A DNA stretch of 64,000 nucleotides from NCBI GenBank assembly GCA_965198225.1, contig CBDAOY010000009.1, forward strand, positions 448,001 through 512,000, written 5' to 3'. The position numbers and the translations under genes are program-made. Under the pieces are notes generated by a model. It was not told the DNA's origin and did not search any database. It saw only the letters and a list, made by a program, of their open reading frames with translations. The number at the start of each line of letters is the position of its first letter. Positions within the stretch are counted from its first letter, which is position 1. Positions 1-64,000 of the stretch are shown here, in pieces. This DNA is from Terriglobia bacterium (GTDB taxonomy: Bacteria; Acidobacteriota; Terriglobia; 20CM-2-55-15).

Positions 1-263
1 CAGCACCGAGGTGTCGGTCGACAGCGAGATGGCCGGCACGGCCGGCCGGTCCGGCACGAATCGCCCCACGAACTCCGCCGCCATGTGCTGTGCGTCGGCG
101 GCGCTTCCGCCGTTTCCGAAAAAGAGAATCTTGTTCCCGCCGTTCAGGCTTGCGGCGACGGTTTCAGCAACTTCGAGAACCTGGTCGCGGTACTTCCCAA
201 AGAAGTCGGCCTGCACCCGTTGACTCTCCGCAACGAAGTGATCCAGCGCTTCACCGGGGGTTT

Positions 264-267
<4 letters not shown>
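1..267 (-). CDS. gmhA: D-sedoheptulose 7-phosphate isomerase (5' part; runs off the window edge)
   Basis: Minus-strand translation from ATG at 267 gives [11 protein letters not shown]...[25 protein letters not shown]...[12 protein letters not shown], the GmhA SIS motif; ATGA overlap with the uvrA stop. Confidence 0.9.
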
Positions 268-3068
<2,801 letters not shown>

Positions 3069-3261
3069 TCCAGTCTCACAGACAACGTTTGGAGGGGGGT
3101 GAAAACCCTAAATTCTAGCCCAAGTGCGCGGCGCGGTCAAAGCGGGGGAGAATTTGACGTTCGAGATTGTAGATTGGAAATTTCATATTGAGCTTGTTGA
3201 GCACGCGGCAGGCACAGGAGATGGCAATGCTACAGATGTAGTAATGGCGGCTTGGAAGGGA

Positions 3262-3711
3262 TCATTGGGGTGGTGGGCAGTCCTGATGGGCGGTAGTCCA
3301 GGCGGCGGCAGCCTCCCTGTCCAAGAACCTGCCTGCGCGGCCCTGCTTGCCCGCGATGTGGTCGAAAACGTGGTCGACGAAGTCGGTCAACGCTTTCCTG
3401 GCTTCGTCATCGAACTGAAACTCTTCGCCAGCGGGGCTTGCGAGGACGTTGTGGTCTTCCTGGCCGTCCTCGATCTGTTCCATCAGACCCATGGGCAGGC
3501 AATCGACGATGTCACCGGTGCGGAGCCGGCGAGCAGTGAACCCGAAACAATCCAGGTTCCCGCCGTCGGCCGCCGTGGTGTGTCGATCACGAAGCCATAC
3601 GGAAAAGGATAAGCTCGCGAGACCTCCACACGACGCTTGTACGCCAGCGTCTTTTTCGTCGTGTATGTTCTTGATCCTCGATCCCGCCTCGTTCTCGACG
3701 AACACTTTCAT
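3262..3711 (-). pseudogene. Family I inorganic pyrophosphatase-like gene with two compensating frameshifts
   Basis: N-terminus (KVFVENEAGS..KN) and C-terminal part (DGGNLDCF, DGQEDHNVLA) are PPase-like. The expected YPFPYGFV segment is in another frame between ~3656 and ~3580. Confidence 0.6.
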
Positions 3712-3720
3712 GGCGTCTCT

Positions 3721-4410
3721 TCACAACCCGGGAATCGAAGCGGTCTCGAGCGCTCCGAGCGTTGCCCCGTAGTCGGAGAAGTCCTCCAGGACGCACAGCG
3801 CCCCTTCGTCCAGCAATCGTTTGTTTCGTGGGCCGGCACCCACACCGACGAAGGGAAGCCACATCTTCGCCGCGGTCTGCACGTCCCACGCGGCATCGCC
3901 GATGTAGACGGTGCGCTCGAACGGGGTCGAGTGGGCCCGTTGCGCTTCGTCGATCACTGACTCGAGTATTGCTACGCGGGAGTAAGCTTGATCGGAGGAG
4001 GCAAATGGCACGCCATCGATCTCCACCCGTACGGTTCGCAGTTTCAACAGCGCAGACGCGCGCCAGCCCCCCGTCGCGATCGCGTACGTCCATCCCGGCT
4101 CCGCCGCGAGCCGCCGCAGCAGATCGGGTGCTCCCGGGATCGGTTGCAGGGGTCGCGTCTTGAATCGCTCCTCGAGAAGCTGTACGAATCGCGTTCGGAG
4201 CACCTCGACGTCTTTCGCGTCAGCCCGGCCCCGATGTTTTTCGAGGATCTCGGAGACAATACCCGAGTCGGTGGAGTAGCGGTAGGATGTCCAATCCGTG
4301 TCGATATCGCGGATGCCGAGCGACTCTTCGAACGCCTGGAGGAAACAGGCATTGTCGGCCGCGTTCGTATCCGTCAACGTCCCGTCGATATCGAAGATCG
4401 CGAGCTGCAT
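3721..4410 (-). CDS. HAD-superfamily hydrolase
   Basis: FDIDGTL motif I, ATGG motif II, YIGDAAWD motif IV. Confidence 0.9.
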   Translation of the reverse strand: MQLAIFDIDGTLTDTNAADNACFLQAFEESLGIRDIDTDWTSYRYSTDSGIVSEILEKHRGRADAKDVEVLRTRFVQLLEERFKTRPLQPIPGAPDLLRRLAAEPGWTYAIATGGWRASALLKLRTVRVEIDGVPFASSDQAYSRVAILESVIDEAQRAHSTPFERTVYIGDAAWDVQTAAKMWLPFVGVGAGPRNKRLLDEGALCVLEDFSDYGATLGALETASIPGL

Positions 4411-4421
4411 CGAAGGGGAGC

Positions 4422-4943
4422 TCAGCGGTATTCGACCTCGAGTATTTCCAGCACCACTCTTCCTCGGGGCAGGCCGAGCGTCGCCTCGTCCCCGACCTTT
4501 TTGGACAGCAGCGCCTTGGCGATAGGGGAGATCCAGCTGATCCTGCCTCTGTCGGGTTCGGCCTCGTCGACACCACAGATGGTGTAGGTACTCTCGTTGC
4601 CTTCTTCGTCTGCGACCCTCACCCTTGCCCCGAATGCTACAGCCCCGGAGTCCTGCGTGGCGGGATCGACGATTTCGAATCTGCCGATGCGGTCACTCAG
4701 GATGCGGATCTGCTGGTCGATCTGCCGCAGCTTTTTCTTCGCTGAAGCATCCGCTTCGGACCCGGCCGCCTCCAGCGCCGGGGGCCGCTCGTCGCTCACA
4801 AGCCGCCTCAAGCGTTCCCTCAGACGTGTGGCTCCTGGCGGCGTGATGTAGTTCTTCACGCCGGGGGGCAGGACGTCGACAGGTTCCGGCAATGGATCGT
4901 GAACGTCTTCGTTGTCGGATTCCTTCGTGAACGCTCGTGCCAT
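4422..4943 (-). CDS. GreA/GreB family transcription elongation factor
   Basis: MARAFTKE start, NYITPPG, VAFGARV, GVDEAEPDRGRISWISPIAKALL C-terminal domain. Confidence 0.85.
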   Translation of the reverse strand: MARAFTKESDNEDVHDPLPEPVDVLPPGVKNYITPPGATRLRERLRRLVSDERPPALEAAGSEADASAKKKLRQIDQQIRILSDRIGRFEIVDPATQDSGAVAFGARVRVADEEGNESTYTICGVDEAEPDRGRISWISPIAKALLSKKVGDEATLGLPRGRVVLEILEVEYR

Positions 4944-4995
4944 CTCCTTACTCTAAACCGTTTGTGCTTTCTCGGGGGACCAATCGTATTCCATG

Positions 4996-5952
4996 CTAGT
5001 TCAGGTCTCCGCTCAACCAGTGAAGAACGTTCAGGACGAACTGGGGGTTCTGCTCCGCCATGGGTGCATTCATGCCCATAGGAGTCTGCTGAGCTCCGGC
5101 GACTTGGGCCGTGAACATGGCCGCTTCGCCGAAGAACGCTGCCCGGCCGGCGCCCGCCTCCAAGGCCGCGCCCTGGTACCATCCATCGACCGATACCCGC
5201 CGCGTTCCCTCGTCGAACTGCCACGCGAACCGGGGCATCAACGAGACGAACTCCGGGGAGAAGACCATGAGCGGGTATATCGCCGCGTCGGACTGAAAGG
5301 CCTGCCCTGTAAACGTTCGGATTGAGTCCACGCGTTCGCCGGGATCACGACCGTTCGTGATGGGATGGTCGGCCAGGGTTCCGGTCTGCCGGGCGAACAG
5401 CGTCGGTTTCGCGCCCGCCGTCGACCAATCCGAGGTGGGCGCGTCACCGAGTTCGAACGCGAACCCGTCGTTGAACTGGACGTCGAACGCCGCTGCCAGC
5501 TTCAACGCGGCTCCGGCGACCGGCATGTGGTCGGCGATCAACAGCAGCGAGCCGCCCGCGTCGACCCAGTTCTTCAGGGCCGCGATCTCGCCTTCGCTGA
5601 ACGCCGACGGTGTCGGATCGGGATAGGTATTCCAGGCCGCGTCGCTCGGCAGGGGGTTGGAGATCACAAAGATCCGGCAAGTTTCCAGCAGCTCCTTGCT
5701 GAGTTCCAGGTCGGAGCCCTCGACGCGGTACCCGTCCGCACGCAGCAGCTCCGCAAAAGCCTGGAATCGGCCGCCTATCGTATGAAAGTTGAAATGGGCC
5801 TCGTCCACGAGTACGAGCGGCCCATAGCCGTCCGGGTAAGCTGGTTCCTCGATCGGGAATTCGAACGCCGTGTCCGCCAGCTGCTGCGCCGATCCGCTCC
5901 ATCCGGCAACGAATGCGGCGACGAGAGCGAACATCGTCAGTTTCTTCAACAT
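4996..5952 (-). CDS. Secreted protein with a DUF4350/GATase-like domain
   Basis: Signal peptide; VDEAHFNFHT..F..LLRADGY and WVDAGGSLLLIADH motifs. Confidence 0.6.
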   Translation of the reverse strand: MLKKLTMFALVAAFVAGWSGSAQQLADTAFEFPIEEPAYPDGYGPLVLVDEAHFNFHTIGGRFQAFAELLRADGYRVEGSDLELSKELLETCRIFVISNPLPSDAAWNTYPDPTPSAFSEGEIAALKNWVDAGGSLLLIADHMPVAGAALKLAAAFDVQFNDGFAFELGDAPTSDWSTAGAKPTLFARQTGTLADHPITNGRDPGERVDSIRTFTGQAFQSDAAIYPLMVFSPEFVSLMPRFAWQFDEGTRRVSVDGWYQGAALEAGAGRAAFFGEAAMFTAQVAGAQQTPMGMNAPMAEQNPQFVLNVLHWLSGDLN

Positions 5953-6033
5953 GTTTGTCTCCTGGAAGCTTTACTATACCTTCATTCTTGAAGTGGCTAC
6001 AGCCACTCGTCAGCCCCTCAGAGGAGGTTCAGC

Positions 6034-6858
6034 ATGGCATCGAGGATTCCGTTTCTGTTGATCTTAGCGACGGCGGTCGCCGGTTCCGCCGTGGCCCAGA
6101 CCCCACCGACGACGCGGGAGATGACGCTGCTCGGATGGCAGGAGTTTGCCGAGCTGGTGCCCGCGCAAGTCGAGACCGTTCTGGTACCGACCGGGACGCT
6201 GGAAGCGCATGGCGTACTGCCTAACGGATCGGACAACCTGGCGCCCGAGGCGATGGCGCGGGACCTCGCCGAGCGGCTGAACGCCTTGATTTCGCCGACG
6301 CTCAACTATGGTGTCACCGGAAGCCTGGACGCGTTTCCCGGGACGTTTTCGATAGGGGCCGAGTCCTACGAAGCCTTTGTCACGGACATCATGACCGGTC
6401 TCGCTCGCAACGGCTTCAAGAACCTGGTCATCCTGAACGGTCACGGCGGAGGCCAGACAGCGATCCTTCAGCGAGTTGCCCAGGAAGTTGGAAGAGCACA
6501 ACGCGTCAGGACATTGGTGACGAACTGGTGGTCGATCGCGAGCGAAATCACCCTCGAGGTGTTAGGTGAAGACGGCGGCCACGCCGGCAATAACGAGAGC
6601 GCCTACGTGCAGGCGATCGTGCCGGACAACGTGCATCCCGAACGGTACTCCCCCGACATGGCGACCGCTGGTTCGTCGCCGGCAGGATGGAGCGCTTATC
6701 CTTTTCCGTCCTCGATCATTCTCTACCAGCCCGGTCAGGGATATCCGGACTTCGACGCGGACAAGGCGGCGGTCTACTTCCGGAGGGTTAACGACCGAAT
6801 GGCCGAGTTGATCGAATCGACGATCGAGAAGTGGGATCGGGCGGGGATTTTCCGGTAG
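6034..6858 (+). CDS. Creatininase family protein (exported)
   Basis: PTGTLEAHG..P.GSD, LNGHGGG and GHAGNNES motifs; N-terminal signal peptide. Confidence 0.85.
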   Translation: MASRIPFLLILATAVAGSAVAQTPPTTREMTLLGWQEFAELVPAQVETVLVPTGTLEAHGVLPNGSDNLAPEAMARDLAERLNALISPTLNYGVTGSLDAFPGTFSIGAESYEAFVTDIMTGLARNGFKNLVILNGHGGGQTAILQRVAQEVGRAQRVRTLVTNWWSIASEITLEVLGEDGGHAGNNESAYVQAIVPDNVHPERYSPDMATAGSSPAGWSAYPFPSSIILYQPGQGYPDFDADKAAVYFRRVNDRMAELIESTIEKWDRAGIFR

Positions 6859-7076
6859 GTGTGGGTGCGGTCTATCAAGCTGTGAACGATCCTCAAGTGC
6901 AGGTGCGCTCTATGAGCGCACAAATGCCCGCGGGACCACAAGTTGTGCGGTCATAGACCGCACCTACACGTGCCAAGCCCCGCCACCCGATTTTCCGTTC
7001 CCATGATTCGTTCACAGCTTGATAGACGCACATTCTTCGAGCCGAAACGACGTGCGCTCACAGAGCGCACCTACAC
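6859..7076. repeat. Nested REP doublets and a miniature inverted-repeat element
   Basis: GTAG-type REP palindromes (GTGCGGTCTATGACCGCAC / GTGCGCTCTATGAGCGCAC); 18-bp inverted repeat CTATCAAGCTGTGAACGA at 6872-6889 and 7008-7025. Confidence 0.75.
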
Positions 7077-7131
7077 CGGACTTCCGTGAGATCTAACACG
7101 ATTGAGATCTATCGGGGAAGGTTTGATTGTG

Positions 7132-8754
7132 GGTTATGTTTCAGAGTTTCTGCAAAAAGGTCCTGAAATAGGAAAGGGCCAGGGTATCTCCGAAAAGTTG
7201 GTAACGAATCAACTTTGAAACGAAGGAGATGAACCGATGGCCCGACCTCAGATTAAGCGAAAGGGAGTGGATTGGAAAGAACTGTTAGGAGAGGAAAAGG
7301 ATTTGCTGAAAAGCGTCGTACAGGAGGTGGTTCAAGAGATTCTCGAGGCGGAGATGGACCAGGTCGTGGGCGCGGTCAAGAGTGAACGAACAGGGGGTCG
7401 CACCGGATATCGGAGTGGCTATTACGGACGGGACCTGGTCACACGGGTGGGCAAGCTGGAGTTGCGCGTGCCGCAGGACCGGGCCGGCCGGTTCAGTACG
7501 GAGGTGTTTGAACGCTACCAACGCAGCGAGAAAGCCTTGGTGGCCAGCTTGGCCGAGATGTACGTGCAGGGCGTGTCAACGCGCAAGGTGAAAGCCATCA
7601 CCGAAGAACTATGCGGACATTCGTTTTCGGCCAGCACGATCAGCCGGATTAATCAGACTCTGGACAAGGAGCTGAAAAAGTTTGCAACGCGACGATTGGA
7701 GGAAGAATACCCGTACCTAATTTTGGATGCGCGCTACGAGAAGGTGCGCGAAGACGGGGTCATCCGGAGCCGGGCGGTGCTGGTCGCGATCGGAATCAAC
7801 TGGGACGGCCGGCGCGGTGTGTTGGCGGTGGAGCTGGCGGGACGGGAAAGCACGACCAGTTGGCGGCAACTGCTGCTGAGTTTAAAACAACGCGGCCTGT
7901 GCGGGGTGGAGTTCGTGGTGACCGACGATCATCCGGGGTTGAAGAAAGCCATCGCGGAAGTCCTGACCGAAGCGATCTGGCAGCGCTGCTACGTGCACTT
8001 TCTCCGAAACGCATTGGATTATCTGCCGCGCAAAGGCGATGACGATTGCCTCCAGGAACTGCGTTGGCTCTACGATCGGCGGAACCTCCAGGAAGCGCGG
8101 CAGGACCTCGCGGCGTGGTTGAGCAAGTGGGGGCAGAAATATCCCAAACTCTGCGACTGGGTCGAAGACAACATCGACGAGACGCTGAGCTTCTACACGC
8201 TGCCGCTTCAGCATCACAAGCACATGAAATCCACCAATATGCTGGAACGGCTCAACGAAGAGATCAAGCGGCGAACGCGTGTGGTGCGGATATTCCCCAA
8301 CGCGGCCAGCTGTCTGCGTTTGATTCGGGCACTGACCACCGAGATGCACGAGAACTGGATCGAAGCGATCCGTTATTTGAACATGGATCTGTTGAAGGAA
8401 CACAAGAAGGACTGGCACCGTCAGACGCCTGCCGCGTGAACGCGTCAAAACGGACCGACCCAAGGATCGGCTCGGAAGCCGATCGTCGATTACAGCGCAT
8501 CCTGGAGCGAGGAATCTCTGTGGAAAACTTTCAAAGGGCGAAAGAAAGAGAACCAAAAAAGAAAGAAAGGCAGAGGCCTGATGGAAATGACGCCTCAGAG
8601 GAAATCCGCAACAAGACGCGGATTCCCTCTGAGGCTTGGAAAAGCTTCGCCAAGAACGTTCAGCTTTCCCACATTCCCACAGGCCCGACGGCGATCAACA
8701 CTCAAGAACTGACTTTTTCGGAAATACTTTTTGCAGAACTTGACGCACACAACT
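7132..8754 (+). mobile_element. Complete IS256-family insertion sequence (1623 bp)
   Basis: Imperfect 28-bp TIRs GGTTATGTTTCAGAGTTTCTGCAAAAAG and (rc) AGTTGTGTGCGTCAAGTTCTGCAAAAAG; 8-bp TSD TGATTGTG at 7124-7131 and 8755-8762. Confidence 0.92.
7237..8439 (+). CDS. IS256-family (Mutator-like) DDE transposase
   Basis: 400 aa; LRVPQDR, MYVQGVSTRKV, LDARYEKVR, TDDHPGL, WQRCYVHF, STNMLERLNEEIKRR. Confidence 0.97.
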   Translation: MARPQIKRKGVDWKELLGEEKDLLKSVVQEVVQEILEAEMDQVVGAVKSERTGGRTGYRSGYYGRDLVTRVGKLELRVPQDRAGRFSTEVFERYQRSEKALVASLAEMYVQGVSTRKVKAITEELCGHSFSASTISRINQTLDKELKKFATRRLEEEYPYLILDARYEKVREDGVIRSRAVLVAIGINWDGRRGVLAVELAGRESTTSWRQLLLSLKQRGLCGVEFVVTDDHPGLKKAIAEVLTEAIWQRCYVHFLRNALDYLPRKGDDDCLQELRWLYDRRNLQEARQDLAAWLSKWGQKYPKLCDWVEDNIDETLSFYTLPLQHHKHMKSTNMLERLNEEIKRRTRVVRIFPNAASCLRLIRALTTEMHENWIEAIRYLNMDLLKEHKKDWHRQTPAA

Positions 8755-8853
8755 TGATTGTGCTCGATCCCGACGGAGCTGGGTACCTTTCGGGGATGAC
8801 GACAGCCCGTGCGGACGAGGTGACTCCAGTACGAAACAATTGAATCTCTCGGA

Positions 8854-8875
8854 CCGGCCCCAAGCCGGGCCTTTT
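8854..8875 (+). terminator. Terminator-like hairpin immediately upstream of the group II intron insertion site
   Basis: GGCCC(8856-60)...GGGCC(8867-71) followed by TTTT, 3 nt before the intron's GTGCG; class C introns typically insert after such hairpins. Confidence 0.6.
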
Positions 8876-9314
8876 CAGGTGCGCCGGGCATGGCACGCCA
8901 ACCGAAGGTAGGAAAGCCACCGTGATCGGACGGAAGGCGAACGCCAACAAGGCAAGGGCAGTCTCAGAGATGGGATGTCCGGAGGAAGCATGAGGCAGAA
9001 CTCGTGTACGTAGCGAACAGCGAACCGGCTAGATGGGTGCCCGGAGGGGGGCGAGCAGGCTTGAGAGAGCGAGCCCCGATATTCGATCGGAGTTACCGAA
9101 GGGAGCTGAAGCCGGACGGGATACGAGGAGGGGGCGTGTCTTACCCCGGGAAGCCCTACTGCTTCGATGTCGGGACCCACAGCGGGTGCGCCCGCCCAGG
9201 CGCTCAAAGGACATTGGGTTATCCAGTCCGCCGTGACCTGACGTTCGAAAACCGAGCCGCGAACGGCGATTCCGTAGCGGGCAGGGAGCAGAGGGTGGCA
9301 GATCCATGGATAGT

Positions 9315-10236
9315 GCGTGCCTGGCAGCACGCGTTTCCGGCGGGTTAAAGTCCCGCTCGGCCCGAGGCCACGGGTCGATATCCAACAAGTGGGGGTAATG
9401 CCTCACTGGCCGAAGTGTAGACAGGTAGTGCAGATGCCTAAACGGGCACGAAGGCGAAAGCCGGATACGGCCAAGGCAAAGCTGGAGCCAGCTACGGAAA
9501 CTTTGGAGGGCAGGGCGCCCACCGCGAGGTGGGGTCTGAAGGGCATGAGGAGAACCACCGGGTCGTAATCGACGGGAGCCATCCCGAGGATGAACCGGTC
9601 GGCCAAAGATGGGGAATGGTCGAGCCCGCACTATTGGGGCGAAGGCGCATTGGTTCCACCCCATCGCACCAAGGTGTGTGCGGGCGACACGGTGGAGAAG
9701 AGACGCGAGTGACCCAGGGAGGCCTGGTATCGTCCGAGCGGAAGGTAAGGTCGAGATGATGTGGCACCCGCAGACGAAAGGGCGGGCAACCGAGAAGACA
9801 AACATCGACCTAGAGCCCTGCGCGGTAGGTGCGGATATAAGCGAGAGCGAAATTCCGGCCGACGCGGTGTCAGGAATCGGATCGGGGAATAGTACTCAGG
9901 AACGAGACGGCAAACATAAGGTCTCGGATCGTTGCTTCGAGCAGCGGCGCTGGCGGGTCCAAAAGGCCCGTTGGAGGGGGAAGTCCCCGTACTCAGTCGT
10001 GAATGTGCGAGCGATGGGAAACGCGGAGATATCGTGGAATTGGATAGTTCCCTTAGCGAAAGACCCAAACGCGGTACGAACGAAGCCGCCACCTGCCGCC
10101 ACACAGCGAATTCCGAACGAGGAGCAACTGAGGAAAGCGGCTTGCGGGAAAACCGCACGAGCCGTTTGATTGAGCGGACGGTGGAAGGGCAACTGAGGAG
10201 ATTGAGCCCGACCAGCCCGACCACTTTCGACTCTAC
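9315..10236 (+). ncRNA. ORF-less group II intron nested in domain III of the outer intron
   Basis: 5' GCGTG then CCTGG (9320-24) pairing with CCAGG (9714-18); DIII CGGGGAATAGTAC...GAAGTCCCCG; DV AAAGCGGCTTGCGGGAAAACCGCACGAGCCGTTTG (10134-10168); 3' end TTCGACTCTAC. Alternative 5' end is GTGCG at 9313. Confidence 0.85.
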
Positions 10237-10254
10237 ACTGAGGACTCAGGGCCG

Positions 10255-11871
10255 ATGAAGCCTGGCAACAGTGCGGAGGATAAAACCCTGACGACCGGGA
10301 AACAAAGAGAGGAACGGGCGCCCTGGCAGCAGCCGGAGCAACTGAATCTCTGGGACAACCCGGACGGCCGGAGATCGCCAACCGGCGGTGGGAAGTCATG
10401 GACGAGAGGCGAGAGTGACACCGACAGGGAGTCGACTCAGTGGATGGAGCAAGGGGCCCAGAAAGCCATCGGGGGCGGCGAGTTCCACATGGGCGCCGAG
10501 GCGGAAAACCGCCGCGGTCATCAGCCGTCCGGGTCCGGCGACAACGCCAACCACCCCCGGCCATCCCTGGCGGAAGACAGTCACGGAGGAAGTGAACTGA
10601 AAGTTGTTGGAGTGATGAAACGGGTCTACGACCGGAGGCGACTGGTTCAGGCGTGGCAGCAGGTACGGGCCAACGCCGGAGCCGCCGGGGTGGACAACAT
10701 GACGGTCGAAGCCTTCGGGGAAAGAGAGGATGAATTTCTCTCACTCATCCACGACAAGCTGAAAGCCGGGACATACCGTTTCAAGCCCGCAAAGAGGGTT
10801 CTGATCCCCAAGCCGGGCAGTTCGAAGAAGAGGAAGCTGGGTATTCCCGTCGTGATGGACCGTGTGGTCAGTCAGAGTCTCCATGCTGTGTTGACGGAAA
10901 TCTTTGAGCCGGACTTCAGCGGGTCCAACTTCGGGTTTCGGCGTGGTAAGAGCCAACACCAGGCCATTCGCCATGTGCGGGAAGCCGTGATGGAGGGCTA
11001 TGAGTGGTGTGCATCCCTCGACATCCAGAGCTTCTTCGATGAGATCCCCCACAACCTGATCCTCAAGCTCATTCGACAGAGAATCCGAGATGAGCGGCTC
11101 GTTACGTTGATCGTGCGGGTGCTGAAGGCAGGAGTTGCTGTGGATGGTGTTATCGAGAAGACGGATCAGGGATGTCCCCAAGGCTCCCCGGTCTCGCCGG
11201 TCCTGTCCAACATCGTGCTCAATGAGCTCGACCAGGAACTGGAACGGCGGGGACACCGGTTCAGCCGGTGGGCCGATGATTTCGTCATCCTGTTGCGAAC
11301 GGAGCGGGCGGCTCTACGGGTGATGGAAGGTATCACACGATTCCTCGAAGAGGAACTCGGACTGCGCGTCAACCGGGACAAGAGCCGCGTGGCCCCGATC
11401 AAGGATGTGGAGTTCTTAGGATTCCAGATCCTGCGGGGTCAGATTCGGGTGAGTACGCGGGCGCGGAAGCGCTTCGTGCAAGAGGTCCGATCCCGGACAC
11501 GGCGGAATAACGGGCTATCGATGCACCAGGTCATTGGCGAACTCAACGAATATCTTGAAGGATGGGTCGGGTATTACCGCATCCAGGAGTTCCGGAAGAT
11601 CTTCCAAGAGCTAGATGGATTCATCCGTAGTCGGCTCCGGTCCATGCAGTTGAAGAAGTGGAAGAAGCCGGCGAAGTTCCAGCGGATGATGATTCGCGCC
11701 GGCGCCCCGGTGTATTACGCCCGCCGAACCTGGGTGCGGATGAAGGCGTGGCAATCCGTCATGCGGCGGGAGGTCCGTTTCGTCCTGAGCCTGGAGTGGT
11801 TTCGGAGCCAGGGACTCGTCTTTCTCCACGACTTCGCGCAGCGGAATCTCAAACTGGAGTTTGCTCGCTGA
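10255..11871 (+). CDS. Group II intron reverse transcriptase/maturase without an endonuclease domain (true start probably downstream of 10255)
   Basis: AWQQVRANAGAAGVD, IPKPG..RKLGIP..DR, NFGFR, GCPQGSPVSPVLSNIVL, RWADD, LRVNRDKS; X domain GWVGYY; no HNH. Confidence 0.95.
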   Translation: MKPGNSAEDKTLTTGKQREERAPWQQPEQLNLWDNPDGRRSPTGGGKSWTRGESDTDRESTQWMEQGAQKAIGGGEFHMGAEAENRRGHQPSGSGDNANHPRPSLAEDSHGGSELKVVGVMKRVYDRRRLVQAWQQVRANAGAAGVDNMTVEAFGEREDEFLSLIHDKLKAGTYRFKPAKRVLIPKPGSSKKRKLGIPVVMDRVVSQSLHAVLTEIFEPDFSGSNFGFRRGKSQHQAIRHVREAVMEGYEWCASLDIQSFFDEIPHNLILKLIRQRIRDERLVTLIVRVLKAGVAVDGVIEKTDQGCPQGSPVSPVLSNIVLNELDQELERRGHRFSRWADDFVILLRTERAALRVMEGITRFLEEELGLRVNRDKSRVAPIKDVEFLGFQILRGQIRVSTRARKRFVQEVRSRTRRNNGLSMHQVIGELNEYLEGWVGYYRIQEFRKIFQELDGFIRSRLRSMQLKKWKKPAKFQRMMIRAGAPVYYARRTWVRMKAWQSVMRREVRFVLSLEWFRSQGLVFLHDFAQRNLKLEFAR

Positions 11872-12045
11872 TCGAAGAGCGGCTTACCTGGCCGGTACGA
11901 GCCGTTCTGTCCGGAGGGGGTGAGGGTCACTTCACCTCCTACCGGGATTTGGACCTGACCGCAGTACAATTCCGACACTCTCACAGCGCAATCGCCATGC
12001 GACCGAAGCGGTCCATGCGGCAGGTGGAGTCGTGAAAGATTACCG

Positions 12046-12474
12046 ATGAGGAACGTCAAGCAACTTTTGGACGTGAAGGGATCGACGGTGTGGTCGATCG
12101 AACCGGAGGCTTCCGTGTTCGAAGCCATCAAGCTGATGGCTGAGAAAGAAATCGGGGCCGTGTTGGTCGTGAAAGACCACCACCCCGTTGGCATGCTGTC
12201 GGAACGGGATTATGCCCGTAAGATCATCCTCGAAGGCAAGTCCTCGCGCGACACACCGGTTGCCGACATCATGTCGAGCCCCGTGATCTACGCGAAGCCC
12301 AAACAGACCATCAGGGAATGCATGGCGGTGATGACCGATCGACGCTGCCGCCACCTGCCGGTCCTTGACGGCGAACAACTTGTCGGGATGATAAGCATCA
12401 ACGATCTCGTGCGTGACATCATCGCCGACCAGCAGTTCCAGATCACGCAACTGGAGAGTTACATCAGCAGCTAG
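12046..12474 (+). CDS. CBS-domain pair protein
   Basis: SVFEAIKLMAEKEIGAVLV...GMLSERDYARKI...MTDRRCRHLPV. Confidence 0.92.
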   Translation: MRNVKQLLDVKGSTVWSIEPEASVFEAIKLMAEKEIGAVLVVKDHHPVGMLSERDYARKIILEGKSSRDTPVADIMSSPVIYAKPKQTIRECMAVMTDRRCRHLPVLDGEQLVGMISINDLVRDIIADQQFQITQLESYISS

Positions 12475-12586
12475 GAGTCTGCGCGGTAGAACGATTTTGG
12501 GTCATTGTGACCACAGCATAGTGCGTGTGCGCAGCACTTAGCATCGACATGTAGTACCGGGTTTCTTCTGCCGCGCAGACTCCTAG
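12471..12586. mobile_element. Miniature inverted-repeat element (MITE-like)
   Basis: CTAGGAGTCTGCGCGGTAGAA (12471-91) and TTCTGCCGCGCAGACTCCTAG (12566-86), 20/21 complementary; CTAG at both ends. Confidence 0.7.
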
Positions 12587-12598
12587 TCCGCATTTGCT

Positions 12599-12670
12599 GT
12601 GTAGGTGCGGTCTATGACCGCACATTCTTCGAGCCGAAATGATGTGCGCTCAATAGAGCGCACCTACACC
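12599..12670. repeat. REP doublet (REPIN-like), GTAG family
   Basis: GTGTAGGTGCGGTCTATGACCGCAC-spacer-GTGCGCTCAATAGAGCGCACCTACAC; same family as 6859-7076 and 61141-61739. Confidence 0.8.
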
Positions 12671-12736
12671 CGCTGCTGGAGCTTCGATTGTTTCCGGCAC
12701 CGAGACCTCTTCAGAGACTCGCCGCTGCGTTTATTT

Positions 12737-13159
12737 CTACCGTATGAAGTATCCGGCGACCCGCCAGCCTCGATCCCCGTCCAGCACCAGACTGATCGTC
12801 TCGATGGCGGAGCTGTTGTTGGCGAACGAGCTGTCGTACTGGACCACGACGTATTCGCCCTCGGGAGCTCCGGGCAGTTCGGTCTCGTACTGGCTCGAGC
12901 GGACACCGCGAGAATCCAGCGCACCCTGAGGGCGCCGCGCGGCTCGCGCCGCATCCTGCCATCGCGATCGGGGTACCCGCCCCTTGAAGAATCGCGCGGC
13001 TTCGTCCCAACTTCCACCGTAGTCTCCTTCGTCGACTATCGCCAGCCACACCAGGGCAGCCTCCTCGGCGTCCGCGATCTTATCGTCTTGGGCGGATGCG
13101 GGCGCTGCCGCGAATCCAACGGCCAGGATACAGAGGGTTACCGGGCGGAAGGCTCTCAT
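12737..13159 (-). CDS. DUF4019-like exported protein
   Basis: Signal peptide; WLAIVDEGDY..SW, LPGAPEGEYVVVQY.SSFAN, WRVAGYFIR. Confidence 0.8.
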   Translation of the reverse strand: MRAFRPVTLCILAVGFAAAPASAQDDKIADAEEAALVWLAIVDEGDYGGSWDEAARFFKGRVPRSRWQDAARAARRPQGALDSRGVRSSQYETELPGAPEGEYVVVQYDSSFANNSSAIETISLVLDGDRGWRVAGYFIR

Positions 13160-13244
13160 GAGCGCTTTCTCCTTAGCGGACGATTATGTCACGGGCCATA
13201 ATACCGAATCCACGGCTCGCCCCGCGCGCGGCTTCTTTCGCGAA

Positions 13245-15116
13245 CTACCCGATAATGGCCAGCCGGTTGTTCAACTCCTCGTAGAGCTGTTCGACCTCGT
13301 GTTTCAGGTCCGCATAGTGTCGGTTCGTCTTGTCCCAATCCGTCTCAGGAGACGGCTTCTGAAAAAGACCTTCGATTTCCGCAATCTTTCCTTCCGCGAC
13401 TGCGATCTGCGCCTCGAGTTCATGGACCTCCCGTATCAATCGCTCCCGTCGATTCTTACTGAGGCTTGGAACTTCCTTCCCGGGTTGTTGGTTCGCCGAC
13501 GCTTCTTTCTTTTCCGGTTTCGAGGCGATCGAAGAGGCCAGCCATGCTTCGAAGTCGTCGAAACGATCGAACGACTGTGCTTTCTCCCCGTCGAGGTAGA
13601 TGATGTGACTCGCGATCTTCTGCACCAGGTAGCGGTCGTGGGTCACGAACAGCATCGTCCCGGGATATTGGTCCAGGGCGATCTCCAGCGCTTCGCGTGA
13701 GGCGATGTCCAGGTGGTTTGTGGGCTCGTCCAGAGCCAGCAGCGTCGGTCCCGCATAGATAATCTTTGCAAGTGAAAGGCGCGACTTCTCCCCGCCGCTC
13801 AGGTCCGAGACTCTTTTGAAGACTTCGTCGCCCTGGAAAAGGAATTGAGCCAGGAACGAGCGCAGTTCGCCGTCGGTCGGCTCGGAGTCCATAGCGCGTA
13901 GTTCTCCCAGGACGGACTCGGACCCGTTCAGGTCCTCCATCTGTTGATCGTAATAGCCGATCTCGAGGCGTTCGTCCCAGGAGAGCTCGCCGCCCAGCGG
14001 CGGTAACCCGCCGACGAGGGACTTCAGCAGCGTCGTCTTGCCTGACCCGTTCGGTCCGACCACGGCCCATCGTTCCCCCCGCTCGACGTCGACGTCCAGT
14101 TTTTTCAGGATCGTGCTGTCGCGATAGCCTACCGAGAGCCCTCGTGCGGTGATCACATACCGGCCGATCCGTGCCGGCGACTGAAATCGAAACTTCACCT
14201 GGTCGGATGCTCCCAGGGGTCGTTCGATCCGCTGGATCCGAGCCAGCGCATTCCTGCGCGACTGGGCCTGGCGCGTTTTCTGCCCTGCGATGTTGCGCCG
14301 GATGTAGTCCTCGGTGCGCGCGATCCATTCCTGCTGTCGCCGCCACTCCTTCCGTTGGAGTTCCATGCGTTCGGCGTGCTGACGGAGGTAGGTGGAATAG
14401 TTTCCCGCGTATTCGTCGATGCCACCCTGCCGCAGGTCCAGGATGCGCGACACGATCCGGTCCAGGAAGAAACGATCGTGCGAGACCATCATCAGTGCAC
14501 GGTCTGTCTCACGCAGGTAGTGTTCCAGCCATTCGATCGAGCGGATGTCGAGATGGTTGGTCGGCTCGTCGAGCAAGAACAGGTCGACGTCGGAGAGCAA
14601 CAGGCAGGCCAGTGCCAGCCGGTTCTTCTCGCCTCCGGACAGCGAGTTGGCCGGTTGGGCGAACTGCTCGCGGCGAAATCCAACACCCAGGAGCGCTGCT
14701 TCGGTCCGTGCCCGGTAGCTGTAACCTCCCTGGAATTCGAACTCATGTTGCAGCTGAGAGTAGCGTTCGAGTAGATCGGGATCCGGCCTATCGGCGATGG
14801 AAGCCTCCATTTCGCCGAGCTGGCTTTCGACGGTACGTAGTCGGGCGAAAGATTCGAGCGCAGAGTCCAGGACGCTGGTGCGTTCGTGGAAGTCGGGAAC
14901 CTGGTCCAGTTTTCCAACCCGCAGGTCGGAAGCGCGAGTCACCGCACCGGAATCCGGTTCCTCCGGACCGGTAATGAGTGAGAGCAGAGTGGTCTTGCCC
15001 GCTCCGTTGGCGCCGATCAGCCCGACCTTCTGTCCGGGCTGAACCTGAAAGGAGATCTCGCGGAGAACGTCGAAAGCGCCGAAGGATTTTGAAACGTCTT
15101 GGAACCGAACGAGCAT
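13245..15116 (-). CDS. ABC-F family ATP-binding protein
   Basis: Two ABC domains (GANGAGKTT, GPNGSGKTT, LSGGE twice, LDEPTNHLD twice), no TM domain, C-terminal coiled coil. Confidence 0.93.
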   Translation of the reverse strand: MLVRFQDVSKSFGAFDVLREISFQVQPGQKVGLIGANGAGKTTLLSLITGPEEPDSGAVTRASDLRVGKLDQVPDFHERTSVLDSALESFARLRTVESQLGEMEASIADRPDPDLLERYSQLQHEFEFQGGYSYRARTEAALLGVGFRREQFAQPANSLSGGEKNRLALACLLLSDVDLFLLDEPTNHLDIRSIEWLEHYLRETDRALMMVSHDRFFLDRIVSRILDLRQGGIDEYAGNYSTYLRQHAERMELQRKEWRRQQEWIARTEDYIRRNIAGQKTRQAQSRRNALARIQRIERPLGASDQVKFRFQSPARIGRYVITARGLSVGYRDSTILKKLDVDVERGERWAVVGPNGSGKTTLLKSLVGGLPPLGGELSWDERLEIGYYDQQMEDLNGSESVLGELRAMDSEPTDGELRSFLAQFLFQGDEVFKRVSDLSGGEKSRLSLAKIIYAGPTLLALDEPTNHLDIASREALEIALDQYPGTMLFVTHDRYLVQKIASHIIYLDGEKAQSFDRFDDFEAWLASSIASKPEKKEASANQQPGKEVPSLSKNRRERLIREVHELEAQIAVAEGKIAEIEGLFQKPSPETDWDKTNRHYADLKHEVEQLYEELNNRLAIIG

Positions 15117-15120
15117 GCTA

Positions 15121-15391
15121 GTGGCCTGTAACGGAGATGTCGGCACCATCGCCGATGGGTCTTGCCAGTCGAGGTCGAGGAGAGAGGAGGAATTGATGCG
15201 GTTTCATCATGACGACGAACGACAAAGAGATCGACGGCAACCCCCATCGGCCCGGAGGGTTGCGGCGGAATGGTCGGGTCTTCGTTGCCGCGACCATTTA
15301 TTGTAAGACCCGCCTGTCCCGGGTCGTCGGCTCCTAGAATCCGGTGCCGTTCCACCGCAACGCTGGTACCGATATCTCCGTTACAGGCCAC
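15121..15391. mobile_element. MITE-like element, family copy 1
   Basis: TIRs GTGGCCTGTAACGGAGATGTCGGCACCA / TGGTACCGATATCTCCGTTACAGGCCAC; interior homologous to the reverse complement of 24212-24378. Confidence 0.75.
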
Positions 15392-15492
15392 GTGTGGTGT
15401 GTCGGGCCCCGGCTCCGGCAGCCATCAGCCGTCAGGAACTCGCGGGCCTCGATTTCAGTGGGGCCGGGGGCGACATATGAGCTGGGTTGGTC

Positions 15493-16692
15493 TCAGGCCG
15501 CCTTGTTGGCGGCCTCGGCGGGACTGAGAAGAATCTCGATGGCCCGATCCAGCTGACGGTCGGTCTCGGAACTGGTTTCGGTCGGGCTTGCGAGCGGATC
15601 GAGGTCCGCCGCTTCGGCGACCTCGATCGTCGGTTCGATACCCTCCTTCTGGATTTCTCGGCCGCTCGGCGTGTAGTAGTTGGCGACCGATAACAGAAGA
15701 GCCCAGCCGTCATCGAGCGGCAGAAGCCGTTGGACGGTCCCCATGCCGAAGGTTCTCAGACCGACGAGCTGTCCGCGGCCGTTCTCTGCGATCGCCGCTG
15801 CCGCCATCTCCGCCGCATCTGCCGTCCCCTGGTTTATCAGGACGACGAGCGGCAGCTCGGATATCGCGTTTCCCGCTTTGGCGGTAAAGGTCTCGCGCTC
15901 GACGGTCTGGCCGTCGAGATAACCCAGCGTGCCGGATTCGACAAAGAGGTTTGCGAGCTCGAAAGCCTCCTGTGGCGTCCCTCCCGCGGTGTTTCTCAAG
16001 TCCAGGACGATATGCGCCGCGCCCTGTTCAGTCAGAGATTCCAGCTTCCTCTTGGCTTCCAGCGCCTTGCCTGGCGCCAGTACCGGGACCTTGAGGTAAC
16101 CGACCTCCTGGTCCAGGAGCCGGGTTTCGACGGCTGGTGGCTCGACGACGGCCCGGGTCAGTGTGACTATTTCGGGCGCGGGCCGTCGTCGTCGGATGAT
16201 CGCCAGCTCGACTTCGCTGCCCGCCGAGCCCGCCAGCAATTGCCGGACCTCCACGAGGTTGTGCTCGCGTAGCGACTCGCCCCCGATGGCCTCGATGGTG
16301 TCTCCCGTGCCGAAACCCGCCCGCGAGGCAGGTCCACCTGGAACCGCCGAGACGATCATCGGATAATCGAACTTCTTGGCCAGGGTGACGCCGATGCCCG
16401 CGCCTGTCCGGGGATCAAAATCTTCGTAAAACCTGACCGACTCCGGAGAGAGATAGCAGCCATGGGGGTCAACCCGCTCGACCATGCCGCGGATCGCGCC
16501 CGCGAACGCATCGGTCAAGCTGGGATCGTCGACGTAGTCGTTCTGGATACGGTTGATCACTTCCATGAATATGGACAGTTTCTGATACGAACCATTCTGG
16601 GCGCTGGCTCGTCCCATCATCCCGCCGACGATGGCGTAGACGACCACCACAGACGAAATCAGCAAGATCGTGTACTTGGTCTTCGAGTGCAA
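15493..16692 (-). CDS. S41 family carboxyl-terminal processing protease (CtpA-like)
   Basis: N-terminal TM, PDZ domain, LDLRNTAGG, VLINQGTADAAE, GLRTFGMG, YYTPSGREIQKEGIEP. Confidence 0.85.
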   Translation of the reverse strand: MHSKTKYTILLISSVVVVYAIVGGMMGRASAQNGSYQKLSIFMEVINRIQNDYVDDPSLTDAFAGAIRGMVERVDPHGCYLSPESVRFYEDFDPRTGAGIGVTLAKKFDYPMIVSAVPGGPASRAGFGTGDTIEAIGGESLREHNLVEVRQLLAGSAGSEVELAIIRRRRPAPEIVTLTRAVVEPPAVETRLLDQEVGYLKVPVLAPGKALEAKRKLESLTEQGAAHIVLDLRNTAGGTPQEAFELANLFVESGTLGYLDGQTVERETFTAKAGNAISELPLVVLINQGTADAAEMAAAAIAENGRGQLVGLRTFGMGTVQRLLPLDDGWALLLSVANYYTPSGREIQKEGIEPTIEVAEAADLDPLASPTETSSETDRQLDRAIEILLSPAEAANKAA

Positions 16693-16789
16693 CTGAAACC
16701 TCCAGATGACGCGCTATCCGATGATTATAGCTTGAGCGGTTCCGCCCACGAGTCCCTTTTTTGTGCGGGGGGCGGGTTATCATTAGGGC

Positions 16790-17209
16790 GTGGAAACGAC
16801 ACGCATCATGGCGTTAGACGTGGGAGACAGGAAAATCGGTATAGCGATTACCGACCCGCTCGGAATGACCGTTCAGGGGCGTCCCACGCTGATCCGGACC
16901 CAGGTCGAGGCGGATATCGAGCACATCCGGCGCCTGGCCACCGCGAACGAGGTCGGCAAGATCGTGGTGGGGCACCCGCTGCACATGGACGGCACCGTCT
17001 CTTCCCAGAGCAGGAAGACCGAAGCTTTTGCCGAGTGCCTGAAGAAAGTTCTCCCGACCCCGGTGGCACTCTGGGACGAACGTCTGACGAGTTTCGCCGC
17101 CGAACAGCATCTTGAAGAACTTGGCCTGGACTGGAGAGGCCGCCGGAAGCACGTCGACGAGGTGGCCGCTGTGCTGATTCTCGAGGACTACCTGGGAACA
17201 CATTCATGA
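16790..17209 (+). CDS. ruvX: RuvX/YqgF pre-16S rRNA nuclease
   Basis: ALDVGDRKIGIAITD, VVGHP, WDERLTS, VDEVAAVLILEDYL. Confidence 0.93.
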   Translation: METTRIMALDVGDRKIGIAITDPLGMTVQGRPTLIRTQVEADIEHIRRLATANEVGKIVVGHPLHMDGTVSSQSRKTEAFAECLKKVLPTPVALWDERLTSFAAEQHLEELGLDWRGRRKHVDEVAAVLILEDYLGTHS

Positions 17210-18219
17210 AAAGGGTTCTCCTGTTCCTGGTCATTCTGCTCGCGGTGGCCGCCGCGGGCTCGCTCGGCTACGGATGGTCCCTCGTCGAGCAGCCATACCG
17301 CGGGTATTCCGAGGGAATCGTCGTGGATGTCCCCGCCGGCTTCGGGTCTGAAGAAATCGTCGAACTGCTTCTCGCCAGGGGTGTCCTCCAACACCGGTAT
17401 GCCTCGCTGGGCTACCTGTACTTCAGTCCCTATCGCGGAAAGCTGCAGGCAGGGGAGTATCTGTTTGACGAGGCGTTGAACGTCGAGGGCGTCTTCGGAA
17501 AGCTGGCCCGTGGAGAGATCCGACTTCACACGTTCACTGTGCCGGAAGGTCTGATTCTGGTCGAGATAGCGGACTTGTGGGAGGCGGCCCAATTGGGCTC
17601 CAGCGATGGGTTCCTCGATGCGGTGAAAGCCGCTCTGCCCGCGGTCCAGGAGTTCGAGGCCGAGGCCGCTTCGGTCGAAGGCTACCTGTTTCCAGAGACA
17701 TACTCATTCCGGCGCGGTGTGACCGCAGCCGAGGCAGTCGATGCGATGTTGCGGGGCTTCGGCAGCGCCGTAAGTCGGCTCGAGGATGCGGTGGCCCGGG
17801 GCGATTGGCCGCTTAATCTGCGGGACGCGCTGATCATGGCTTCCCTCATCGAGAGCGAAGCAGCGGTGGCGGACGAACGCGAGCTGATTTCATCGGTTTT
17901 TCATAACCGGTTGCGGAGGGGCATGCTGTTGGAGTGCGATCCGACCGTGATCTACGCGCTCCGCCTGGACGGGAGCTATCGCGGCCGTCTCCTGAGGGTC
18001 GACCTGGATTTCGACTCGCCCTACAACACCTACATGTATCCCAAACTTCCTCCGGGCCCCATCGGCAATCCCGGTTACGACTCCCTCCTGGCCGCCATCT
18101 CCCCCGCCGAGACCGATTTCCTGTTCTTTGTCCGCACCGATGGCGGGCGACATACTTTCTCCAGGACACTGGCCGAGCACAACCGTGCCGTTGCCGCCTA
18201 CCGGCGAAGCACTCGTTAG
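17206..18219 (+). CDS. mltG: Endolytic transglycosylase MltG
   Basis: LQAGEY, TVPEG, EGYLFPETY, ASLIESEA, SVFHNRL, DPTVIY, SPYNTY...LPPGPIGNPG. Confidence 0.95.
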   Translation: MKRVLLFLVILLAVAAAGSLGYGWSLVEQPYRGYSEGIVVDVPAGFGSEEIVELLLARGVLQHRYASLGYLYFSPYRGKLQAGEYLFDEALNVEGVFGKLARGEIRLHTFTVPEGLILVEIADLWEAAQLGSSDGFLDAVKAALPAVQEFEAEAASVEGYLFPETYSFRRGVTAAEAVDAMLRGFGSAVSRLEDAVARGDWPLNLRDALIMASLIESEAAVADERELISSVFHNRLRRGMLLECDPTVIYALRLDGSYRGRLLRVDLDFDSPYNTYMYPKLPPGPIGNPGYDSLLAAISPAETDFLFFVRTDGGRHTFSRTLAEHNRAVAAYRRSTR

Positions 18220-18382
18220 CTATAGGTCCAAGGTCCGACGTCCAAGGTCCAAAGTATCCGGAGGGTTGTTGACACCTGGACTCTGGACTCCCATCACCGA
18301 GTTGGACCTCGGACGATTGGGCGGCAGCCGCGGGCCCCAGAAACGTGTCTGGCCGTGACTCATGTGTGCCGCCATCACCGAG

Positions 18383-18708
18383 TTAGCGCAGGTACTCGTT
18401 GAAAAAGGCGATTGTCCGGTCCCAGGCCAGCATGGCCGCCTCTTCGTCGAACCGAGGTGTCGTGTCGTTGTGGAAGCCGTGATTCGTCGCCGGGTACATG
18501 TGTGCCGCGTGCCGTCGCACGTCTTGTGGTTAACCTTCAGGGCTTCCTCATAAGCCGGCCATCCCGCGTTGATCCGCTCATCCATCTCCGCATAGTGGAG
18601 CAGGAGGGGCGCATTGATCTTCCCCACGCCTTCGACTGACGGCTGACCTCCGTAGAATGGCACCGCGGCCGCCAGGTCCGGGATTCGTACGGCGAGCGTG
18701 TTGGTCAT
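18383..18708 (-). pseudogene. Dienelactone hydrolase (YghX-like) C-terminal remnant with a frameshift
   Basis: [19 protein letters not shown]...[23 protein letters not shown], then a shift to [41 protein letters not shown]-terminal half with the GFCxGG nucleophile is absent. Confidence 0.8.
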
Positions 18709-18716
18709 GCTGGTCA

Positions 18717-20435
18717 CTAGTTTGCCGCTTGCGTGGTCAGGTCGGAATGTCGGTAGACTACGTTTCCTCCGACGATTGTCATCAGAACCCGGATGTCGTC
18801 GATTTGCTCCTCGGCGCAGGTGAGAATGTCGTCCGAAAGCACAATCATGTCGGCGAGCTTGCCCTCTTCGATCGATCCCTTGACCTCGTCCTCGAAAGTC
18901 AGGCGGGCGTTGCCGAGCGACATCAAGCGGAGGGCTTCTTCGCGTCCGACCCTCTGGTCGGGACCGGCGATTCCGGCACTGATCGTGCCCCGTGTGATGA
19001 AGTGATACAGCACCCACATCGGCTGGTATGGAATTACTGGCGAATCGGTGCCCAGCGAGACGTCCAGGCCGGCGTCCACATAGGTCCGAATTGGCGTGAC
19101 CCGGTCGGCTCGGTCCACGCCCCAGTACTTGCGGAGGCTCGGAGCGGCGACGTAGAGATGGTTCTGTGCGGAAATGTGCAGTCCCAACGTCCTCATCCGG
19201 GGAAACTGGTCCTCCGCGACAACGAACCCGTGTTCGATAGCCCATCGCTTGCCATTGATGGGGGAGTCCTGGTGGGCCGCTTCGTAGGCGTCCAGAACGA
19301 GGTCGATCGCAGCATCGCCGACCGCATGGGTTGCGACGCGCCAGCCCTGGGCGTTCAATGCCCGAACGAGTGCGGTGTAGGGCTCCGTCGGGAAAGTCTG
19401 CAGGCCGTTGAACGTCCCGCCTTTCCCCCAGGGTTCCTCATATGGCTCGCGCATCCAGCCGCCCTCGAAGCCCCCGTCGACGCCGAGTTTGATGCCTGCT
19501 ACGCGCACCCATTCATCGCCGTCGTTCGGTCTGATTCCCCACTCCGAAAAGGTCTCGCCGAGAGTGTAGGGATCGGTTGATCCGCCCAAACGGAGCAGGA
19601 CGCTGGCTCGCATGGTTAGAAGCCCTCGCTCCTTGAGGTCGCCGAGCATTCGGTACGTCTCCGGAGAACCGCCGCCGTAACGCACGCTGGTCAGGCCCGC
19701 TTCGTTCAGGGTTCCGAGCTCCGCGGCGAGCGCCGTGAGCCGCTCCTCATAGTCCGGTCGTTCGCCGCCGCCGCGGGGCAGCGGTACCAGGCTCTTCGCC
19801 CGGTCGACGAGCTCACCATTCAGTCTGCCGTCGTCATACCGCCCGATCACGCCGCCTTCGGGCTCGGGGGTTGCCGTTGTGATGTCCCAGCGTGCCAGCG
19901 CGGCGCTGTTCAGGACGTATTCGTGTCCGCCACGGACAACGACGACCGCATGGTCGGGAGCGGCTTTGTCCAGGTCGTCGCGGTAGGGGAGACGTTGTTC
20001 GACGAGCTGCCCTTCATGCCAGTCGCTGTTCGTGCGGATGATCTCTCCGGCCGGGGTTCGAGCGGCCCGGGCCGCGACCGCGTCATGGACATCCTGAAGG
20101 CTGCGGGCGCCAGACAGGTCGACCCCGGTCCCACCGCCCAATCCGTGGAAGTGATTATCCGCCAGGCCGGGTACCACGGTCCGACCGTCCAGATCGATCT
20201 GTTCGGTCTCCGGGCCGGCCATCGCCCGAATACGGGCGTCGGTACCGACGGCGACCACACGCCCTTCAGTCACAGCGACAGCTTCGGCTTCGGTGGACTG
20301 GGGGTCGAGCGTTACGATGTGTCCGTTGTAGGCGATGAGATCCGGCGGTGGCCCTGACGGCGGCCGCGCACAGGCCGATAACGCCGGGATCGCTGCGAGG
20401 CACAGAATCAGGAGATGGAATGCGCGGTCAGTCAT
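18717..20435 (-). CDS. Amidohydrolase 3 family (YtcJ-like) lipoprotein
   Basis: Lipobox-like LSAC; [45 protein letters not shown]. Confidence 0.88.
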
Positions 20436-20583
20436 GGAGCGGACCTCCGATTTGTGGGGTCGGTTTCGGCACTATATCACCGAGGTGTTCAGCTCTCAGC
20501 AGCTGGTTTTGCCGTTGATCTGGGCGATAGCTGAGAACTGCAGACCGAACGCCGTGGCGATCAGCCAAGCGCCGACAAGCTGG

Positions 20584-21141
20584 CTACGGAAAGGCGGGAT
20601 TCTTCCGGTACTCGGCCAGGCTCTGGCTGATCTGGTCGCGCTCGGAGAGGATCGGGTCTTTGATCGGCCAGTCCACCCCGACATCAGGGTCGTTCCAGCG
20701 GACCCCTCCCTCCGACGGAGGGGTGTAAAAACCGGTTTGCTTGTACTGCACCTCGGCGATGTCGGAAACGGTTGCGAAGCCGTGGGCGAAGCCGACGGGG
20801 ACGTAGATCTGCCGCTTGTTCTCCGCGTTGAGCTCGATGCCGAACCAGCTTCCGAAACTGGATGAGCTCATCCGAAGGTCCACGACGACGTCGAATATCC
20901 GGCCGACGGTGCATCGGAGCAGCTTTCCCATGGGCGCGGTCATGTCCTGGTAGTGCAAGCCCCGCAGCACGCCCTTTCCGGAGCGCGAATGGCCTTCCTG
21001 GACGAACGTCAGGTCCAGACCTGCGGCGGCGAAATCCCGCTGATGCCAGGATTCGATGAAAAACCCCCTTTCGTCTTCGAAGTAGTCGATATCGATAACA
21101 AACAGATCCTTCAGGGGAGTCGTTGTCAGGGTTGTCTTCAT
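20584..21141 (-). CDS. rfbC: dTDP-4-dehydrorhamnose 3,5-epimerase
   Basis: FEDERGFFIES, HSRSGKGVLRGLHYQ, DVVVDLR, GFAHGF, WNDPDVGVDWP. Confidence 0.93.
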   Translation of the reverse strand: MKTTLTTTPLKDLFVIDIDYFEDERGFFIESWHQRDFAAAGLDLTFVQEGHSRSGKGVLRGLHYQDMTAPMGKLLRCTVGRIFDVVVDLRMSSSSFGSWFGIELNAENKRQIYVPVGFAHGFATVSDIAEVQYKQTGFYTPPSEGGVRWNDPDVGVDWPIKDPILSERDQISQSLAEYRKNPAFP

Positions 21142-21178
21142 TCCGGAGATGATCCTCGTTTGGGCCGGCGTGTTCCCT

Positions 21179-22852
21179 CTACTGAGCGGATCGGGTGAAC
21201 CGGTACCGGTAGAACCGCTCCGGCCGCAGCAGGAACTCGATCTGTTCGGCGCCGCGCCGGACGATGAGGCGAACATCGTCGCCGTTTCCGCTTGATATGC
21301 GGCGCAGTTCTTCCTCGAGCCTGCCGCGATCCGGGATGGGGGTGCCGGCGAGTTCGACGACGACATCATTCTCCCGGACTCCGGCAACCCAGGCCGGTCC
21401 CTCCCGATCCGGGGCCCGGACAGCGGCCTGACCTCCGGGATCGCCCACGTCGAAGATGCCCAACGAATAGCCGTCCTCCGCGATTCGTTCGATCCGGTAT
21501 CCTGCGTCGACCATCACGCCTTCCAGAGTTCCACGGTAGCCTTCGCGGGAGAACCGCCCGAGCACGGTGACGAGCGCGGCGCCGCCGACATCGTTCAAGG
21601 CTTCCAGGACGTCCTCGTAACCATACAACTCGCCCCGCTCGGCATTGTTGCGGTTCTGTGCCAGGGTGCGCATGATGTCGTCGAGTTGGGCTTCGCCCTT
21701 CGAGCCCAGGTAGGTGTCGAGCAGGAAGCCGGCCAGAGCGCCCTTGGTGTAGACGAGGTTCCGGGCTCGCGAGTCCTCAAAGTAACGGTTCCCGGCCTCT
21801 CGCAGTGGAGTCTCGCGCAGAAAGCTTGCATTCAGGCGCCGATACTTGCCGGCGAGTTCGGCGAGCATTTCCTCTTCCGAGATGAGCCCGGCACGCAGCA
21901 GGTTCTTTTGAGCGTAGTAATCGGTGACCCCTTCGCTGACCCAGAGCACGTCGTAATCCCTGTATCCCAGCAGCCCGTCTCCGCCGCTCCACAGGTGGAA
22001 CGATTCGTGAGCGATCAGGTTTCGGAAGGCGACGTGGTCCGAGAGCCTCCGATCACGAGGCATCACGAGGTTGATGCTGTTGTGGAACGCGTTGCCCGAC
22101 GTCACACCGTTTTCGTAGAAGAAGTCCCCGATCACCAGCAACCGTCGGAACGGCACCATTCCGAAAGTCTCCCGGTGAGTGTCGAGGATCCGGAAAAGAA
22201 AGCGCCGAACGTCGACGTCGTCGCTCATCCCCCTGCCCCGGAACGCGGTGTGGACTTCTACATCTCCCAGCCGGCTGGTCTCGATCCGGTAGTCGCCGGC
22301 GACGGAAATGGAATAGATCAGCTCGTCCAGGTCCGACCCGTCAAAGCGGTATTCCGGGTCGCCGACCCCCCAACTCGTGGCGAGATCCCATTCCTCCGGC
22401 CGCGCGAAACGCACGCGCACCAGATCCACGGTCTCTTCCGCCGGATAGATCAGCGTTGATGCGCCAGGGATAAACGCATGCACGGCGTCGATTGTCGGCA
22501 ACGTGCGGCCCCGGGATCGATCGAAGCCAGAGAGGTCCAGGCGATAGGAAAGCGTGAGGGAGTCTTTGCCGACCGTCGGTATGACAGCCACCCAGGAGTG
22601 TGGACCATCCACGGGTTTACCGTCGGCTCGGAGGTCGCGTACCGCTCTGTAGTAATCTTCTATTCCGCCGTAGTCCGCGGTCAGTTGAATGCGGAGAGAA
22701 TCGCTCTCGATGCCCTCGAGCGTCAGGGAGATCGGGATCGTCGGCGCACCGGGTTCGATGCCGATCTCGTAGGTCAGGTCGAGGGCCTCAGCAGCGGCTC
22801 CGTACGGGAACCCGATCGCGGCAGCCAGCAGGATCAGAAGGCGCGGCCCCAT
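21179..22852 (-). CDS. M61 family glycyl aminopeptidase-like protein with C-terminal PDZ
   Basis: Signal peptide; AHESFHLW, WVSEGVTDYY, VYTKGAL, GPAWVAGVREND. Confidence 0.8.
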   Translation of the reverse strand: MGPRLLILLAAAIGFPYGAAAEALDLTYEIGIEPGAPTIPISLTLEGIESDSLRIQLTADYGGIEDYYRAVRDLRADGKPVDGPHSWVAVIPTVGKDSLTLSYRLDLSGFDRSRGRTLPTIDAVHAFIPGASTLIYPAEETVDLVRVRFARPEEWDLATSWGVGDPEYRFDGSDLDELIYSISVAGDYRIETSRLGDVEVHTAFRGRGMSDDVDVRRFLFRILDTHRETFGMVPFRRLLVIGDFFYENGVTSGNAFHNSINLVMPRDRRLSDHVAFRNLIAHESFHLWSGGDGLLGYRDYDVLWVSEGVTDYYAQKNLLRAGLISEEEMLAELAGKYRRLNASFLRETPLREAGNRYFEDSRARNLVYTKGALAGFLLDTYLGSKGEAQLDDIMRTLAQNRNNAERGELYGYEDVLEALNDVGGAALVTVLGRFSREGYRGTLEGVMVDAGYRIERIAEDGYSLGIFDVGDPGGQAAVRAPDREGPAWVAGVRENDVVVELAGTPIPDRGRLEEELRRISSGNGDDVRLIVRRGAEQIEFLLRPERFYRYRFTRSAQ

Positions 22853-23664
22853 CAATTCCTCAAGAGTGCAAAGATTCGTGTCGGGCCGCCTGTGCCATTG
22901 TCGATCTTGATCGGTGCAACGATCAGGTGAGTGCCCGTTGGCGGAAGCTCGCCCAGGTTTGCCACGTTCTCCAGGTGATACTTGTCCCGTGCGTTGGTGA
23001 CGTGGTGGACGTCAAAGCCTTCCGACAGCCCGTAGTCGACGCTGAGCGTGTCGATACCGAGTCCCGCCACGTCGCGCTCGACGAGCAGTTCCGCCGCTTC
23101 GGGCGAGAAACCCGGGAAGTGCAGGGTTCCTTCTTCATCGGCGTTCTTGTAGCTGTCGTAATCCGTCCAGCGCTCGTCCCAGCCCGCGTACATGAAAACG
23201 AAGGTATTCGGCTCGATCCGTCCGTTGGTGCCTTCCCAGTTCAGGACGTCTTCGGTCGTGAGCAGGTAGTCGGGATTCTCGGCCACGGCAGCGCGAGCGT
23301 CGATGACGACAGCGGAGACGATCAGTTGCCGGATCGGAATACTGTCAATCGAGGCCTGGCCCTCCACGAAGTGGTTCGGCGCGTCCAGGTGCGTGCCGGT
23401 GTGTTCGGCCATCATGAAGCGCGCCGCCAGGGCGCCGTTCTCTTCGATTGTTTCGAAAACCTCGTAGGCGAACGGCGCATAGCCCTCTCCGGGCCAGTAC
23501 GGGTTCTTCGCATTCAGCGCGTGCGTCAGGTCCACGACCCGGGTGCTTCCGTCGGCAATGCCCTCGAGAATGCCGGACGGGGCCGCCGCCGGCTCTGGCG
23601 GTGGCGGGGATTGACAGGCCGCCAGCAGGGCGACAAGGCTCAGGATGAAGCTGATTTTCCTCAT
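22852..23664 (-). CDS. Cyclase family (kynurenine formamidase-like) lipoprotein
   Basis: LLAAC lipobox; EHTGTHLDAPNHF, FPGFS, GIDTLSVD, HLENVANL. Confidence 0.88.
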   Translation of the reverse strand: MRKISFILSLVALLAACQSPPPPEPAAAPSGILEGIADGSTRVVDLTHALNAKNPYWPGEGYAPFAYEVFETIEENGALAARFMMAEHTGTHLDAPNHFVEGQASIDSIPIRQLIVSAVVIDARAAVAENPDYLLTTEDVLNWEGTNGRIEPNTFVFMYAGWDERWTDYDSYKNADEEGTLHFPGFSPEAAELLVERDVAGLGIDTLSVDYGLSEGFDVHHVTNARDKYHLENVANLGELPPTGTHLIVAPIKIDNGTGGPTRIFALLRN

Positions 23665-23715
23665 AGTCGGATATACCTCAAATGGAGATTGTGTTCGGCG
23701 TGCTCTAATACGATC

Positions 23716-24210
23716 ATGACGCGCTGTTTTCTCGCCCTCGGTTCGAATCTCGGTGACCGCCAGGCCCACCTGCGGGCGGCGATCGATGAGCTTCCCCGCC
23801 GCGGGGTCCGTCTCGTCCGGGGCGCGTCGATATACTCCACTGAACCCAAGGAAATGCACGCCCAACCCTTGTTCCTCAACACGGTCGTGGAAGTGCTGAC
23901 CGAGCTCGGTCCTGAAGCGCTTCTGGTTGTTTGCCTCGACATCGAGAAATCTCGAAAGCGAACCCGTCAGGAAACCAACGGTCCCCGGACGCTGGACATC
24001 GACATCATCCTCTTCGGTGACCGCGTCCATCAAAGCGAGGCGGTAACGATTCCCCACCCGCGCTACACCGCCCGCCGGTTCGTCCTCGAGCCCCTGGCCG
24101 AGATTGCGCCCGACGTCATCGATCCGGCGCGGAACCAGCCTGTATCAGAGATCTTCGACCAGGCGCGAGACAGCGCGTCGGTCGAGCGCTGCGCTCCGCC
24201 CCTCTTCTAA
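23716..24210 (+). CDS. folK: 2-amino-4-hydroxy-6-hydroxymethyldihydropteridine diphosphokinase
   Basis: LALGSNLGDR, FLNTVV, GPRTLDIDIILF, IPHPR...RRFVLEPL. Confidence 0.95.
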   Translation: MTRCFLALGSNLGDRQAHLRAAIDELPRRGVRLVRGASIYSTEPKEMHAQPLFLNTVVEVLTELGPEALLVVCLDIEKSRKRTRQETNGPRTLDIDIILFGDRVHQSEAVTIPHPRYTARRFVLEPLAEIAPDVIDPARNQPVSEIFDQARDSASVERCAPPLF

Positions 24211-24211
24211 C

Positions 24212-24378
24212 TAGTGACCTGTAACAGTGCTATCGGTACCCTTCGGGCCGATGGGGGTTGCGGGCGATCTCTTTGTCGGAAGCCGTCACCGATGAAAGAG
24301 CATCGCTTTCCGTCTCCCTCCTCGACCTCGCCCGCAAGACCCATCGGCGATGGTACCGATAGCACTGTTACAGACTAT
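24212..24378. mobile_element. MITE-like element, family copy 2 (inverted relative to 15121-15391)
   Basis: TIRs TAGTGACCTGTAACAGTGCTATCGGTACC / GGTACCGATAGCACTGTTACAGACTA; shared core CCATCGCCGATGGGTCTTGC...CGACAAAGAGATCG...GCAACCCCCATCGGCCC. Confidence 0.75.
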
Positions 24379-24529
24379 AGCCGGGGCTCTGCCCCGGACC
24401 CCGGCTCCTTCGCTTGCGCGGCGGCGCCGTTGGCGCCTGGCCCGTTATGCAGGTACCGGTACAAAATTCTCGTTTCGGCAGGCATAACGGGCTACGGCAT
24501 CGAGACGCTGGTTCAAGCGCCCGATTGTA

Positions 24530-25396
24530 TCAGAGGCTGCGGGTCGGGCTTGCGGAGTCCAGCTGATCCGATCGCAGAGTTCGCCTCAGGAGAACGAGTC
24601 CGAAGAGGGTGAGGAGGAGGCCGGTCAGATTCATCCACAATGGCTGAAACTCCACCGACTCCCCGATCTTGTTGAAACCTCGGATCTCGATGTCGAGCAC
24701 GCCAAGGACGAGGGGCCAGCCGTTGGCGACCGCGTGACCGATCAAACCCGGGACGAGAGTGCCGGTACGGACCACAAGCCAGCCGAATAGCAAGCCGAGC
24801 ACGAGCGCGCCGGCAAACTGCCAGGGGTTCAGGTGGAATACGGCAAAGAGAAGAGCAGACCAGAAGATGGCTTTCCGAGCCGAATAGCGGGCCCGGAAAC
24901 CCTGAAGAATCAACCCACGAAACAGGAATTCTTCGGTTACCGGCGCAACGAGCACGAGAACGAACAATGCTCCGGCGACATTACCGCTGCCAAGACCCCG
25001 GAACAACTCCGTCAGTCCCTGCGGGGCAGGCAGGACGGTCTGCAGCGCGTTGTCCAGATCCGACAGCAGGATGGTCAGCCCCACCGTGGCCGATGCGAGG
25101 GGAAACAGCAGCGGCTGGCGGATTCTGTGAAGAGGAAAGACAACCGCGGGCAAAAGACCCTTTATCTTGACGCGCCATAAGACAACCAGCCCGATCGAGA
25201 ACAGGTTCGTGCCGCCGAAAACGAAAGGATTTCGGGAGGTTTGCGGGCCGGCAAGGGAAAGCACCGAGACCTGGATCAATATGCCTGCTGCGAAGACGAG
25301 AGCCAGGATCCAAACGGCCTCACCGATTGTCGGATACGGGTCCGGCAGGGGCGGATCGGGAACGGGTTCGTGCGCACCTGTGTCTGGTTCAGGCAT
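24530..25396 (-). CDS. CPBP family intramembrane glutamic endopeptidase (CAAX/Abi)
   Basis: APVTEEFLFRG, LFAVFH, HAVAN motifs; multiple TM helices. Confidence 0.9.
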   Translation of the reverse strand: MPEPDTGAHEPVPDPPLPDPYPTIGEAVWILALVFAAGILIQVSVLSLAGPQTSRNPFVFGGTNLFSIGLVVLWRVKIKGLLPAVVFPLHRIRQPLLFPLASATVGLTILLSDLDNALQTVLPAPQGLTELFRGLGSGNVAGALFVLVLVAPVTEEFLFRGLILQGFRARYSARKAIFWSALLFAVFHLNPWQFAGALVLGLLFGWLVVRTGTLVPGLIGHAVANGWPLVLGVLDIEIRGFNKIGESVEFQPLWMNLTGLLLTLFGLVLLRRTLRSDQLDSASPTRSL

Positions 25397-25443
25397 GACC
25401 TGGATGGACGCTCTCCTGAGACCGTCGACGGTTCAAGACGGTC

Positions 25444-26709
25444 TCAATCGGTGTTCCTACCCCGGGTGTCCGGGAACAGAAACAGGCAGATCCCCGTCAG
25501 CAAGTACATCACGGCTGTCGCCTGAAAAGCGGCGGTGAACCCATACATGTCCACGAGCTTACCGATTGTGTAAGGCGCCAGCGCACTGACACCCCGGCCG
25601 ATGTTGTAGGTGAATCCCTGTGCGGTTGCCCGGATGTGAGTCGGGAACAGCTCGCCGGTGATGATGCCGAAACCGGCAAAATGCCCGGCGCCGAAGAAGC
25701 CGATCAGCGGTCCTATCAACAACAGGGCCATGGGGTCGCGCGTGGCGCTGTATATCGGGACCAAAGCGGCCGCGAGAAACACGTAGCTGATGTAGATCTT
25801 CTTACGGCTGAAGCGGTCGGCAAGCGTACCGAAGGTGAGGTAGCCGGCAAAACTACCCGTGTGCATGACGAGCAGAAACATGTTGAACTGAAAGTTGCCC
25901 AGCCCCGCACCTCCCTGTTCGACCGACAGCGACAGGAGCGGCGGAATCCACAGAAACAGCCCCCAGCTGGCGAACATCGCGCAGATGCTGACCATCGAGG
26001 AGACGACTACCGAGCGGCGGATGCCCGGCTTCCAGAGCTGTCCCAACGAGGGCGCGTCTCGCTTCGCGGCGGCGATTTCCTGGCGCGTTTTCAGCCATTC
26101 GGCCGGCTCCTCGACGTTCCGGCGGATCCACAGCGTGAACAGGGCCGGGATGACCCCCACGAAAAAGACGGCCCGCCAGCCCCATAGCGGCAGGACCAGA
26201 GCCGCCGCAATCGCCGCGAGCCCGTAGCCAACGGCAAAGCCGCTCTGCATGATGCCGAAGGCTTTTCCCCGATGCTTTGCCGGCCAGGTTTCCGAAATCA
26301 GCGCCGCGCCGGTGCTCCACTCGCCGCCGACACCAAGTCCCAGGATGATGCGGAAGATCGCCAGCTGCGTGATGGTTTGAGAAAAGCCACAGGCCGCGGT
26401 GAAGATCGAATAGACCAGGATGCTCATCATCATCGCCCGGACACGGCCCAGCCGGTCCGCGATGAGCCCGAAGGCGACACCTCCGATCGCCGACGACATC
26501 AGCGTCAGGGAGTTGAGGAAGCCTGCCATCGCAAAACTCATCCCGAAGTGCTCGACGAGGTGGCCGATGACGATCGCGTAAAGAAGGACGTCCATGCTGT
26601 CCAGAACCCACCCGAGCGTCGCCGCGATCAAAGCCTTCCGCTGAGGTGACGAGATTTCACGCCACCAAGGCTCGGGGGAAGTATCTGGAATTGTGGCAGA
26701 TTGGCTCAT
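25444..26709 (-). CDS. MFS transporter (aromatic acid/sialate-type)
   Basis: GWVLDSMD, FGLIADRLGR, GLGVGGEW, ETWPAKHRG, ELFPTHIRATAQG. Confidence 0.9.
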   Translation of the reverse strand: MSQSATIPDTSPEPWWREISSPQRKALIAATLGWVLDSMDVLLYAIVIGHLVEHFGMSFAMAGFLNSLTLMSSAIGGVAFGLIADRLGRVRAMMMSILVYSIFTAACGFSQTITQLAIFRIILGLGVGGEWSTGAALISETWPAKHRGKAFGIMQSGFAVGYGLAAIAAALVLPLWGWRAVFFVGVIPALFTLWIRRNVEEPAEWLKTRQEIAAAKRDAPSLGQLWKPGIRRSVVVSSMVSICAMFASWGLFLWIPPLLSLSVEQGGAGLGNFQFNMFLLVMHTGSFAGYLTFGTLADRFSRKKIYISYVFLAAALVPIYSATRDPMALLLIGPLIGFFGAGHFAGFGIITGELFPTHIRATAQGFTYNIGRGVSALAPYTIGKLVDMYGFTAAFQATAVMYLLTGICLFLFPDTRGRNTD

Positions 26710-27077
26710 TCAGGAGCTTTCTTCTATCACCGTTTGGGTATCTGAGGAAGGAGTTTCCCGGAGAGATGATCGGTAGCCAGCCTTGCCAAGCCCCAGCCGT
26801 CTTGGGCCAGGACGCATGGGGGTTCGATTCGACCTTCGGCCATCGGTGCATCTCGGGAATAGTACCGACTGTACCCATAAAGAACATTGGTGTGAAAGGT
26901 TACAGGGATCCGCTTTCGGTGAGGCAGAAGATCGACCCAATCGGGCCAGGGATCTTCAGAATATCGGTAAATGTAACAACGGATGAGAGTTGGGCCAATC
27001 AAACAGCCACTGGGACGATAGCGCCCCCGATCCGCACAACGGAGGGCACAACGGCCTTCGGCCTATGGACAAGTGCC

Positions 27078-28511
27078 TCAATCCGCAAACCCGTACGAGT
27101 CGGTGTAGTGATCCAACCCCATCGAGCGCGACTCCCGGCTGAAACCGCTCTGTTTGAGGCCGGGAAACTCCACGTGAAGATCCTGGAAGATACCGTGGTT
27201 GTTGTGAAAGACCGCCCCGACGTGGATTCGATCGGCAAGGTTTTCAGCTCGGGTCCGGTTCGAAGTCCACACCGAAGCCCGCAAGCCGTACGGGGTGTCG
27301 TTCGACCACTCGACCGCCTGGTTCTCGTCCTTGAAAGGAACAATTGGGATCACCGGTCCGAATTGTTCACAGCCAACCAGCGAATCACCGTGGGCGGCTC
27401 CGGCGATGATGGAGGGCAGCATGAAATAGCCCTCCTTCCAGGAGTCGGGATCGAGTTTCCGTCCCAGAGTACGGACGTCGCTCCCGACTGCGCGGGCTTC
27501 GTCGATCAGGCCGCTGACGAAATCGAACTGGGGTTTGTTGTTCAGCGGTCCCATCGTGGTCTCGTTCCGAAGAGGGTCGCCGACGATGGTTCGCTCGAAC
27601 GATGCCATGAGCTTCTCGAGCAGTTCCTCCTCACGCGACTCTTGAACGTAGATTCGTTTGATGGCCACGCAGACCTGGCCGGTGGCTCGCAGGATTGCGC
27701 GCGTCATCAGGTCGATGGCGGATTCATCGAGGACGGCATCGTCGAGCACGACCGCGGGGTCGTTTCCGCCGAGTTCCAGAAAGAGTTTTTTTACCGTTGG
27801 CGCGGCGGTTTCGATGATGCGTTGGCCGGTTTCCGTGCCTCCGGTGAAGGCGACGGTCGAAACCCGCGTGTCGCGGACGAGAGCCTCACCAAGAGTGCTG
27901 CCCGCTCCGGTCACCAGGTTCAAAACGCCCGCGGGGAAATACGACTGGATGATCCGGAGGCATTCCATGACCGTCAGCGGGCAATAGCTGGCCGGTTTGA
28001 CGACGACAGTGTTTCCGCCGCCAACGGCAGGCACGAAGCGCCGAAAGCTTAGCAGGACCGGCGAATTCCATGGCGAGATGACCGCCGTCACGCCGCGCGG
28101 ACGCCTCCGCTGCCACACCGGCTGCCCCGGTTCGATCAGCTCCGGTGCGCTCCAGCCGGGAAGGTCCCGGGCGACAATTTCCATCATCTCGATCGATCGC
28201 CGGATATCCCGTTCGGCTTCGGCGAGCGGCTTCCCGTTCTCTCGCGCGAACAGAGGGATGAGGTCGGGCAGCGATGCCGCTAAAGCGGCGGCTGCTGACG
28301 TCAGCCGGGCAGCCCGATCGGTAGCACTGAATCGCGACCATTTGTCGAAGGCCGAAGCCGCAGCTTCCAGGGCCCGATCCAGCTCCTCGTTGCCGCAAAG
28401 GCCGACCTCGCCGACCGTCTCGACATTCCGCGCGGGGTTGATGACCGGCCTCGTCCGGGCGACGTCGATCCAGTCACCGTCGATCAGAACTTTGCCGGAT
28501 GTCGCTGTCAT
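27078..28511 (-). CDS. Aldehyde dehydrogenase
   Basis: ISPWNSP, VKPAS, FTGGTETG, LELGGND, GQVCVA, EQFGP. Confidence 0.93.
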   Translation of the reverse strand: MTATSGKVLIDGDWIDVARTRPVINPARNVETVGEVGLCGNEELDRALEAAASAFDKWSRFSATDRAARLTSAAAALAASLPDLIPLFARENGKPLAEAERDIRRSIEMMEIVARDLPGWSAPELIEPGQPVWQRRRPRGVTAVISPWNSPVLLSFRRFVPAVGGGNTVVVKPASYCPLTVMECLRIIQSYFPAGVLNLVTGAGSTLGEALVRDTRVSTVAFTGGTETGQRIIETAAPTVKKLFLELGGNDPAVVLDDAVLDESAIDLMTRAILRATGQVCVAIKRIYVQESREEELLEKLMASFERTIVGDPLRNETTMGPLNNKPQFDFVSGLIDEARAVGSDVRTLGRKLDPDSWKEGYFMLPSIIAGAAHGDSLVGCEQFGPVIPIVPFKDENQAVEWSNDTPYGLRASVWTSNRTRAENLADRIHVGAVFHNNHGIFQDLHVEFPGLKQSGFSRESRSMGLDHYTDSYGFAD

Positions 28512-28515
28512 CGTT

Positions 28516-30183
28516 TCAATCGTGAGGTTGCAGCACGCCGCCTGCCCCCGGGGGGCCACTGAAAGGTTTAGCCATCGGCCCGATGGCGTTGGAGTCAACC
28601 ACGATCAATCGTGCCTCCCGGGCGGCGATCGCCTCCCCTAGCTGGGCTCCCAACGCGTTCGCGCTTGCGACCCTGTGGGTCGGTATGCCGAAGGCCCCTC
28701 CGAGCTGGACGAAGTCCGGAGTCCAGAGATCCGCCCCGATCCTCCGCCCATCGAGGTACTGGTCTTGGATGTTGCGGATCACGCCGTAACCGGAATCATC
28801 GTAGAGGACGATCACGACCGGCAAGCGTTCTTCCCGGACAGTGGCGAGGTCCCCGACCTTGAGAAGGAAGCCGCCGTCTCCGCAGAAGAGAACCACCGGA
28901 CTGTCGGGTGCCGCGATCTGTGCGCCGGTCGCCATCGACAGGCCCTGCCCGATCCCCCCTCCCGAAGCGTGCACCGAGGTTCGCGGCCGGAGGATCTCGA
29001 TCAGCCGGTTGCCCCAGCTTGTGTTCGGAATCGTGATGTCCCGGACGACGATCGCCTCCTCGGGTATGGCGTCACGGACGGCATCCAGCACCGTCTCCCA
29101 GGGCCCGAGGGTATCGCGCAGCCGTTGCCGAACCGCGGTTCGGACCGCTTCCACTTTTTCACGAAAATCGGGCTTCGCAGCCGCAGTCCTGCGGCCAAGG
29201 GCTTTGACGAGTGCCGGCAGGAGGGTTGCCGCGTCGCCGACGAGGCTTTCCGAGTGGGGGAAGTTGCGGTTGATCGCGGCGGCATCGACATCGATGCCGA
29301 TGTGTTCGGCCGGGACCTTCATCGCCCAGTTCGATGTCTCGTTTCCCCTGAACCGGACCCCGACGCTGAGCAGGAGATCGGATGACGCGAGCAGCTCCTT
29401 GACTTCCGGATAAGTCGCAAAGTGACCGATACATAGCGGATGGTCCTCGGAGATCGCCCCACGTCCGGCCTGGCTCGTGATGACCCCCGCGTCGAGCGAC
29501 TCGGCCAGCTTCCGCAGCGAAGGCGCCACGTCGGCCCGGATGACCCCGCCGCCCGCCCAGATGAGCGGGCGCCTGGCTGTGACCAGTTTTTCGACCACGG
29601 CCTGCATTTGCTCCGGTTCCGGGACGCGCTGCGGGCGCCGGGACCACACGAGTTTGGAACGTTCGACGATCTGGGCCTGGAAATCGACCGGAATCTCCAC
29701 GCTGACGGGTCCGGAAGGCGGGTCGAGCGCCCGCGAGATCGCCGTTCGAACGATGGTGAGAGCCTGAGGCGCCCGACGAACGCGGAACGCCTGTTTGCTC
29801 AGGGCTTCGAGCATGGGCAACTGGCCTTCGAACTCATGAATGTAGCCCCGGCCCGAATCGATGAAGGCCGAATCCACCTGTCCGGTGATGTGGAGGAGGG
29901 GCGATCCGGCCGTGGCTGCCTCGATGAGGGCGCCCGCACCGTTCCCTGCCCCGGTGCCGGTGCTTGTGAGTACGACGCCCAGCCCGCCTGAAACTCGAGC
30001 GTATGCGTCGGCCATGTTGACGGCACCGCCCTCGCTTCGGGCCGTCACGACCCGGAACCCCCCGTGGCGGTGCAGCGCATCGTAGATGGGAAGGTTGTGG
30101 ATGCTGGTGATGCCGAAGACGACGTCCACACCGACTGCCTCCAGGTCCGAAATGATCGCGTCGCTGACGGTGGGTCGAAACAT
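28516..30183 (-). CDS. Thiamine-diphosphate-dependent enzyme (acetolactate synthase-like family)
   Basis: VFGITSIHNLP, ARSEGGAVNMADAYAR, STGTGAGN, GDGGF...DDSGYGVIR. Confidence 0.9.
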   Translation of the reverse strand: MFRPTVSDAIISDLEAVGVDVVFGITSIHNLPIYDALHRHGGFRVVTARSEGGAVNMADAYARVSGGLGVVLTSTGTGAGNGAGALIEAATAGSPLLHITGQVDSAFIDSGRGYIHEFEGQLPMLEALSKQAFRVRRAPQALTIVRTAISRALDPPSGPVSVEIPVDFQAQIVERSKLVWSRRPQRVPEPEQMQAVVEKLVTARRPLIWAGGGVIRADVAPSLRKLAESLDAGVITSQAGRGAISEDHPLCIGHFATYPEVKELLASSDLLLSVGVRFRGNETSNWAMKVPAEHIGIDVDAAAINRNFPHSESLVGDAATLLPALVKALGRRTAAAKPDFREKVEAVRTAVRQRLRDTLGPWETVLDAVRDAIPEEAIVVRDITIPNTSWGNRLIEILRPRTSVHASGGGIGQGLSMATGAQIAAPDSPVVLFCGDGGFLLKVGDLATVREERLPVVIVLYDDSGYGVIRNIQDQYLDGRRIGADLWTPDFVQLGGAFGIPTHRVASANALGAQLGEAIAAREARLIVVDSNAIGPMAKPFSGPPGAGGVLQPHD

Positions 30184-30195
30184 CGTCGGAAGTGC

Positions 30196-30990
30196 TCAAG
30201 AGTGCGACAGACAGAAGTCGCGCACCAGTGCGTTGAAGATCACGGGTTTTTCCTGGTAGCAAAGATGTCCGGCGTCGGGGATGACCTCGAAACGCGCGTC
30301 CGGCAACAGTTTCCCCATCGCCTCCATTTCAGAGAGTGGAATCACACGATCCTGGGCCGCCCAGACGAGCAGCGTCGGAACAGAGACCTCGCGGAGAATG
30401 TCGCGTTCGTCGGCCTCCGCCAGCGCGGCAGCCGCAAAGCGGTACCCTGAAGGACGGACCTGAGCCATGATCGAAACAGCTTCCTCCAGGACGTCGTTCG
30501 GAACGTCGGTCGAAAGCAGTTCGGGGCTTCGTTCCGCCGCCAGCCCTTCCGGACCGAGCCTTTCGATCATCTCCAGTCTCCTGACCAGTTTTTCCTTCCG
30601 GAGCGTCGCTTCTTCGGCGCCGCCGCCGCGGGACGTGTCCGCCAGTATCAACGTCCTGACGATGTCCGGGCGGGTCCTGTAGGTTTCCTGGGCGATGATC
30701 CCACCCAAGGAATGCCCCAGCAGATGCACGGGACCCAGCTTCAGCGCGTCGAGCCAAGCGGCGACACAGCCCGCGTATTCTTCCATGTTCGGGACTTCGG
30801 AAACCGTATCCGAGGATAGCCCGTACCCCGGCGCATCCCACGCGAGGACCGTGAAGTCGGCGGCCAAACCCGCCAGCTGCCGCTTCCATGAAAGGCGGTT
30901 GGACCCGATACCGTGGAGCAATACCAGCGCCGGCCCCTCCCCTGCGATCTCATAGGTGAGGATGTGTCGGTCCAGCGCAACCGATGCCAC
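30196..30990 (-). CDS. Alpha/beta-fold hydrolase
   Basis: LLHGIGS, WDAPGYGLS, GHSLGG, DAGHL; GTG start overlaps the Rieske gene stop. Confidence 0.88.
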   Translation of the reverse strand: MASVALDRHILTYEIAGEGPALVLLHGIGSNRLSWKRQLAGLAADFTVLAWDAPGYGLSSDTVSEVPNMEEYAGCVAAWLDALKLGPVHLLGHSLGGIIAQETYRTRPDIVRTLILADTSRGGGAEEATLRKEKLVRRLEMIERLGPEGLAAERSPELLSTDVPNDVLEEAVSIMAQVRPSGYRFAAAALAEADERDILREVSVPTLLVWAAQDRVIPLSEMEAMGKLLPDARFEVIPDAGHLCYQEKPVIFNALVRDFCLSHS

Positions 30991-32036
30991 TACTGCCTTG
31001 CTCCGGCATCGTGGACGGCATCCCCGTTGCCCGACGCTCTGGCGGCCGCACAGTCCCGCAGGAAACGTCGGAACTCGTTGACGCCCCGGTCGGAGTTGGC
31101 CAGATGTTCGGCAACACGCGATCGAATGCCCCGCTGCGATTTGAGGATGACCCGGTCCTGGTCGATGACCCACGCGTGCTGGCGCTCCCAGAAGTATCGG
31201 TACATGAGCCGCCAGTAGGCCTTCTTCAGGCCGGAGAGCTGGCGGTACCGAAGGAAGTAGACCAGAGAGGACTCCCCATCGATCGGCGTGACCATTCCAA
31301 CGATGCGCAGGATACCCTTCGGGCCCCACGGCAGAGGGATGTCGAGGCGGACCCATAGAGTTCCCGACCAGTAGAACTCCGCCCAATCGAAGTTCACGCC
31401 CCTCTGGCCGGTCCGTTCGACCTTGAATCCGTCATCGTTGCGGATCACGCGCATGTCGTCGGCGAGCTCGCCGCGGCGCAGGGTGAACGACTTCCCATGA
31501 AGGAACGGACCGTGCATCGGGTCGGCCAGATTTTCGAGGATCAGGATCCAGTTCACGTCCCAGACCACCTCGCAGATGAACCCGCTCCATCCTGGGGCTT
31601 CGAGCTCCTCCGGGATCACGAGAGCCGGCACCGGTGCCGCATGATCCGCGGCAAAGTAAGCCCACACAAGGCCGGCGCGTTCCTGGCTGTCGTAGGTCTG
31701 AAGTCGTAACCGCGGAGCAAGGGATTCGTTCGCGTTGCGGCTGGTTGGGATTTGAACGCAGCGACCGGCACCGTCGTAACTCCAGCCGTGGTAGCCACAA
31801 CTCAGGATCTCACCGGAGATGTCGCCTTCGCTGAGCCTGGCGCCTCGGTGCAGGCATGTGTCGTCCTGCACATGGATCTCGCCGGAAGACTCGCGCCAGA
31901 CAACGACATCGATTCCCAGCCGGGACAGTCCGAGCGGTTTGTTCCCGACGTCGGCGGACTTGCAGATCGGACACCAGAGGTCGGTTATCCCGTCTCGAAG
32001 CTCGACGTCGAAACCGAATTGTGTGGATTCTGCCAT
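30990..32036 (-). CDS. Rieske non-heme iron oxygenase alpha subunit (VanA/phthalate dioxygenase-like)
   Basis: Rieske ligands CLH...CGYH; mononuclear Fe motif ENLADPMHGPFLH; C-terminal DQD. Confidence 0.92.
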   Translation of the reverse strand: MAESTQFGFDVELRDGITDLWCPICKSADVGNKPLGLSRLGIDVVVWRESSGEIHVQDDTCLHRGARLSEGDISGEILSCGYHGWSYDGAGRCVQIPTSRNANESLAPRLRLQTYDSQERAGLVWAYFAADHAAPVPALVIPEELEAPGWSGFICEVVWDVNWILILENLADPMHGPFLHGKSFTLRRGELADDMRVIRNDDGFKVERTGQRGVNFDWAEFYWSGTLWVRLDIPLPWGPKGILRIVGMVTPIDGESSLVYFLRYRQLSGLKKAYWRLMYRYFWERQHAWVIDQDRVILKSQRGIRSRVAEHLANSDRGVNEFRRFLRDCAAARASGNGDAVHDAGARQ

Positions 32037-32066
32037 CACTCTACCGACGGGGTTTTATCACGGAGG

Positions 32067-32831
32067 TTAGTGGAAGACCAGTCCCCCGTCGACGACGATC
32101 AACTGGCCCGTGATGAACGCCGCGTCGTCGGACAGCAGGAACGAGACAGTACCGACGATATCGTCCTCGGAGGATTCCCTGGGGATCGAACGCTCCCGTA
32201 CATTCCACTCGTGCTTGATTTCGGGAACACCCGCAGTGGCTTCGTTGCGAACGAGTCCCGGCGCAACGCAGTTGATCCGCACGCCCGCGTCGCCAAGTTC
32301 TCGTGCCATCGCGCGTGTGAAGGCGATGACTGCGCCCTTGCTGGTCACGTAGTGCAGCAGTCTTGGACTCCCCCAGAGCGCGGTGTCGGAACCGACGGTT
32401 ACGATGCTGCCCTGCTTGCGCTCTTTCATGAATGGAGCGACCGCCCTGCAAGTCAGCCATGTGCCGCGCACGTTCACCGCCATGATTCGGTCCCATTCCT
32501 CGACGGTCAATTCGTCGAAGAGCGATCCTCCGACCGAGTCCGCGAGCGCTGCGTTCGTGACGAGCCCGTCGATCCGACCCCAAGCCTCGATGAAATGGGA
32601 TGCCATTTCCGCGGTAGACGCTTCCGAGGAGATGTCGGTCCGCCAGAAATGAGCCCGTCCTCCGGCACTGCGGAGATCCGCTACGGCGGCTTCGCCTCGA
32701 TCCGGTTCGATCTCGGCGATGCCGATGACCGCCCCCTCCGAGGCGAGGCGTCTGGCATAGGCAAGGCCGAGACCCCGACCCGCGCCCGTGACGATAATGT
32801 GTTTCCCTTCGTGCCTGCCCAAGCGAATCAA
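32067..32831 (-). CDS. SDR family oxidoreductase
   Basis: TGAGRGLG, NAA, YVTSK, PG motifs. Confidence 0.92.
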   Translation of the reverse strand: MIRLGRHEGKHIIVTGAGRGLGLAYARRLASEGAVIGIAEIEPDRGEAAVADLRSAGGRAHFWRTDISSEASTAEMASHFIEAWGRIDGLVTNAALADSVGGSLFDELTVEEWDRIMAVNVRGTWLTCRAVAPFMKERKQGSIVTVGSDTALWGSPRLLHYVTSKGAVIAFTRAMARELGDAGVRINCVAPGLVRNEATAGVPEIKHEWNVRERSIPRESSEDDIVGTVSFLLSDDAAFITGQLIVVDGGLVFH

Positions 32832-32833
32832 CC

Positions 32834-33334
32834 TCAGGATCGTTTATTCTTCCGAGCCTCGATCAGCGGGCTGCCTTCGGGGTAGGTCGGCAGCTGCGGC
32901 CGCCCGGTGCCCAGCATCACGAGCATCAAGGCATCGATGTCCCCGTCATTGCGGACACCACGATAGACGCCCGCCGGCGTGCAGATCATGTCGCGCGGTC
33001 CCAGGGTCCGCTCGACCTCGCTCCCGTTCTCCGCCCACGTGCACGTGACCTCCCCGTCCAGGACGAAGAAGACCTCCTCGACATCGCCGTGCAGGTGGAG
33101 CGGCCCTTCGCTCCCAGGAGGCAACAGCATGGTGCTCAGCGTGAAATGCTGAGCCTTGACGACGTTGGGGTCGTCGTGCTTCCCGGTACCTCCTCCTCCG
33201 AGATACCGGATCTGGGCCCTCCGGTACTTGGGATTCACTTCGGCCTGAAACCCCAGTGCGTCCCAATCGAAATCACGGTTTCCGAGCTTTGCTATCCAGT
33301 TGTCGATGTCCTCTATCCTGGCTCCTTCTTCCAT
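32834..33334 (-). CDS. Cupin domain protein
   Basis: GPLHLHGDVEEVFFVL...TPAGVYRGVRN. Confidence 0.85.
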   Translation of the reverse strand: MEEGARIEDIDNWIAKLGNRDFDWDALGFQAEVNPKYRRAQIRYLGGGGTGKHDDPNVVKAQHFTLSTMLLPPGSEGPLHLHGDVEEVFFVLDGEVTCTWAENGSEVERTLGPRDMICTPAGVYRGVRNDGDIDALMLVMLGTGRPQLPTYPEGSPLIEARKNKRS

Positions 33335-33425
33335 ATTTTCCTCGTCAGTGCCGCCCGGCAGTAGCTTCGTTTGACCGGGGGACCAGCAATCCGCAATCTC
33401 AAATCTGCAATCTCAAATTCCGCAT

Positions 33426-34370
33426 CTACGATAGCTTGCCGGCCCACCCGGGATCGGGATCGCCCGCCATCGCCCTCCGGATATCGGCGCTGGGCGGCCC
33501 CGCGGTGCCCCATCGATCCATCTGATCCGGGACCCGCTCCCACACGGCGGGTTCGTGCGTGGCTTCGTCCTCGATGCGGTCCATGTCACTCGTGTACTCG
33601 GACACGTAACCCACTGGATCCTTGTAGTAACAGAAAATATTGTTGCCGGGGCCATGACGTCCAGGACCCCAGTCTGGTTCCTGTCCGTGAGCTCGAAGGG
33701 TGGAGAGCCCCCTCATGACACCGTCCACGTCCGCCATCATGTACGCGACGTGATTGACCGATGCATGGTCGGCCCGGTTGAATGAAATCACGTGATGCTT
33801 TGGACTGCACCGGAGGAAGGCCATCTGGTTCTCACTCCAGTCCGACACGCGGAAGCCCAGGACGTCGGTGTAGAAGTGTACGATCTGTTCGAACTGCGCC
33901 GTGTTCAGGACGACGTGACACAACCGGAGTGGCTCGACCCGCCTGGGTGGCCAACCGTTCTCGTGTTCGGCCACATCGGTCGAGAGCTCGACGCATCGAT
34001 TCTCCGGATCCAGAAATCGCACTCCATACCCGCCCCCGACTTCATCCAGCTCTTCGGGCCCCGACACGAGGACTATTCCATGTCGTTCCAGCTCGACGGC
34101 GGCAGCATCCACCTCGTCGTGTCCGTCGACGCGGAACGCCAGGTGGTGGAGTCCACGACGCTCGCCCGGATGCAGGCTGAGAAGGTGATGCTCGGCGGAT
34201 GACCCCCGAAAGTAGCGTGCGTGCCGGTCTTCTCCAGCCGACTCGAGTCCCCAGACTTGCTGGTAGAACTCAGCGTGGGGGCCGACGTGCGGGGAGAGCA
34301 ATCCTACATGGCGGATGTCTTTGATGTTCACGTGCGGTTCTCCGGCGGGTCCAGTACCACTGGCTGCCAC
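33426..34370 (-). CDS. VOC family protein, probable extradiol (catechol 2,3-dioxygenase-like) ring-cleavage enzyme
   Basis: Two VOC modules; HVVLN, FYTDVLGF, HHVISF, NHVAY, WGPGRHGPGNNIFCYYKDP...EY. Confidence 0.85.
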   Translation of the reverse strand: MAASGTGPAGEPHVNIKDIRHVGLLSPHVGPHAEFYQQVWGLESAGEDRHARYFRGSSAEHHLLSLHPGERRGLHHLAFRVDGHDEVDAAAVELERHGIVLVSGPEELDEVGGGYGVRFLDPENRCVELSTDVAEHENGWPPRRVEPLRLCHVVLNTAQFEQIVHFYTDVLGFRVSDWSENQMAFLRCSPKHHVISFNRADHASVNHVAYMMADVDGVMRGLSTLRAHGQEPDWGPGRHGPGNNIFCYYKDPVGYVSEYTSDMDRIEDEATHEPAVWERVPDQMDRWGTAGPPSADIRRAMAGDPDPGWAGKLS

Positions 34371-34393
34371 GGACTTCGAGGCCGTTTCCCTTC

Positions 34394-35842
34394 CTACTGG
34401 TCGGACTTCGTCAGAGTCTCTACACCGAGGTCGAGCATCGGCATCGGTATCACCTGGACCGAACCCAACTCTTCGATCTCTTCGAGGAACGCCTGGGCGT
34501 TCCCGACGAGCAGAATGACGATGTCTTCGGTGCTGATCCGCTCCCGCGCCACGCGAGCGACGTCCTCGGAGGTGATCGCCGCAAGCTTGTCGCGATATGT
34601 CGCCAGGTAGTCGTCGCCCAGGTCGAACACGCTGATGTTTGCTAGCCGGGTGGCCAGGTCCGCAGGCGTCTCGATGGTCAGCGGGAAGCTTCCGATCACG
34701 AACGCTTTGACTTTTTCCAACTCGTCTTCGGGGACCGGGTCCTGCCGCAGCCGTTCGATTTCATCGAGAATGAGCCGGACGGCTTCTCCGGTCGCCTCCG
34801 TCCGGGTTTCAGTCAACGCGTAGAGACCGCCGGGCCCCTTGCGCGGGATAATGGTTTCGTATGCGCCGTAGGTCAGACCGCGCTCGACGCGCAGCGATTC
34901 CATCAGCCGCCCGGAAGCTCCACCCAGGACATAAGAACCGATCAGCACCGGGAAATAGTCCGGATCCTTGCGCGCGACCGTGACTTGTCCGATGCGGATC
35001 TCGGTCTGTACGCTGTCGGGGCTGTCGATCACAACGATCTTGCGGCCTTCCAGGTTCTCCAGTTTGGTCACATCCGGAGTGGGGACCTCTTTCCGCGCCC
35101 ACCCCCCGAACCATTCCTCGGCGAGGGCGAAGGCCTCTTCGGGTGTCACGTCTCCAGCGATCGCCAACGTGGACGTGTTCGGAGCGAAGTAGGTTTCATG
35201 AAAGCGAACGATGTCCTCCCTTCCGATGCGCCCGATCGAATCCATCGTGCCTTCGGCGGGATGGGCGTACGGGTGTGTCCCGTAGAGCGCGACGATGAAC
35301 GCCGCGTCGGCGATGAAATCCGGATCCTGCAGATTGGCGGCCAGTCCCGATCCCGACTGCTGTCTGAGGCGTTCGATTTCGCCGGGGGCAAAGGCGGGGT
35401 TCATCACGATGTCGGTCATCAGTTCGAAGGCCAGATCCGTACTGTCTTTCAACACGGAAGCGGAGACGATGATGGCTTCCCGCGCCGCTCGCGTCGATAA
35501 CTCGCCGCCGGCCATGTCGACCGATTCCGCGATTTCCTGCGCCGACCGGGTCGTGGTTCCGGTGTTCAGAAGAGCCGTCGTGAACGTCGCCAGACCCGGT
35601 AGATCCGCCGGATCGTTGACGCCGCCTCCTCCGATCACGAGCTGAACCGACAGGAGCGGTTGCTCGTCGTGTTCGAGGGCAAAGACGCGAAGCCCGTTGT
35701 CGAGGAGCCGTTCTTCGTACGGCGGGAACTCCACCTTCGCCAGCGGTTGGGCGTCGGGCGGGTTCTGCCTCTGGGCGGCAGTTCCCGGGGCCATGGCCAG
35801 CAGGAATGCCAGCGCGGATGTCAAGATTGTCAGGCTTCGCAT
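34394..35842 (-). CDS. M16 family peptidase, non-catalytic subunit
   Basis: LDNGLRV; no HxxEH (GLATFTTALL); LRVERGLTYG motif; signal peptide. Confidence 0.88.
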   Translation of the reverse strand: MRSLTILTSALAFLLAMAPGTAAQRQNPPDAQPLAKVEFPPYEERLLDNGLRVFALEHDEQPLLSVQLVIGGGGVNDPADLPGLATFTTALLNTGTTTRSAQEIAESVDMAGGELSTRAAREAIIVSASVLKDSTDLAFELMTDIVMNPAFAPGEIERLRQQSGSGLAANLQDPDFIADAAFIVALYGTHPYAHPAEGTMDSIGRIGREDIVRFHETYFAPNTSTLAIAGDVTPEEAFALAEEWFGGWARKEVPTPDVTKLENLEGRKIVVIDSPDSVQTEIRIGQVTVARKDPDYFPVLIGSYVLGGASGRLMESLRVERGLTYGAYETIIPRKGPGGLYALTETRTEATGEAVRLILDEIERLRQDPVPEDELEKVKAFVIGSFPLTIETPADLATRLANISVFDLGDDYLATYRDKLAAITSEDVARVARERISTEDIVILLVGNAQAFLEEIEELGSVQVIPMPMLDLGVETLTKSDQ

Positions 35843-35857
35843 GTTCGTTCGTTCCTT

Positions 35858-37210
35858 CTATTGCCGCCCAGGTGTCGGCGGTAGCACCGTGACCACCGTG
35901 CGGTTGGCCGGATCCAGATACTTCCCGATGACGCGCATGATGTCTTCTTTGGTGACTTTCATGAACAGCTCGAACTCGTCCACGGCAGTCGCTGCGTCCT
36001 GATGGATGACCGCGGCGTGAGCCAGCGCGTCTGCCTTATTCCGGACCGTCTGGCGGCCCATGATGTAGGACGACCGGATCTGATTCTTGGCTTTCGCGAG
36101 TTCGGCATCGGTGACCGGCTCGGTCATCATCCTCTGGAATTCCGCGTCCAGGGCAGCTTCTCCTTCTTCGAGTGAGGCGCCTCGGTTCATGATCAGGATC
36201 GCCATGAATAGGTTCGGATGCTCCCGGACACTCGTGAACGCGCTGGCCTGCAGGGCAAGCTGCTTCTCATACACGAGCGACTGGTAAACCCGGGAACTGC
36301 GGCCTTCCGACAGGATGCTCGATGCCAGCGTCAAGGGATAGGAGTCCGCGTGCCCATCGTGCGGAATGTAGTACCCGGCGACGTACGCCGGCAACGGGAC
36401 CGGTTTGCGCCTCTCGATGCGCCGCTCTTCGTGATGTTCCGGCTCGCGGAGGGTCACGCGGGGGACCTCACCCTCTCCGGCCGGTATCGATCCGAAATAC
36501 TGTTCGACCCATTCCATGGCCCGCGTGGTTTCGAAGTCCCCGGCAAGCACCAGGTACGCGTTGCCCGGCCTGTAGTACAACTCATAGAAGTCCTGCACGT
36601 CTTCGATCGTTGCCGCGCCCAGGTCTTCCATGCTGCCTATCGGCAAATGTCGGTAGGGGTGCTCGTCGAAGGCGGCGGCGTACAGCATCTCGAAGAGGTC
36701 CCCGTAGGGCGGGCTCTCTACGCGCACACGCCGTTCTTCTTTGACGACCTCGCGCTCGGAGGTGAAGTTCTCTTCCGAAACGTCGAGCGTACGCATCCGG
36801 TCCGCTTCGAGCCAGAGAATCCTCTCGAGGTAATTGGACGGGACCGTCTCCCAGTACACGGTAGTGTCATCCGTCGTGTACGCATTCGAGATCCCTCCGA
36901 CCCCGGTGATGAACTCGGCGTGCTGTTCCGGAGCGACGTTGGCCGAGCCCTTGAACATCAGGTGTTCAAACAGATGGGCGAACCCCGTTCGGCCTACCCG
37001 CTCGTTCTTGGAGCCGACGTGGTACCAGAGTTGCAAATTGACGACCGGAGTGGACTGGTCTTCGTGGGTCACCACCGTCAGTCCGTTTTCGAGACGGTGT
37101 TCCTCGTAGGTGAGTGGGGCCGGCATCGACGGGGCGTCCAGCGTCTGGGCTCCAAGGGGTGCGGGCGTGGCGAACGACAGCAGGGCCAGTCCGTAAGCGA
37201 AACGAATCAT
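35858..37210 (-). CDS. M16 family zinc peptidase, catalytic subunit
   Basis: WYHVGS, GFAHLFEHLMFKGS, NAYT..D.T.Y, EREVVKEE. Confidence 0.92.
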   Translation of the reverse strand: MIRFAYGLALLSFATPAPLGAQTLDAPSMPAPLTYEEHRLENGLTVVTHEDQSTPVVNLQLWYHVGSKNERVGRTGFAHLFEHLMFKGSANVAPEQHAEFITGVGGISNAYTTDDTTVYWETVPSNYLERILWLEADRMRTLDVSEENFTSEREVVKEERRVRVESPPYGDLFEMLYAAAFDEHPYRHLPIGSMEDLGAATIEDVQDFYELYYRPGNAYLVLAGDFETTRAMEWVEQYFGSIPAGEGEVPRVTLREPEHHEERRIERRKPVPLPAYVAGYYIPHDGHADSYPLTLASSILSEGRSSRVYQSLVYEKQLALQASAFTSVREHPNLFMAILIMNRGASLEEGEAALDAEFQRMMTEPVTDAELAKAKNQIRSSYIMGRQTVRNKADALAHAAVIHQDAATAVDEFELFMKVTKEDIMRVIGKYLDPANRTVVTVLPPTPGRQ

Positions 37211-37246
37211 GCGCAAAACATCCTCCGATGCATTCTTTCAGCAGGT

Positions 37247-38617
37247 TCAAATCGTAACAAACAAGGCGCTGAACGCCCAGCCCTGCACGAGCGCGGCGAA
37301 CATGGCCGCCGCCGCCGGTTCCGCAGTCGCGCGATGAACGAAGCCCGCCATCCACCACAGTACGAGCCAGAAAACGACGATAAAGTGCGTAATCAGGACG
37401 AGAAAAGAACTGGACTCGTTGAGGAGCAGAACGCCGGTCAGAATCGCGGCCCAAAGGATGAGGCGGGTCAGGAAGAAAGTTGCCACACGACGCCAGCCGG
37501 ACAAGCCTCCGCGCAGGGACTGCTCGTCGGACAGGAAGAGAGGGAAGCTGACCGCAGCGAGGATTGGCATCCGAATCCACTGCTCCCCGGACGGGATTAC
37601 GTGGAAGAGTCGCTCTCCGATGCCCAGCACGAACACGACGATCACATACGCGACGGCAATCACACTGACGAGGATGCCCCACCGGCTGAGGCGGAACCGG
37701 TGGCCCCGCCACAGGAATAAGCCCGTCACCAGCACGAAGCTCATCAGGTAGTCGGCCGCGAAAATACCAAGCCACGCCAACGGAACGAAGAAGCGCAGGA
37801 CGATCAGCGCCCCCCCGGCGGCAGCGACGTAGGACACGACCATCCACCGCGGATCGGCGCTGTCGGGTCCCGCCGGTGGGGGCGGCGGTTTCGGAACAAG
37901 GGCCAGGGCGGCGATCAAGCCTGCTGCTGCCATCACCGCAAGCCAGAGGTATCGATGGACGGCCCGGATCGAATCTCCCTCCCCTCCCATCCATCCAGCG
38001 ATCATTCCCATCTTGGAAGGGTCGAACAGCGCGGACGAATGGGCGCCGTATGGGAACTTCCACCACACGCCTGTCGTTCCCGCTGCGTCCATTAATAACG
38101 GCGCGAACTCGTTGATTCGGGGTGCGTCGAGATGGCCCGTGACGACGAGGATGCGGCCCGCTTCCAGGGCTTCGACCGCTACCGGTGCGGGAGAGAGCAA
38201 CACCAGCGTTTCCAGACTGCGGGTTGGCGCCAGATCGACGAGAAGGGCACCTCCCAGCGAATGCCCCACCAGCAGGGTTTCACCGCCGACATGGTCGATG
38301 ACACGCTCGACGGCAAGAGCGCTGAGCTCGAAGGTGAACGGCTCGCTCGAATCGCCATGTCCCGGAAGGTCGAAGGCATAGACCTGGAAGCCGGACTCGG
38401 CGAGGGCCATGCCGAAGCTCTGCATGAACTCTTTGTTGCTGTTGAGCCCATGAACCAGGATTACCGTGCCGGCCGGCGCCGAATCGGGCGAGAAGCGAAT
38501 GTAAGGCGTGGCCGGGTTGATCGGCAGAATTCCCCTTTCCGTGCTCGGGCTGACCCGCGCGTACTGGAGCCAGGCGAAGAGGAAAACAGCGAGGCAGGCC
38601 AGGCTGAAGGCGAGCAT
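37247..38617 (-). CDS. Alpha/beta hydrolase fused to a multi-TM C-terminal domain (start uncertain)
   Basis: LVHG, FDLPGHG, GHSLGG, followed by several hydrophobic helices. Confidence 0.7.
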   Translation of the reverse strand: MLAFSLACLAVFLFAWLQYARVSPSTERGILPINPATPYIRFSPDSAPAGTVILVHGLNSNKEFMQSFGMALAESGFQVYAFDLPGHGDSSEPFTFELSALAVERVIDHVGGETLLVGHSLGGALLVDLAPTRSLETLVLLSPAPVAVEALEAGRILVVTGHLDAPRINEFAPLLMDAAGTTGVWWKFPYGAHSSALFDPSKMGMIAGWMGGEGDSIRAVHRYLWLAVMAAAGLIAALALVPKPPPPPAGPDSADPRWMVVSYVAAAGGALIVLRFFVPLAWLGIFAADYLMSFVLVTGLFLWRGHRFRLSRWGILVSVIAVAYVIVVFVLGIGERLFHVIPSGEQWIRMPILAAVSFPLFLSDEQSLRGGLSGWRRVATFFLTRLILWAAILTGVLLLNESSSFLVLITHFIVVFWLVLWWMAGFVHRATAEPAAAAMFAALVQGWAFSALFVTI

Positions 38618-38765
38618 GCGATGGTTCGGGGCGTTCCGGGGGTGCACAGCCCTCGATGCTATACTAAACCACCTCGTTTCATGAACTAGCCCGCCGCCGC
38701 CGGCTGCCAAGAGCGACAGGGTGAGCATCGCTGGAAAGGGCACACAGCGGGGTCGAAGTCAGCTT

Positions 38766-39260
38766 ATGTCCGCCTCCAAAACCGAGACAATTGACACCCT
38801 GGCGCGGCGTGTTCGCCGGTTGCAGGCCGAGGGCAAGCGCGTCGTCCTGACCAATGGGTGTTTCGACCTCCTGCATGCCGGTCACATCGACCTGTTCCGA
38901 CGCGCCAGAGCGCTGGGCGATGTGCTGATCGTGGCGATCAACGGCGACGAATCGGTAGGTCGCCTGAAGGGCGACAAACGCCCCATCTTCGACGAGCAGG
39001 AGCGCGAAGAGATCCTCACCGCGCTCGAAATGGTTGATTTTGTGTACATCTTCGAGGAAGACACACCGCTCGCGACGATTCTCGAAATCCGTCCAGATGT
39101 GCTTGTCAAGGGCGCCGATTGGCTGGATGAAGGGATTGTGGGTCAGCCCGAGGTGGAGGGATGGGGCGGCAAGGTCGTTGCGCTGGAACTGGTAGAAGGC
39201 CAGTCCACGACGGGAATAATAGAGCGGGTTGTCTCCCGGTTGGGAGACAACCCGCAGTAG
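38766..39260 (+). CDS. rfaE2: D-glycero-beta-D-manno-heptose 1-phosphate adenylyltransferase
   Basis: TNGCFDLLHAGH, GD.LIVAINGD.SV..LKG..RP, PDVLVKGAD, STTGII. Confidence 0.92.
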   Translation: MSASKTETIDTLARRVRRLQAEGKRVVLTNGCFDLLHAGHIDLFRRARALGDVLIVAINGDESVGRLKGDKRPIFDEQEREEILTALEMVDFVYIFEEDTPLATILEIRPDVLVKGADWLDEGIVGQPEVEGWGGKVVALELVEGQSTTGIIERVVSRLGDNPQ

Positions 39261-39397
39261 TCAGTAGTCAGTTGCGGAACGCCGAGCGCCCATTGTGGCC
39301 CGGGCCGAGTTGGTCGCTACCTGAAGAAGTGACGGATGACGAGGGATCAACGGCAAGCTAAACCTAACTGACTACCGACTACTGACTACTGACAACT
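39255..39397. repeat. Heptamer-armed inverted element (CAGTAGT arms)
   Basis: CAGTAGTCAGTAGTCAGTTG on the left, ACTACCGACTACTGACTACTGACAACT on the right; core similar to 47906-48047 and 55929-56082. Confidence 0.65.
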
Positions 39398-39407
39398 TCT
39401 TCACCCC

Positions 39408-42400
39408 ATGCCCGAACTCGTACAGACTCGATTGCAGAAGCTTCTGTCGGGCATCCTGGACGTCACCGATATTCGGCAGATCGCGTCCGAGACTCTGAAG
39501 AGGGAGCGCCGGGTCGTCGTTTCGGGGCTCAGCGGATCGTCTCGCGCCCTGATGGTCGCGGCCCTCTGGAAGGCCTTCAAACGTCCGATCATCCTTCTCA
39601 CCGCGAACGACGCGGCCACCGAGAGCCTTACAGTCGATGTCGCGTACTTCCACGACGAGTTGAACGATCGTGGGTCGGACGCCGTCTGCAGCTTCCCCGC
39701 CTGGGAGACCGATCCCTACGCGGGTTTGACCCCGCACGCAGACACCCAGCAGGCGCGAGCGAAGACGCTCTGGCGGCTCCGTGCGGGCACAGCCGATGTC
39801 GTCATCACCTCCGTACGAGCCCTGGGAGGCCGCCTCGAGCGTCCCGCCAGTTTCGACTCCTACGGCCTGCAGATCAAGGTCGGGGATGAGGTGTCCCAGG
39901 AGCTGATGCTGGAGCACCTGGCGACGGCCGGCTACCTCAGGCAGGAGCCGGTCGGCTCGGTCGGAGAGTTCTCACAGCGGGGAGGAATCGTGGACGTCTT
40001 CTCGCCGTTGATGGCCGATCCGGCGCGCATCGAATTCTTTGGGGATACCGTCGATTCGATCCGAGAGTTCGACCTCGACGACCAGCGATCGCGGAGCCCA
40101 ATCCGCCGAATCGACATCCTGCCCATGCAGGAGCATTTCGTGACGCGCGAAATGTACCGGAATTGGGCTTCGGCGGCACGCCGGCGTTGGGTCGACGACA
40201 CGTACCAGAGCGACCTTCGCGACAAGCTCGTCTTCGCGGACGACGGCGAGCCCTTTCCGGGCTCGTCATTCCTCATTCCAGAGTCGTACCCGTTGGAAGC
40301 CGCCCTCACGGACTACTCCGAAGGCGCAGTGTTTGTGCTGGATGAGCCCGAGCTTCTCGAAGAGTCCTACGAGAAGTTCTTCGGGGTCCTCGAACAACGG
40401 TACTCCCAGACCAGCACGGCCGGCGGCATCGCTCTGGCTCCCGAGAACCTGTTCATGCCCCCGTCCGATCTGGCGGAATTGATCGAGCGTCATTCATCCC
40501 TGAGCCTCGAAGAGCTCGCGTCCGACGGTTCCGAATTCCTGATCGTGGGCCAGCCGGCAAGACGGTTTCACGGGCGGATTCGCGAGATGGTGGAAACCAT
40601 CCGGCAGTCCTTTGAGGCGGGGACCCAGGTGGTCCTGCTTGGCAGCACGCTGGGAATGGCGGAACGCCTGCGGGACATCCTTCACGAGTACGAGCTCCCT
40701 TTCCGGACCGAGTTCGGGGAACAGCCGATCAAACCGCAGGAAGAAGGCAACGCACCCGTTGTAGCCATCGGGCGGCTGTCGGCGGGTTTCCGTCTTCGGG
40801 AGGTGGGCCTCGAGGTTTTCGCCGAGACCGACGTCCTCGACGAGACCGAGCATTTTGCGGCGCCCCGACGGCGTAAGAAGGCGTCAAGCTTCATGTCGGA
40901 CCTCCAGGACCTGAAGGAAGGTCAGTACGTCGTCCACGTGGACCATGGAATCGGTCTCTACGGAGGCATCACGACGATTCACGATCGGGAATGCATGGCC
41001 CTCAGCTACCACGAGGGGGACCGGCTCTACGTGCCGCTGGAACGGTTGGATCTTGTGCAGAAGTACTCGGCGGCCGAGGGCGCCAAACCCAAGCTGGACA
41101 AGCTCGGAGGGACGACCTGGGTGGCGCGCAAGGCGCGCGTCAAGCGAGCCATCCGGGACATGGCGCACGAACTGCTGCGGCTCTACGCGGAACGCAAGGT
41201 TGCGCTCGGACATACCTTTTCTCCGGACAATGAATGGCAGCAGGAGTTCGAAGAAGCGTTCCAGTACGAGGAGACGCCCGATCAGCTGGCCGCGATCGTT
41301 GACATCAAGAGAGACATGGAGGCGCAGGTGCCCATGGATCGCCTCATCTGCGGCGACGTGGGATACGGTAAGACGGAAGTCGGCATGCGTGCCGTGTTCA
41401 AGGCAGTCTCCGACAACAAACAGGTCGCGATGCTGGCCCCGACCACGGTTCTCTGCTTCCAGCACTTCGAGACCCTCAAAGAGCGATTCGCCGCCTTTCC
41501 GGTGACCGTTGCCATGCTGAGCCGATTTGTCCCCCCTAAGCAACAGAAGCAGGTCATTCGGGACATCGAATCGGGCAAGGTGGACGTCGTGGTGGGAACC
41601 CACCGCTTGCTGTCCAAGGATGTGGATTTCCACGATCTCGGCCTGCTGATCGTTGACGAAGAACAGCGGTTCGGAGTCGCCCACAAAGAACGGCTCAAAC
41701 AGCTGAAAAAACAAGTCGACGTCGTGACGATGACGGCGACGCCGATTCCCCGAACGCTGCACATGGCCCTGACCGGTCTTCGTGACATGTCCGTGATCGA
41801 AACTCCGCCGCGGGATCGCCTGGCGATCAACACGGCAGTGGTGAAGTTCAACACGACCGTGATCCAGAACGCGATCGATTTCGAACTAGACCGCGGAGGC
41901 CAGGTCTATTTTGTTCACAACCGCGTCCAATCGATCTACTCGATGGCCAGCTTCGTCCAGCGCATCTGTCCCAAGGCCCGGGTCGGTGTGGGCCACGGGC
42001 AGATGGCGGAGAAGGAACTGGAGCGGATCATGTTGCGGTTCATGCACCATGAGTTCGACGTTCTCGTCAGCACGACCATCATCGAGAACGGCCTGGACAT
42101 TGCTGCAGCCAACACGATGTTGGTCAACCGGGCCGATCGGTACGGCCTGGCGCAGCTTTACCAACTCCGCGGCCGGGTCGGACGCTCGAATCGACGGGCG
42201 TTTGCCTACTTGTTGATTCCTTCCGACAAGACATTGACTCCGATCGCGCGCCGCCGGCTGGCCGCCATCCGGGAATTCAGCGAACTGGGCGCCGGTTTTC
42301 GTGTCGCCGCGCTGGATCTGGAGCTTCGGGGCGCGGGCAACCTGCTTGGTGGCCAGCAACATGGCCACATCGAGGCGATCGGCTTCGACCTTTACTGTCA

Positions 42401-42881
42401 GATGCTTGAGCGAACGATGGAGGAGCTGCGCACCGGAGAAGCGCCGCCCGACGTCGACACTTCCATCAATCTCCAGGCGGATTTGAGGCTCCCGTCCAGC
42501 TTCGTGTCCGACGAAGCCCTGCGGCTGCGGATCTACAAGAGCGTTGCGTCGGCGCGGACCGTTGAGGAGATCGACGAGCAGTACCGGGACCTCGAGGACC
42601 GGTTCGGAGAACTACCCGTCCAGGTTCAGAACATTCTCGAATACGCCCGGCTGCGGGTCTTTGGCCGTAGCCTGGGTATCCACTCGATCGACAGGAGGCG
42701 GGACTCTGTCGACGTCGTTTTTCACGAAAAGGCTCGCGTTAGTCCGGATCGGATCGTCCAACTCGTAGAGGAGGGTCGGAAAGTCATGTTCGCGCCGCCG
42801 GCGACGCTTCGGATCAAGGCAGCCGGATCCCGGCGGGAACTCTTCCAGACCATTCAAGACGTGTTGCAGGAACTGTCTTGA
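39408..42881 (+). CDS. mfd: Transcription-repair coupling factor
   Basis: 1157 aa; VVHVDHGIG (CarD-like domain), CGDVGYGKTEV, DEEQRFGV, TATPIPRTL, QLRGRVGR, DLELRGAGNLLG. Confidence 0.98.
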   Translation: MPELVQTRLQKLLSGILDVTDIRQIASETLKRERRVVVSGLSGSSRALMVAALWKAFKRPIILLTANDAATESLTVDVAYFHDELNDRGSDAVCSFPAWETDPYAGLTPHADTQQARAKTLWRLRAGTADVVITSVRALGGRLERPASFDSYGLQIKVGDEVSQELMLEHLATAGYLRQEPVGSVGEFSQRGGIVDVFSPLMADPARIEFFGDTVDSIREFDLDDQRSRSPIRRIDILPMQEHFVTREMYRNWASAARRRWVDDTYQSDLRDKLVFADDGEPFPGSSFLIPESYPLEAALTDYSEGAVFVLDEPELLEESYEKFFGVLEQRYSQTSTAGGIALAPENLFMPPSDLAELIERHSSLSLEELASDGSEFLIVGQPARRFHGRIREMVETIRQSFEAGTQVVLLGSTLGMAERLRDILHEYELPFRTEFGEQPIKPQEEGNAPVVAIGRLSAGFRLREVGLEVFAETDVLDETEHFAAPRRRKKASSFMSDLQDLKEGQYVVHVDHGIGLYGGITTIHDRECMALSYHEGDRLYVPLERLDLVQKYSAAEGAKPKLDKLGGTTWVARKARVKRAIRDMAHELLRLYAERKVALGHTFSPDNEWQQEFEEAFQYEETPDQLAAIVDIKRDMEAQVPMDRLICGDVGYGKTEVGMRAVFKAVSDNKQVAMLAPTTVLCFQHFETLKERFAAFPVTVAMLSRFVPPKQQKQVIRDIESGKVDVVVGTHRLLSKDVDFHDLGLLIVDEEQRFGVAHKERLKQLKKQVDVVTMTATPIPRTLHMALTGLRDMSVIETPPRDRLAINTAVVKFNTTVIQNAIDFELDRGGQVYFVHNRVQSIYSMASFVQRICPKARVGVGHGQMAEKELERIMLRFMHHEFDVLVSTTIIENGLDIAAANTMLVNRADRYGLAQLYQLRGRVGRSNRRAFAYLLIPSDKTLTPIARRRLAAIREFSELGAGFRVAALDLELRGAGNLLGGQQHGHIEAIGFDLYCQMLERTMEELRTGEAPPDVDTSINLQADLRLPSSFVSDEALRLRIYKSVASARTVEEIDEQYRDLEDRFGELPVQVQNILEYARLRVFGRSLGIHSIDRRRDSVDVVFHEKARVSPDRIVQLVEEGRKVMFAPPATLRIKAAGSRRELFQTIQDVLQELS

Positions 42882-42935
42882 TATATCCTCTTTGAGAAGA
42901 ATCTATCGTGCCCGCGAGGGCGAGTGAGGAAGCGC

Positions 42936-43937
42936 ATGCGTCGAGTATTGGTACTGTCCATAGTCGGGATCGGTCTCTGGTCCGGATTGGCCGTCGCCCA
43001 GAAGACCCTTGACGAAATCATCGCCAGGGTGAACTCCGATATCATCCTGCGTTCCGAGTACGAGGAGACGGAGCAGTCGATGGCGGAGGAACTGTCCCAG
43101 CAGTTGCAGGGTTTGCAGCTGGAACGAGCCGTCGAAGAAAGCAGCAAGGACCTGCTTCGCACGATGATTGATAATCACCTGCTGCTCCAGAAGGCGAAGG
43201 ACCTGGACATGACCGCCGACCTGGAAGTGATCAAGACCATGGAACGTCTGCGGCAGGAGTACCGCTTCGAGAGCCTCGAGGCTCTCGAGTCCGCTATCCT
43301 CCAACAAGGACAGAATATCGAGACCTTCAAGGAGAACATCGCGATGCAGTACCTCACCGGCCAGGTTCTGCAGCGCGAAGTCTACCCGAAGATCATCATC
43401 ACGACCGAAGACCTCGCGAACTACTACGAGGAGAACAAGGCCGATTTCAATCGGCCCGCGGGTATCCGTCTGCAGGAAATCGTGTTCCTGACCGCCGACA
43501 AGACGCCCGAGGAGCTGGAGGCGATCAGGGCGAAGGCTGACGAAACCCTCTTGCGCGTCCAGGGCGGAGATGATTTCGGAGAGGTTGCCAACGAGGTTTC
43601 CGAGTCCGGCACCGCCTCGAATTTTGGAGACCTCGGGTTTTTCGAGAAGGGCCAGCTCAGTGAAGACTACGAAGCAGCCGCTGCCGATCTCGCTCGCAAC
43701 GAAGTCAGCGAGGTCATCGAATTGTCGGACGCGCTCGTCATTCTGAAAGTCCCGGATCGGCACGACGGAGGTATCCTGGAGTTCGAGCTGGCGCGAAACA
43801 ATATTCAGGACCGCCTCTGGTCCGAGCGGGTCACGCCCCGCGTTCGTGACTACCTGACACGGTTGCGACTCGAGGGGTTCATCGAGATTCGCGAAGGTTA
43901 CAGCGATTCGGGTGCGGCCGAATCCAGCCGGCACTAG
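42936..43937 (+). CDS. SurA/PrsA-like parvulin peptidyl-prolyl isomerase
   Basis: Signal peptide, IIARVNSDII SurA N-domain, GDDFGEVA..VSE...GDLGFF rotamase motif. Confidence 0.85.
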   Translation: MRRVLVLSIVGIGLWSGLAVAQKTLDEIIARVNSDIILRSEYEETEQSMAEELSQQLQGLQLERAVEESSKDLLRTMIDNHLLLQKAKDLDMTADLEVIKTMERLRQEYRFESLEALESAILQQGQNIETFKENIAMQYLTGQVLQREVYPKIIITTEDLANYYEENKADFNRPAGIRLQEIVFLTADKTPEELEAIRAKADETLLRVQGGDDFGEVANEVSESGTASNFGDLGFFEKGQLSEDYEAAAADLARNEVSEVIELSDALVILKVPDRHDGGILEFELARNNIQDRLWSERVTPRVRDYLTRLRLEGFIEIREGYSDSGAAESSRH

Positions 43938-43960
43938 TCTCCGGCAGCACGCCCTCACGA

Positions 43961-44230
43961 GTGCGACTGGACCTGTTTTTGAAGTGGTGCCGTGTCATCC
44001 CCAGGCGGCCGATGGCAAAAGCCACCTGCGATGCAGGCCGCGTCCAGGTCAACGGCCGCCTCGCCAGGGCAGGTCACCAACTCCGCCTCGACGACGTTGT
44101 CACGCTCGACCTGACCAACAGGCTGTTGAAATTCAAGATCCGATCTCTGCCCGATCGACCACCCGGTAAGGTAGAATCCCGCGAAATGATCGAGGTTCTG
44201 GAGAACATCCGCAAGCGGACGGAGGGCTGA
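43961..44230 (+). CDS. S4-domain RNA-binding protein (Hsp15/YabO-like)
   Basis: MRLDLFLK..RVIPRR..AK..CDAGRVQVNG. Confidence 0.88.
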   Translation: MRLDLFLKWCRVIPRRPMAKATCDAGRVQVNGRLARAGHQLRLDDVVTLDLTNRLLKFKIRSLPDRPPGKVESREMIEVLENIRKRTEG

Positions 44231-44231
44231 G

Positions 44232-44591
44232 ATGCTCACGCCGCTGGAACTGGCAATCATGAAGTCGCTGTGGCGACGGGGAGAGGCCACGGTTCGCCAG
44301 GTTCAGGACGACCTGGTAGCTGACAGAGGGCTGGCCTACACGACGGTCATGACCGTGATGGATCGGCTGTTCAAGAAGGAGTTGGTGGAGCGGCGCAAGA
44401 AGTCGAGAGCACACGTGTACCGACCGGTCGTGACCGAGGCGCAAGCACGGAGGGAAGCAGTCGGAGTGCTCCTTGACGGATTTTTCAGGGGCTCCCAGGC
44501 TAGTCTTCGGTCCTACCTGTCCGGAAGGGAACCCACTGCGCCCCCGCACCCATCGAAGGACGCTCCACCCCTCGACGACACCCTGCTCTAG
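44232..44591 (+). CDS. BlaI/MecI/CopY family transcriptional regulator
   Basis: LTPLELAIMKSLW..GEATVRQV...LAYTTVMTVMDRL..K.LV.R....RAHVY.P. Confidence 0.9.
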   Translation: MLTPLELAIMKSLWRRGEATVRQVQDDLVADRGLAYTTVMTVMDRLFKKELVERRKKSRAHVYRPVVTEAQARREAVGVLLDGFFRGSQASLRSYLSGREPTAPPHPSKDAPPLDDTLL

Positions 44592-44600
44592 CAGAGAAGA

Positions 44601-44696
44601 AGGCCACGGATTCCACGGAGAGGAGAAGCCTGTGGTCTTCCCTCAGAAAAACCACTCCTAATCCGCTAAATCCGTGCAATCCGTGGCTGGATTCCG
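44601..44696. repeat. 9-mer ATCCGTGGC/GCCACGGAT inverted repeat cluster
   Basis: GCCACGGATTCCACGG ... AATCCGCTAAATCCGTGCAATCCGTGGC; same family at 45847-45900 and 63342-63488. Confidence 0.7.
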
Positions 44697-44771
44697 TTCA
44701 TCGAGGAAGTTTGCAGTGGACGGCTGGCGACTCTTGTCTTGAACGCTGAACGCTGATCGCTGACAGCTTGA

Positions 44772-45563
44772 CTATTCTTCCTTCTTGAAGAGGATGTCGT
44801 AGAGCTGCTTCTTGCTTATTCCGGTTTGCGCGGACAACAACTTGAGCAGTTGCTTGCGTGTCAGGCCGGACACGTCGATACGGTCGGACTTCGAATCCCG
44901 GTTCCCTTCGACCACGATGACGAATTCCCCTTTTTCGACAACCCGGGGCAGAATCTCCGAGATTTGTCCGGACAGATGCTCCTCATGAATCTTGGTCAAC
45001 TCCCGGCCCACGAAGATCTCCCTGTCCCCGAGTACCTCCAGCATGTCTTCCAGGGCGGAGCGAATGCGGCGCGGTGTTTCGAAGAAGATCAACGTGGAAG
45101 GAACGGATTCGTACGAAGCGAGCTTGCGGCGGCGATGGCTCTGCCGCGCCGGCAGAAAGCCTCCGAAAGAGAAGGCATCACTCGGCAGGCCCGAGACCGA
45201 TAGCGCGGCCACGCTGGCCGACGGGCCCGGTACCGGTATGATCGAGATTTCACGTGCGCGGCACAGCCGAATCAGGCGGTATCCGGGGTCCGCCACCGTC
45301 GGTGTGCCCGCATCGGATATCAGTGCCACGTCGGCGCCCGAGGAGATGCGTGCGGCAAGCTCTTCAGCCTTTTCCGCTTCGTTGAACTCGTGATAGCTCT
45401 CCAGCGGACGGCGGATTCCGTAATGATTGAGCAGCTTCACGGACCGCCGTGTGTCCTCGCACGCAACGAGATCCACCTTTGCAAGGAGTGACGCGGCCCG
45501 ATGAGACAAATCAGCGAGATTGCCGATCGGCGTTGCGACGACGTAGAGGGTGCCTTTTGACAT
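44772..45563 (-). CDS. rsmI: 16S rRNA (cytidine1402-2'-O)-methyltransferase
   Basis: LYVVATPIGNL.D, ACEDTR, SDAGTP...DPG, RELTKIHEE. Confidence 0.96.
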   Translation of the reverse strand: MSKGTLYVVATPIGNLADLSHRAASLLAKVDLVACEDTRRSVKLLNHYGIRRPLESYHEFNEAEKAEELAARISSGADVALISDAGTPTVADPGYRLIRLCRAREISIIPVPGPSASVAALSVSGLPSDAFSFGGFLPARQSHRRRKLASYESVPSTLIFFETPRRIRSALEDMLEVLGDREIFVGRELTKIHEEHLSGQISEILPRVVEKGEFVIVVEGNRDSKSDRIDVSGLTRKQLLKLLSAQTGISKKQLYDILFKKEE

Positions 45564-45594
45564 CGAAAGAAGTCACTTTGAGCTGGTTTTGAGC

Positions 45595-45622
45595 TTGACT
45601 CGTCCGGCTGGCTCGCTACAAT
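45595..45622 (+). promoter_or_regulatory. Sigma70-type promoter
   Basis: TTGACT (45595-600), 16 bp, TACAAT (45617-22), divergent from rsmI. Confidence 0.6.
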
Positions 45623-45627
45623 AGGTA

Positions 45628-45836
45628 GCTTGGTATACGCCTAAGGGACTAGAGATTGAATCTGAGTCTTGACGAGTACCGAAAGGAAGCAACAAACCTA
45701 CCATAATGCCCAATCAATAATAGCCACTGCTCACTTTTAAGAGCAGTCCTGCTTAAATAGCGTAGCTATTCTTCTTATTGATATCCTCACTTGAATACAT
45801 GGCCCCGGTTCTGGCAAGAACCGGGGCTTCCTCTTT
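45628..45836 (+). ncRNA. Candidate small RNA gene, family unknown
   Basis: AT-rich ~200 nt with no meaningful ORF, between the promoter above and a strong terminator; several nested hairpins. Confidence 0.5.
45802..45836 (+). terminator. Rho-independent terminator
   Basis: GCCCCGGTTCT-GGCA-AGAACCGGGGC (11-bp stem, GNRA loop) followed by TTCCTCTTT. Confidence 0.75.
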
Positions 45837-45887
45837 GGCGTCTCGTAATCCGCTAAATCCGCGCAATCCGTGGCTGAATCCGTCCGC

Positions 45888-46085
45888 GCAACCCGTGGCT
45901 TACGGGTCTAAAGAACGCAGGTACTCGCGGAAGTCGGCCCCCAGGTCGTCTCGTTTCAAGGCCATCTCGACGGTGGCTTTGAGGAAGCAACCCGTGGCTT
46001 ACGGGTCTAAAGAACGCAGGTACTCGCGGAAGTCGGCCCCCAGGTCGTCTCGTTTCAAGGCCATCTCGACGGTGGCTTTGAGGAA
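45888..46085. repeat. Perfect 99-bp tandem duplication of the galU 3' end
   Basis: 45888-45986 is identical to 45987-46085. Confidence 0.92.
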
Positions 46086-46871
46086 GCCGAGTTTGTCACC
46101 TGCATCGTAGCGCGTGCCCTCGAACATGTAGGCATAGACCGGTTGCTGCTCCAGCAACATGCGAATCGCGTCGGTCAGTTGAATTTCGCCGCCGCGGCCG
46201 ACATCGGTGCGCTCGAGGGTGTGAAAGATTTCAGGGGTCAGGAGATAACGGCCGATGATGGCCAGGTCGGAAGGCGCCTCGGCGGCTTCAGGTTTCTCGA
46301 CGACGTCCTGGATTCGGAAGACACGGTCTTCGTAACCGTCCAGCGGGTAGCCCTGGATGATCCCGTAGTGTGAGACTTCATCGGTGGGCACCCGGCAGGT
46401 TGCGATCATCGACGACTGAAGCTTGTCGAACAAATCCGTCATCTGCTTCAGACAAGGTGTCTCCGAGTCAATGATGTCGTCGCCAAGCAGCACTGCGAAG
46501 GGCTCTGCTCCGACCGACTCCCGAGCCATCATAATCGCGTGTCCGAGTCCCAGCGCTTCTTTCTGCCGGACGTAGGAGACGTTTACCATGTTCGAGATCT
46601 GGTTCATCTCGGCCAGCTCCGCGGTCTTACCGCGTTCTTCAAGGATGCGTTCCAACTCGAAGGACACATCGAAGTGATCCTCGATCGCGTTCTTGCCTCG
46701 GCCGGTTACGATCGTGATGTTGCGGATTCCCGACGCGACCGCCTCCTCGACCACGTACTGGATTAGCGGTTTGTCGACGAGCGGCATCATTTCTTTGGGC
46801 TGAGCTTTCGTTGCGGGAAGAAAACGGGTACCGAGCCCGGCTGCCGGGAAGACGGCCTTTCGGATCTGCAT
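45999..46871 (-). CDS. galU: UTP-glucose-1-phosphate uridylyltransferase
   Basis: KAVFPAAGLGTRFLPATKAQPKEM, GLGHA, VEKP, GEIQLTDA. Confidence 0.97.
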   Translation of the reverse strand: MQIRKAVFPAAGLGTRFLPATKAQPKEMMPLVDKPLIQYVVEEAVASGIRNITIVTGRGKNAIEDHFDVSFELERILEERGKTAELAEMNQISNMVNVSYVRQKEALGLGHAIMMARESVGAEPFAVLLGDDIIDSETPCLKQMTDLFDKLQSSMIATCRVPTDEVSHYGIIQGYPLDGYEDRVFRIQDVVEKPEAAEAPSDLAIIGRYLLTPEIFHTLERTDVGRGGEIQLTDAIRMLLEQQPVYAYMFEGTRYDAGDKLGFLKATVEMALKRDDLGADFREYLRSLDP

Positions 46872-46965
46872 GGTGCTGGAGAGGCCGTGAGCGACGTTGG
46901 TCAAGAGCTGATCCTCCAAAAAGGCGATTGTAACGCCATTTCGGAGGGCGGGCGCCCGCGCCCAC

Positions 46966-47895
46966 TCATTTCAAGGAACCTGTTCCGGGCGGGTGTGTCG
47001 ACGGCAACGCGGTTTCCCGTGCGACGCGGACAGTGTTGACGTGGATCGTGACCGTATCGTTTGTATTCTGGGCGTAGCCGCCCGCGAGGACGACGGCGCA
47101 CGCGACACCTTGATCTGCACATGCTTCGAGAACCGTGCGATCACGATTCGCCAGCCCGTCGATAGTCAGCCCCAGCCCTCCGAGCATGTCCTGACGGTAG
47201 GGATCGGCGCCGGCCAGGTAGAAGACCAGGTCCGGGGAGGCGTCGTCGAATCCGGTTGCGATCGCGCGCTCCAATTCCCGAGCGTACTCCTGATCGGTGC
47301 AGCCATCGCGAAGCGGGACATCGATGTCGCTCGGCGGCTTGACGGCCGGGTAGTTGTCAGCCTGATGCAGCGAGATCGTTGTCACGCGGGGGTCCTGTCT
47401 GAATATGAACGCCGTGCCGTTGCCGTGATGGACGTCGCAATCGATGGTCATGGCCGTCTCGATCTTCTTCCTCTTTTGGAGCACCCGGATCGCAACGGCA
47501 ACGTCATTGACCAGACAGAATCCTTCGGCGTGGTCGGGAAAGGCATGATGAAACCCCCCGGACAGGTTCATCGAACGGCCCTCCTCGCAAGCAAGCTCGC
47601 CTGCGAGCAGCGTGCCGCCGGTGGCAAGCCAGAAAGCATCCACCAGCGCGGGCGAAAACGGGACCTCCGCGGCCCTGAGCTCGCCCTCGGCCAGCATGCC
47701 CGTCTTCAGCTTCTGGAGATAGTTGAAGTCATGGACAGTGAGAATGTCTTCGTCGGTCGCGGGGTTGGGGGTCACGAAGGCCGCGGCCTCGACAAATGCC
47801 CGAGTCTCCTCATACACGAGACGATATTTCTGGATGGGAAAGATATGCGTTTCTCCGAAGTTGAGGAAGTAGTCTGGCGAGTAGACGATCTTCAT
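46966..47895 (-). CDS. Histone deacetylase family protein
   Basis: GGFHHA..DHAEGFC..ND, IDCDVHHGNGT, AGADPY..D.LG, GGY. Confidence 0.93.
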   Translation of the reverse strand: MKIVYSPDYFLNFGETHIFPIQKYRLVYEETRAFVEAAAFVTPNPATDEDILTVHDFNYLQKLKTGMLAEGELRAAEVPFSPALVDAFWLATGGTLLAGELACEEGRSMNLSGGFHHAFPDHAEGFCLVNDVAVAIRVLQKRKKIETAMTIDCDVHHGNGTAFIFRQDPRVTTISLHQADNYPAVKPPSDIDVPLRDGCTDQEYARELERAIATGFDDASPDLVFYLAGADPYRQDMLGGLGLTIDGLANRDRTVLEACADQGVACAVVLAGGYAQNTNDTVTIHVNTVRVARETALPSTHPPGTGSLK

Positions 47896-47905
47896 TGGAA
47901 TCGCA

Positions 47906-48047
47906 GGCCGTTGTCCGTTGTCGAGCCCGCGCAGCGAGGATTATGGCTCGAACTCTTTTGTTCTCGACGACAAGAACTGACGGGTGACGAGTGGATCGAT
48001 GAGAAGCTGAACCGAACCGCACAACGGGCAACGGCCTACGGCCTACG
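47906..48047. repeat. Heptamer-armed inverted element (CCGTTGT/CAACGG arms)
   Basis: Homologous to the reverse complement of 55929-56082 (TATGGCTCGAA...CTGACG...GATCGATGAGA.GCTGAACCGAACCGC). Confidence 0.75.
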
Positions 48048-48050
48048 AAA

Positions 48051-48842
48051 CTACAAAAGCCCTTGAACCGCGCCTCCATCGATGGGAATCGTGGTGCCCG
48101 TAATATAGCTGGCCCGCTCCGAAGCCAGGAAGGCGACAAGGGCGGCGAACTCTGCGGTATTGCCGATGCGCCCCAGCGGGATCGTCGACTCCCAGTTTCG
48201 GAGGACGTCCTCCCTCGACACGCCTGTGCGTTCTGCGGTGGCGTTCGCGAGTTGTTCCACCCGTTCGGTCATGGTGAATCCCGGACAGACATTGTTGACC
48301 AGAATATTGTCCGGTCCGAGTTCCTTCGAGAGAGTCTTCGCCAGCCCGACCACACCGGCCCTCAGGCTGTTTGACAGCAGCAATCCGTCTACCGGCTGCT
48401 TGACCGAGATCGAGGTGACGTTGATGATACGCCCCCACCGGTTCGCCTTCATGTAGGGTATGGCTGCCCGGCAGAGGTTCACAACACTCAACAGGTTCAG
48501 ATGGAAGGCGGCCGCCCACGCCGAGTTCTCGAGCGTGTCGAAGGTCCCCGGCGGCGGGCCGCCTGCGTTGGTGACGAGGATGTCGATCGTGCCGAACCGG
48601 CCCGCAACCTCGGAAACCAGCTTCTCGACGTCTTCGGTCAGGGAAACATCGGCTCTCAGCCCAAAAACCTCGCTGCCGGTTTCGCCGGCAATTTCGCCCG
48701 CCACTTGTGTGATAAGGGCTTCGTTCCTGGAGCAGATGGCAACCCGCGCGCCTTCGCGGGCGAGTTCTTCGGCCACGGCCCGGCCCAGGCCCTTGCTGGC
48801 GGCTGCCACAAGAGCCGCTTTGTTCTGAAGTCTTAAATCCAT
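48051..48842 (-). CDS. SDR family oxidoreductase
   Basis: AASKGLG, NAGGPPPG, LSNSLRAG, VCPG, IPLGRIG. Confidence 0.92.
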   Translation of the reverse strand: MDLRLQNKAALVAAASKGLGRAVAEELAREGARVAICSRNEALITQVAGEIAGETGSEVFGLRADVSLTEDVEKLVSEVAGRFGTIDILVTNAGGPPPGTFDTLENSAWAAAFHLNLLSVVNLCRAAIPYMKANRWGRIINVTSISVKQPVDGLLLSNSLRAGVVGLAKTLSKELGPDNILVNNVCPGFTMTERVEQLANATAERTGVSREDVLRNWESTIPLGRIGNTAEFAALVAFLASERASYITGTTIPIDGGAVQGLL

Positions 48843-48858
48843 CGATGGTCCTTAGCAG

Positions 48859-49230
48859 CTAGGTGTTCCTGAGGTAGTCGTCGGTCTTGTCCAGCCAGTC
48901 CTGCCGTATCGGCGAAAACACGTCCAGGTCCAGCGTGTCTTCGAGCGCTTCGGCCCCATGAACGACGTTGGACGGAATGTGCAGGACTTCGCCCTCACGG
49001 ACGATGATCTCGCGTCCCTCGATGTCGAACTTGAGTGCCCCTTCGAGAACATAGGTCACCTGTTCGTTCTCATGGCTGTGAGCGGGCACGACGCTTCCCG
49101 CCTTCAGGATGACGTGTGCCAGCATCACGCGGTCGCCCGTCACGAGTTTTCTGGATATCGCCGGGTTGAGAGTTTCGAGTTCGATTTCGTCCCAACGGTA
49201 GTGCGTCGAGCGTTGTTCTGCTTCTTCCAT
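48859..49230 (-). CDS. Cupin domain protein
   Basis: VPAHSHENEQ...IPSNVVHGAEA...DVFSPIRQDW. Confidence 0.88.
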   Translation of the reverse strand: MEEAEQRSTHYRWDEIELETLNPAISRKLVTGDRVMLAHVILKAGSVVPAHSHENEQVTYVLEGALKFDIEGREIIVREGEVLHIPSNVVHGAEALEDTLDLDVFSPIRQDWLDKTDDYLRNT

Positions 49231-49241
49231 CGTAGCGCCTC

Positions 49242-50042
49242 CTAATCGATGATCATCCCCATACGGAACCAGCGTGTGCGGGAGAAAAAGTGTGCGGCTA
49301 TCGAAAAATAGGCCTCGACGCGCTCCCTCCAGGAGCGGCGGCCGGGCACATACGGATCGCTCCGGTAGGACCAGTAGATGAACAGGGGCTTGCCCATGAT
49401 GTCCTCGCGCTGGATGAAGCCCCAGTACCGACTGTCGTTGCTGTTGTCCCGATTGTCGCCCATCACGAAGTATGAATTCTCCGGCAATGTGACCGGTCCG
49501 TAGTTGTCGCGGGCCTGGAGTTCGCTCGAGGTCCAAGGGTCGGCCCGATAGATAGAAGAATCAACGTGGATCTTGTAGGGCTCGTCGAGTTGTTCGGCGT
49601 TGACCAAGACGTTCTTGTCGCGGATTTCTACCTTGTCGCCGGGCAGCGCGATCAGGCGTTTGACGAAAGGGATGTCTCCTTGCGTCGGAGAACGGAAAGC
49701 GACGATATCGCCGCGTTCGAGGCTGCGCCGCGGCAGATACGAGCGGATGAAATCCGGGTAGTTTGCGACGAAAGCCAACTTGTCGAGGAAGAAGTGATCC
49801 CCGACCATGATGGTGGGCTTCATCGACTCGGTCGGGACTTGCGTCGCCTGGGCGACGAAGCTTGTAAAGATCAGGACGAAAATGATGGTGAAGGTGAGGC
49901 TCTCGACCCACTCCCTGACCTGACCCTTACCGATCGGGGCAGGGTCGGCTCGGTTCGCGACTGCCGTTGAATCGAATACGACGAGTTCACCGACGCCAAC
50001 GTCCGGACGGCCATGCTCGAGCGCTCGCAAGTCTTCGCTCAT
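49242..50042 (-). CDS. lepB: Signal peptidase I
   Basis: VPTESMKPTI..GD, FVKRLIALPGD, YFVMGDNRDNSNDSRYWG. Confidence 0.95.
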   Translation of the reverse strand: MSEDLRALEHGRPDVGVGELVVFDSTAVANRADPAPIGKGQVREWVESLTFTIIFVLIFTSFVAQATQVPTESMKPTIMVGDHFFLDKLAFVANYPDFIRSYLPRRSLERGDIVAFRSPTQGDIPFVKRLIALPGDKVEIRDKNVLVNAEQLDEPYKIHVDSSIYRADPWTSSELQARDNYGPVTLPENSYFVMGDNRDNSNDSRYWGFIQREDIMGKPLFIYWSYRSDPYVPGRRSWRERVEAYFSIAAHFFSRTRWFRMGMIID

Positions 50043-50485
50043 TGAAGCTTTGCTTGTACGAGGCCGCTGACCCTGCCACCGTCGACGGTTTTTCCCGAGA
50101 GCAATGCCATGGTCGCCTTCATCACCCTGCCCATGTCTTTCGGCCCCTCGGCCCCCGTTTCGGAAATTGCCCCCTCGATCGCCACCTGAATCTCTTCATC
50201 GGTTGCCGGCGGAGGCAGGTACGCTTCGATCACCCCGATCTCTTGTTCTTCCTTCTCTGCCAATTCGATGCGTCCACCCTTGCGGAACTGTGCCGCGGAA
50301 TCCCGACGCTGCTTCACGAGGGTGTTCAGAACAGCCAGCACCTCGTTGTCGTTCAGTGTTTCGCGCTTCTCGATTTCCTTGTGCGTCACTGCGGTCTTGA
50401 CCATCCGCAGGACGCCCAATTTCAGCGCTTCCCTGGCTTTCATGGCAGATGCGAGATCTGCCTGGATTCTCTCCTGTAAAACCAC
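50039..50485 (-). CDS. GatB/YqeY domain protein
   Basis: AMKARE...VLRM, KQRRDSA.QF..GGR.ELAEKE..E...I..YLP, KDMGRVM. Confidence 0.92.
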   Translation of the reverse strand: MVLQERIQADLASAMKAREALKLGVLRMVKTAVTHKEIEKRETLNDNEVLAVLNTLVKQRRDSAAQFRKGGRIELAEKEEQEIGVIEAYLPPPATDEEIQVAIEGAISETGAEGPKDMGRVMKATMALLSGKTVDGGRVSGLVQAKLQ

Positions 50486-50636
50486 GTCCTATCTCCCGTG
50501 TGGGCGGTCGTCGAATTAGGGAGGGATAGTCATCGGCCGGTCCGGGATAGTTCCCGCGTCCTCCCCGAAGTATCTTAGCAGCCCGATGCAGAAGTCTGGT
50601 TCGCCCGACGCGGCACGATCAGACTTTTGCCGGCCC

Positions 50637-51164
50637 TCAGGCGTCCAGCTCGACGGTCCAGTACAGATAGTCTCGCCAGCTGTCGGGAGGTGACTTGATC
50701 CTGAACGTGATGTGGTAGGCCGGGAGCCATCGAGGTTCGGTGGGCCGCCGGATGAGTTCCATACCGGCCTGTTCGGGCGTGCGGCCTCCCTTCCGGTGGT
50801 TGCACCTGAAGCAGGCGGTCACGATGTTGTCCCACTTCTTCTTGCCGCCCCTCGCGACCGGGATCACGTGATCGAAAGTCAGGTCCTCGGTCGGGGACTT
50901 CTTGCCGCAATACTGGCACTTGTACTCGTCCCTGGCGTAGATGTTCGCGCGCGAGAACTTGACGCGGTGCCGAGTTTTGACCCGGGCGTACTTGATCAGC
51001 CGGCAGATGGAAGGAAGCTTGATCGAAAACGTGACACTGTGCACCTCGCGGTCGTACTCGTCGATGACCTCCACCTTGCCTGCGAACAGCAGGGTCAGCG
51101 CTCTCTTCCACGAAATGATGCGGAGCGGTTCGTAGGACGCATTGAGCAGCAGCGTAGCTTGCAT
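50637..51164 (-). CDS. Standalone HNH endonuclease (McrA-like)
   Basis: LLLNASYEPL, FSRANIYARD..CQYCG, TFDHVIP, WDNIVTAC..CN.RKG.RTP. Confidence 0.9.
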   Translation of the reverse strand: MQATLLLNASYEPLRIISWKRALTLLFAGKVEVIDEYDREVHSVTFSIKLPSICRLIKYARVKTRHRVKFSRANIYARDEYKCQYCGKKSPTEDLTFDHVIPVARGGKKKWDNIVTACFRCNHRKGGRTPEQAGMELIRRPTEPRWLPAYHITFRIKSPPDSWRDYLYWTVELDA

Positions 51165-51248
51165 TCGATTCTTCTATTCCTCCACCTGCCGGACCGGCGC
51201 AGCGGCGGTATGGGCCAGTCAGGAAAATTCTTAGCGACGACCGTGGCT

Positions 51249-51287
51249 TTGTCAAGGGTTTTCCCGACTCAAACCCTTATTTGACAA
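51249..51287. promoter_or_regulatory. Palindrome containing back-to-back TTGACA hexamers between divergent HNH and larE
   Basis: TTGTCAAGGGTTT...AAACCCTTATTTGACAA. Confidence 0.4.
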
Positions 51288-51464
51288 CAGGTTTGCGGCG
51301 ATCTGACGTGGCGTTCACCATTAGGTGATCGCCCCGGCCCCGGGGTTGGCTTACAATGGCCCCGTTGCGTGAGGCTGTCGGTGCCCAGCGACTAGCCGTC
51401 GGCCCTCAGCAACAGGTATCGGATCCGGAGGCGTTTGGCCCAACAGCCTCGTGGAGAGACAGGT

Positions 51465-52301
51465 ATGTCGTTCGAGCTTGCCCGAAAAGAAAGCCATCTC
51501 CGAAGCATTTTCAGCGGGATGGACTCGTGTGTCGTGGCTTTCAGCGGCGGTGTCGACAGCTCTTACCTGGCCTTGATCGCTCACCAGGAACTGGGTTCCC
51601 GGGCTCTTGCGGTGACTGCGGAAAGCCCCAGCTATCCTGAACACCACAAAGAACAGGCGCTCCGTCTGTTAGACCGCTTCGGATTCCGCCACGAGTTTAT
51701 CCATTCCGAGGAGCTGGACGACCCGAATTATGCCGAGAACCCGGTCAACCGATGTTACTTCTGCAAACATGAGCTGTACGGGAAGCTGAGCGCGCTGGCG
51801 GCCGATAGCGGGTTCGAGTGTGTTGCCGACGGGAACAACCTGGACGATCAGGGCGACTACCGGCCGGGCCGTCGGGCGGGTGTCGAAATGAAGATCCGGA
51901 GTCCTCTGATTGAGGCCGGCCTCTGCAAGGATGAGGTCCGGTCCCTTTCCAGGTCGCAGGGACTCCCGATGTGGGATCAGCCCGCTTCAGCATGCCTGTC
52001 CTCCCGCATTCCATATGGGCTTGCTGTGACGAAGGAGAAACTGAGGATGATCGAGCGCGGAGAAGAGGTGTTGCGGTCTCTGGGGTTCCGCCAGAGTCGG
52101 GTCCGCCACCATGGCGACATCGCGAGGATCGAGATTGCCCGCGATGAACTGATGAAAGCGATGAGTATGGAAATGTTCGACCGCTTGACTTCCGAGTTCA
52201 AAGCGATCGGTTTTCGTTTCGTGACGCTCGACGTGGAGGGCTACCGGTCCGGAGCCCTGAACGAAACGCTGACTCCCCTGAACATGCCGGAAGAGAAGTG
52301 A
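51465..52301 (+). CDS. larE: LarE family ATP-dependent sulfur transferase
   Basis: AFSGGVDS PP-loop, NRCYFCK, DGNNLDD..DYRPG, SACLSSRIPYG, RVRHHG.IARIE. Confidence 0.9.
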   Translation: MSFELARKESHLRSIFSGMDSCVVAFSGGVDSSYLALIAHQELGSRALAVTAESPSYPEHHKEQALRLLDRFGFRHEFIHSEELDDPNYAENPVNRCYFCKHELYGKLSALAADSGFECVADGNNLDDQGDYRPGRRAGVEMKIRSPLIEAGLCKDEVRSLSRSQGLPMWDQPASACLSSRIPYGLAVTKEKLRMIERGEEVLRSLGFRQSRVRHHGDIARIEIARDELMKAMSMEMFDRLTSEFKAIGFRFVTLDVEGYRSGALNETLTPLNMPEEK

Positions 52302-53563
52302 AGATTCTCGTCGTCGGGTCGGGCGGCCGGGAACACGCCCTCGTCGATGCCCTGTCGCGCAGCCGTAAGACCTCGAAGATCTGCGTCGCGCCTGGCAACG
52401 GGGGCATTCGTGGGCAGGCCGAGATCGTCTCGATATCCCCAGCCGACATCGAGGCGTTATCCGATTATGCCGAGAACAACGGCATCGAGCTCACCGTCGT
52501 GGGCCCCGAAATCCCTCTCAGCCTGGGGATCGTCGATCGATTCCGAGCAAGGCAGCTTCCCATCATCGGTCCGACGGCCGCGCTGGCACGGCTGGAGTCC
52601 AGCAAGAGCTATACGAAGCATCTGTGCTCCGAGAACGGGATCCCGACCGCAGCATACACGGAATGTGCCTCCGCCGAAGAGGCCTACGCGGTGCTGGAAG
52701 CGGGCAGCTATCCCATCGTCGTGAAGGCGGATGGTCTCGCCGCGGGCAAAGGGGTAGTCGTGGCGTCGGATCGAGACGAGGCCCGCCGGGCAATACACGA
52801 TCTCATGGAAACGGGCGCCCTCGGTGCGGCCGGTTCCCGAGTCGTTATCGAGGAGTTCATGTCCGGCGAAGAGGTTTCCTTTCATGTCTTCGTCGACGGG
52901 ACCGATTTCAAACCCATGATTGCTTCGCAGGACCATAAGCCCCGTTTTGCGGGAGACCAGGGTCCCAATACAGGTGGTATGGGGGCCTATTCGATGGACT
53001 CACTGCTGAGCCGGCAGGAGCGTCAGGATGTCGTGGAGCGGATGATTCGTCCCACATTGCGAGCGGCCGGCAGTTACTTCGGTATTCTCTACGCCGGGCT
53101 GATGCTGACGGACGAAGGGCCGAAGCTGGTGGAATACAACGTACGATTCGGGGATCCGGAAACCCAGGTCATGCTGCCACGACTCCGGACAGACCTGGTG
53201 GACGTGTTCCAGGCGATGTTGGATCATCGCCTGAGCGACATCGATCTCGAGTGGGAGGACGGCGCAGCGGCTACCGTCGTTCTGGTGGCGGATTCCTACC
53301 CCGGCAAGGTCGAATCCGGAAAAGAGATTTCCGGCCTGGAGGAAGCGTGCCGGGTCTCCGACGTCACCGTCTACCACGCGGGAACGCGATGGGAGGACGG
53401 TCGGGTCTACACGGCCGGCGGCCGCATCCTGAACGTGACCGCGATCGGAGCCACCTTGTCGGAAGCCCTTGAAAAGGCTTATTTTGTCGCAGAAATGATA
53501 GACTTTGAAGGCAAGGACTATCGCCGGGACATCGGACAGAAAGGACTCAGGAAAGCCATATGA
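52298..53563 (+). CDS. purD: Phosphoribosylamine-glycine ligase
   Basis: [42 protein letters not shown]. Confidence 0.97.
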
Positions 53564-54066
53564 AGCCATCGGTAGGAGTCATCATGGGAAGCGATTCAGA
53601 CCTTCCGGTCATGCGCGAAGCAGTGAAGGTTCTGGAGCAATTCGGAGTTGGCTGCGAGGTCGAAGTATCCAGCGCCCACCGATCTCCTGCCCGTACCGGA
53701 GAGTTCGCGCGGTCGGCGCGAGAGCGAGGGCTGAAGGTGATCATCGCCGGGGCCGGGTCGGCGGCCCACCTGGCCGGGGTCATCGCCGCGGAGACCACCT
53801 TGCCGGTCATCGGGGTCCCGATCGACAGTTCCCCCCTCAAGGGATTCGATGCCCTGCTATCGACCGTCCAGATGCCGCCGGGAGTTCCGGTCGCCACGAT
53901 GGCCGTCGGCAAGGCGGGCGCCACCAACGCGGCGCTGTTTGCCGTACAGATCCTGGCAACCGCCGATGAGGCGCTGGCCGCCGGCATGGCGGAGCACAAG
54001 AAGAAGCTGGCTGAGGGCGTCGCCGAAAAGAACCGGCGGGCCCAGGAACGGCTGCAATCAGGCTGA
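53560..54066 (+). CDS. purE: N5-CAIR mutase
   Basis: [39 protein letters not shown]. Confidence 0.97.
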
Positions 54067-55394
54067 TGAAGAAGTTTCACGTCGCCAATTTCGGCTGCCG
54101 CGCCGCTCAATCGGAAGGGGCCGCCGTTCACGAGCAGCTGAGAGCTGGGGCGATGTCTCCCACCAAGACCGCTTTCGGGGCGGACGTCCTGATCGTCAAT
54201 TCGTGTACTGTTACCGAGGAAGCCGACCGTGACGTTCGACGGTTGATCCGCCGTGTCGCTCGCCGCAGTCCCGAAACCCGCATCATCGTTACGGGTTGCT
54301 ACGCTCAGCGCAGCCCGGAAGAACTCGCCACGATGCCGAACGTAAGTTACGTTGTCGGTAACTCCCACAAGTCGATGGTCGGTGAGCTTGCCATTGACGT
54401 TCTCGAAGATCCCTCCGGAGAGGGCCGCGCGAAAGTCTTCTGTAGCGATATCTTCCAGGAGAAGGAACTGGCGCGCTCGCCGCACCAGGGTTCGCGCGGC
54501 CGCACCCGCGCGACCGTGAAGGTACAGGACGGTTGTGATTCGAACTGTTCTTTCTGCATCATACCGTCTGTTCGCGGCCGCAGCCGGAGCCTGTCCCCCG
54601 CAGCGCTGATATCACAGGTCCGCGAGCTCGTGGACCGTGGCTACCCTGAGGTGGTTCTGTCCGGGATTCACCTTGGTTCATACGGTCGGGACCTCGGTGG
54701 CGCGCCCTGCTTCGAGGAACTGGTCCGAAGCGTACTGAATGAGGTGCCCGGGCTCGAGCGATTGCGGTTGAGTTCCATCGAGCCCCTGGAAGTCACGCCT
54801 GGATTGATCGATCTGGTGGCCGCACACAGCCGGGTGGCCCGTCACCTCCATGTGCCGCTGCAAAGCGGGTCCGCCCGGATTCTTCGAGCGATGCGCCGAC
54901 CCTACAGCCCGGAGTACTATACCGATCTCGTGTGCCGGATTCGCGAACGTGCGCCCGACGCCGCGATCGGTGCCGACGTTATGGTTGGATTCCCAGGCGA
55001 GACTGACGACGATTTCATGGAAACCTACCGGCTGATCGACGCGTCGCCGCTGACCTATCTGCATGTTTTCCCCTATTCATCGCGTCCCGGAACGGTCGCG
55101 TCGGAGATGCCGAACCCTGTCCCGGACCATGTGTCCCGGTACAGAGGCCGACTTCTCCGCAACTTGAGTGGCCGCAAGAACGAGCGGTTCCGAGAGAGGT
55201 TCATCGGTCGCGAACTGGCAGTGCTGATCCTGGATGAGGAAGCCGCCGGCGGCTGGCGCGCCGGCATGACCGACAACTTCATCAAGATTCGAGTTCCCGA
55301 GGCACTGGCGCCGAACCGATGGCACTCTCTCCCAGTGGCGGCGCTTGATGGAGCGGGGCTTGCCGCCACAGGCTGCGAGACCAGGCTGGCTTAG
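54066..55394 (+). CDS. mtaB: tRNA t6A37 methylthiotransferase
   Basis: NFGC, NSCTVT, VTGCYAQ, KVQDGCDSNCSFC (radical SAM), RLSSIEP, HVFPYSSRPGT. Confidence 0.9.
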   Translation: MKKFHVANFGCRAAQSEGAAVHEQLRAGAMSPTKTAFGADVLIVNSCTVTEEADRDVRRLIRRVARRSPETRIIVTGCYAQRSPEELATMPNVSYVVGNSHKSMVGELAIDVLEDPSGEGRAKVFCSDIFQEKELARSPHQGSRGRTRATVKVQDGCDSNCSFCIIPSVRGRSRSLSPAALISQVRELVDRGYPEVVLSGIHLGSYGRDLGGAPCFEELVRSVLNEVPGLERLRLSSIEPLEVTPGLIDLVAAHSRVARHLHVPLQSGSARILRAMRRPYSPEYYTDLVCRIRERAPDAAIGADVMVGFPGETDDDFMETYRLIDASPLTYLHVFPYSSRPGTVASEMPNPVPDHVSRYRGRLLRNLSGRKNERFRERFIGRELAVLILDEEAAGGWRAGMTDNFIKIRVPEALAPNRWHSLPVAALDGAGLAATGCETRLA

Positions 55395-55524
55395 CGATAT
55401 TGCCGAGAAACCATTGAATTCCTGGGTAGGCGATCCGCCTTAGCTTCCGGTAGTCCGCTCAATCGGAATGGGACTGTTGTCCGTTACCGGAATAGCTGAA
55501 GGCTGAACGCGGATCGGAAACGCT

Positions 55525-55902
55525 CTAGGTTTCCAGGATGACGACTGCGGCAGAAACCGTATGATCGTGTGTCAGCGACACGAAAAACCGGCCCGCGCCC
55601 AGCGCCGTGGCCCGGTTCAGCGCTTCGCCGTGAAGGTGGAGTTCAGGCTGACCTGAAGGGAGTCGATGCACGTCGACATCCTTCCATCGAACGCCGGCGG
55701 CCCAGCCCGTACCGAGCGCCTTGAACGCCGCCTCTTTTGCCGCCCAGCGGGCCGCATAGTGAATTTCGGGGCGGGCGCATCCTTTGCAGTATGCGGTCTC
55801 ACCTTCGGTGAAGATTCGATTCAGGAACCGGTCCCCGAACCGCTCGAGCGACTTTGCGATCCGCTCGTTCAGAATGACGTCGATGCCGATGCCTATGATC
55901 AT
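55525..55902 (-). CDS. acpS: Holo-ACP synthase
   Basis: GIGIDV, RIFT..E, AARWAAKEA..KALGTG, SLTHD. Confidence 0.95.
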   Translation of the reverse strand: MIIGIGIDVILNERIAKSLERFGDRFLNRIFTEGETAYCKGCARPEIHYAARWAAKEAAFKALGTGWAAGVRWKDVDVHRLPSGQPELHLHGEALNRATALGAGRFFVSLTHDHTVSAAVVILET

Positions 55903-55928
55903 AGTAGTCAGTAATCAGTGGAGAGAAG

Positions 55929-56082
55929 ACGTAGTCCGTTGTCCGTAGGCCGTTGCGCGGTTCGGTTCAGCGTCTCATCGATCGGCTCGCTACTCGTCAG
56001 TGCTTGTCGACGCGGCTGGCAGAGTTTCGAGCCATAGTGCTCGTCGAGCGTTCCGACAACGGATAACGGCCTACGGCCAACG
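55929..56082. repeat. Heptamer-armed inverted element, inverted homolog of 47906-48047
   Basis: Arms CGTAGTCCGTTGTCCGTAGGCCGTTG / CAACGGATAACGGCCTACGGCCAACGG. Confidence 0.75.
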
Positions 56083-56147
56083 GGGACGGGCAAGAGGCAA
56101 GAGCGGGTTCATTCCCACTGGTCACTTGTCACCAAAGCCGAGGGCTC

Positions 56148-56904
56148 ATGTTACAGGTACAGCGTAACTCGCAGGTGACTTTTCTGACGGCCCCTCAGCT
56201 GACCGGAATCCCCAGGATCGTCCATGCGTTCTCGACGCGTCGGGGAGAAAACGACGATGTTGCCATGGGACCGGATCGGCCTGATACGCAGGAGAACCGG
56301 GGAACGGTTCATGGCCGCGATCGGAGTTCCCGGATGGCCGTCTTTCAGGCCGAAGCAAGTCCACTCCAACATCGTTCACGCGGTCAATGACAACGCGTTG
56401 GTGAACGAGAGGCCCGAGGGAGACGCGGCCTTCACGTCGCTGCAGGGAATGGCGCTCGGTGTGGCAACGGCCGACTGCGCGCCGATTCTGATCGCCGATT
56501 CAGGTTCCCGCGCGGTTGCGGCTGTCCATGCCGGTTGGCGTGGCACCTCCGAGGGTGTTGCGCGTCGCACCATCGATCGCATGGTCGAGGAATCGGGACT
56601 CGATCCGGGCGACGTCTGGGCCGTCGTGGGTCCGCATATCGGAGTCTGCTGTATGGAAGTCGGCGAGGAAGTCTACGAGTGGTTTGGGCACCCGGCCGTG
56701 TTCGAGAGGCGAAAGGAGTGGCCGAAGCCCCACCTGAACCTGGCCGAAGCCAATCGGCTTCAGCTAATCGAAGCGGGCGTTGACCCCGACCGGGTGATCG
56801 TTTCCTCATTGTGCACGAAGTGTCGGGCCGACCTCTTCCATTCTTACCGCAGGGATGGAGACCGCGCGGGCCGGATGTTCTCCCTCATCGGGATCGAGCC
56901 CTGA
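56148..56904 (+). pseudogene. pgeF: PgeF/YfiH purine nucleoside phosphorylase, split by a +1 frameshift (pseudogene or sequencing error)
   Basis: Frame from 56148 gives HAFSTRRG...ENR. Removing one G from the run at 56299-56302 joins it to ERF...QVHS...DA...TADC.P...HAGWRG...GPHIGVCC.EVG...CT.C....FHSYRR. Confidence 0.8.
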
Positions 56905-57591
56905 ATGGATCGCGCGCGCGGCAGGGATCGGTGGGAATCCGCCCGCATCCGGATGGTCGACGAGCAGATTCGCGGCCGGGGGGTTCGGGACGAGCGCGTG
57001 CTCGACGCGATGCGCCGGGTACCGAGACATGAGTTCGTCCCGCCGTCTTCACTTACTCGTGCCTACGAGGACACTCCCTTGCAGATCGGGGAGGGCCAGA
57101 CCATTTCCCAGCCCTACATCGTCGGCCTGATGACCGAGATGCTCCGGGTCGGGGCCGACGACCGCGTCCTCGAAGTCGGAACAGGATCCGGCTACCAGAC
57201 GGCCGTGCTCGCAGAGCTCGCGCGGACGACGTTCACGGTGGAGATTCGTGAAGAGCTGGCTCGAAGGGCCCGCCTGAACCTCGAAAAACTCGGCTTCACG
57301 AACATTGATTTCAGGATCGGCGACGGCTACGCCGGATGGCCGGAGGCCGCATCGTTCGACTGTATCGTGGTCACGGCCGGAGCCGAGGGGATTCCACCGA
57401 AGCTCGTCGCTCAACTCCGGCCCGGTGGTCGCATGGTGATACCGGTGGGCGACACCTTACGCGGCCAGATCCTCCAACTTGTCACGAAGCAGAGCGATGA
57501 AGCGATAGACACCAAAGACACGGTTCCGGTACGATTTGTACCGATGATTTCAAGTACAGGAGGAGGCATGGGGGAATCGACCGACTTCTAG
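56905..57591 (+). CDS. pcm: Protein-L-isoaspartate O-methyltransferase
   Basis: VPRHEFV, AYED..L.IG.GQTISQP, LEVGTGSGYQ, GDG..GW, VRFVPM. Confidence 0.95.
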   Translation: MDRARGRDRWESARIRMVDEQIRGRGVRDERVLDAMRRVPRHEFVPPSSLTRAYEDTPLQIGEGQTISQPYIVGLMTEMLRVGADDRVLEVGTGSGYQTAVLAELARTTFTVEIREELARRARLNLEKLGFTNIDFRIGDGYAGWPEAASFDCIVVTAGAEGIPPKLVAQLRPGGRMVIPVGDTLRGQILQLVTKQSDEAIDTKDTVPVRFVPMISSTGGGMGESTDF

Positions 57592-57767
57592 CCCGGATTA
57601 TTCATGGATTGTCTACTGCAGCGGCGGATACACTCGCAGATACGGCGTTGCGCTCCGTCGGCCTCCTCGACGTATTGTCATATACGCCTCCGGGGGCCTC
57701 GGTCGCGCGCCTTGTCTCTGCGGCGTCTCCACCGCTTCGCGACGAGAACCATGAATAATCCGGGCTA
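57589..57767. mobile_element. MITE-like element
   Basis: Perfect 19-bp TIRs TAGCCCGGATTATTCATGG / CCATGAATAATCCGGGCTA; the left end overlaps the pcm stop; structured interior. Confidence 0.75.
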
Positions 57768-57796
57768 ATGACGGTTCCTTCGACCGCCGAATAGTC

Positions 57797-58309
57797 ATGA
57801 AGATCTTACGAATCACGATGGTGCTCGTCCTCACCCTGGCTGGGTTGCTGCCCGCGGCTGCCCAGGAACGCGAGGCGCCGGGCATCACTGGAATGGCCGT
57901 CCAAGGTACGTCGGTCAACCTGGAGTATTTCAAGGGTGAGAAGAACGTTCTTGTCATCTTCTACCGGATGCACACCTGACCGTTCTGCCAGGAACAGCTC
58001 GGTGAGCTGCAAGCGAACTACGACAAAATCAAAGAACTCGACGCGGAGTTGATCGCGCTCAGCGCAGACCCGCAGGAGACCGCCCGGCAGACCGTTCGGG
58101 AACTCAACCTGACGTACCCCGTGCTGTCGGATTCTTACCGAAACCATATCCGCGCGTACGATGTCCTCCATCCGCAGGAAGGGATCGCGCGTCCTTCCGT
58201 ATTCATCGTCGACAGGGAAGGCAAAATCCGATGGCAGTTCATCGGAATGAGTGCGGGAGAACGGCCGGCGATGATGACGATTCTGGGTCAGCTCCAGGCA
58301 TTGCGCTAA
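57797..58309 (+). CDS. Exported AhpC/TSA (peroxiredoxin-like) selenoprotein, TGA at 57977-57979 read as Sec
   Basis: ORFs 57797-57979 and 58049-58309 are in frame. Read-through gives VIFYRMHT-U-PFCQEQLGELQANYDKIKELDAELIALSAD...YPVLSD...ARPSVFIVDREGKIRW. Hairpin CAGCTC-GGT-GAGCTG lies just downstream of the TGA. Confidence 0.85.
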
Positions 58310-58324
58310 ACGTGTTTCGGGGTT

Positions 58325-58360
58325 AAAAAAAGGCGGCAGGCCACGAGCCTACCGCCTTTT
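58325..58360. terminator. Bidirectional intrinsic terminator between the convergent redoxin and flagellin genes
   Basis: AAAAAAAGGCGGCAGGC-CACGA-GCCTACCGCCTTTT. Confidence 0.8.
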
Positions 58361-58392
58361 CTCTAAGCGCGTCTTCGAGGACGCGATGTCTG

Positions 58393-59220
58393 TTAACGGA
58401 GTAACTGCAGAACCGACTGCGATGACTGGTTCGCCTGGGCCAGCGCGGAGAGTCCGCTCTGGGTCAGGATGTTGAACTTCGTCAACTGTGCCGCTTCTTC
58501 CGCGATGTTGGCGTCGCGGATTCGGGATTCCGAAGCCTTCACGCTGACCGCCATAGTCTGAGCCTGCGAGATGGCAAAACTCAACCGGTTCATGGCCGCA
58601 CCGACTCGACCCTGGACTGTGCCGAGGGTACCGATGGCGGTCTGAATGCTTGTGATGGCGGTGTTGGCGTTCGCCTGGCTCGTGATGTTCTGGGTGCTGA
58701 TACCGAGACCCTGCGTGTCGACAGCTGTGGTCAGGGCGAACGAGACGTACGTAACGCTCGCGGTCGTCGCCGTCTGCGTGTTACCGACGAAAACGGAGCG
58801 GGCGTTCAGGTTAGCGTTGCTCGTTTCCAGTCCACCAGCCGTCGCGTTTCGGGTGATTTCCGAAAGCACCGACTGGAACTCCGCGTCCAGAGTCGTCCGG
58901 GAACCGGTGAAGGTGTCCGAAGCCGACTGGCTGGCCAGAGTCAAGGCACGGTCGAGCAAAGAAGAAATGTTATTCAGCGCGCCGTCTTCGATCTGCAGCT
59001 TGCTGATGGCGTCATTCGCACTGCGGATACCGATGCTCAGACCGGTGTTATCCAGTCTGTGTCGGTTCGCAACCGCCTGACCGGCAGCGTCATCGGCCGC
59101 GCTATTGATGCGCAGTCCGGACGTCAACCGGGCCAGGGTCCTCTGGAGACCGCCTTGGGTCTGGTCGAGGGTGGCCTGTGCGTTGATAGACGAAAGGTTG
59201 GTGACTACAGAAAAGCTCAT
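58393..59220 (-). CDS. fliC: Flagellin (short, 275 aa)
   Basis: TNLSSINAQ...LARLTSGLRINSAADDAAG; C-terminal GAAMNRL...ESRIRDANIAEE...ALAQANQ...VLQLLR. Confidence 0.95.
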   Translation of the reverse strand: MSFSVVTNLSSINAQATLDQTQGGLQRTLARLTSGLRINSAADDAAGQAVANRHRLDNTGLSIGIRSANDAISKLQIEDGALNNISSLLDRALTLASQSASDTFTGSRTTLDAEFQSVLSEITRNATAGGLETSNANLNARSVFVGNTQTATTASVTYVSFALTTAVDTQGLGISTQNITSQANANTAITSIQTAIGTLGTVQGRVGAAMNRLSFAISQAQTMAVSVKASESRIRDANIAEEAAQLTKFNILTQSGLSALAQANQSSQSVLQLLR

Positions 59221-59342
59221 AAGGATCCTCCCTGAAAGAGTTAAATTGATCCTCCTTGATCTTGAGCACGGGTATCCGAGCCCGTCCAAACATCCGTGTT
59301 TAGTTGTACCCTCTGTATCGGCCCTCAGGATTGGGATGTTTA
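59221..59342 (-). promoter_or_regulatory. Sigma28 promoter and CsrA-type sites in the flagellin leader
   Basis: Minus strand TAAA-N16-GCCGATAC (59342-59315); leader hairpins AAAC-ACGGAT-GTTT and CGGG-CTCGGATA-CCCG with GGA loops; further GGA in the SD. Confidence 0.7.
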
Positions 59343-59532
59343 GCCCGAAAGTCAAAAAACTGACACTTCGGGTTAACCATCCATTTTTCAGTCTCTTTGG
59401 CGGAATCCATATTCCGACAGATCCCCCGACGGTGCGGTTCGTGTCAGCGCCTCGACGCCGTCTGCGACAGCCGGGAAGACTCTCGGGCCCGTGTTACCAT
59501 TCCAGTGAGAGCGGTAGGGGGGCGAGGTTCGA

Positions 59533-59943
59533 TTGGGCGGACGAAATCCATACTTTGATGAGCTTGCCTCGGTGCAGTCAGCCACCGAGAAGTTCACCGT
59601 CACATTCCTTCCGATGAACGTCACCGTGGAGGTCGACCCCGACAAACTCCCCCTGGGCGACACCGGCCTGCCCGGCAGCATTCTGGACGTTGCGCTGGCC
59701 AACGGCATCGAGATCGATCACGCCTGCGGCGGGGTCTGCGCCTGCTCGACCTGTCACTGCGTGGTTCAGGAAGGTGGAGACACGCTCTCCGAGATGAGCG
59801 ACGCCGAAGAAGACCAGCTCTACAACGCGCCGGGTCTCACCCCCGACAGCCGCCTCAGCTGCCAGGCCGTCGCAGACGGGTCCGCGGATATCGTTGTTTA
59901 CATACCGGATTGGAACCGTAACGCGGTACGGGAAAGTCACTGA
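59533..59943 (+). CDS. 2Fe-2S ferredoxin (ISC/adrenodoxin type)
   Basis: HACGGVCACSTCH ... SRLSCQ. Confidence 0.9.
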   Translation: MGGRNPYFDELASVQSATEKFTVTFLPMNVTVEVDPDKLPLGDTGLPGSILDVALANGIEIDHACGGVCACSTCHCVVQEGGDTLSEMSDAEEDQLYNAPGLTPDSRLSCQAVADGSADIVVYIPDWNRNAVRESH

Positions 59944-60075
59944 AGAAGTAGTCAGCGGCCAGTAGTCAGTAGCCACTCGCGACCCCCTCTTTCCGCTCCT
60001 TCTTGAACTGAATACTGACTACTGACAACTGACTACTATTTTCCCCTTGACCCTTTCGGGCACTGGCATAAAAAT

Positions 60076-61083
60076 ATGGCAACCATGACAAACCAATACC
60101 GCTGGATCTTGGTCGGTGCTTTGGTGTGCCTTCTCGGGGCCGGTGTTTTCGCAACGGGCCAGAGCCTGCCCGTTTCACAGCAAAGCACGTCGGATGGGAA
60201 TCCGCAGCGGGTGCCCGATCAGTTTCGTCTCTCGGTTGAGGTCGAGCTGGTCAACGTGACCGCGACGGTGCTGGATCAGGAAGGCAAGTACGTCGGGGGT
60301 CTGACCGAGACCGATTTCACGATTTTTGAAGACGGGGTGGAACAGGAAATCTCATTCTTCTCGCACGATCTCAGAGTACCCATCAGTATGGGGATTCTAG
60401 TCGACACGAGCGGCAGCATGCGTCACAAACTCCAGCAATCGTTGCAGACCGCGCGAGAGCTGGCGCAAGCGCTGTCTGACGACGACGAAGTGTTCATCAT
60501 CGGCTTTGACAACAACGTCAAGGTGCTTCAGAACTTCACTCGCAATGGGCCGCACATTCAGCAAACGTTGAGGGGCATCCGCTCCCGCGGTGAGACCGCC
60601 GCGTTCGATGCGATCGGTCTGGGCCTGGAAATGATGGAGGCCGCGAAGCACGACAAGAAGATCCTGTTGATGATCACTGATGGTTTCGATACCAAGAGCA
60701 AGCTCAAAGCGGACGATATCGACGAGATGCTCAAACGTGCCGAGGTCCTCGTGTACGCGATCGGAATCGATGACGACGACGACGACCCGGAAGTGCGCCG
60801 ACGCACCCGGTACCACATCTACCACTACATGTTGGCGCGGTTGACGGGTGTCACAGGTGGCCGGGCGTTTCGCCTGTTCACCGGACGTCGTTACGCACTG
60901 CGGAGTCTCGCGGAAGTGCTGCTGGAGGAGTTACACCAGCAGTACACGCTCAGTTACTATCCGTCGAGCGGTCCCGTCGACACGAGTTGGCGGGAGATCG
61001 AGGTGGAACTGGAGCATCCGGGGGCGACGATTCGCCACAGGGGTGGATACTACGTCGGCACAATGCTAGCGTCGCCGCAATAG
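60076..61083 (+). CDS. VWA domain protein (acidobacterial VWFA-related type)
   Basis: Signal peptide; VEVELVNVTATVLD, DFTIFEDGVEQEI, VDTSGSM MIDAS motif, ITDGFD, TGGRAF, QYTLSYYP. Confidence 0.88.
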   Translation: MATMTNQYRWILVGALVCLLGAGVFATGQSLPVSQQSTSDGNPQRVPDQFRLSVEVELVNVTATVLDQEGKYVGGLTETDFTIFEDGVEQEISFFSHDLRVPISMGILVDTSGSMRHKLQQSLQTARELAQALSDDDEVFIIGFDNNVKVLQNFTRNGPHIQQTLRGIRSRGETAAFDAIGLGLEMMEAAKHDKKILLMITDGFDTKSKLKADDIDEMLKRAEVLVYAIGIDDDDDDPEVRRRTRYHIYHYMLARLTGVTGGRAFRLFTGRRYALRSLAEVLLEELHQQYTLSYYPSSGPVDTSWREIEVELEHPGATIRHRGGYYVGTMLASPQ

Positions 61084-61140
61084 CTTTCCCTTTCCTTTTA
61101 GACCTGTCCTCAGGGCGCTGGCCCGGCCAGCCGCTTTCGG

Positions 61141-61765
61141 GTGTAGGTGCGCTCTATGAGCGCACATCCGTTGGTGTCCAAAACAGCGGCAGGGAACCCC
61201 TCTCTGGTACGGGATAGGCCCGTTAGAATCATTTAGGCGCAGCTCCAAGTCCACGAAGAGGTCTCCGTGCCGGAGACAGGCGAAACTCTAGGATCGGGTG
61301 TAGGGGCGCTCTATGAGCGCACGTGTTTCGGTTCGAAGAATGTGCGGTCATAGACCGCACATTCACCTATCGCAAATTGCGATATTTGAAAGAATCCACA
61401 TTGCAGGTTGCTCATTGGAGATTGTTTCATGTCAGATTTCCGGCCAATAAGAAATCGAGCAATTTGCAATCTCCAGATTTCCAATGCGGAATCGTCCAAT
61501 GACCAATCTGCAATAGCTGTCAGACGAGATCCCAGCCACCTCCCTTGATCGAGTAGAGTGTGCGGTCATAGACCGCACCTCCTTTTGGATGCGGGGGCTG
61601 GCTAGATTTCCGGCCTCGAGCAACCTCCAAATTTCCAATGCGGAATCGTCCAATGACCAATCTGCAATAGCTGTCAGACGAGATCCCATCCACCTCCCTT
61701 GATCGAGTAGAGTGTGCGGTCATAGACCGCACCTACACCTCCTTTTGGATGCGGGGGCTGGCTAG
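61141..61765. repeat. Repeat-rich intergenic region with REP copies and a diverged direct duplication
   Basis: REPs at ~61141-61165, 61297-61361, 61557-61580 and 61711-61739; 61471-61605 is repeated at 61625-61765. Confidence 0.8.
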
Positions 61766-63307
61766 CTAGACCACTTGCGGGAAGTCCAGCAGGGTGTTCG
61801 TTGTCTCGATAGATCGCCGCCGCGCCTCTTCCAGTGCCGGTGCCGCGTCGATCATCACGTCGACGAGTTCCGGGTCGAACTGCTTCCCCGAAGACTTTCG
61901 CAACTCCTCTACGGCGCGCTCTGTCGAGAGGCCTCGCTGGTATGGGCGGTTGCTCGTCATCGCGTCGAAGGTGTCTGCAACGAGGATGAGTCGCGCCTCC
62001 ATCGGGATCTTGTCGCCTTTCAGCCCGTCCGGATATCCCTCGCCGTCGAAGTGTTCGTGATGGTGGCGGATCGAAGACTCCAGGTTGAATCCATAAAGAG
62101 TGCGGACGATACGGCTGCCGATGACCGGGTGTGCCTGGATCTGACGCCGTTCTTCGTCGTTCAAAGATCCTGGCTTGCAGAGAACCGCCGACGGTACACC
62201 GATTTTACCGATATCGTGGAGGATCGATCCGACCTTCAGGCCGAACATTTCTTCGTCGTTGAACCCGCCGACCTGGCCCGCCAGAAGCTCCGCGTAGCGG
62301 TCCACGCGATCGCAATGCCCGGCGGTGTAGGCATCCTTGGCTTCGAGCGAACGCGCATGGGCCTGGATCGATGAAATGAACATGCTGCGTAGTTGCTCCT
62401 GATGCCGGCGCACCATGTAATGTTCCTTCAGGTAACTGTCGAGGCGGTTCCGGAACAGCTTGAAGACCCAGCGATGGCGATCGAGCCCGCGTTCGTCTCC
62501 GTGGTCGTAGCCGACGTAGAGGAAGGCGACGTAGGAATCGTGGCGGAGCGGCCAGCACCGTGCCCAGCGATTCTGCGTCTGCAGGTACCAGTTTCGCGGC
62601 AGCTCCTTGAGCGTTGACGAATCCTGGATGACGGCCGTCGACAGGTCGGAAGACACCGACAACAGAGCTTTGCTGGCGTCTCGCCCGAGGCGGTCGCGCT
62701 CGACGAGCATCTGAAATGAATCACCTTCCAGAACGTATACGCCGAACGTATCTGGACGGAGGTGCGACATGGCGTAGTCGGCGAAATCGCCGAGGCTGCT
62801 CGAGATTTCCCGCAGTGGAAAGGAATGCCGCCCGAGGCCGTGGAGTTCGATCAGGATCTGGTTGGTGCCGGTGATTTCCGAGTCCCGTTCTTCCAGGGTC
62901 TGTTCCAAACGTTGCCGGTAGTCCTGGTGGTCACGGAAAACCCGTCGTCGCTCGAGTGCGCGCGTCAGCACGCTGTCCAGCTCCCGGAGCGTATAGGGTT
63001 TGCTGAGGAAATCGAAAGCGCCGGCGCGCATGGCGGCCAGAATCTGAGATTCCGTAGTGAACCCTGTCAGCAGGACGGTCACGATCGTGGGATCGAACTC
63101 CACGATCCGTCGCACGAGCTCGAGCCCGTTCATCCCGGGCATCCGGATGTCGGACACGACCAGGTCGTATGGGTCCGCACCCTCCAGTATGTCGAAAGCA
63201 GCGCGGGCGTCTTGGGCTGTTTCGATCGAAAAGCCCTTAGCTTCCAGAACCTCGCTCAGGAAGCCACGCGAGTCGGCATCGTCTTCGACGATCAGTATCC
63301 GCACCAT
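61766..63307 (-). CDS. Response regulator with HD-GYP c-di-GMP phosphodiesterase domain
   Basis: REC (IVEDD, SDIRMPGMNG, KP); HD-GYP (KDAYTAGHCDRV, LHDIGKIG, HHEHFDGEGYP, VADTFDAMTSNRPY). Confidence 0.92.
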   Translation of the reverse strand: MVRILIVEDDADSRGFLSEVLEAKGFSIETAQDARAAFDILEGADPYDLVVSDIRMPGMNGLELVRRIVEFDPTIVTVLLTGFTTESQILAAMRAGAFDFLSKPYTLRELDSVLTRALERRRVFRDHQDYRQRLEQTLEERDSEITGTNQILIELHGLGRHSFPLREISSSLGDFADYAMSHLRPDTFGVYVLEGDSFQMLVERDRLGRDASKALLSVSSDLSTAVIQDSSTLKELPRNWYLQTQNRWARCWPLRHDSYVAFLYVGYDHGDERGLDRHRWVFKLFRNRLDSYLKEHYMVRRHQEQLRSMFISSIQAHARSLEAKDAYTAGHCDRVDRYAELLAGQVGGFNDEEMFGLKVGSILHDIGKIGVPSAVLCKPGSLNDEERRQIQAHPVIGSRIVRTLYGFNLESSIRHHHEHFDGEGYPDGLKGDKIPMEARLILVADTFDAMTSNRPYQRGLSTERAVEELRKSSGKQFDPELVDVMIDAAPALEEARRRSIETTNTLLDFPQVV

Positions 63308-63341
63308 ATCGGTGTTATCGGATGCGTGTGATGAGAAGATT

Positions 63342-63488
63342 AGCCACAGACGGCACGGACGAATTCAGCCACGGATTGAAGGGAGGAATCCAGCCACGGA
63401 TTGCACGGATTCAGCGGATTAAAGAGATCTTTCGGACAGCATGACCACTGATTCAGTCCTATCCGTGTAATCTGTGTAATCCGTGGCT
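63342..63488. repeat. 9-mer GCCACGGAT/ATCCGTGGC inverted repeat cluster
   Basis: AGCCACGGATT..AGCCACGGATTGCACGGATTCAGCGGATT ... ATCCGTGTAATCTGTGTAATCCGTGGCT. Confidence 0.7.
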
Positions 63489-63498
63489 TTCTTACGCC

Positions 63499-64000
63499 TT
63501 AGCCGGCGACGGCCGGCATCTTCTTAAGTTCGGCCGGGGTTTGATCCAGACCGATCCGTTTGATCTTTTCGATCAGCGTTGTCCGCTTCAGATTCAGCAA
63601 CTTCGCTGCAAGCTTCTTGTTTCCGCCGGTCTTTCGCAGACTCTGGAGGATCAACTCGCGCTCCATGCCCGATACGACGCTCTGGAAATTGATCCCTTCG
63701 TCGGGGATTTCGATCATCGGGGGCAGATTGGCACCCGAGCGGCTCTGTATCTCAGGGGGCAGGTCGAGGGCGACGATCGTCGGGCGAGGCCCGGTCAGCG
63801 CCACCATACGCTCCACGATGTTTTCCAACTGGCGAACGTTTCCGGGCCAGTCGAACGACATCAGGGCCTTGATGACTTCCGGGGCGATCGTCTTGGATTC
63901 CAAGGCATGGGTTTCTGTGAATTGTTTGAGGAAGCGCTGAATCATCAGCGGAATGTCCTCCCGACGCTCCCTCAGGGGCGGCAGGTCGACCGGGATCACG
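63499..64000 (-). CDS. Sigma-54-dependent transcriptional activator, C-terminal part (partial)
   Basis: LPPLRERREDIPL, WPGNVRQLEN, Fis-type HTH GNKKLAAKLLNLKRTTLIEK. Confidence 0.92.
   Translation of the reverse strand, partial: VIPVDLPPLRERREDIPLMIQRFLKQFTETHALESKTIAPEVIKALMSFDWPGNVRQLENIVERMVALTGPRPTIVALDLPPEIQSRSGANLPPMIEIPDEGINFQSVVSGMERELILQSLRKTGGNKKLAAKLLNLKRTTLIEKIKRIGLDQTPAELKKMPAVAG

What the first reader, a model, noticed from the sequence alone, without database searches (positions are those of the whole stretch)
8879..11948. Group II twintron: an ORF-less intron inserted in the ribozyme core (domain III) of a class C-like RT-encoding intron
Seen: two complete DV/DVI ends (10134-10236 and ~11876-11948) and two 5' ends with closing domain I stems (8879 with 9145-9149; 9315 with 9714-9718). 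Removing 9315-10236 restores ...GGCAGA TCCATGG ATAGT|ACTGAGG..., matching J2/3 followed by the ATAGTAC motif of DIII. Known: class C introns insert after terminator-like hairpins (present at 8854-8875), and nested bacterial introns I know of mostly land in the DIV ORF. Inference: the outer ribozyme cannot fold properly until the inner intron splices, which forces ordered splicing. The inner intron has no RT and needs a maturase in trans or must self-splice.
Basis: partly seen in the sequence, partly recalled or inferred. Interest (0 to 1): 0.85.

Follow-up and report, generated by a model that had tools for sequence, protein, structure and literature searches.

The report
Intron that invades other introns
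A self-splicing group II intron sits inside the catalytic core of another one, and it belongs to a widespread bacterial lineage whose homing site is a conserved motif of other group II introns.

Summary
Window 8879-11948 is an RT-encoding group II intron. Its RT is closest to solved IIC RTs, and both genomic copies lie just after a hairpin. Its domain III is split by a 922-nt ORF-less group II intron (9315-10236).

The boundaries are exact. The element occurs 10 times full length in this genome, always as [..RTAGT]|GCGUG...CUCUAC|[A..]. One host family has 7 of 8 copies with the site empty.

1. The inner element is a natural ORF deletion of a 2,154-nt intron with its own 415-aa RT/maturase. 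[quoted passage not shown] That is the likely trans maturase.
2. It also invades its own domain III and introns of three Rfam D1D4 families, giving nested arrays.
3. Relatives in named MAGs of several phyla, and 47 of 68 distinct metagenome junctions found from the intron sequence alone, sit at the same RUAGU|A site. That site is an internal loop of domain III about 13 nt after J2/3.

An invariant ACUAU(G) loop in domain I pairs with this site.

Ordered splicing and trans maturation are inferred, not shown. Bacterial twintrons are known. I found no description of homing to a domain III core motif.

The parts
8851..8878 (+). 5' exon of the outer intron: short GC hairpin (8851-8871) followed by UUUUCAG
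   Evidence: Fold. The second genomic copy follows an unrelated perfect 10-bp hairpin plus CUCUA. By energy alone the hairpin is weak (z -0.12).
8879..11948 (+). Outer RT-encoding group II intron (class C-like), interrupted at 9314/9315
   Evidence: RF02001 at 67 bits. RVT_1+GIIM ORF. DV/DVI fold. Second copy at C6:342076-346377(-), 99.7% identical over both arms.
8961..9139 (+). Core of outer domain I (Rfam group-II-D1D4-3 match)
   Evidence: 67 bits against a gathering score of 32, E 3.3e-11, full model 1-170.
9303..9314 (+). 5' half of the outer domain III base: basal-helix strand UCCAUGG (9303-9309) and loop AUAGU (9310-9314). This is IBS1 of the inner intron. J2/3 AGA lies at 9300-9302.
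   Evidence: pairs 9303-9309 with 10396-10402. (same layout in other hosts).
9315..10236 (+). Inner ORF-less group II intron, 922 nt, 5' GCGUG ... CUCUAC 3'
   Evidence: 10 full-length copies with identical ends. Consensus six-domain fold with covariation. No Pfam family reaches its cut-off in its ORFs. A joint 9314->10237 is seen in contigs of two public runs (short sides).
9630..9635 (+). Candidate EBS1 of the inner intron: ACUAUU in a hairpin loop of domain I
   Evidence: ACUAU is invariant in 10 of 10 aligned relatives and lies in a hairpin loop. It pairs with IBS1 AUAGU. Position 6 covaries with target position -6.
9879..9993 (+). Domain III of the inner intron, with its own AAUAGU|A site at 9888-9894, which other copies invade
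   Evidence: basal stem CGGGGA/UCCCCG, loops AUAGUA / GGAAG. Nested copies are split at inner position 579/580.
10109..10110 (+). ORF-deletion junction in inner domain IV. Full-length copies carry 1,251 nt here, encoding a 415-aa RT/maturase.
   Evidence: A loose end at 10109 that continues into the ORF is seen in runs X1 and X6.
10135..10236 (+). Inner DV (10135-10167, AGC triad 10136-10138), DVI (10172-10233, bulged A 10230) and the 3' end
   Evidence: 29 pairs, 4 with compensatory change; the bulged A is invariant in 11 of 11.
10237..10402 (+). Rest of outer domain III: loop A (10237), distal helices, 3' loop GGGAAG (10390-10395), basal-helix strand UCAUGGA (10396-10402)
10615..11871 (+). 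Outer intron-encoded RT/maturase, 418 aa from the ATG at 10615, no endonuclease domain. The open frame runs back to 10255, but that stretch matches no family.
11876..11948 (+). Outer DV (11876-11908), DVI (11910-11946, bulged A 11941) and the 3' end ..GGGAU
   Evidence: The homology between the two genomic copies ends here.

Best explanation
The region is a genuine group II twintron.

The outer element (8879-11948) is an endonuclease-less, class C-like retroelement that landed just after a hairpin.

The inner element (9315-10236) is an ORF-deleted copy of a second, unrelated-in-detail group II intron. The two RTs are 39% identical. The inner intron's lineage uses the DNA that encodes the base of domain III of other group II introns as its homing site.

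How the site is probably recognised:
- A 5-6 nt pairing between an invariant domain I loop (EBS1, ACUAU plus one nt) and the loop sequence (N)RUAGU.
- An A at +1.
- Some further read-out of the J2/3 region at -13 to -18 (G-U-C-N-G-A).

This motif is functionally constrained in many intron classes, and in the intron itself. So the lineage always finds harmless, multi-copy targets, and it builds nested arrays.

What follows in the window (inferred):
- The 922-nt insert separates the two strands of the outer domain III internal loop, and the inner EBS1 also pairs with one of those strands. [quoted passage not shown]
- Splicing and mobility of the ORF-less copy depend on the 415-aa RT/maturase made by full-length siblings elsewhere in the genome.

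Shown: the anatomy, the exact ends, the copy family, the empty sites, the lineage-wide target and the covariation.
Inferred: the order of splicing, trans maturation and present-day activity.
For: Ends and mobility:
- 10 of 33 BLAST rows are full-length copies with identical termini.
- 18 of 20 listed 5' junctions follow TAGT.
- In one host family 7 of 8 copies have the two flanks directly adjacent, so the site is empty. Three relatives of another host family are also uninterrupted.
- A contig joint 9314->10237 that skips exactly 922 nt is seen in runs X16 and X1.

Group II identity:
- DV and DVI with a bulged A.
- The consensus fold of 10 relatives has 203 pairs, 58 of them with compensatory changes. 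It gives DI, DII and DIII in the canonical order.
- DV/DVI: 29 pairs, 4 compensatory.
- Relatives start with GUGUG or GUGCG at the same position.

ORF deletion and the trans RT:
- 1,251 extra nt at inner position 795/796 in 3 copies. They encode RVT_1+GIIM. Two of the copies read through over all 415 aa.

The site is in domain III:
-.
- In 7 of 18 hosts the 7 nt before RUAGU pair 7/7 with a downstream segment preceded by AAG, although the stem sequences differ between hosts.

The hosts are introns:
- Rfam D1D4-6, -2 and -3 matches just upstream in this genome.
- D1D4-2, -3, -4 or -6 just upstream in 6 of 12 loci from named MAGs, plus a host DV/DVI match (RF00029) just downstream in a seventh.
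- D1D4-3, -4 or -6 just upstream in 11 of 20 metagenome loci.

Lineage-wide target:
- 18 of 18 independent sites have RUA(G/A)U|A, with C at -16.
- In a scan that used only intron sequence, 47 of 68 distinct upstream flanks end in TAGT and 57 of 68 have C at -16.

EBS1-IBS1:
- ACUAU is invariant in 10 of 10 relatives.
- Position 6 against target -6: G-C 28, C-G 1, G.U 2, G.G 2, out of 33. There are also compensatory pairs AAUAU/AUAUU and ACUAG/CUGGU.

Outer is class C-like.
Against: - No direct evidence that either intron splices.
- The joined form has short sides (28 and 30 letters, at or below the tool's own caution line).
- In the RNA library that contig is a variant: it has other letters and a 56-nt skip. 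The same joint also stands in a run of unknown kind. It is therefore best read as an uninvaded relative of the outer intron in DNA, not as spliced RNA.
- The inner intron begins GCGUG, not GUGYG. This U2C change is shared by all copies here and by 4 of 68 metagenome junctions. Its effect on splicing is unknown.
- Rfam does not recognise the inner intron at gathering score (24.5 bits against 32). RF00029 misses both DVs of the window.
- Both genomic copies of the outer intron are occupied, so this genome holds no empty outer site.
- 21 of 68 metagenome flanks do not end in TAGT. 9 of 20 metagenome loci and 5 of 12 MAG loci show no Rfam match for a host intron.
- Some EBS1/IBS1 combinations are mismatched, for example ACGAU with AUAGU and AUUAU with GUAUU. 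In this genome 5 of 9 host contexts have C at -6 opposite the U of ACUAUU.
Confidence: 0.85

Rival explanations
1. 'Zombie' twintron. The insertion is real and arose by retrohoming, but this copy no longer splices, for example because of the U2C 5' end or a lack of maturase. The outer intron would then be a dead, permanently interrupted element.
For: - The non-canonical 5' GCGUG is found in all copies of this genome.
- There is no RT in cis.
- Many copies in the genome are truncated, rearranged or recombinant.
- No spliced RNA from this exact copy was seen.
Against: - All catalytic hallmarks are intact.
- The copies are 96-100% identical and lie in several different hosts, which argues for recent activity with the same GCGUG end.
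- Two intact RT genes of the same intron are present.
- The two outer copies are 99.7% identical yet carry different inner forms, one ORF-less and one full length. This fits separate recent invasions.
- The outer RT ORF is intact in both copies.
Confidence: 0.15
2. Assembly artefact. A multi-copy repeat was wrongly threaded into the outer intron when the genome was assembled.
For: - The inner element is a high-copy repeat. Summed word depth is about 5-10 times that of the flanks in two runs.
- No listed contig bridges 9314/9315 with 31 or more letters on both sides (table cut).
Against: - The same outer/inner junctions occur at a second locus, C6, with a different (full-length) inner form.
- The insertion point is the exact, lineage-wide target motif, and its removal restores a canonical domain III.
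- A Terriglobia MAG of another assembly has a relative of the inner intron followed by a near-identical outer-type 3' flank (L022).
Confidence: 0.02
3. The recurrent 'target' reflects DNA-level duplication or recombination of one composite repeat, not site-specific retrohoming into many introns.
For: - One host type is occupied in all 6-7 copies, with 100% identical flanks.
- At least one host is a recombinant chimera: its 5' flank does not pair with its 3' flank.
Against: - 18 independent and 68 distinct metagenomic flanks differ throughout, except at the motif positions.
- The hosts belong to four different Rfam D1D4 families.
- Empty and filled alleles of the same host differ by exactly the element.
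- EBS1 covaries with the target.
Confidence: 0.03

Closest known systems
Thermosynechococcus elongatus twintrons (ORF-less TeI3 family F3 introns inside TeI4 family F1 introns; Mohr, Ghanem & Lambowitz 2010, PMC2882425; passages read)
   Same: - ORF-less derivatives of an RT-encoding intron outnumber the full-length copies.
- They are mobilised in trans.
[quoted passage not shown]
   Different: [quoted passage not shown] Inner and outer introns are close relatives of one class.
- Here the site is a core loop of domain III. The hosts span several Rfam D1D4 families, and the inner and outer RTs are only 39% identical.
Methanosarcina acetivorans nested introns (Dai & Zimmerly 2003; known to me only from its title in the reference list read and from the summary in Zimmerly & Semper 2015, PMC4424553; the paper itself is not held)
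   Same: - Repeated site-specific homing of group II introns into other group II introns.
- Nested arrays of several levels.
- Loss by recombination.
- A 'perpetual homing site'.
   Different: - By its title, homing there is into related intron ORFs.
- Here it is into an RNA-structural motif of domain III, including the intron's own, and is seen across bacterial phyla.
Trichodesmium erythraeum twintron (Pfreundt & Hess 2015, PMC4649490; passages read)
   Same: - A bacterial twintron whose inner intron sits in a ribozyme domain of the host intron, not in domain IV.
- Sequential splicing was shown there.
   Different: - A single case, in domain I, inside a protein-coding gene. Both introns carry an IEP.
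- No lineage-wide specificity for an intron motif was reported.
Class C (IIC) group II introns (Robart, Seo & Zimmerly 2007, as summarised in PMC4424553)
   Same: - The outer intron has an RT without an En domain, and its closest solved relatives are IIC RTs.
- Both copies lie a few nt after a hairpin.
- The inner intron's RT is also closest to solved IIC RTs. Its target shows a short IBS1 and no conserved IBS2 at -7 to -12.
   Different: - The inner lineage does not insert after terminators or attC sites. It uses a sequence-defined site inside introns.
- IIC RNA features (no EBS2, shortened DV) were not tested for either intron.
- Classes D, E and F have no solved RT to compare with.

Membership tests
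Group II intron (inner element 9315-10236) | Domain V: about 34-nt hairpin with the AGC triad and a 2-nt bulge. Domain VI: bulged A 7-8 nt from the 3' end. | tested here: met
   (fold, z -3.5); 29 pairs, 4 compensatory, bulged A invariant in 11 of 11 relatives.
Group II intron (inner element 9315-10236) | 5' end GUGYG | tested here: inconclusive
   The window copy and all copies in this genome start GCGUG. Relatives have GUGUG or GUGCG at the same position. Among 68 metagenome junctions: 60 GUGUG, 4 GUGCG, 4 GCGUG.
Group II intron (inner element 9315-10236) | Six-domain secondary structure supported by covariation | tested here: met
   203 pairs, 58 with both sides changed. DI, DII and DIII come in order. 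DV/DVI.
Group II intron (inner element 9315-10236) | Match to curated Rfam models at gathering score | tested here: not met
   RF02001 24.5 bits (cut-off 32), RF02003 15 bits (cut-off 49), no RF00029. One sister copy reaches 33.4 bits for RF00029 (cut-off 40).
Group II intron (inner element 9315-10236) | Intron-encoded RT/maturase in domain IV | tested here: met
   Absent from the window copy. Present in full-length siblings: 415 aa, RVT_1 2.1e-33 and GIIM 1.2e-19.
Group II intron (inner element 9315-10236) | Self-splicing or lariat formation | not testable with these tools
   Only contigs were available. The joined form may be DNA of an uninvaded relative.
Group II intron (outer element 8879-11948) | Curated RNA model match, RT+X ORF, DV/DVI | tested here: met
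   RF02001 at 67 bits against 32. RVT_1 1.7e-34 and GIIM 4.1e-19. DV/DVI fold. RF00029 itself gives no match.
Class C (IIC) introns (outer element) | IEP without an endonuclease domain and related to IIC IEPs | tested here: met
   418 aa with RVT_1+GIIM only. GsI-IIC RT 306.8 bits over the full length, against LtrA 125 and the CL-type maturase RT (entry 6me0) 107. The reference set is limited to solved structures.
Class C (IIC) introns (outer element) | Insertion a few nt downstream of a terminator-like or other DNA hairpin | tested here: met
   [quoted passage not shown] The window's hairpin is weak.
Class C (IIC) introns (outer element) | IIC ribozyme features (no EBS2, shortened DV, small size) | not tested
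   I did not build a domain I model of the outer intron. Its DII and DIII are long (about 150 and 178 nt).
Twintron | A complete intron inside another intron, with boundaries that restore the outer intron when it is removed | tested here: met
   Joint 9314->10237.
Intron-homing introns of the T. elongatus / Methanosarcina kind | Homing site inside domain IV or the RT ORF of a related intron | tested here: not met
   The site is the 5' strand of the domain III internal loop. The hosts belong to several Rfam D1D4 families.

The most novel reading that the evidence does not exclude
A widespread, endonuclease-less lineage of bacterial group II introns is a specialised parasite of other group II introns. 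Its homing site is the DNA copy of a catalytic-core motif: J2/3 plus the RUAGU|A internal loop of domain III. Host introns cannot easily mutate this motif. That gives the lineage a host range across at least four ribozyme families and several phyla, lets it invade itself, and makes the activity of every invaded intron depend on prior splicing of the invader. In effect, one intron's maturase would gate another intron's ribozyme.
Probability: 0.5. Interest if true: 0.8.

Novelty: new variant of a known kind. Interest (0 to 1): 0.72.

Why it matters
Twintrons and introns that home into introns are known. In the described cases the target is domain IV or the ORF, or the case is a single accident.

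Here the target is a conserved piece of the ribozyme core. This would matter in three ways:
1. It shows a mobile element using a functionally frozen RNA motif of its own kind as a safe and inexhaustible landing site. That is hyperparasitism among retroelements.
2. It creates an obligatory splicing hierarchy that can be tested directly.
3. It explains how a genome can pile up dozens of introns without gene damage. This genome has at least 24 DV/DVI matches over the Rfam cut-off, not counting this family.

It also offers a natural system for studying a short-IBS1, EBS2-independent way of choosing a target. And it warns annotators: intron finders that expect contiguous D1-D6 will miss the outer introns.

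Tried and rejected
- **Two nested Rfam hits.** RF00029 found neither DV of the window. I relied on folds and covariation instead.
- **A 'third element' inside the inner intron.** I first read the 1,251-nt difference at inner position 795/796 as another insertion. Translation showed that it is the intron's own RT ORF, so the window copy is the deletion form.
- **Shifted boundaries.** I asked whether the true 5' end is the canonical-looking GUGCGUG two nt upstream. I rejected this: no shifted pair of ends regenerates the uninterrupted self site, two copies follow ..TAAT and ..TGGC, and relatives have GUGYG at the position of GCGUG.
- **Hairpin-guided (IIC-style) targeting by the inner intron.** I saw no consistent local hairpin just upstream of the site in the 18 flanks. 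This was by eye, not a formal test.
- **IBS2 at -7 to -12.** Rejected. These positions form the variable domain III basal helix, and they differ among hosts invaded by near-identical intron copies. I could not decide whether -13 to -18 is read by RNA or by protein.
- **Class of the inner lineage.** Only solved structures were available for comparison, so the question stays open. I built no IEP tree.
- **Read evidence.** Only Logan contigs were available. No listed contig bridges 9314/9315 with 31 or more letters on each side. The inner intron is covered more deeply than the outer in the RNA libraries X15 and X16, but those libraries may hold DNA. I therefore claim neither transcription nor splicing.
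- **Literature.** Six full-text searches and passages of seven papers showed no lineage that homes to domain III. A term search in an eighth paper found nothing, and the outline and abstract of one of the seven added nothing. Dai & Zimmerly 2003 is not held. Simon et al. 2008 and the Zimmerly database could not be consulted. Supplements are closed and may list insertion contexts. So 'not described' is provisional.
- **The 'loop E / sarcin-ricin-like' label** for AGUA/GAA is recalled from memory and was not tested.


Full report
**1. What is in the window**

Region 8879-11948 (+) has the parts of an RT-encoding group II intron.
- It starts GUGCG at 8879.
- Rfam group-II-D1D4-3 matches 8961-9139 at 67 bits against a gathering score of 32. 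This is the only match at gathering score in the 64-kb window.
- An open frame carries RVT_1 (1.7e-34) and the maturase domain GIIM (4.1e-19), and no endonuclease domain. RT homology starts at the ATG at 10615, giving 418 aa.
- At the 3' end a 33-nt domain V (11876-11908) is followed by domain VI (11910-11946). A bulged A at 11941 lies eight nt from the end (z -4.2).

A second such 3' end lies inside it.
- Domain V is 10135-10167, with the AGC triad and a 2-nt bulge.
- Domain VI is 10172-10233, with a bulged A at 10230, seven nt from 10236 (z -3.5).
- Rfam does not see this inner element at gathering score: RF02001 24.5 bits (E 0.041) at 9518-9625 and RF02003 15 bits.

**2. The inner element is a discrete, mobile, multi-copy unit**

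- A search of the window's own genome (6.4 Mb, 9 contigs) with 8850-11960 gave 37 matches.
- BLAST with 9315-10236 alone gave 33 rows, 10 of which span positions 1-922 exactly.
- In all 20 junctions I listed, the element begins GCGUGCCUGG. Every copy with an intact 3' end finishes ..CGACUCUAC.
- 18 of the 20 junctions follow ..TAGT. The other two follow ..TAAT and ..TGGC. The downstream flanks begin with A.
- Empty sites exist. One host family has eight copies with 100% identical flanks, and in seven the two flanks are directly adjacent. Three relatives of another host are also uninterrupted.
- The element also sits inside itself. Copies are split at inner position 579/580 (window 9893/9894, AAUAGU|ACUCAGG) by a further full copy, at C6:840163-841975, C8:158737-160383 and C5:62160-64012, and partly at C4:150750-152235.
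- These facts fix the ends at 9315 and 10236. No shifted pair of ends regenerates the uninterrupted self site.

**3. It is an ORF-deleted copy of an RT-encoding intron**

- Three loci carry 1,251 extra nt between inner positions 795 and 796 (window 10109/10110).
- The extra segment encodes a 415-aa protein with a TTG start, RVT_1 (2.1e-33) and GIIM (1.2e-19).
- Two copies read through over all 415 residues: C5:501825-503069 and C6:343899-345143. The third is broken.
- The ORF-less form also has 18 extra nt in the domain VI loop.
[quoted passage not shown] The two sister outer introns thus carry different forms of the invader. This fits separate invasions, or conversion between inner copies.
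- The ORFs inside the window's 922 nt reach no Pfam cut-off.
- The inner and outer RTs are 39% identical.

**4. It is a real group II intron**

- I aligned the 5' ribozyme part of the window copy with nine relatives from other assemblies. Their RTs are 53-94% identical, and they come from MAGs labelled Terriglobia, delta proteobacterium, Desulfobacterales, Alphaproteobacteria, Geminicoccaceae and Nitrospinota. A further relative from an NC10 MAG enters the 3' alignment below.
- RNAalifold gives 203 pairs, 58 with compensatory changes. Five unpaired 5' nucleotides are followed by a closed domain I, a domain II and a domain III.
- The 3' parts give domain V and VI with 29 pairs, 4 compensatory, and an invariant bulged A.
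- Relatives begin GUGUG or GUGCG where the window has GCGUG. The window copy is a U2C variant of a canonical 5' end. The same variant appears in 4 of 68 metagenome junctions.

**5. Where it sits**

In the consensus structure, domain III has three parts at its base:
- a six-pair basal helix;
- an internal loop, AUAGUA on the 5' strand and GGAAG on the 3' strand;
- distal helices.

The insertion point is between the U and the last A of the 5' loop strand.

The outer intron has the same layout once 9315-10236 is removed. 9303-9309 pairs with 10396-10402 around AUAGU|A and GGGAAG, and AGA at 9300-9302 is the likely J2/3.

Across 18 independent host contexts, the seven nt before RUAGU differ in sequence. 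In 7 of the 18 they pair 7/7 with a downstream segment that is preceded by AAG. This is what a conserved loop on a covarying helix should look like.

**6. The hosts are other group II introns of several kinds**

- In this genome the invaded elements match Rfam D1D4-6, D1D4-2 and D1D4-3 just upstream of the insertion.
- In 12 loci from named MAGs, six have a D1D4-2, -3, -4 or -6 match just upstream, and one has a host domain V/VI just downstream.
- Of 20 metagenome loci with enough upstream sequence, 11 have a D1D4-3, -4 or -6 match just upstream on the same strand.
- The remaining loci show no Rfam match. I cannot say whether their hosts are unmodelled introns or something else.

**7. The specificity is lineage-wide**

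- For 18 independent sites (9 contexts in this genome, 9 in MAGs), positions -5 to +1 read R-U-A-G-U|A. There is one exception at -2. Position -16 is C in 18 of 18, -14 is G in 15 of 18 and -13 is A in 15 of 18.
- To avoid circularity, I scanned JGI metagenome contigs with a pattern made only of intron positions 1-40.
- 76 of these have 26 nt upstream, giving 68 distinct flanks. 47 of 68 end in TAGT, and most others differ by one letter. 57 of 68 have C at -16, 57 have G at -14 and 50 have A at -13.

**8. How the site is probably read**

- A hairpin loop late in domain I carries ACUAU, invariant in 10 of 10 relatives (window 9630-9634). It is complementary to AUAGU.
- In 53 intron/target pairs where a simple motif search found this loop (21 further loci gave no match and were dropped), 33 are distinct. 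The nucleotide after ACUAU faces target position -6 as G-C in 28, C-G in 1, G.U in 2 and G.G in 2.
- Rare variants include compensatory pairs (AAUAU with AUAUU, ACUAG with CUGGU). They also include mismatched ones (ACGAU with AUAGU, AUUAU with GUAUU).
- In this genome the loop reads ACUAUU, which pairs perfectly with the intron's own AAUAGU. That fits the many self-invasions here.
- Positions -7 to -12 vary freely among hosts of near-identical intron copies, so a classical IBS2 is unlikely there. How -13 to -18 is recognised is open.

**9. The outer intron**

- Its RT is closest, among solved structures, to GsI-IIC RT (306.8 bits, full length) and to a 427-aa group II RT/maturase (entry 7uim, 250.5 bits). 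It is far from LtrA (125 bits) and from a CL-type maturase RT (107 bits).
- The inner RT shows the same ranking with lower scores.
- Both genomic copies of the outer intron follow unrelated hairpins by 7 and 5 nt. This is the class C habit summarised in PMC4424553.
- I did not test IIC RNA features. Classes D-F have no solved RT, so 'class C-like' is as far as the data go.

**10. Reads**

- Contigs of four public runs were laid on 8700-12100.
- A joint from 9314 to 10237, skipping exactly 922 nt, appears in one contig of an RNA library (X16, depth 3.85, shorter side 28 letters) and one contig of a run of unknown kind (X1, depth 46.9, side 30).
- The X16 contig differs from the window by several letters and a 56-nt skip. 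I read both contigs as an uninvaded relative of the outer intron rather than as spliced RNA. The short sides call for caution.
- Loose ends at 10109 continue into the RT ORF in X1 and X6. Loose ends before 9309/9310 read into two other host types. Both fit the copy family described above.
- Contigs cannot show transcription or splicing.

**11. Mechanism and status of each step**

Shown:
- two nested, structurally complete introns;
- exact ends;
- filled and empty sites;
- ORF-less and full-length forms;
- a target motif shared across hosts, genomes and phyla;
- an invariant complementary loop with some covariation.

Inferred:
- that the inner intron must leave before the outer domain III can form (the insert splits the loop, and EBS1 pairs with one of its strands);
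- that the sibling RT acts in trans, as shown experimentally for ORF-less introns of T. elongatus (PMC2882425);
- that the copies are active now.

**12. Comparison with what is known**

- Bacterial twintrons are known. [quoted passage not shown] They are also known from Methanosarcina, with nested arrays and homing into intron ORFs by that paper's title.
- A Trichodesmium twintron has its inner intron in domain I and splices sequentially.
- Plant mitochondria have an intron that invaded its own domain IV.
- What I did not find in six full-text searches is a lineage whose homing site is a core motif of domain III shared by several intron classes.
- The key archaeal paper, Simon et al. 2008, the intron database and all supplements were out of reach, so the novelty claim is provisional.

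**13. Verdict**

It is one instance of a broader and more interesting phenomenon. I rate it a new variant of a known kind, interest 0.72.

Noticed in passing
own genome G000 (all contigs): The genome is unusually rich in group II introns. RF00029 gives 24 matches over its cut-off and 32 at E <= 0.001. These include neither the window's two introns nor most copies of the inner family. tblastn with the two RTs finds about 30 RT loci of several types.
   Followed up: partly
G000 C6:839700-839830 and the same junction at C5:812405-812535, C5:606850-606980(-), C5:760105-760235(-): The D1D4-6 host intron ('type A') begins within about 16 nt of the domain V/VI of a different RT-encoding intron upstream, with no obvious GUGYG in between. 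So some loci hold three intron types abutting or nested. Whether type A inserted after the upstream intron's DVI hairpin is open.
   Followed up: partly
G000 C5:889958-890863 and C4:150750-152235: A D1D4-2-type 5' flank is joined, across an inner copy, to the 3' flank that belongs to the D1D4-6 host. The stem strands pair only 5/7, against 7/7 for the true partner. This looks like homologous recombination between inner copies in different hosts, and so a route to genome rearrangement.
   Followed up: partly
alignment A1 columns 587-592 (window 9888-9893): Only part of the lineage keeps AUAGU in its own domain III (the window, Terriglobia and delta/Desulfobacterales members). Others have GAGGU, GCGGU, ACGGU or AUAUU there, which would spare them from self-invasion.
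   Followed up: no
window 10190-10207 region (inner domain VI loop): ORF-less copies carry an 18-nt insert in the domain VI loop that full-length copies lack. One contig in RNA run X16 shows the 18-nt-less form (table 4).
   Followed up: no
window 7237-8439 (+): A 400-aa Mutator-family (IS256-like) transposase gene (PF00872, 2.6e-147) lies about 440 nt upstream of the twintron.
   Followed up: no
window 8585-8642: A long near-perfect inverted repeat. It draws sub-threshold microRNA-family matches in Rfam, which must be chance in a bacterium. It could be a terminator or an IS end.
   Followed up: no
window 12046-12474 (+): A 142-aa protein with two CBS domains starts 98 nt downstream of the twintron on the same strand. 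Read-through from the intron region is conceivable.
   Followed up: no
both RTs (window 10615-11871; L002:3328-4572 minus strand): Both RTs read ..RWADDFV.. at the polymerase active-site motif (translations). The WADDFVVV word also served as a search word, so at least some of the relatives found there share it. From memory, the usual form has Y instead of W.
   Followed up: no
runs X15, X16: The two RNA libraries that hold about 30% of the stretch's sampled words are labelled sponge metagenome. The closest RT relatives come from a Terriglobia MAG (94%). I did not pursue sample identity.
   Followed up: no

What the first reader, a model, noticed from the sequence alone, without database searches (positions are those of the whole stretch)
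9309..9895. The inner intron's EBS1 appears programmed against a conserved group II intron motif, including its own: a candidate intron-of-introns parasite
Seen: the Id3-like hairpin GCCC-GC-ACTATT-G-GGGC (9624-9640) presents ACTATT. This pairs with the 5' flank GATAGT (9309-9314; 5 Watson-Crick pairs plus one G-U) and supports a non-canonical GCGTG 5' end at 9315. The same hexamer is the perfect complement of AATAGT|AC at 9888-9895 in the inner intron's own domain III. Known: EBS1-IBS1 pairing defines the retrohoming site, and ATAGTA is conserved in DIII of many bacterial introns. Inference: this may be a non-autonomous ribozyme family specialised to home into DIII of other group II introns, guaranteeing a neutral site next to an RT source and perhaps throttling the host intron. 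I do not know of a described family with this targeting, but could not search.
Basis: partly seen in the sequence, partly recalled or inferred. Interest (0 to 1): 0.9.

Follow-up and report, generated by a model that had tools for sequence, protein, structure and literature searches.

The report
Group II intron parasitising other introns
The 922-base element is a protein-less copy of a mobile group II intron family that inserts, apparently almost exclusively, into one conserved loop in the catalytic core of other group II introns (its own included), and the same habit is seen in relatives from many bacterial phyla and metagenomes.

Summary
Observation confirmed and the central interpretation holds. 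Window 9315-10236 is a 922-nt ORF-less group II intron nested in an RT-encoding outer intron (8879-~11949). Its ends are exact: self-nested copies and an empty-site contig join 9314 to 10237. In this genome 20 of 20 5' junctions end xTAGT-like; 18 of 20 lie in recognisable group II introns of three Rfam D1-D4 groups or in the element's own domain III. The site is the 5' side of the DIII internal loop (CAUAGU|A...GAAG), a motif written in Rfam's RF01998 consensus and flanked by covarying stems. The hairpin loop at 9630-9635 is EBS1: it is conserved, its stem covaries, its sixth base tracks exon position -6, and a sister intron carries CCAAAG beside CTTTGG. Full-length 2154-nt siblings encode the RT. 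RT relatives from several phyla (11 of 11 junctions) and 55 of 67 metagenome junctions show RTAGT in the same context. Splicing, mobility and any effect on the host intron are inferred, not shown. I found no description of DIII targeting in the literature I could search.

The parts
8879..11949 (+). Outer (host) group II intron, here called H3. It starts GTGCG, and a GC-rich hairpin lies 7 nt upstream. The 3' end is approximate (11948-11950).
   Evidence: RF02001 hit at 8961-9139, 67 bits. A second copy at C6 is 99.6% identical, with homology starting at 8879. Contigs of other runs diverge at 8879 and 11950.
9300..9314 (+). Host J2/3 (AGA, 9300-9302), the 5' strand of the host DIII basal stem (9303-9309) and the 5' part of the DIII internal loop (ATAGT, 9310-9314). 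IBS1 = GATAGT at 9309-9314.
   Evidence: The same layout is seen in other hosts, with covarying stems, and in the RF01998 consensus.
9315..10236 (+). Inner ORF-less group II intron, 922 nt, 5' GCGTG ... CTCTAC 3'.
   Evidence: Exact ends come from self-nested copies and from the empty-site joint 9314->10237. There are 20 5' ends and 20 3' ends of this family in the genome.
9624..9640 (+). EBS1 hairpin: stem GCCC/GGGC, with EBS1 = ACTATT at 9630-9635.
   Evidence: Conserved in 12 of 12 aligned family members. The stem is 100% paired with one compensatory change. The sister intron has CCAAAG in the loop and CTTTGG as its 5' flank.
9883..9989 (+). The inner intron's own domain III: basal stem CGGGG (9883-9887) / CCCCG (9985-9989); internal loop AATAGTA (9888-9894) opposite GAAGT (9980-9984); three upper hairpins. 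The self-target is AATAGT|AC at 9888-9895.
   Evidence: RNAalifold predicts the stem and leaves AAUAGU unpaired. The basal stem is 100% paired with 2 compensatory changes. Four nested copies are inserted after 9893-equivalent positions.
10109..10112 (+). Scar of the DIV deletion: full-length positions 797-2047 (the RT ORF) are missing here.
   Evidence: blastn of the 2154-nt sibling against the genome shows that all ORF-less copies align 1-796 and 2048-2154.
10135..10167 (+). Inner intron domain V: AGC in the basal helix and a 2-nt bulge.
   Evidence: MFE fold. The sequence is very like the outer intron's DV.
10172..10233 (+). Inner intron domain VI, with a bulged A at 10230, 7 nt from the 3' end. 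This copy carries 18 extra nt near 10190 relative to other copies.
   Evidence: MFE fold. An 18-nt 'left out' is seen in a contig. The 3' probe matches other copies only over its last 22-27 nt.
10237..10284 (+). Rest of the host DIII: A of the loop, hairpin CTGAG-GA-CTCAG, GATGAAG, then the 3' strand CCTGG.
   Evidence: Read directly from the sequence. The stem CCA(T)GG/CCTGG needs one bulged T, and the rigid test scored only 4 of 7.
10618..11871 (+). Host intron RT/maturase ORF, 417 aa, with no endonuclease domain.
   Evidence: Pfam RVT_1 (E = 9.5e-35) and GIIM (E = 2.8e-19). It is 39% identical to the inner family's RT.
11876..11946 (+). Host intron DV (11876-11908) and DVI (11910-11946).
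   Evidence: MFE fold.

Best explanation
Window 9315-10236 is an ORF-less deletion derivative of an RT-encoding group II intron family. The family's exon-binding site 1 (loop ACUAUK of the hairpin at 9624-9640) is complementary to the 5' side of the conserved internal loop of domain III of group II introns (YRUAGU|A).

The family therefore retrohomes into other group II introns of several structural classes, and into itself, producing twintrons and nested arrays. ORF-less copies are presumably mobilised in trans by the RT/maturase of the full-length siblings.

Shown here: exact insertion boundaries; the site and its structural context; the identity of EBS1; the existence of autonomous siblings; and the generality of the habit across phyla and metagenomes.

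Inferred from established group II intron biology: reverse splicing into DNA, trans-mobilisation, splicing of the GCGUG-type 5' end, and any cost to the host intron.
For: (1) In the own genome, 20 of 20 5' junctions end ATAGT (15), GTAGT (3), GTAAT (1) or ATGGC (1). All 20 3' flanks start with A (AC 17, AG 2, AA 1).

(2) 14 of these junctions lie 91-291 nt downstream of an Rfam D1-D4 hit: RF02005 x8, RF02001 x3, RF01999 x3. Four more lie in the family's own DIII. Two have no recognised host.

(3) The site is the DIII internal loop. The RF01998 consensus reads stem-CAUAGUA-hairpin-GAAG-stem. Host basal stems differ in sequence but stay complementary: 5 of 18 score 7 of 7, against 1 of 304 mismatched controls.

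(4) The own DIII stem is 100% paired with 2 compensatory changes, and 0 of 500 shuffles reach the observed covariation. RNAalifold leaves AAUAGU unpaired.

(5) EBS1: the loop is ACTATG or ACTATT in 11 of 12 aligned members (one reads AGTATG), with a compensatory stem change in L047.

(6) Exon position -6 is C in 68 of 78 ACTATG copies but in only 2 of 18 ACTATT copies (Fisher p = 1e-9; copies are not all independent).

(7) The sister intron in G032 has CCAAAG in the same loop and CTTTGG as its 5' flank, 6 of 6 complementary.

(8) Independent insertion: 7 of 8 copies of one host intron are unoccupied, and an empty H3 site exists in run X9.

(9) Generality: all 11 junctions found among 19 RT-relative loci (Terriglobia, Desulfobacterales, Alphaproteobacteria, Nitrospinota and other MAGs) end RTAGT or GTAGG, and 7 of those 11 have an Rfam D1-D4 hit just upstream.

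(10) In metagenomes, 55 of 67 junctions end RTAGT, with 65 distinct flanks. 57 of 67 fit a J2/3-DIII context pattern, against 9.9% of random genome 30-mers. 12 of the 20 loci scanned have a D1-D4 hit within 300 nt upstream.

(11) Two full-length 2154-nt siblings carry a 479-codon open frame with RVT_1 and GIIM.
Against: No splicing or mobility was observed. The only RNA-library contig that joins 9314 to 10237 cannot count, because the same joined form stands in run X9, which holds 0.89 of the stretch's words and is probably DNA.

The element itself does not reach Rfam gathering scores: RF02001 gives 24.5 bits against a cut-off of 32, and RF00029 gives 33.4 against 40 for a sibling copy. Its 5' end is GCGUG, not GUGYG.

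Base pairing covers only about 7 nt. About 100 intact ATAGTAC sites outside introns are all unoccupied, so something beyond EBS1, or selection after insertion, must restrict the sites.

Some pairings are imperfect: 3 of 19 own junctions mismatch at -6, one at -2 (C5:503866, which pairs at -6), and C5:3834 sits at GATGGC.

Two of 20 own hosts, 4 of 11 hosts in relatives and 8 of 20 hosts in metagenome loci have no Rfam intron hit upstream. The rigid stem test fails for 10 of 18 hosts (score 5 or less), among them this window's H3 host (4 of 7; its stem needs a bulge).
Confidence: 0.85

Rival explanations
1. The intron does use EBS1, but it reverse-splices into host-intron RNA, where the DIII loop is exposed. 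The composite is then fixed as DNA by reverse transcription together with the host intron's own retrohoming or by recombination. Direct DNA retrohoming into the DIII site would not be involved.
For: About 100 genomic ATAGTAC sites outside introns are unoccupied, while intron sites are used. An RNA-level target would explain this without extra DNA determinants. Composite host-plus-inner units with 100% identical flanks occur at several loci.
Against: Seven of eight copies of one host family are empty and one is filled. Two 99.6%-identical H3 copies hold inner copies only 96.7% alike. Both fit independent insertion into resident DNA copies. Established retrohoming is into DNA. Nothing here tests the RNA route.
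Confidence: 0.08
2. Site choice is made mainly by the protein or by DNA structure, for example recognition of the DII hairpin and J2/3 much as class C introns use terminator hairpins. On this view the EBS1 match is a minor contributor.
For: Pairing spans only 6+1 nt. The 6-8 nt between J2/3 and IBS1 vary freely among hosts of near-identical inner copies, so there is no adjacent IBS2. The conserved RGUC-NNN context lies 12-20 nt upstream in 57 of 67 metagenome flanks. The RT has no endonuclease domain.
Against: That upstream context is conserved in the hosts for their own reasons, so its presence does not show recognition. The sister intron changed all six loop bases together with its target. 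Position -6 tracks the loop's sixth base. The three unoccupied copies of one host family differ from the occupied copy by G to C at -2.
Confidence: 0.05
3. The arrangement spreads only passively, by duplication, recombination or hitch-hiking with host introns after one or a few old insertions. On this view there is no active DIII homing.
For: Chimeric hosts (a 5' flank of one host class joined to the 3' flank of another) show recombination between inner copies. Several H1-plus-inner units are 100% identical.
Against: There are at least 9 different 5' flanks in this genome and 65 distinct flanks among 67 metagenome junctions, in hosts of four Rfam D1-D4 groups, always at the same loop position. 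Empty sites also exist.
Confidence: 0.02

Closest known systems
Nested group II introns of Methanosarcina acetivorans (Dai and Zimmerly 2003, as summarised in the review PMC4424553; I read passages of the review only, because the original paper is not held)
   Same: Repeated site-specific homing of group II introns into other group II introns. ORF-less and RT-encoding members coexist. Nested arrays are trimmed by homologous recombination. The host introns serve as a perpetual homing site.
   Different: By that paper's title the targets are ORFs of related introns. Here the target is a conserved ribozyme-core loop (DIII) shared by unrelated structural classes and by the invader itself, and the habit is spread over many bacterial phyla.
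Thermosynechococcus elongatus TeI3/TeI4 twintrons (Mohr et al. 2010, PMC2882425; passages read)
   Same: ORF-less deletion derivatives are mobilised by RTs of related introns. [quoted passage not shown] Inner copies are identical while outer ones have diverged.
   Different: That site lies in DIV, between the first two ATGs of the host ORF, within one related family. Here the site is in DIII and the hosts belong to at least four Rfam D1-D4 groups.
Self-invading hypermobile intron cox1i1149g2 of lycophyte mitochondria (Zumkeller et al. 2020, PMC7049729; passages read)
   Same: A group II intron inserted into a copy of itself.
   Different: That insertion is in the structurally dispensable domain IV and is a degenerating 'zombie' twintron. 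It is not a lineage-wide preference for a conserved core motif.
Class C (IIC) group II introns
   Same: The RT lacks an endonuclease domain. The exon pairing is short, with no evident EBS2. There is a weak match to RF02001. The outer intron H3 lies after a GC-rich hairpin, as IIC introns do.
   Different: The inner family does not sit after terminators. Its class was not determined, because I built no RT tree against reference classes.

Membership tests
Group II intron (inner element) | Domain V helix with a catalytic AGC and a 2-nt bulge | tested here: met
   The fold of 10125-10236 gives a 13-bp helix with a 2-nt bulge at 10135-10167.
Group II intron (inner element) | Domain VI with a bulged A 7-8 nt from a 3' end that finishes AY | tested here: met
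   Bulged A at 10230, 7 nt from the 3' end ...CTAC.
Group II intron (inner element) | 5' end GUGYG | tested here: not met
   This copy and all 20 genome copies start GCGTG. Relatives start GTGCG or GTGTG: 62 of 67 metagenome junctions, with 5 of 67 starting GCG.
Group II intron (inner element) | EBS1-IBS1 pairing at the 5' splice site | tested here: met
   6 of 6 positions pair (5 Watson-Crick plus one G-U) in the window. Covariation and the retargeted sister intron support it.
Group II intron (inner element) | Match to curated covariance models at the gathering score | tested here: not met
   RF02001 gives 24.5 bits against 32, and RF02003 gives 15 against 49. RF00029 gives 33.4 against 40 for a sibling copy.
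Group II intron (inner element) | RT/maturase ORF in domain IV | tested here: met
   Absent from this copy. Present in the 2154-nt siblings: RVT_1 E = 2.3e-33, GIIM E = 1.2e-19.
Group II intron (inner element) | Self-splicing or lariat formation | not testable with these tools
   Only contigs were available, and the joined form also exists in a probable DNA run.
Twintron | One complete intron lies inside another complete intron, with the host sequence continuous once the inner one is removed | tested here: met
   An empty-site contig joins 9314 to 10237. The outer intron has a D1 hit, an RT ORF, DV and DVI.
Twintron | Sequential splicing, inner before outer | not testable with these tools
   No raw RNA reads were available.
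Class C (IIC) introns | Insertion just downstream of a terminator-like stem-loop | tested here: not met
   The inner family sits in DIII loops. For the outer intron the result is inconclusive: GC-rich hairpins lie 7-8 nt upstream in 3 of 3 different 5' flanks, but the terminator scan calls none.
M. acetivorans-type intron-homing introns | Homing site inside the ORF of a related intron | tested here: not met
   The site lies upstream of the host ORF, in DIII. Hosts belong to different Rfam D1-D4 groups.
M. acetivorans-type intron-homing introns | Nested arrays, with derivatives made by recombination between copies | tested here: met
   Four nested junctions exist. Arrangements at C5:812868, C4:150750 and C5:3834 lack one arm, and some hosts are chimeric.

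The most novel reading that the evidence does not exclude
This is a hyperparasite of group II introns locked in an arms race over a catalytic-core loop.

- The invader exploits a DIII motif that hosts cannot easily change.
- Some hosts escape by point changes. Three unoccupied copies of one host read CAUACUA, where the occupied copy reads CAUAGU|A.
- Many invader lineages protect themselves by carrying a diverged DIII loop (CGAGGUA and similar).
- One subfamily, the one in this window, changed EBS1 from ACUAUG to ACUAUU, which matches its own AAUAGU perfectly. It now also nests in itself.
- Occupancy of DIII would make host-intron splicing and mobility depend on the invader's splicing, that is, it would regulate the host retroelements.
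Probability: 0.3. Interest if true: 0.85.

Novelty: new variant of a known kind. Interest (0 to 1): 0.72.

Why it matters
Twintrons and intron-into-intron homing are known. In the described bacterial, archaeal and plant cases that I could read, the site is the ORF or the dispensable domain IV of related introns.

Here a whole lineage aims at a conserved ribozyme-core motif shared by several structural classes of group II introns. It is found in several phyla and in more than 100 metagenome contigs. That gives three things:

- A natural example of a retroelement whose niche is other retroelements.
- A ready test system for how short EBS1 pairing is supplemented in target choice.
- A possible natural brake on host-intron mobility.

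It also shows that a C at intron position 2 is tolerated in a recently proliferating family. Finally, automated annotation will misread about half of this genome's group II introns unless nested copies are removed first (14 of 31 D1-D4 hits are followed by this element).

Tried and rejected
Window-only statistics: a pairing-capable 6-mer is expected by chance in 65% of shuffles, so the hairpin alone proves nothing.

GTGCG at 9313 as the 5' splice site: rejected by the nested copies and the empty-site joint.

A simple regular expression for the 5' end found only 8 of 80 metagenome junctions. I replaced it with an nhmmer profile of the first 100 alignment columns, which gave 67 junctions. Thirteen loci were dropped: 10 with no hit or too little upstream sequence, and 3 cut by the contig end.

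The rigid ungapped 7-nt test of host DIII stems gives a clean 7 of 7 in only 5 of 18 hosts. Short stems, bulges, chimeric hosts and truncated hosts fail it.

RNA evidence: metatranscriptome contigs (X1-X3) cover the inner element. Contig depth cannot rank expression. DNA may be present in such libraries. The 9314->10237 joint is also in X9. So I make no claim of transcription or splicing. Parts without cover in those runs mean nothing.

I first thought the G032 sister intron sat in a variant DIII loop. Its target TCGGGACTTTGG|ACA is instead a 12-copy repeat, not visibly an intron, with 10 copies unoccupied.

Terminator scan upstream of the outer intron: nothing called.

Class assignment of the inner family: not achieved, because I had no reference RT set.

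Literature searches found no DIII-targeting lineage. Dai and Zimmerly 2003 (PMC1370365) and PMC2525957 (which I recalled as Simon et al. 2008) are not held. Supplements are closed. A prior description, for example in intron database papers, therefore cannot be excluded.

From memory only, with no call behind it: the Oceanobacillus iheyensis IIC intron has the same DIII loop motif.
Full report
OBSERVATION. The sequence is as described. The hairpin GCCC-GC-ACTATT-G-GGGC lies at 9624-9640, GATAGT at 9309-9314 and AATAGT|AC at 9888-9895. ACTATT is the only 6-mer of 9315-10236 able to pair with GATAGT. However, 65% of shuffled versions of the element hold such a 6-mer, so within the window alone the match is not significant.

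SETTING. Rfam finds a D1-D4-3 match at 8961-9139 (67 bits) and a weak second one at 9518-9625 (24.5 bits).

- The outer intron starts with GTGCG at 8879.
- It carries a 417-aa RVT_1+GIIM ORF at 10618-11871.
- It ends with DV and DVI at 11876-11946.
- The stretch 9315-10236 has its own DV (10135-10167) and its own DVI, with a bulged A at 10230.

COPIES AND EXACT ENDS. blastn against the window's own genome (6.4 Mb, 9 contigs) finds 20 5' ends and 20 3' ends of the inner element.

- The 5' flanks end ATAGT (15), GTAGT (3), GTAAT (1) or ATGGC (1).
- All 20 3' flanks start with A.
- Four 5' ends lie inside other copies of the element, exactly after its own AATAGT: ...GGGGAATAGT|GCGTGCC...CTCTAC|ACTCAGG.
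- This fixes the ends as GCGTG...CTAC and excludes GTGCG at 9313.
- Independently, a 1842-nt contig of run X9 carries the outer intron without the insert, joining 9314 to 10237 with no ambiguity.
- Three further arrangements are nested pairs that have lost one arm. Some hosts are chimeras of two host families. Both point to recombination between copies.

HOSTS AND SITE. Of the 16 non-nested junctions, 14 lie 91-291 nt downstream of an Rfam D1-D4 hit. The hits fall in three groups: RF02005 x8, RF02001 x3 and RF01999 x3. Two junctions (C8:158737, C5:3834) have no recognised host. Conversely, 14 of the 31 D1-D4 hits examined in the genome are followed by this element.

The site is the 5' side of the internal loop of domain III.

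- The Rfam RF01998 consensus reads stem - CAUAGUA - hairpin - GAAG - stem.
- Hosts show J2/3 (AGA or GGA), 6-8 variable nt, RUAGU|A, an upper hairpin, GAAG, and a 3' strand complementary to the variable nt.
- Examples are CCGCGUC/GACGCGG, CUGGCUG/CGGCCAG, UCCGCUC/GGGCGGA, CUGCCUC/GGGGCAG and CUCCGGC/GCCGGGG.
- In a rigid test 5 of 18 hosts score 7 of 7, against 1 of 304 mismatched controls. Ten of the 18 score 5 or less, including this window's host, whose stem needs a bulge.
- The element's own DIII has the same plan: CGGGG 9883-9887, AAUAGUA, ..., GAAGU, CCCCG 9985-9989.
- On a 12-sequence alignment its basal stem is 100% paired with two compensatory changes.
- For the whole five-helix structure, 0 of 500 shuffles reach the observed covariation, and slid controls drop from 93% to 32-52% paired.
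- RNAalifold recovers this stem by itself and leaves AAUAGU unpaired.

EBS1. Four observations identify the loop as EBS1.

- The hairpin is conserved in all 12 aligned members. The loop is ACTATG in 9 relatives and in the full-length own copy, AGTATG in one relative, and ACTATT in the window copy. L047 has a compensatory stem change, GCCU/AGGC.
- In the own genome ACTATG copies sit at CATAGT (3), CGTAAT (1) and GATAGT (1). ACTATT copies sit at GATAGT (8), AATAGT (3), AGTAGT (1) and CGTAGT (2). One nested copy is too diverged to read.
- Pooled with relatives and metagenomes, position -6 is C in 68 of 78 ACTATG copies and in 2 of 18 ACTATT copies. L038 was dropped as a duplicate of L037, and L041 has no junction. 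Copies within one genome are not independent.
- A sister intron in genome G032 is 77% identical over the 5' part of domain I. It has CCAAAG in the homologous loop and CTTTGG as its 5' flank, so all six positions changed together. Its target is a 12-copy repeat, not DIII.

AUTONOMY. Two copies are 2154 and 2153 nt long (C6:343788-345941, which lies in the second copy of the outer intron, and C5:501714-503866). They hold a 479-codon open frame with RVT_1 and GIIM and no endonuclease domain. That protein is 39% identical to the host's RT. All ORF-less copies lack exactly positions 797-2047, which indicates one deletion that then spread.

GENERALITY.

- A different genus of the same family (G020) holds 96-100% identical copies, including a nested pair, again downstream of D1-D4 hits.
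- A scan of one genome per species with the RT found 19 loci (49-94% identity) in MAGs labelled Terriglobia, Desulfobacterales, delta proteobacterium, NC10, Alphaproteobacteria, Nitrospinota and others.
- The 5' junction could be placed in 11 of these. All 11 end ATAGT (5), GTAGT (5) or GTAGG (1). All 13 readable 3' flanks start with A. Seven of the 11 have a D1-D4 hit (groups -2, -3, -4, -6) just upstream.
- Of 67 junctions placed there, 55 end RTAGT. There are 65 distinct flanks. 57 fit a J2/3-DIII context pattern, against 9.9% of random genome 30-mers.
- Rfam was run on 20 of the 37 loci that have at least 450 nt upstream. Twelve of the 20 have a D1-D4 hit within 300 nt upstream.
- The 5' ends are GTGCG (44), GTGTG (18) and GCG-type (5).

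SPECIFICITY AND OCCUPANCY.

- The genome holds 118 intact ATAGTAC 7-mers. About 16 are in the family's own DIII. About 100 lie outside introns, and none of those is occupied. So pairing of about 7 nt is not the whole story.
- One host family has 8 copies, of which 1 is occupied and 7 are intact (CATAGTAG).
- Another host family has 4 copies. The occupied one reads CATAGT|AC. The three empty ones read CATACTAC, a change that would break the pair at -2.
- Seven relatives carry CGAGGTA-like or other diverged loops in their own DIII. The own family and L033, L035, L036 and L037 keep AATAGTA.

LITERATURE. Homing of group II introns into other group II introns is known.

- M. acetivorans has nested arrays (review PMC4424553, passages).
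- T. elongatus ORF-less introns insert in DIV of TeI4 (PMC2882425, passages).
- A plant mitochondrial intron sits in its own DIV (PMC7049729, passages).
- Red-algal twintrons are at a DIV site (PMC4476101, passages).
- None of these, and none of the papers listed by searches, describes targeting of DIII.

VERDICT. The element belongs to a widespread lineage of group II introns whose EBS1 is set against the DIII internal loop of group II introns. The mechanism (retrohoming, RT supplied in trans) is inferred from the known biology of the family. Effects on host introns are untested.

Noticed in passing
window 7237-8755: A 400-aa ORF (7237-8439) is followed by a 55-nt segment (8700-8755) that recurs at 100% identity at 9 other places in the genome. 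This is probably the end of an insertion sequence lying just upstream of the outer intron.
   Followed up: no
window 8585-8642: A near-perfect 58-nt hairpin. Rfam lists it only as far-below-threshold miRNA look-alikes.
   Followed up: no
G032: L020 (minus strand), L052-L063: A sister intron has EBS1 CCAAAG and targets a 12-copy repeat, TCGGGACTTTGG|ACA. Ten copies are unoccupied and two are occupied. It is a retargeted branch of the same lineage.
   Followed up: partly
G000 C6:296099, C5:570185, C8:78668 versus C6:1005278: Three unoccupied copies of one host intron carry CATACTAC in DIII. The one occupied copy carries CATAGT|AC. The variant may be a resistant allele.
   Followed up: partly
G000 C9:984278-984700: Another subfamily, whose 5' end is GTGTGCTGAGCAGCGC like most metagenome copies, sits at gagcccATAGT| in a D1-D4-6 host. 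It looks truncated after about 80 nt.
   Followed up: no
L005 520-600; L010 426-560; L012; L014: Host introns H1 and H2 begin within tens of bases after the DV-DVI (RF00029 hit) of yet another intron. So introns are also stacked head to tail or nested at their 3' ends in this genome.
   Followed up: no
metagenome loci L088, L100, L115, L127, L140: 5' ends with C at position 2 (GCGTG or GCGCG) occur in 5 of 67 junctions. They go with the ACTATT loop in 3 of 4 ACTATT loci, against 2 of 63 ACTATG loci. Together with loop bases GC 5' of EBS1, G1-C2 could extend the helix across the splice site.
   Followed up: no
window 9893/9894: Contigs of runs X1, X2 and X9 end or begin exactly at 9893/9894, the self-target site. 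This is expected if nested and un-nested copies coexist in those samples.
   Followed up: no
window 10190: This window's copy has 18 extra nt in the distal part of DVI compared with most other copies.
   Followed up: no
G020 (L031, L032): A genome of another genus holds 96-100% identical copies, including the same nested pair in the same host. This suggests recent transfer or a shared mobile region.
   Followed up: no
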